Below are positions 1-17,067 of a stretch of 17,067 nucleotides of DNA, one piece after another. Below the pieces are notes generated by a model. It saw only the letters and a list, made by a program, of their open reading frames with translations. It did not search any database and was not told the DNA's origin. Where the stretch lies: the NCBI GenBank assembly GCA_050293845.1, contig JBNKNM010000114.1, positions 1 to 17,067 of the forward strand. Reading direction: 5' to 3'. How positions within the stretch are numbered: the first letter of the stretch is position 1; the number at the start of each line of letters is the position of its first letter. The position numbers and the translations under genes are program-made. The DNA is from Pseudobacteriovorax sp. Its GTDB lineage: Bacteria > Bdellovibrionota_B > Oligoflexia > Oligoflexales > Oligoflexaceae.

Positions 1-937
1 CATTAGAGCTGGTAATTTCGATAGTTTTTTTGACCGCCTTACCATCTTTGACGACCATCACGACTTTTTGACTAGCTAATACCAAGATTGATTCTGTCGG
101 TATAACCAACTGGTCTTTTAAGTCATATCTCAAAACCTTAATTCTACCTGTCATGCCGGGTTTAATGGCTTCATTGCTACTAGTGAATTCCAAGTCCATT
201 AAAAAAGTCCTGCGAACAGGATCTACTTTTTGCGATAAGCTTGTAACCTTCCCTTCAGTAGTGATTTCCCCCTGGCTTTTGATAGTAAGAAATGCCTGGT
301 TGCCAACACGATAGCCATCGACTTCGGATTCGGGGATGCCAACGGTGACTTTGAATCTACTGGTATCTGCTATATAGAATGTAGCCTGTCCCGGTGTTGT
401 TTCATCGAAAACTTCAATTTTGCGATCAACCACTACTCCAGATAAAGGACTAATGCATAGCGCACCATTTCTTGACTTTTCGGCATCAAGGCGAAGTTTT
501 TTAGATTCTAAAAATTCCATACGCGATCGATCGAGTTGTGTTCTTGATACCGTCCCCTTTTGTAGATGAGTTTTATTGCGTTTCAACTTTTCCTGAGCGA
601 GCCTCTCTGCAAGGAGTGCCGACTCATATATGGTATCGTACTTCTCCCCTTCAATACTGCATAACTTCTCACCTTTACGAACCCGATCACCGCGATCCTT
701 GAGGACTTTACTAACGCGCCCACCGGCATATGAAGTCAACTTAGCTTCTCTAATAGCTTCAATTTCGCCAACATATTCTCCGTATTCCTTATAACCAGTT
801 GGAGCCAAATCTTCGACCTTTACGGGAACCCCTGCAGCTGACGCTACTTTTTCAATAGGCTCAACCGCGCCACTAGTCTCGCTCTTGTTACAAGCAACAG
901 TGAAAAGAACTACCACAAATGGAATCAATGCTTTCAC
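1..937 (-). CDS. RND efflux membrane fusion protein / periplasmic adaptor subunit, lipoprotein (3'-truncated by window edge)
   Basis: Not in the ORF track; translated by hand from GTG at 937-935, which overlaps the tolC TAG (TAGTG) and has GGGAG upstream. Translation: MKALIPFVVVLFTVAC (lipobox, Cys16)...VPVKV...GEIEAIREAKLTSYAGGRVSKVLKDRGDRVRKGEKLCSIE...helical hairpin...ISPLSGVVVDRKIE...KVTVGIPESEV...GKVTSLSQKVDPVRRTF...IKPGMTGRI...LVIPTESI. These are the typical lipoyl, hairpin and beta-barrel MFP motifs. The frame is open to position 2. Confidence 0.93.
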   Translation of the reverse strand, partial: MKALIPFVVVLFTVACNKSETSGAVEPIEKVASAAGVPVKVEDLAPTGYKEYGEYVGEIEAIREAKLTSYAGGRVSKVLKDRGDRVRKGEKLCSIEGEKYDTIYESALLAERLAQEKLKRNKTHLQKGTVSRTQLDRSRMEFLESKKLRLDAEKSRNGALCISPLSGVVVDRKIEVFDETTPGQATFYIADTSRFKVTVGIPESEVDGYRVGNQAFLTIKSQGEITTEGKVTSLSQKVDPVRRTFLMDLEFTSSNEAIKPGMTGRIKVLRYDLKDQLVIPTESILVLASQKVVMVVKDGKAVKKTIEITSSN

Positions 938-2292
938 TAACGAATCTCCCAACCATTATTAATTCTGTACTGTGCAATTGCCATAATCAAAGCACCTAGG
1001 GCATCAATAGCCTGTTTTTCAGCTTCAAGGAGCTGTTCCTCATTCTGGATTAATTCATAAAGCGGAATAGCTCCACCCATAAACTCTGATTCAGCACTAG
1101 CAAAAGCTTGCCGATTAGCCCGCAAAGAACCTAAAGAAGCTTTATAGAACCGCCGACTCGCCTTCAAGTTTGCATACGCCCCTTCCTGCAATATGGGATC
1201 TTCGCGTATTGCACGGTCCAAATATATCCGGGCTTGAGCGCTCTGAGCAATAGCCACCCTATGATTTGCATAGTCCCCTCCACCGGCAAAAAAATTCCAG
1301 GTCAGGGATACACCATAAGAGGTACTGCGGTTATCCTTATCAAAGGAGTCCTTATAGCTTCCTTCCGTAGACACGGGATCGTTCAGCTTCTGGACCGATC
1401 CAGACGCTTGCGCAAACAATCCCAAACTAGGATAATATGCCGCACTTCGATAAGCCTTGTTCGCCTCAGCAAATTCGGCATTCTTCCGCGTCAACCTTAG
1501 CTGTTTCGACTGCGTGCGCTTTTTATAATCAGGAACCTGAAAGTATTGTCCTTTATCGGTGGATTCAAGCTCCAGCATGATTTCTCGGTTCTTAGGAACA
1601 CCTAAGGCAATTTTAAGCTTTGTCAATTTATCACTAGCTTCTACATCAGCTAAGATAGATTCAGCCTCGGCTTGCTCCTTCCTGGCCTGACTTTTCACAA
1701 AGTCCACCTCTTTCATAGCCCCTCCCCGGTATTCCAGCTCTGTAAATGACAGGGTTTTCTTAGCACTTTCTAAAGCCTTGGTAGCTACTTGCTTGTTTTT
1801 TAAAGCACTAAGAGCATCAACATAGGCTCTAATCACTCCTAGTAATGCTATGTCTGTATTATAACTCTGCTGTAATTTTACTGTATCGGACTGAATGGAA
1901 TACATGTCATAAAGAGCACCTACGCGTCCGAAAGTGTACAGAGGTGAGCTAAACGATAGAGTCCAGCCATAATTATCTAACTTCAAACGAGGAGGAGAAC
2001 TTTGCGACTGGGAACTATCGCCTCCAGAATTTGAAATTGTTCCCCCTCCTGAGGTTGGTGTCAACAGCTGATCCAGCTTAGAAAAACTATAATCAAAGTC
2101 AAGGCGCGGTAGGGCTTGTGCAAGATAGGTGCGGGCTTCATTCTTACCTATCTCATAGTCCTGCTTTACAAGTCTGACATCGGGTGAATCCTGGATGGCC
2201 ATACTGATAATATCATCAATTCCGAGCTTCCTTGTTTTTGCACTGGCTGAAATTGCAATAAATAGGCCTGCGGCAAGAAACTTCTTAATCAA
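937..2292 (-). CDS. TolC-family outer membrane efflux protein
   Basis: Two OEP-like repeats (ALPRLDFDYSF...WTLSFSSPLYTFG and YYPSLGLFAQASG...YGVSLTWNFFAGG) with long helical segments. The start was moved from 2319 to TTG at 2292-2290, which follows a perfect Shine-Dalgarno AAGGAGGTGA (2306-2297) and gives the signal peptide MIKKFLAAGLFIAISASA. Translationally coupled to the MFP gene. Confidence 0.92.
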   Translation of the reverse strand: MIKKFLAAGLFIAISASAKTRKLGIDDIISMAIQDSPDVRLVKQDYEIGKNEARTYLAQALPRLDFDYSFSKLDQLLTPTSGGGTISNSGGDSSQSQSSPPRLKLDNYGWTLSFSSPLYTFGRVGALYDMYSIQSDTVKLQQSYNTDIALLGVIRAYVDALSALKNKQVATKALESAKKTLSFTELEYRGGAMKEVDFVKSQARKEQAEAESILADVEASDKLTKLKIALGVPKNREIMLELESTDKGQYFQVPDYKKRTQSKQLRLTRKNAEFAEANKAYRSAAYYPSLGLFAQASGSVQKLNDPVSTEGSYKDSFDKDNRSTSYGVSLTWNFFAGGGDYANHRVAIAQSAQARIYLDRAIREDPILQEGAYANLKASRRFYKASLGSLRANRQAFASAESEFMGGAIPLYELIQNEEQLLEAEKQAIDALGALIMAIAQYRINNGWEIR

Positions 2293-2345
2293 AAATTCAC
2301 CTCCTTCATTACCTGCCAACGGGGAAAGCCAGCGAGACTAATGTA

Positions 2346-2374
2346 AGTATCGACCGGCTAGCAAAAATAATCAA
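2346..2374 (-). promoter_or_regulatory. Candidate sigma-70 promoter for the tolC-MFP operon
   Basis: The minus strand reads TTGATT-17 nt-GATACT about 55 nt upstream of the proposed TTG start, a 4/6 + 4/6 consensus match. Pattern only. Confidence 0.25.
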
Positions 2375-2672
2375 CATTCATTTTGACTTATCGCTTCAAA
2401 CTAAGAAGAGGCTAAGCCCCCTTTAGATATGAGTTACTGCATATTAACGTTTGCTAAGTTCACCATAGAAATCCTTAAGATCAAAATAAAAAAACACCTG
2501 AGTTAAAAACCAACTCTACTATGACTGAGTCTATTTGTAGCACTTAAGACCCGCGACGATATCCTACAACACTGTAATATAAACAACCGTAAATGTAGCT
2601 TATAAAATTTGATAATTTTAAAATATAAATTGTTTGTAGCAACTTACTTTCATACTTACTAGGCTCGTAGGT

Positions 2673-2701
2673 TTGATAATGTAATGAGTACATCTTAACT
2701 T
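2673..2701 (+). promoter_or_regulatory. Candidate sigma-70 promoter for the urease operon, with an inverted repeat in the spacer
   Basis: TTGATA (2673-2678)-17 nt-TAACTT (2696-2701). The spacer contains ATGTA-N5-TACAT (2679-2693). Lies about 60 nt upstream of the 2764 ATG. Confidence 0.3.
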
Positions 2702-2763
2702 CTATCGCGTACCTTTACGAACTGCTCAAATACTATTAACGAAAACAGCTGCAGGAGAAAAAT

Positions 2764-2907
2764 ATGCAACAATTGTATGCCCACGTCAGCTTCATGGATC
2801 ATATCCATCCTGAACTTGGATTTCAGTTTCCTACAGAAACAGTGCTGTTTGTTGCCGTCGTCACAGCAGCCTATTACGTTCTACGGAAACATAAGAAGAA
2901 ATCCTAG
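2764..2907 (+). CDS. 47-aa His-rich single-pass membrane microprotein, first gene of the urease operon
   Basis: AGGAG (2753-2757) lies 6 nt before ATG 2764. Translation: MQQLYAHVSFMDHIHPELGFQFPTETVLFVAVVTAAYYVLRKHKKKS*. The stop is 3 nt before the ureD ATG, and ureD has no clear SD of its own. A hydrophobic stretch is followed by a basic tail. Too short for the ORF track. Confidence 0.65.
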   Translation: MQQLYAHVSFMDHIHPELGFQFPTETVLFVAVVTAAYYVLRKHKKKS

Positions 2908-2910
2908 CTT

Positions 2911-3711
2911 ATGACTTGGAAAGCCCAGCTGCAGCTCAATTATCGCATGAATGGCGGTCGTATTAGCTTTAAGGCACATCACACAGGTCCACTACTTGTG
3001 CAAAAGCCTTATCTCCACAATAACGAAAAAAATCTTCATCATTATATTCTCCACCCACCAGGAGGACTTGTTGGAGGCGATACCTTACACACAGAAGTAA
3101 ATTTACAGGATGATGTTAGCATTCTGTTAACGTCTCCTTCTGCGCAAAAGGTATACCGATCCCAGCAAAAAACTGCTCTGAGTTCGCTTACGACTAAAAT
3201 TGCCAATGGTGCAATATTATCCTGGCTACCTCAAGAGACGATTCTTTTTGATAATAGCCATTTCAAATCTGTTAGCGACATTCATATGAAATCTGAGTCC
3301 AGCCTCATTCTCTGGGAAATATTCGTATTCGGCCGCCCCAGCATTCAGGAAGTCCATAACAAAGCCAGTATTGATAGCACATTACGTATCTTTGTAGAGG
3401 ACCAGCCCATCCTCATAGATCGATACCTAAAAGCTCCCCTTGAAAAAGGGCGCTCACTTTTTTCTGGAGTACAGAATTTCAACTGCTATGGACAGCTAAT
3501 CATTGTGTCACCAGATCTCAAACTTCTTCAAGACGAACATTTGCCTGGAAGATCAGAGCATATTTCCTGGACGCGATATGGGAACATGCTACAATTTCGT
3601 TTTTTAGGAAACTCAGCCTACGACGCCAGGCGACACTTAGAACAAACGATAACCCAATATCATGATTCAACGGGTCGTTATTATACAAAGCCTAGGATTT
3701 GGGCTTATTAA
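2911..3711 (+). CDS. ureD: Urease accessory protein UreD
   Basis: Motifs [52 protein letters not shown] and C-terminal PRIW; lies immediately upstream of ureA. Confidence 0.95.
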
Positions 3712-3721
3712 GGGAGGTTCT

Positions 3722-4024
3722 GTGGAACTAACACCGAGAGAAAAAGATAAACTGCTGTTATTCACCGCGTCCTTACTCGCTGAACGTCGCTTAGCAAAAG
3801 GCCTCAAACTTAACTATCCCGAAGCTGTGGCACTGCTTTCAGCATTTGTCCTAGAAGGTGCCAGAGAAGGAAAATCTGTTGCCGAACTCATGTCCTCAGG
3901 AAGGGAGATTTTAAGGCGTAAAGATGTTATGGGGGGAATACCCGAAATGATTCCTGAAATACAGGTTGAAGCTACTTTCAAAGATGGTACCAAGCTTGTT
4001 ACGATCCACCATCCCATTCAATGA
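3722..4024 (+). CDS. ureA: Urease gamma subunit
   Basis: GTG at 3722 after AGGGAGG gives the canonical 100-aa [14 protein letters not shown]...GLKLNYPEA...EGAREGK...[19 protein letters not shown]. The ORF-track start at 3662 is an over-extension. Confidence 0.97.
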
Positions 4025-4032
4025 GGTCTCAT

Positions 4033-4341
4033 ATGATTCCTGGAGAAATTAAGGTTAGCGATGCAGACATCACCATCAACGCTAACCGGGAAACAAAGAC
4101 CATCGTAGTGGCGAACACAGGTGATCGCCCGATTCAGATAGGTTCCCACTTTCACTTTTATGAAACTAATGATGCGCTAACGTTTGATAGAAGCATAACT
4201 AAAGGTTTTCGACTCAATATTCCCGCTGGTACAGGAATGAGATTTGAACCAGGTCAAGAACGACAGGTGGAGTTAGTAAAGTTTGTCTCACCGACAGAGA
4301 TATATGGATTTTCTGGAAAAATTATGGGCTCAGTGGAGTAA
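4033..4341 (+). CDS. ureB: Urease beta subunit
   Basis: MIPGEI...[19 protein letters not shown]...[20 protein letters not shown] 4033 follows GAGG; an alternative ATG at 4021 overlaps the ureA stop. Confidence 0.97.
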
Positions 4342-4344
4342 TCA

Positions 4345-6039
4345 GTGAAAAAAATTTCAAGACAAGCCTATGTAGATATGTACGGTCCCACCGTTGGGGA
4401 TAAGATCCGTCTCGGTGATACAGAATTATGGATCTCTATCGAGAAAGATTTTTGCAGATATGGCGAAGAAGTTAAATTTGGAGGTGGCAAAGTCATCCGG
4501 GATGGGATGGGCCAAAGCCAGCGGCTGGCTAGCGACTGTATGGACACAGTGATCACAAATGCCACTATCATCGATCATTGGGGTATAGTCAAAGCCGATA
4601 TTGGTATCAAAAATGGCAGAATTGCCGTCATTGGTAAAGCTGGAAACCCGGATATCCAAGGACCAGTGGACATGATCATTGGAGCATCAACAGAAATCAT
4701 CGCCGCTGAAGGGGATATCGTCACAGCAGGTGGCATTGACGCCCATGTGCACTTTATTTGCCCCCAGCAAATCGACGAGGCCCTAGCATCGGGTATTACC
4801 ACGATGTTGGGAGGTGGTACGGGACCAGCTACAGGAACTAATGCAACAACTTGTACTCCAGGTGCCTGGCACATCAGTCAAATGCTGCGTGCTGTTGACC
4901 AAATTCCCTTAAATTTTGGTTTTTTGGGCAAGGGAAATGCTAGCCTACCCCAGCCTCTCATGGAACAAGTGGAGGCGGGTGCCATTGGGTTAAAGTTGCA
5001 TGAGGATTGGGGAACGACACCTGCAGCCATTGATAATTGCTTATCTGTCGCCGACGACTTGGACGTACAGGTTGCTATCCATACCGATACTCTAAATGAA
5101 TCCGGTTTCGTAGAAACTACTTTAGCGGCACTAAAGGGTCGTACTATTCACACATACCACACAGAAGGTGCTGGTGGTGGCCATGCTCCAGACATCATTA
5201 AAGCCTGTGGACTGGAAAACGTGCTACCATCATCCACAAACCCTACTATGCCTTATACCGTGAATACCATTGACGAACACCTAGATATGCTCATGGTCTG
5301 CCACCACCTTGACTCTGCGATACCCGAGGATGTAGCCTTCGCTGACTCACGTATTCGTCGAGAAACCATAGCTGCCGAGGACATCCTGCATGATATGGGA
5401 GCTATTAGCATGATTGCTTCTGATTCCCAAGCCATGGGCCGGGTGGGAGAGGTCATCTGCAGGACTTGGCAAACAGCTCATAAAATGAAGCTTCAGCGTG
5501 GCCCCTTATCTGACACTGATGGCTCTGATAATTTTAGGGTAAAGCGCTATATTGCCAAATACACCATTAATCCAGCTATAACCCATGGAATATCGCATCA
5601 TGTTGGCTCTATTGAAAAAGGAAAGCTGGCCGACCTAGTTCTCTGGAAGCCAGCATTTTTTGGGATTAAGCCTAAGCTTGTTATCAAAGGAGGCTCCATA
5701 ACCCTGGCAGCGATGGGTGACCCCAACGCTTCTATCCCCACTCCACAGCCGGTACTCTATCGCAATATGTTTGGCGGGATGGGGTCATCGACAAGCCAAA
5801 TTGCTTATCATTTCATTTCCCAGATTTCGATGAAAAATGTCACCAAATGGGGCCTCCAGAAGAAGCTGGCAGCCGTAACCCATACCAGATCCGTTAAAAA
5901 ACAGCATATGATTCACAATGGATTATGTCCTCATATAGCTGTAGATCCCCAAACCTATAGCGTAGTCGTTGATGGCCAAGAGTTAAGTTGCGACCCCTTA
6001 AGTGAGTTACCTCTTGCTCAGCGCTACCATCTTTTTTAG
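4345..6039 (+). CDS. ureC: Urease alpha (catalytic, dinickel) subunit
   Basis: All expected active-site motifs are intact: [19 protein letters not shown] (carbamylated Lys), [23 protein letters not shown], flap MVCHHL and SDSQAMGR; ends in [13 protein letters not shown] start. Confidence 0.99.
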
Positions 6040-6048
6040 GAAACACAA

Positions 6049-6471
6049 ATGCTAATGTTCTCGGAAAAAATTCAGCAATATAAGAAAATAAACCATGAAG
6101 TCCACTTGAGCTATCATGAGCGCCAGAAAAGTCGTCTTAATGTTGCTACAAATAGAGGGAAAAGTATTGGCATCATACTGCCCCGAGGCCAGGACTTAAA
6201 GTGCGGCGATACACTCCAATCGAACTGTGGCCAAGTACTTATGATTCGCGGCACCCCAGAACTGGTATCGATAATTAGGGCAGCTGGGAAACAACAAGCC
6301 TTAGCTGCTTACCATTTAGGTAATAGACATATTCCCGCTGCAGTTTTAGAAGGAGAACTCTGTTACCACAAAGATCATGTCATTGACGATATGATGGCAG
6401 GCCTCGGTTTCACTGTCGATCATGGCTACCGCATATTTACACCTCAAAAAGGAGCTTACCATAAACACTGA
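6049..6471 (+). CDS. ureE: Urease accessory nickel chaperone UreE (short His tail)
   Basis: RQKSRL...LPRG..L..GD, AAYHLGNRH (conserved dimer-interface His), DHVIDDM..GLG, F.P..GAY, then only HKH before the stop. Confidence 0.94.
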   Translation: MLMFSEKIQQYKKINHEVHLSYHERQKSRLNVATNRGKSIGIILPRGQDLKCGDTLQSNCGQVLMIRGTPELVSIIRAAGKQQALAAYHLGNRHIPAAVLEGELCYHKDHVIDDMMAGLGFTVDHGYRIFTPQKGAYHKH

Positions 6472-7111
6472 ACAGTGGATCCATCTGCTGAGAGTCTGCA
6501 GCCCTAATTTGCCCATTGGCGGTTTTTCATGGTCACAGGGATTAGAGGGTGCCGTGGGGCTGAACTGGATCAAGAACAGTCACGACCTCAAAAATTGGCT
6601 GCAGGACATCCTTAGTAATAGCCTCGCTTACAATGAAATTCCCATCATGGGACAAGTATATCGCGATACCGATGAAAGTATGGCCTTTTACAGCAATTTA
6701 CTGTTATCCCTTAAAGAAACCAGTGAGTTAAAGCATGAATCCATCCAAATGGGAAAGTCTCTCCACAGACTTATCCGAAGGCTCCACTCAGATATGGATG
6801 CTAGCAGCGAGGATTACCTCTACGAAATCAACTTGTCTTTGCTATTTAAGCACTTTAGCTTACCTATTCACACAGCCTTGAATAGCTATCTTTGGACCAT
6901 GATGGAAAACCAAGTCATGGCGGCGACTCGCCTTCTATCGCTTGGTCAATATGATGCTCAAAGTGTTCTTATGGAATTGCAAAAAACGATCGAAAATGCC
7001 GTAGCATTTGGCTTAGATCTACATCAAAAGCAAATAGGTCGGTCACTACCGGGCCTTTTTATCGCGAGTTCTTATCACGAACAACAGTATTGCCGACTCT
7101 TTCGCTCATAG
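6422..7111 (+). CDS. ureF: Urease accessory protein UreF (start uncertain: ATG 6422 or ATA 6461)
   Basis: SPNLPIGGFSWSQGLE, ETSELKHESIQMGKSL, ENQVMAATRLLSLGQ..AQ and C-terminal HEQQYCRLFRS. The UreF-like sequence begins near 6461, where AAGGAG precedes an ATA. Confidence 0.93.
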   Translation: MATAYLHLKKELTINTEQWIHLLRVCSPNLPIGGFSWSQGLEGAVGLNWIKNSHDLKNWLQDILSNSLAYNEIPIMGQVYRDTDESMAFYSNLLLSLKETSELKHESIQMGKSLHRLIRRLHSDMDASSEDYLYEINLSLLFKHFSLPIHTALNSYLWTMMENQVMAATRLLSLGQYDAQSVLMELQKTIENAVAFGLDLHQKQIGRSLPGLFIASSYHEQQYCRLFRS

Positions 7112-7120
7112 GAGACACCC

Positions 7121-7735
7121 ATGACTAATCAATTACGCATAGGAATAGGTGGGCCCGTTGGTTCTGGCAAAACGGCCCTTGTAAAAAATCTTTGCCGAGA
7201 ATTAAAAAATCGGTTTAGCATTGCGGTCGTAACCAACGACATCTATACCCGTGAAGATGCGCAGTTCTTAATTCATCACCAAGCACTTCCCGAAGAGCGC
7301 ATTATTGGGGTAGAAACTGGTGGCTGTCCTCATACAGCGATTCGTGAAGATGCTTCGATGAACTTGCAAGCGATTGATGACCTGTCTCAAAAGATACCTG
7401 ATCTTGAATTGGTTTTTGTAGAAAGCGGTGGAGACAATCTTAGTGCTACATTCAGTCCCGATTTATCTGACCTTACCATTTATGTCATCGACGTTGCCGC
7501 AGGAGACAAAATACCTCGTAAGGGAGGTCCTGGCATCACTCGATCAGACCTTCTTGTTATCAATAAAATCGACTTGGCTCCATACGTAGGGGCGTCTCTA
7601 GAAGTTATGAGTAGAGATGCCCAAAAAATGAGAGCTGAGCTCCCATTTATTTTCTCGAATCAAAAAACAGGGGAAGGGCTGAACGAAATCATTCAGTTCA
7701 TTAAAGAAAAAGGAATGCTGATCCCACATTCCTAA
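7121..7735 (+). CDS. ureG: Urease accessory GTPase UreG
   Basis: P-loop GGPVGSGKT, metal motif [23 protein letters not shown] and NKID. AGGAG lies 6 nt before the ATG. Confidence 0.98.
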
Positions 7736-7748
7736 AAAACTGCTTTCA

Positions 7749-7788
7749 AAAAACACCGTAGTTAGCAAATATTGACTACGGCGTTTTT
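7749..7788. terminator. Probable bidirectional intrinsic terminator after ureG
   Basis: AAAAACACCGTAGTTA-gcaaatat-TGACTACGGCGTTTTT forms a 16-position stem with a perfect CCGTAGT/ACTACGG core, one mismatch and one wobble, flanked by A and T tracts. It starts 13 nt after the ureG stop. Confidence 0.8.
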
Positions 7789-8175
7789 CATTAGAATCAT
7801 GATAAATTTGCGCAGCAGTCATTGATTGATATTAAAGCCAAGCTTTAAATTAAATTGTGCACGTCTTTTACTTTGTAATAGAGTGTTGCTCCTCTTCGAC
7901 TTGCTTTTCATTCAAGTAAAATCTTGCATACGAAGCATCACACGTCTATCCTATTCAATAGAAACTGCATCGTAATTAACGCCATATTTGAAAAATCCAT
8001 GGGAAAATTCTCAGGAGAGCCTTAATTGCCATGAATGTCATTGAATATATAAAGAGTTTTTCATCAAAACACGGAGCAAACACACATTATCGCAACTTTC
8101 CTCTTCATTGAGGAGGTTTTAACGTAAAAATGCCGAACAGAATTACTTTCACATCTGGGAATTTGGGATTAACCT

Positions 8176-8841
8176 TTGGAAGTATGGAATAAATATCATA
8201 ATATTATCATTCTGATTTTATCTATAGCTTGTCTATGGTGGCCCATTCCGGTTGTTATTATACCTATATTCTTTATATTATCGATTATTTTCTTGGGCAG
8301 TGTTCTTATGTCAGCAACTTTATTATATACACTAGCAAATATTATTACATTTATAAGATGGAGCCTCCTGGTAATAGTTCTGTTTCAAACCAACCTTTCC
8401 GTTCAAAGCATACTATTTTTAATCATTTTATTTTTAGATGGAGTAGATGGGTGGGCAGCTCGTAAGCTAAGACACGAATCAACATTTGGTGCATACTTCG
8501 ACATGGAACTAGACTCTACTTCTATTTTAATATTGACGCTACTGATTGTCAATCAATCACAAATAGGTCCCTATTTATTGCTAGTAGGGCTTGCCAGACC
8601 GCTGATGGTGATCCTTAAAAGGATATTCTGGAATCAAGTACAAGCGGAAAGACGCAGTAATTGGGGTCGAATCACTTATATTTTTGTTTTCCTCACATTA
8701 CTAGCCGAATTGTATTTCAACAGGTTGTGGAGTAAGTTTTTATGTCTCGCTTCCAGCATTATATTGATTTATTCGTTCTACCTTGATTGCCTGTTTTTTG
8801 AAAAGGTAAAATATTACAAACTAAAAGAAGTTTCGAAATGA
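8176..8841 (+). CDS. CDP-alcohol phosphatidyltransferase family membrane protein
   Basis: Exact family signature D-G-x2-A-R-x8-G-x3-D-x3-D (LDGVDGWAARKLRHESTFGAYFDMELD), plus ANIITFIR and multiple hydrophobic helices. TTG start with GGGA upstream; the start is uncertain. Confidence 0.92.
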   Translation: MEVWNKYHNIIILILSIACLWWPIPVVIIPIFFILSIIFLGSVLMSATLLYTLANIITFIRWSLLVIVLFQTNLSVQSILFLIILFLDGVDGWAARKLRHESTFGAYFDMELDSTSILILTLLIVNQSQIGPYLLLVGLARPLMVILKRIFWNQVQAERRSNWGRITYIFVFLTLLAELYFNRLWSKFLCLASSIILIYSFYLDCLFFEKVKYYKLKEVSK

Positions 8842-8848
8842 GGGGATC

Positions 8849-9616
8849 ATGGGCTTTGCCATAAACCGGAAAATCATTATTAAAGAATTGAAAAAACAAG
8901 CAATTAGATTTCCCAACAGGTCTATGAAACGCCCTTTTGTAACCTTAAGTTTTGCTCAATCATTGGATGGTTGCTTATCTGCAGGGCCAAACCAACAAAC
9001 GATAATTTCTCATCGTGAAAGTTCTATTCTTACGCATCAAATAAGATCACTACACCATGGTATACTGGTAGGTATCAATACTATTAAGATAGATAACCCC
9101 AAATTGAATGTTCGTCACATTAAAGGCCCTTCACCTAGAGTTATAATAATCGATCCCAATATGGAAACTCCCTTAGATAGCAAGATTTTTAGATTTATTA
9201 ATAAAAAACCCCCAATCATCATCTGTGATAATAAGACGGATATCGATAAAATTTCCGCGTTTAGACAACAATGCTCTGCTGAAGTGCTTGTATGCAATCT
9301 CAGTCAAGAGAATAATCTAGAAGATCCGCTAAACAAACTCTACGATTTAGGAATTAAGACTTTGATGGTAGAAGGTGGAGGAAAAACTATCTTTCGATTT
9401 ATTCAAGAAAAATTTGTTGATTACTTCGTCATGACGATAAGCCCCATGTTTCTAGGTTCAGAACAATCTATCAGATACAGTAATTTCAGTAATTCGATCA
9501 ATGATTTTATCAGTAAAGCCAACTATCAAAAAATTGGCACTGACATAGTAGTCTTTGGCTCATCATCTAGATACTGTGAGTCTGACGAATGGAGTACTGC
9601 TGTTGATAGTAAATAA
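8849..9616 (+). CDS. Stand-alone RibD C-terminal (pyrimidine reductase / DHFR-fold) protein
   Basis: RPFVTLSFAQSLDG, HQIRS...ILVGINTIKIDNPKLNVR, PRVIIID, TLMVEGGG and VD.F...ISPMFLG. No N-terminal deaminase domain (no HAE/PCxxC motif). GAGGGGA SD. Confidence 0.9.
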   Translation: MGFAINRKIIIKELKKQAIRFPNRSMKRPFVTLSFAQSLDGCLSAGPNQQTIISHRESSILTHQIRSLHHGILVGINTIKIDNPKLNVRHIKGPSPRVIIIDPNMETPLDSKIFRFINKKPPIIICDNKTDIDKISAFRQQCSAEVLVCNLSQENNLEDPLNKLYDLGIKTLMVEGGGKTIFRFIQEKFVDYFVMTISPMFLGSEQSIRYSNFSNSINDFISKANYQKIGTDIVVFGSSSRYCESDEWSTAVDSK

Positions 9617-10616
9617 TGTAAATCCTTGCCGACAAATACTATTCACAGGTTCTCGCCAGGTTCTGTTACGGGACTATAATCCCTACCCCCTTAAGGGTGA
9701 TGAAATCTTGATCAAAACTCTATACAGTGGTATCAGTGCAGGAAGCGAATGGTTGATTTATGCGGGACTCATTTCACAGAAATACAAACTTGATGAATCT
9801 ATTTCTGACCTTAATGACAATCTAAATTATCCATGTGCTTATGGTTATGCCAATATAGGTATAGTCACAGAGGTGGCCAATCCCATAAATGAACTACTTC
9901 TAGAAAAGATTGTTTTTAGCTTTAACCCTCATCAGGAATATAGTAAATCCTCGTATCAAATAGTATTTCCTTTACCTACATCAAAAAATGAATCAAAAAA
10001 ATATATTTTTTTGCCAAATTTAGAAACGGCTATTAGTTTAGTGATGGACGCGAATCCACTAATTGGTGAGAAGATAGCTATTATCGGTTCAGGAGTTGTC
10101 GGACATTTGGTAACCCAAATACTCAAATCAAATATAGGACTCGACATACATGTTATTGAACCAAGCAAATTTCGTCGTGACCTTTTAAAAAATTACCCTA
10201 TCACAGTTCATGATAATATAGGCGACTTACCCCAAAATATAGATCTAGTATTTGAATTATCTGGAAATATCGAAGCTTTACCACAAATTTATTCCCACTG
10301 CCGATGTGATAGCAGGATCATAGTTGGTTCCTGGTATGGTGATTACCAAAAATTTTCAATCCTAGACACCCAATTCCATCGTAAAAGGATCAGGCTAATA
10401 GGTTCTCAAGTAAGCAATATCAACCCTAATTTTAAGCATTTTCTAACTAAAGAAAAACGTTTTCATTTAGCCATTAAATTAATAAACCAGCTAGACCTTA
10501 ACTTATTAATCACCCACAATATTCCTTTTACACTGGCTGACAAAGCCTATAAATTACTAGAACAAGGCCCGGATCATTACATGCAAATTTGTTTAAACTA
10601 TGAGGATTATAAATGA
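9603..10616 (+). CDS. Medium-chain (MDR) alcohol dehydrogenase-like protein lacking the canonical catalytic Zn ligands
   Basis: EILIKTLYSGISAGSE, YGYANIG, PHQE, NLETA, Rossmann GEKIAIIGSGVVG, DLVFELSG, GSWYG, FHRKRIRLIGSQV and LITHNIPF. The probable start is TTG 9603, 8 nt after GGAG, rather than 9555. Confidence 0.88.
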   Translation: MIVNNVNPCRQILFTGSRQVLLRDYNPYPLKGDEILIKTLYSGISAGSEWLIYAGLISQKYKLDESISDLNDNLNYPCAYGYANIGIVTEVANPINELLLEKIVFSFNPHQEYSKSSYQIVFPLPTSKNESKKYIFLPNLETAISLVMDANPLIGEKIAIIGSGVVGHLVTQILKSNIGLDIHVIEPSKFRRDLLKNYPITVHDNIGDLPQNIDLVFELSGNIEALPQIYSHCRCDSRIIVGSWYGDYQKFSILDTQFHRKRIRLIGSQVSNINPNFKHFLTKEKRFHLAIKLINQLDLNLLITHNIPFTLADKAYKLLEQGPDHYMQICLNYEDYK

Positions 10617-10993
10617 ACTTTGAAGTTGGAATTCAGCAAGAATTTATAGCACAACACTTTTTGATAGGCGGCGATTGGGGAGATGAAAACACCCCACACT
10701 CTCATCATTTTAAAATAGAAATTATACTAAAATCCTCCGAGCTTGATCATCATAATTACGTTGCTGATATTGCTGTATTAAAGAATAAATTGGACAATGT
10801 AGTATGTCATTTTAAAGACAAATTATTAAACGACTTATCTGAATTTCATAACGAAAATCCTAGTATAGAATTATTTTCAAAAATACTTTGGAATAAAATT
10901 TTCGGTAACATCGAAACTCCCAATATAAAACTTGCTACAATCCGTCTTTGGGAAGACGATATTTCATGGGCTACTTATGAAAAAGTTCCCTAA
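10613..10993 (+). CDS. 6-pyruvoyltetrahydropterin synthase / QueD-fold (COG0720) protein, non-canonical active site
   Basis: 126-aa T-fold pattern F.AQH...HSHHFKIE...D...LK...LND...NPSIE...LWE. Three His Zn ligands (H15, H29, H31) are present, but there is no catalytic Cys before HxH. ATGA overlap with the upstream gene; GAGGA SD. Confidence 0.9.
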   Translation: MNFEVGIQQEFIAQHFLIGGDWGDENTPHSHHFKIEIILKSSELDHHNYVADIAVLKNKLDNVVCHFKDKLLNDLSEFHNENPSIELFSKILWNKIFGNIETPNIKLATIRLWEDDISWATYEKVP

Positions 10994-11930
10994 TCCGAAA
11001 ATTAAATTTTTTGTTCCACTAACATCGGAATTAATCAGTGGAGGAACACTTTACAATTTAAAGGTGTTCCAGGATTTATTAAATATTGACGCCGATATTA
11101 AGTTGGAAGAAATTAGCCTTCATCATAAGGTGGAAAGTCGCCATATTGGAAATCATGAAGATGTTATATTAGTAGACGGTTTATTGCTCGGAAATGTAAA
11201 TTTCATTCATGATACAAGAAAAAAAGTACTTATTCTCCACGGCCCTCACTTACCAAAGAACCTAATAACCAAACCATTTACCCATATTGTCCTTGTCAGT
11301 GAAGACCTAAAAAGCCGATTTATAGCAAATGTCGGCAAAAAACCGATAACTGTCAGCGTCATAAGCCCTGGCACAGACCATTTTTCCTACGGTAAATCTA
11401 CAGAGAGCCCTCCTCACTCCATGTGTACAATCGGCGCTATAACTCCAGACAAAGACCAAGGAATTCTGGTGGATGCATTAGCAAGTGTCTCATCAAAAAA
11501 ATGGCAGCTACATATGATTGGTTCGTGTAAGCGAAATACCAAATATTATCAATATATCATCGAAAGAATTCGCAAGTATAAACTAAATGACAATATAACA
11601 ATTCACGGTGAACTTAATCACCCACAAATCTTTGAAATATTCTTAAAAACTAATCTCTACATTGTATCTTCCCCCTATGAATCATTTGGTATTACAGCTT
11701 TCGAAGCTTTAAACGCTGGTATTCCCGTACTAAATTGTTCGGACGGCTTTTTAAAAAAAGCAATAGGTCATAGGCAAGGCTGGCAAGTACCGTATAGATG
11801 CCCGGTAAACATCGCTAGATTTATCACTCTTTGGCTAGAAGGTAAAATACCACATATCAACCCCATGGTCATAAATAACCGTTGGATTGATGCCGCTTAT
11901 TCATACAAAGCAATTCTGGACAATCTATAG
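10977..11930 (+). CDS. Glycosyltransferase family 4 (GT-B, retaining)
   Basis: N-terminal SGGTLYN, VDGL, LILH, ISPGTD, IGAITPDKDQ and the E-x7-E motif YESFGITAFEALNAGIPV. Probable start is ATG 10977, overlapping the end of the PTPS gene. Confidence 0.92.
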   Translation: MKKFPNPKIKFFVPLTSELISGGTLYNLKVFQDLLNIDADIKLEEISLHHKVESRHIGNHEDVILVDGLLLGNVNFIHDTRKKVLILHGPHLPKNLITKPFTHIVLVSEDLKSRFIANVGKKPITVSVISPGTDHFSYGKSTESPPHSMCTIGAITPDKDQGILVDALASVSSKKWQLHMIGSCKRNTKYYQYIIERIRKYKLNDNITIHGELNHPQIFEIFLKTNLYIVSSPYESFGITAFEALNAGIPVLNCSDGFLKKAIGHRQGWQVPYRCPVNIARFITLWLEGKIPHINPMVINNRWIDAAYSYKAILDNL

Positions 11931-12046
11931 AAATCATTATTGTTTTAAGCCTGATTTCAGCCTTGAGGGAGGCGCACAATGATATCTCTAATAACATCAT
12001 TATACTTTCATATAATAAAAAGCATAATCATTTTGAGGCAACGAAC

Positions 12047-13570
12047 ATGAAGAGTTTAATGAGTTTTATCTACTTAGTGATATTAAATACTACATTAATT
12101 CCAAAATCAGACCTTACTTGGGCAACTGCTTTAACACCAAATTACGATTTACTATTTATAGTCGGAATAGTTTTATTCTTGCCATCACTTACTATTATGA
12201 TATCTATAATTTGCTCTATAAATTATTTTTTAAACTTAACTGATTTAGCACTCTTATATTTCCTCAATAAAAACTTATATCTTGGACTTGATTATCGATT
12301 AATAGTTGATTTAAACAACTTTGGAACTATGAGTTATGGTTTTAGTTTCTACCTAATCTACCTTTTACTCTTACTAGCTTTTGTCATCTTTATACAAGGA
12401 ATAATGACACTTTTAAAAAAAATAAGTCATCATTTTAAGCTTCAAAAAAAGTTTTATCCGTTAGTTCTAATAGTGGGTATACCTATATGTCACGAAGTCC
12501 ATCATAAAATCCAAGCAAACAAAAGTTTTATATTCAGAAATATAAAAAAATCAGTTGTAAGCTTTGATAATAAAGATTCCCTATTAGCCTTTCAGAGAGA
12601 GATAAATGACTCAATTGCTAGATTTACATCAATAGATTACAATGTTCAATTCAATAAACCCAATATATACATATTTTTTATCGAATCGTATGGTCTATCA
12701 ACTCTAAGGATTGATAAGAACGTCTCTAATTTCCTTCAAAACTTACCTCAAGAGTTGAATAATAGACATCAGAAATACTTTTCTGGAATATTAGAATCTC
12801 CCGTATTTGGCGGTCAATCATGGATGGCATATGCTAGCTTAAATTGTGGCCTCCATGTTGATAATCAACTTAAATTTAAGTCTATATTTAGAAGTCAAGT
12901 AAAATGTCTTCCGGAAATCTTAAAAAATTATGGCTATTTCTCTATTGAAATAAAACCAGGAACCAAGCAACCTCTACTCAAAGAAGAAATAGAAAAATAT
13001 AAGTTTGATAAAAGTATAATAGCAAAAGACTTAGATTATCACAGCATTCCCATAGGATGGGGAGCAATTCCTGACGAGTACAGCCTGGCTCGATTTTTCC
13101 TTGATCTGTTGCCGAGTTTTCCAAAAAAACCTAAACTAATTGAGTTTTTTCTTGTCAGTTCGCATACACCCTGGGAGTATGAAATACCCATTTTGGGAAT
13201 AGAAAAAAAATTGATCAATGATTTTGGTAGAAGTTACAATTCGATTGAACTAAAGAAAATAGAAGATACAGACCTAGCTTATACCCGATCTATTCTCTAC
13301 GACTTGAAGCTAATTAAAACTGTTATCCAAAAATTTACAACAAGAGATGATATTATTATAATCTTAGGAGACCACCCTCCAAACAACATCGTTTCAAATT
13401 TCTACAATTTGAACCTTGTCCCCATTCACGTGATTACTCCTCATTGGATAGGCGGTTTCGAGGAGTTTTTATCCCATGGATTAATTCCAGATACGGAAAA
13501 AGATATTATACAAATGAAAGATTTTTCAGAACGATTTCTACGAACATTATTCAAGAAAAAGCTTCTTTAG
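12047..13570 (+). CDS. Membrane-anchored alkaline-phosphatase-superfamily (LtaS/sulfatase-like) protein
   Basis: About 4-5 N-terminal hydrophobic helices, then PNIYIFFIESYG (metal Glu), SPVFGGQSW (candidate Ser nucleophile), PDEYSL, LVSSHTPW, IIIILGDHPP and VPIHVI. No CxPxR/SxPxR formylglycine motif. Probable start is ATG 12047 after GAGG; the ORF track gives TTG 11963. Confidence 0.82.
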   Translation: MKSLMSFIYLVILNTTLIPKSDLTWATALTPNYDLLFIVGIVLFLPSLTIMISIICSINYFLNLTDLALLYFLNKNLYLGLDYRLIVDLNNFGTMSYGFSFYLIYLLLLLAFVIFIQGIMTLLKKISHHFKLQKKFYPLVLIVGIPICHEVHHKIQANKSFIFRNIKKSVVSFDNKDSLLAFQREINDSIARFTSIDYNVQFNKPNIYIFFIESYGLSTLRIDKNVSNFLQNLPQELNNRHQKYFSGILESPVFGGQSWMAYASLNCGLHVDNQLKFKSIFRSQVKCLPEILKNYGYFSIEIKPGTKQPLLKEEIEKYKFDKSIIAKDLDYHSIPIGWGAIPDEYSLARFFLDLLPSFPKKPKLIEFFLVSSHTPWEYEIPILGIEKKLINDFGRSYNSIELKKIEDTDLAYTRSILYDLKLIKTVIQKFTTRDDIIIILGDHPPNNIVSNFYNLNLVPIHVITPHWIGGFEEFLSHGLIPDTEKDIIQMKDFSERFLRTLFKKKLL

Positions 13571-13606
13571 CTTGTGAAGATTATACTCCTTATGTAAAAA
13601 GTAAAA

Positions 13607-14788
13607 CTACTCAAGTAATAAATTTTTTACAGAATATTCCTTAAATAGGTCCTCAGCTAAACCTAACACATCATGATTACTACCACTACTCAGTCGAAAA
13701 GAAAGTGCGGCATATTCATGAAGAGTCATTTGTGCCATATCACGTTGTTTGTTGCGATCTAGCCATCGCGCTAAAGCTAACCAAACTAGCATTTCCTTAT
13801 CAATATTTCGCAATAGTTTTATTTTATCAAAAATTTCCTCAAGTTTCTGTAGCCGGGTCACAAGAGGAATTGATTTATCATATGCAACTTCTATCGAATT
13901 CACTATTTTGAAAAATGTTCCTGCACTTCTTAGTTTTAATTCCTTCTTCCTTGCTAGAGTTCGGACTTTAGGGAGTTGAAGCATAATTTTAAAACCAGAA
14001 GTACAATAACTCCAAAGATAGTACTCTAAAATATATGATGGCTTATAGTGGCTTGATCCTGCCTTTACAAGATCACCGATTCCATTAATATCTTTCTGGG
14101 AACTTGCATTTATACAAGCATGTTCCCAGATAAGTTCCGTTTGAAAACGTGAGTCGATGTCATTCGTGCTGCTATAATCTTCTATCATTCTGAGAGAATG
14201 TTCATAATCACCTCGAAAGCGATAAGCCCTTATTTTATTCACTAAATAATAGCCAAACATTTGATGATCAGGTTTCAAATCCTCACTTAAATAACTTAAG
14301 GCTAATTCTGTATTGCCCAATCGCAATGCTTTTAAACCAAATAAATAATTTTGATAGACTTCCCCACCAGAATTTTGTGTGGGACTTTGGATCTTAGATA
14401 AGTTCTGTTGCCAGGCTGCCTTCCAAAAATTTCCTTCTTTTTGTGCAAAAAGACTCTTTAGGGTATGAAAATCCCCGTATAAAACTGATAACTTTCCGGT
14501 GGTGTTAGGAACCCGATGTACCAGCAATAGGGTATAGGCTAAGTCAAATAAGCCCTTGGCTTCCTCATATGACAATACATCAAATTGAACATGTTGAGAA
14601 AGAGTTGAAAATATATATATCAACCGTTTAAGCTGACCTTCAGGGCTAGAATTTTCCAACTCCGAAACCCGCTCTAAAGAATATAGTACACGTTCCTCGC
14701 GTCCATGTTCATTCTCGATTTCGTCTAACTCTTTAACAACATCTACTTTAGTTGTTTCGAATAATTTATATTTCCAAACAGCCGACAT
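13607..14788 (-). CDS. Hypothetical all-helical (TPR-like) cytoplasmic protein
   Basis: 393-aa ORF with no signal peptide and TPR-like helix pairs (GLKALRLGNTELALSYL; KIRAYRFRGDYEHSLRMI; EGNFWKAAWQQ). Starts 3 nt after the lipoprotein stop. Confidence 0.75.
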   Translation of the reverse strand: MSAVWKYKLFETTKVDVVKELDEIENEHGREERVLYSLERVSELENSSPEGQLKRLIYIFSTLSQHVQFDVLSYEEAKGLFDLAYTLLLVHRVPNTTGKLSVLYGDFHTLKSLFAQKEGNFWKAAWQQNLSKIQSPTQNSGGEVYQNYLFGLKALRLGNTELALSYLSEDLKPDHQMFGYYLVNKIRAYRFRGDYEHSLRMIEDYSSTNDIDSRFQTELIWEHACINASSQKDINGIGDLVKAGSSHYKPSYILEYYLWSYCTSGFKIMLQLPKVRTLARKKELKLRSAGTFFKIVNSIEVAYDKSIPLVTRLQKLEEIFDKIKLLRNIDKEMLVWLALARWLDRNKQRDMAQMTLHEYAALSFRLSSGSNHDVLGLAEDLFKEYSVKNLLLE

Positions 14789-14791
14789 ATG

Positions 14792-15790
14792 TTACTTCCA
14801 TTCAATATATATCGAACGAGTTAAATCAGGATTCAGAATTTCCCTTCTGGCTAGTACCACCCAGTTCAACTCATCTTGACTACCTAAAATACTAATACTA
14901 TCAGGAACACATTCTCCTAAAGAATTTTCTGTGTGACTATTAATCTTAACAGCATCAACAACCATCGGAATAGTTTGAAACTCAACCTGAAACCAAGTAT
15001 TCTCTACAGCATCAAAGGGAGGATTAGAAGAAAAAACCTCCGTTTCGCTTTCCCAGTAAATCGTATCATTAACTAGTCCATGAGAGGTAGGAGCAAGGCT
15101 CGTTGAAGCTGAAGTAAGAACAGGAGCTCCCCCTATGGATTCTTGACCAGTCTCAAAATCATAATTATTAGCAAAAGCTATTCCATTATCGTAAAAAATA
15201 ATACTGGAAATACAAACATTGGGACCAGTTATAGGCAACCTCCCAATAGATTCAATCTTAAACCGCAAGTAATTGAAAGTTACAGATTCGCTTTTTATCA
15301 AAGCCTGAGCAATCCTAGTGGTGATATCAAGTTGTTTTCCACTGTTTTTAAATACACCATCGGCTGATAATAACGTCTCTCTGTAAATCTCAGAAAGGGA
15401 GATATCTCCGTAAGGTTCTATATTTACATCAAAATTTATAGGATAGTATGGATCGTCACTAACTAATTTATTAAAAGCTAAAGGGAAGGCACTCCTTATA
15501 CTGTATTCAAAATCGACAATTTCAGATGAAACATTAATTAATACTCTGTTTTCATTGGCTATTCCACAGCTAAAATTTGATCGTTGTTTGTTGATAGATG
15601 ATTCTTTACACTTGATAATATAGCCTGGGATACCAGGATTTTCTTCGGACGGTCGATTATCATTATTTTTGGTTTTATCCTGCCCATCAACAATTGGCAG
15701 TCTCTGAACATTACCTTCAATGGGGCTAGAACTATTGCAAGACGAAATGAATCCAATTCCAAGCAGATACAATAACAAAACTTTAAACAT
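14792..15790 (-). CDS. Lipoprotein with C-terminal discoidin/F5-8C-like (galactose-binding fold) domain
   Basis: Signal peptide and lipobox MFKVLLLYLLGIGFISSC; GAGGAG SD at 15801-15796. C-terminal WFQVEFQ..PMVVDAVKI...PDSISILGSQDELNWVVL matches the discoidin W.qvdf...P..f.i.gS.D...W pattern. Confidence 0.78.
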   Translation of the reverse strand: MFKVLLLYLLGIGFISSCNSSSPIEGNVQRLPIVDGQDKTKNNDNRPSEENPGIPGYIIKCKESSINKQRSNFSCGIANENRVLINVSSEIVDFEYSIRSAFPLAFNKLVSDDPYYPINFDVNIEPYGDISLSEIYRETLLSADGVFKNSGKQLDITTRIAQALIKSESVTFNYLRFKIESIGRLPITGPNVCISSIIFYDNGIAFANNYDFETGQESIGGAPVLTSASTSLAPTSHGLVNDTIYWESETEVFSSNPPFDAVENTWFQVEFQTIPMVVDAVKINSHTENSLGECVPDSISILGSQDELNWVVLARREILNPDLTRSIYIEWK

Positions 15791-15823
15791 TTTAGCTCCT
15801 CAATTTACCTGTTCCCTCCTTCT

Positions 15824-15850
15824 TTATCGGTTTACTTTGATATTTTTTAA
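15824..15850 (-). promoter_or_regulatory. Sigma-28 (FliA)-like promoter
   Basis: The minus strand reads TTAA-N15-ACCGATAA against the consensus TAAA-N15-GCCGATAA. The -10 element ends 33 nt upstream of the lipoprotein ATG. Confidence 0.55.
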
Positions 15851-15929
15851 AGCTTACTAGCAATAGTTAATATTTACATCTCCTTATCAATCTTATTTCA
15901 TCTTTACATGATTAAGTTAATTTCTGAAT

Positions 15930-16013
15930 TCAGCCCCGTTAATTCTTACAATACTACACCATTCATGAGTTGGTGCAAAAACTCGGTGTAGGTCTTTCTA
16001 CTATGCTCGTTGG
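15930..16013 (+). pseudogene. Decayed IS3-family transposase OrfA (HTH) remnant
   Basis: With two frameshifts it reads SAPLIL / QYYTIHELVQKLGVGLSTM / xRW. This resembles the IS3-family OrfA HTH segment, recalled from memory for IS911 as SAQLVVDQxYTV...DVGLSTMTRW. No start, OrfB or terminal repeats are recognisable. Confidence 0.45.
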
Positions 16014-16225
16014 CGATGGAACTGACCATAGGATTGGTGATTTGTAAGCTACCGGAATGAAATGAAATGGCGCCCAGATTGGATTGGCACGCAGAGAATT
16101 CATAACTTTTTAAAAAAATATCCCAACCTTCCTAAATATCTTAAGAAAATCGTTTAATCATAGTAATGTGTAATGGACCCCAGAAATTATCATTTGAGCA
16201 TTATACCACGATCCAAAAACCTATT

Positions 16226-17067
16226 CTAGCTAGATAGTTTTAAAGATTCGGCTTGATGCATCGGAATTCTAATTCTTATCTCGAATGCCCAAAAACCAGT
16301 AGACTTTTCATCACCTAAAAAAACATTCACATCTCCACCCAGCTCCATAACATAAGCCCTTACGGCATCCATTCCTATACCCCTTCCTGATATATCGCTG
16401 ACTGCTTCTGAGCTGGAGATATGAGTTTGAAAAATAAGATCAGCCACCAAATCTTCATCCATATTATCGATAATGCCAAGGCGATTTTGTGCAACTTCTC
16501 TTAGTTTAGTGATGTTTAGCCCCTTTCCCGAATCAGAATACCTGATAATTCTTTCATAATCGGTTTCAGTTACATCAATATATATCTCTCCATGCTGTTC
16601 CTGACTGAAACCATGATCCAAACTATTACGAATCAAGTGTACAAAAATGTTTTCGTATGTATCTGAAATGAGGTTATCAAGAATAAAATCATCTCCTGAA
16701 AAAATGAGTTTTGGAGTTTTTTTTCCAAGCTGCTTTGCAATTGACGTAAATGACCCCACTAAGGGAGCGAGTATATTTTGAAAACTCGAACTAGTTAATT
16801 CAATCACCCTAGTAGTCAAAGTAGCCGCTAAATCGCGATCAGGATATATACTATAGAATTCGCTTTTACAAAAATCCTGCATAAAATAGCTAACATCTTG
16901 CAAAGCAACTTCCATTTTAGCCAAGGTAGATCGATTTAAAATTTTATCATTTATGTATTCATATTCTCTAATAGTATCATAGTATTCACTAACCTCATGC
17001 CGAACATATTCAACCTTTCCTCTGCTGAGTTCCAGTTTATCAATAGACAACAACTTATTTTCTAACT
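16226..17067 (-). CDS. CheA-like histidine kinase, C-terminal HATPase part (5'-truncated by window edge), no CheW domain
   Basis: N box FVHLIRNSLDHG, G1 box YSDSGKGLN, F box LIFQTHISS, G2 box VSDISGRGIGMDAVR, then ELGGDV. The frame stays open past TTG 17053 to the window end, so the true start lies outside the window. Confidence 0.88.
   Translation of the reverse strand, partial: LENKLLSIDKLELSRGKVEYVRHEVSEYYDTIREYEYINDKILNRSTLAKMEVALQDVSYFMQDFCKSEFYSIYPDRDLAATLTTRVIELTSSSFQNILAPLVGSFTSIAKQLGKKTPKLIFSGDDFILDNLISDTYENIFVHLIRNSLDHGFSQEQHGEIYIDVTETDYERIIRYSDSGKGLNITKLREVAQNRLGIIDNMDEDLVADLIFQTHISSSEAVSDISGRGIGMDAVRAYVMELGGDVNVFLGDEKSTGFWAFEIRIRIPMHQAESLKLSS

Follow-up and report, generated by a model that had tools for sequence, protein, structure and literature searches.

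A trimmed copy of a widespread orphan gene cassette in Pseudobacteriovorax sp. that may link GTP-derived chemistry to envelope modification

The window, i.e. the whole stretch of 17,067 nucleotides analysed here (Pseudobacteriovorax sp., contig JBNKNM010000114.1), carries on its + strand six co-oriented open reading frames, g1 to g6 (positions 8176-13570), which match six named families. A terminator-like hairpin on the same strand (7756..7781; a stem of 10 pairs and, after it, a run of T) lies 3' of ureG, and we take it as the upstream boundary, at which the urease operon would end; a spacer of 394 nt separates it from g1, and no Rfam family was matched in 7700-8300. The six + strand genes encode a short CDP-alcohol phosphotransferase of 221 aa (g1, 8176..8841), a RibD_C-type pyrimidine reductase without deaminase domain (g2, 8849..9616), an MDR-type dehydrogenase without catalytic zinc ligands (g3, 9555..10616), a PTPS/QueD-fold (T-fold) protein with Glu replacing the catalytic Cys (g4, 10613..10993), a GT4 glycosyltransferase (g5, 10932..11930) and a membrane-anchored LtaS/EptA-like enzyme of the alkaline-phosphatase superfamily (g6, 11963..13570). 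The tight packing of the first five genes, already noticed in a preliminary description of this DNA, was found again: g1 and g2 are 7 nt apart, g2 and g3 overlap by 62 nt (14 nt if g3 begins at TTG 9603, which may be its start), g3 and g4 by 4 nt (ATGA), and g4 and g5 by 62 nt (17 nt with ATG 10977, which on reading the sequence is the likelier g5 start). The gap between g5 and g6 is 32 nt, or 116 nt with ATG 12047 as the likely start of g6 (507 aa), matching the start of the database form P0121.

Pfam searches returned the same six family assignments as that description, the weak match of g6 being backed by Foldseek. As all six proteins stayed below the curated NCBIfam cut-offs, no specific activity was assigned to any of them. 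A Pfam scan detected no riboflavin, folate or queuosine genes within the window, and the genome has them elsewhere, in agreement with the earlier view that the cluster belongs to none of these pathways.

Among the cytoplasmic enzymes, g2 matched only RibD_C (PF01872, E 5e-34), and its best solved relatives are 2,5-diamino-6-ribosylamino-pyrimidinone 5'-phosphate reductases (4HA7, E 1.2e-23; 2AZN, 3.1e-21), with a score under the NCBIfam equivalog cut-off (136.2 vs 150.15). The g3 matches to ADH_zinc_N (1.5e-6) and to the BchC model (5.4e-12) are below the Pfam and far under the NCBIfam cut-off, respectively. An alignment of its family (n=64) exhibits S..S.GTE and YGY motifs and retains GxGxVG, with Ser and Tyr at what we take to be the Cys and His ligand positions of zinc-dependent alcohol dehydrogenases, so that the proposed loss of the zinc ligands extends to the whole family; at some of the conserved positions g3 itself differs from the family consensus. 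For g4 the PTPS match is clear (PF01242, E 1.6e-24), the best solved relative being SCO6650 (3D7J, E 5e-6, full length). Consistent with its earlier characterisation as Cys-less, Glu25 occupies the position of the QueD Cys, and H15, E25, H29, H31, W113 and E114 are invariant in 20/20 aligned relatives. The HSH motif aligns with HGH of QueD2, and g4 retains the HxH zinc histidines and the ring-anchoring Glu114. Finally, g5 matches Glycos_transf_1 (PF00534, 3.2e-20), and the E-x7-E motif is kept both in g5 and in the 69-sequence GT4 family.

The outermost genes, g1 and g6, encode the membrane enzymes. g1 matches CDP-OH_P_transf (PF01066, E 4.5e-16), contains the complete D(x)2DG(x)2AR(x)8G(x)3D(x)3D motif at residues 88-113, and shares 30% identity (210 aa) with a short form adjoining an LtaS-like gene in the related locus L023. 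The g6 match to Sulfatase (3.6e-4) is under the Pfam cut-off and is supported by fold comparison: the AlphaFold model (pLDDT 87.2) comprises N-terminal helices up to about residue 194 followed by an alpha/beta domain, and the best Foldseek matches are LtaP, LtaS, GacH, MCR-1 and EptA (best E 7.8e-10), at 11-18% identity to solved members. E213, S258, H373, D442 and H443 are invariant in 29/29 sequences, and the predicted fold together with these putative metal and nucleophile positions agrees with LtaS-type enzymes.

The 150 best database representatives of the g6 family include 25 proteins of at least 637 aa, and 21 of these carry an N-terminal CDP-OH_P_transf domain; P0129 is likewise a fusion of CDP-OH_P_transf to a g6-family domain, and the CDP-alcohol motif was complete in 10/10 fusions checked. 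Moreover, a CDP-alcohol gene lies at most 2.5 kb away in 19/36 g6-centred metagenome loci with flanks of at least 1.5 kb on both sides. On the basis of the fusions (21 of the best 150) and of this adjacency, we take g1 and g6 to form one module, which is our main result, and the previously suggested hand-over from a CDP-alcohol enzyme to an LtaS-like enzyme is supported at the level of gene architecture. Any core gene was present in only 4/13 g6-centred loci with flanks of at least 6 kb on both sides, indicating that the g6 family also works in other contexts.

A relative of g4 is encoded in at least 567 species genomes, and the g4-type cassette is spread over at least five phyla, including free-living Chloroflexota and Gammaproteobacteria. 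Neighbours were counted in 49 related PTPS-like loci with flanks of at least 6 kb on both sides, their families being named via Pfam on sample loci. Near the PTPS-like gene, GT4 was found in 48/49 loci, a methyltransferase-like gene in 41/49, the MDR dehydrogenase in 39/49, RibD_C in 34/49, GTP cyclohydrolase II in 27/49, and the CDP-alcohol phosphotransferase and a flippase-like LPG_synthase_TM in 24/49 each, the latter two accompanying each other in nearly all other copies; an LtaS-like gene was present in 5/49. All six families occur together in 6/80 PTPS-centred loci, and two genomes from the same family as the window also have them all, one of them in the same order, which supports the expected co-occurrence; the four cytoplasmic families are found together far more often. 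Since several phyla show these families together and in one and the same order, the grouping is more than chance. In related loci GTP cyclohydrolase II lies immediately 5' of RibD_C or forms a fusion with it, and the Tyr of E. coli RibA is kept in 40/40 in-cluster copies chosen by their EGRGxG motif. YceI-like periplasmic lipid-binding genes recur nearby. In five loci (L090, L114, L139, L158, L162) the CDP-alcohol, LtaS-like, flippase-like and GT4 genes are joined by an ABC importer that replaces the biosynthetic genes, with this arrangement found in part in L087 and L164, which fits a head-group precursor that is either made or imported; the binding protein of this importer belongs to a family with varied ligands, among them riboflavin, thiamine pyrimidine and methionine, as described in an excerpt of PMC4418817, so that the importer ligand is not fixed. 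Similar sets had been suggested for haloarchaea and Streptomyces: a Halobellus plasmid does group MDR, PTPS-like and methyltransferase genes, which upholds the haloarchaeal link in part, and a homologue on a Streptomyces plasmid has no gene of the set beside it. Judged by gene content, the six genes are an intact copy of a widespread orphan cassette, of which the LtaS-like gene is a minority accessory.

In the window, the in-cluster GTP cyclohydrolase II, methyltransferase-like and flippase-like genes common to most copies were not found, and we consider the six-gene set a trimmed variant by its gene complement. The preliminary interpretation is supported in part, for the gene architecture, and its six-gene set is not the typical form, being trimmed and including the LtaS-like gene of 5/49 loci. 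The same genome encodes a stand-alone GTP cyclohydrolase II on contig C62 whose score with the cassette profile is 216.6 bits (vs 50.8 and 56.7 for the two RibBA genes of the genome), a second CDP-alcohol enzyme adjoining a methyltransferase-like gene on contig C157, and two LPG_synthase_TM genes elsewhere; gene sizes and order suggest that C21 carries a rib operon of its own, which includes RibBA. No copy of the cassette was found in G001, a genome of the same genus (94% complete), and the GC content of the cluster is low and atypical. This patchy distribution and low GC suggest transfer, and the copy was probably acquired horizontally.

We propose, with about an even chance of being right, that the cassette builds a GTP-derived glycosylated head group, loads it onto a phospholipid of the membrane and hands it over to an envelope acceptor. 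The proposal draws on the gene families with their motifs and conservation, on the fold, on the fused proteins of the g1 and g6 families and on the GTP cyclohydrolase II genes of related loci; from these we infer all substrates and products, including the acceptor and the role of the g2-g5 product as head group, and the membrane part is better supported than the cytoplasmic part. GTP cyclohydrolase II, here supplied from another contig, would convert GTP to 2,5-diamino-6-ribosylamino-pyrimidinone 5'-phosphate, a GTP origin that had been suggested before and that the enzyme's gene in 27/49 full-flank related loci supports at the level of architecture. The Tyr kept in the in-cluster GTP cyclohydrolase II copies, the diamino-substrate reductases as nearest solved relatives of g2, and the Glu114 and zinc histidines of g4 also speak for this origin and for the type of ring. 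g2 would reduce the ribosyl to a ribityl group, the guanine-type 2-amino-4-oxo ring presumably being retained as no deaminase is present. g3 and g4, the Glu-for-Cys T-fold protein, might then alter the side chain and perhaps close a pterin-like ring, and g5 would add a sugar. At the inner face g1 would join an alcohol to a lipid activated by CDP, in the simplest case CDP-diacylglycerol, to give a special phospholipid; the CDP donor is an assumption given that there is no cytidylyltransferase in the cluster. At the outer face g6 would, like LtaS, EptA or GacH, move the phospho-head group from that lipid to an envelope acceptor. We looked for a match to an already solved pathway and found none, nor did our literature search find a paper identifying the cassette product.

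The roles might also be reversed, with g1 and g6 making and transferring an ordinary small head group, for instance glycerol phosphate or inositol phosphate, and the g2-g5 GTP-derived glycoside or an envelope glycan serving as acceptor, as for GacH and OpgB with phosphoglycerol. Among named models g1 comes nearest to archaetidylinositol-phosphate synthase (3e-7) and PgsA (3.5e-7), though far under the cut-off of either, the fold matches of g6 include GacH, the Pseudobacteriovorax relative P0123 is named phosphoglycerol transferase in UniRef, and the g6 family also occurs without core genes. However, g1 resembles PgsA only distantly, a cytoplasmic glycoside needs an exporter, none of which was found in the window, and ordinary phospholipid donors are already abundant, which would make a dedicated, often fused CDP-alcohol enzyme unnecessary, so that we hold this arrangement to be unlikely.

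We are equally doubtful that the product is soluble, a glycosylated pterin or ribitylaminopyrimidine acting as cofactor, pigment or signal, with the CDP-alcohol enzyme only making a phosphodiester like di-myo-inositol-phosphate synthase and the LtaS-like protein serving as phosphatase or accessory. The core can stand alone, as 25/49 full-flank loci have no nearby CDP-alcohol gene and 44/49 no LtaS-like gene; g1 weakly matches the NCBIfam bifunctional inositol-phosphate enzyme (6.1e-5), and soluble pteridine glycosides of cyanobacteria are described in an excerpt of PMC3546692. On the other hand, the CDP-alcohol gene travels with the flippase-like LPG_synthase_TM (24 and 24 of 49) and YceI-like periplasmic lipid-binding genes recur nearby, and a soluble product of the cytoplasm would hardly call for a CDP-alcohol domain fused to an LtaS-type domain that faces outward.

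Highly improbable is a secondary metabolite, toxoflavin-like or another bioactive GTP-derived molecule, with the membrane enzymes providing self-protection or export: the distribution is patchy, the cluster GC low, and paralogues of GTP cyclohydrolase II act outside flavin synthesis in Streptomyces according to an excerpt of PMC13151069, but the window has none of the enzymes, regulators or exporters typical of secondary metabolism, conservation is wide (at least five phyla, with free-living Chloroflexota and Gammaproteobacteria), and the membrane module is of the envelope-modifying type. That the genes are a decayed or chance grouping without joint function in this genome is hardly credible, for although three families of most copies are missing here, the GC is atypical and G001 yielded no cassette, the six frames are open with family motifs intact, their junction overlaps resemble a translationally coupled operon, the six families recur in two same-family genomes, in one of them with the gene order unchanged, and of the missing genes, those for GTP cyclohydrolase II and the methyltransferase-like protein are found elsewhere in the genome.

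Compared with known systems, g4 resembles SCO6650 of Streptomyces coelicolor (PDB 3D7J; PTPS-IV, COG0720), another T-fold protein without catalytic Cys and with orphan function, which presumably lies near a variant GTP cyclohydrolase II, SCO6655. The in-cluster GTP cyclohydrolase II has Tyr (40/40) at the position where SCO6655 presumably has Met. The PTPS-IV signature FGPAQ (PMC5445326) is absent from g4, as g4 and 20/20 aligned relatives have [WF]GxEN..HSH in place of the FGPAQRLHGA of SCO6650, and both HxH zinc histidines are kept. With QueD/PTPS-I and PTPS-III, g4 shares the Pfam PTPS fold, the zinc histidines and the ring-binding Glu; of their motifs, CxxxHGH and ExxHGH (PMC5041015), it has neither, the Cys position being Glu and this Glu lying one residue farther from the His than in PTPS-III. 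No queC, queE or queF was found near g4, and the name '6-carboxytetrahydropterin synthase' that public records give to its relatives is probably wrong for this family.

The early riboflavin steps of archaea and fungi, in which GTP cyclohydrolase II is followed by a Rib7/ArfC-type reductase before deamination, provide the closest solved relatives of g2; unlike the riboflavin pathway the cassette has no deaminase, lumazine synthase or riboflavin synthase. The cassette's pair of GT4 and methyltransferase-like genes is paralleled in cyanobacteria, where BGluT and PgtA are presumably GT4 members and the sugar of cyanopterin is methylated. Compared by description, in the excerpt of PMC3546692, the cyanobacterial pteridine glycosides (BGluT, PgtA/slr1166; cyanopterin) likewise involve a glycosyltransferase acting on a GTP-derived heterocycle. 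The cyanobacterial pterins, however, derive from GTP cyclohydrolase I and are soluble, in which the cassette differs.

The membrane module is reminiscent of the pairs PgsA and LtaS, PE and EptA/MCR-1, and PG and GacH/OpgB, in that a phospholipid is made inside the cell by a CDP-alcohol phosphotransferase, here by prediction, and related cassette loci add a flippase-like protein to the CDP-alcohol/LtaS-like pair. Like LtaS, EptA and GacH, g6 combines a multi-helix anchor with an outward alkaline-phosphatase-superfamily domain and an invariant core of Glu, Ser, His and Asp-His, but its candidate nucleophile is Ser, whereas that of LtaS and EptA is Thr. In contrast to PgsA and LtaS, for which we know of no such coupling or fusion, the two enzymes of the cassette are genetically coupled and often fused, and their head group apparently comes from a GTP-derived pathway instead of being glycerol phosphate or ethanolamine as in the known systems.

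The window comprises the whole of contig C114 (17,067 bases), which belongs to a parent genome of 6.68 Mb in 741 contigs. An efflux pair (HlyD-type and OEP, minus strand) lies at its 5' end, followed by a complete urease operon, ureD-A-B-C-E-F-G (2911-7735), which is closed by a terminator-like hairpin (7756-7781) and separated by a spacer of 394 nt from the six plus-strand genes studied here (g1 to g6, 8176-13570). The junctions are as tight as the preliminary description had them, with a 7-nt gap, three overlaps and then a gap of 32 or 116 nt depending on the start of g6, and all six of its family assignments were borne out by Pfam, motifs and fold. The closest named relatives of the cluster proteins come from Oligoflexia. 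For g4 the nearest is a protein of Oligoflexus sp. (52%), for g6 one of Pseudobacteriovorax antillogorgiicola (38%).

The leader of the cluster (7700-8300) matched no riboswitch or other Rfam family. Two tiny plus-strand ORFs precede g1, one of ~26 codons (8032-8112) and one of ~20 codons (8131-8193) that is located 3' of a GGAGG and overlaps the TTG start of g1 in another frame; they could reflect chance or a leader peptide. Within ureC, the gene of the urease alpha subunit (4345-6039), Rfam finds an antisense match to 5_ureB_sRNA (RF02514; 4497-4780, minus strand; 122.8 bits with a gathering score of 40, full model covered), an RNA described in Helicobacter, and this match may simply mirror the coding-sequence conservation of ureC. 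Downstream of the cluster three minus-strand genes follow, two of them without a Pfam or NCBIfam family (393 aa, 13607-14788; lipoprotein-like, 332 aa, 14792-15790) and the third encoding a CheA-like ATPase fragment. The 393-aa protein has five paralogues in its own genome (24-32% identity) and the 332-aa protein has one (34% identity), so that both look like lineage-specific expanded families.

An alignment of g4 relatives was used to scan genomes, one for each species; of the 600 pattern matches listed, 567 were confirmed, which places the gene set around g4 in at least 567 species genomes. The best 80 of these loci, which are mostly from Chloroflexota and Gammaproteobacteria and whose counts are not mutually independent, were analysed by clustering their ORFs, naming the clusters by Pfam on six sample loci and rescoring all 80 with profiles built from the clusters. 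For the 49 loci in which the PTPS-like gene is flanked by 6 kb or more in each direction, we counted its neighbours within 8 kb. A GT4 gene was present in 48 of the 49, a methyltransferase-like gene of ~300 aa in 41, an MDR dehydrogenase in 39, RibD_C in 34, GTP cyclohydrolase II in 27, and a CDP-alcohol phosphotransferase and an LPG_synthase_TM (MprF-flippase-type) membrane protein in 24 each, with DUF7475 (14/49), an LtaS-like protein (5/49) and YceI (4/49) being less frequent. The usual gene order is GTP cyclohydrolase II, RibD_C, MDR, PTPS-like, GT4 and methyltransferase-like; the adjacent, co-oriented genes g2-g3-g4-g5 keep this order, as do most of the best 80 loci. All six window families occur together in six of these 80 (L023, L064, L065, L069, L070, L076), and since the families recur together in related loci, the objection that they might not co-occur at all fails. 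The grouping is far beyond chance, and we regard it as virtually certain that this is a real conserved cassette.

The cassette is found in Chloroflexota, Gammaproteobacteria, Oligoflexia, Calditrichia, Desulfobacterota and on haloarchaeal plasmids. The cultured strain Cellvibrio fontiphilus KCTC 52237, which has every member of the set, the LtaS-like gene included (L064, L069), offers a practical model. Two metagenome-assembled records with the cassette bear the names Klebsiella pneumoniae (L014) and Thermoflexus hugenholtzii JAD2 (L022); the gene content of at least the former resembles that of uncultured Gammaproteobacteria loci, so it may have been misbinned or misnamed. Similar sets had been suspected in haloarchaea and Streptomyces. 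The haloarchaeal part holds to some extent, as plasmid homologues of g4 have 30-38% identity and the annotated neighbours of the one from Halobellus limi are an MDR dehydrogenase and a methyltransferase. A homologue on a Streptomyces plasmid (25.6%) has no cassette gene next to it. Genes for YceI-like proteins, which are periplasmic lipid or polyisoprenoid binders, adjoin the cassette or the LtaS-like gene at several loci (L009, L019, L021, L066, L074, L075; L135, L138, L151, L158, L159), a recurrence that fits lipid handling outside the inner membrane.

No NCBIfam model reached its curated cut-off for any of g1-g6, so none of them can be assigned a specific known activity, and the enzymes were characterized by domains and active-site residues. 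The putative reductase g2 (8849-9616) consists of RibD_C alone (118.3 bits, cut-off 24.1) and scores 136.2 and 107.6 against NCBIfam equivalog cut-offs of 150.15 and 186.45, respectively. Its nearest solved relatives are the fungal and archaeal 2,5-diamino-6-ribosylamino-pyrimidinone 5'-phosphate reductases, which use the 2,5-diamino compound prior to deamination, and the cassette contains no deaminase. The dehydrogenase g3 (9555-10616) shows a weak ADH_zinc_N match (28.7, cut-off 31.8) and a Rossmann motif, GSGVVG, the nucleotide-binding glycines being kept in g3 and its 64-sequence family. At the positions that we take to be those of the Cys and His zinc ligands of MDR enzymes, g3 and this family have Ser and Tyr, by which g3 would fall outside the zinc-dependent MDR alcohol dehydrogenases, whose catalytic ligands are Cys, His and Cys/Glu. 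The product of g5 (10932-11930) is a GT4 glycosyltransferase (Glycos_transf_1, 72.8 bits, cut-off 26.4) whose E-x7-E motif, YESFGITAFE, is conserved through a 69-sequence family; a weak match to the Pfam family GT4-conflict, the sole hint of a defence or phage role, is covered by stronger GT4 matches.

The PTPS match of g4 (10613-10993) required closer comparison with known groups. Glu25 occupies the position of the catalytic Cys of QueD within the stretch E25-N-T-P-H29-S-H31, and H15, H29, H31 and E114 are invariant across all 20 aligned relatives. The CxxxHGH motif of QueD/PTPS-I is missing, TIGR03367 scores 43 with a cut-off of 89.25, and there is no que gene within the window. The best solved relative is SCO6650 (3D7J), which lacks the HxH pair that g4 and the 20 aligned relatives keep. 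PTPS-IV, which has been tied to F420 (unpublished) while the role of PTPS-V is unclear (PMC5041015), has the signature FGPAQ (PMC5445326); g4 shares the absence of Cys with this group but has WGDEN at the aligned place, as its relatives have [WF]GxEN (20/20). Because FGPAQ is missing and HxH is kept, we do not file g4 under PTPS-IV, and from these motifs we read it as a sister group that would lie outside PTPS-IV, QueD and PTPS-III. Public records name g4 relatives 6-carboxytetrahydropterin synthase (QueD), which is probably wrong.

The related loci point to the source of the substrate. GTP cyclohydrolase II (PF00925, E ~1e-70) is encoded directly upstream of RibD_C or fused to it, and in all 40 in-cluster copies selected by the EGRGxG motif the Tyr aligned with Tyr105 of E. 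coli RibA is kept. The normal diaminopyrimidine product is therefore expected, not the formylated one made by S. coelicolor SCO6655, which has Met. In T-fold enzymes such as PTPS and QueD a Glu binds the 2-amino-4-oxo ring, and g4 retains this Glu. Taken together with the lack of a deaminase, this suggests an intermediate in which the ring is still of the guanine type and bears a ribityl phosphate chain, and the substrate quite probably derives from GTP cyclohydrolase II by a riboflavin-type route. GTP cyclohydrolase I makes its keto-amine by Amadori rearrangement; g3 may arrive at the same keto-amine by oxidising the ribityl 2'-hydroxyl, and, more speculatively, this compound could close to a dihydroneopterin-like pterin that would serve as the substrate of g4.

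The membrane side of the cluster is formed by g1 and g6. The product of g1 (8176-8841) matches CDP-OH_P_transf (PF01066; 60 bits, cut-off 22) and contains the entire motif D(x)2DG(x)2AR(x)8G(x)3D(x)3D at residues 88-113, with D88, D91, G92, A95, R96, G105, D109 and D113 being invariant in 18 of 18 short forms. It remains below the NCBIfam equivalog cut-offs for PgsA, PssA and PIP synthase (best 30.5 vs 180 and 30.9 vs 109.1). For g6 (11963-13570) Pfam gives only a weak Sulfatase match, and we modelled the protein from a 29-row alignment (mean pLDDT 87.2). In the model N-terminal helices extend until about residue 194 and an alpha/beta domain follows. The top Foldseek hits in the PDB were LtaP (E 7.8e-10), LtaS, a Vibrio alkaline-phosphatase-superfamily protein, GacH, MCR-1 (full length, 4.7e-8), PbgA and EptA (full length, 4.3e-7). 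The predicted architecture is thus of the LtaS/EptA/GacH/OpgB type, with membrane helices and an extracytoplasmic alkaline-phosphatase-fold domain. All 29 aligned sequences share E213, S258, H373, D442 and H443, and from the likeness of their motifs (ES.G, GG.SW, GDH) these residues are candidates for the metal and nucleophile roles of LtaS.

A reverse search with a profile of seven g6-family members gave 1,249 cluster representatives at E <=1e-30. Among the best 150 of these, 25 are at least 637 aa long, and 21 of the 25 carry an N-terminal CDP-OH_P_transf domain (Pfam), the other four having no family (two) or Sulfatase only (two). A word-based search added a further fusion of this kind (P0129), and the CDP-alcohol motif is intact in 10 of 10 fusions examined. 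A CDP-alcohol gene was found in 27 of 80 g6-centred metagenome loci, mostly directly upstream on the same strand. In 36 of the loci g6 is flanked by 1.5 kb or more in each direction, and 19 of these have a CDP-alcohol gene within 2.5 kb; flanks of 6 kb or more are available for 13 loci, four of which contain any core gene. A complex prediction for g6 with g1 scored 0.00 (mark 0.32) and was counted neither for nor against. Fusions and adjacency indicate that the short CDP-alcohol and LtaS-like enzymes are a two-part module, and g1 and g6 are likely a coupled synthase and transferase.

This module is partnered by the GTP-derived core in some genomes and by other genes elsewhere. Five loci (L090, L114, L139, L158, L162), and in part two more (L087, L164), combine it with a flippase-like protein, a GT4 and an ABC importer. 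In L158 (9084-16617) the short CDP-alcohol enzyme and the LtaS-like protein come first and are followed, in this order, by LPG_synthase_TM, the NMT1/THI5-type binding protein of the importer, its ABC ATPase and permease, and a GT4, and neither here nor in L090, L114, L139 and L162 did we find GTP-pathway genes. Such a locus resembles a variant of the membrane module that is supplied by import. NMT1/THI5-type binding proteins are versatile and include riboflavin-binding RibY and thiamine-pyrimidine binders (PMC4418817), so the family gives a weak hint that the head-group precursor can be imported instead of made.

The window's copy of the cassette is trimmed: it has no flippase-like and no methyltransferase-like gene, and GTP cyclohydrolase II, which related loci encode within the cluster, is likewise absent from the window. 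Candidates for all three lie elsewhere in the genome. A stand-alone GTP cyclohydrolase II on contig C62 scores 216.6 bits with the cassette profile, compared with 50.8 and 56.7 for two RibBA genes; in the GTP cyclohydrolase II tree the own-genome rows are on very long branches (4.98, 10), and profile scores were used for the C62 copy. On contig C157 (L082) a methyltransferase-like gene of the cassette type (5939-6778, minus strand; 96.9 bits with the cassette profile) adjoins a second short CDP-alcohol phosphotransferase gene (226 aa; 6965-7645, minus strand), and this pair could supply what the window's copy lacks or form a smaller system of its own. Genes for a P-type ATPase and a Na/Ca exchanger adjoin the pair. 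Two LPG_synthase_TM genes are also present. The cluster has a GC content of 33.7% in a genome of 41.2%; compared with 962 windows of 5.4 kb, it ranks in the bottom 0.5%. We looked for g4 homologues in the genomes of 40 relatives. One was detected in four of the 21 other genomes from the same family, the 19 from the rest of the order gave none, and none was found in the sole same-genus genome (94% complete). One of the four (G002) has the window's architecture, another (G004) all six families, G008 the GTP cyclohydrolase II and methyltransferase-like genes without an LtaS-like gene, and G005 only the RibD_C, MDR and PTPS-like genes. The window's copy thus looks acquired.

By analogy with characterized systems, g1 would couple an alcohol to CDP-diacylglycerol at the inner face of the membrane, a flippase-like protein would carry the lipid across, and g6 would move the phospho-head group onto an acceptor in the envelope, so that diacylglycerol remains. 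The simplest candidate for the head group is the glycosylated compound that g2-g5 would make, and we give this assignment an even chance. There are two main rivals. With the roles reversed, an ordinary head group would be donated and the glycoside or a glycan would be the acceptor; the dedicated, often fused synthase instead argues for a special donor lipid. Alternatively, the product could be a soluble cofactor or pigment, which agrees with the finding that about half of the loci contain the core but no membrane module. A variant of riboflavin, folate or queuosine synthesis was rejected, since the genome has its own RibBA genes, its own GTP cyclohydrolase I and, on contig C167, another PTPS-family gene, so the cassette is no substitute for folate or queuosine synthesis.

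The preliminary description had proposed that a GTP-derived glycoside is loaded onto a lipid or phosphodiester by the CDP-alcohol enzyme and transferred or released outside by the LtaS-like enzyme. Conservation, the GTP cyclohydrolase II of related loci and the fusions support the outline of this putative chemistry; for the whole chain, from GTP-derived head group through transfer by g6, we consider the case evenly balanced. More tentatively, and with doubt prevailing, the cassette may define a hitherto unseen phospholipid class of many phyla, with a glycosylated, GTP-derived 2-amino-4-oxo heterocycle as head group, either a ribitylaminopyrimidine or a pterin made from it without GTP cyclohydrolase I, and the phospho-head group would then be moved to the envelope by a dedicated, often synthase-fused LtaS-like enzyme. 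If true, a gene set of at least 567 species genomes would enrich the membrane and envelope chemistry of bacteria by a new head group and their surfaces by a decoration of a new kind. It would also open a new branch off the first riboflavin steps, giving a riboflavin-pathway intermediate a new fate, and would account for a T-fold subfamily annotated in public records as QueD. The synthase-transferase fusions offer a concrete handle, as a single protein is expected to make and consume the lipid. Our literature search, with most subscription journals outside its reach, found no paper on the cassette. Head-group lipid synthesis followed by transfer is itself well known from PgsA and LtaS, from phosphatidylethanolamine (PE) and EptA, and from PG and GacH/OpgB, and the proposed pathway would follow the same LtaS/EptA-type logic with a GTP-derived cargo that is apparently unprecedented in the literature reached.
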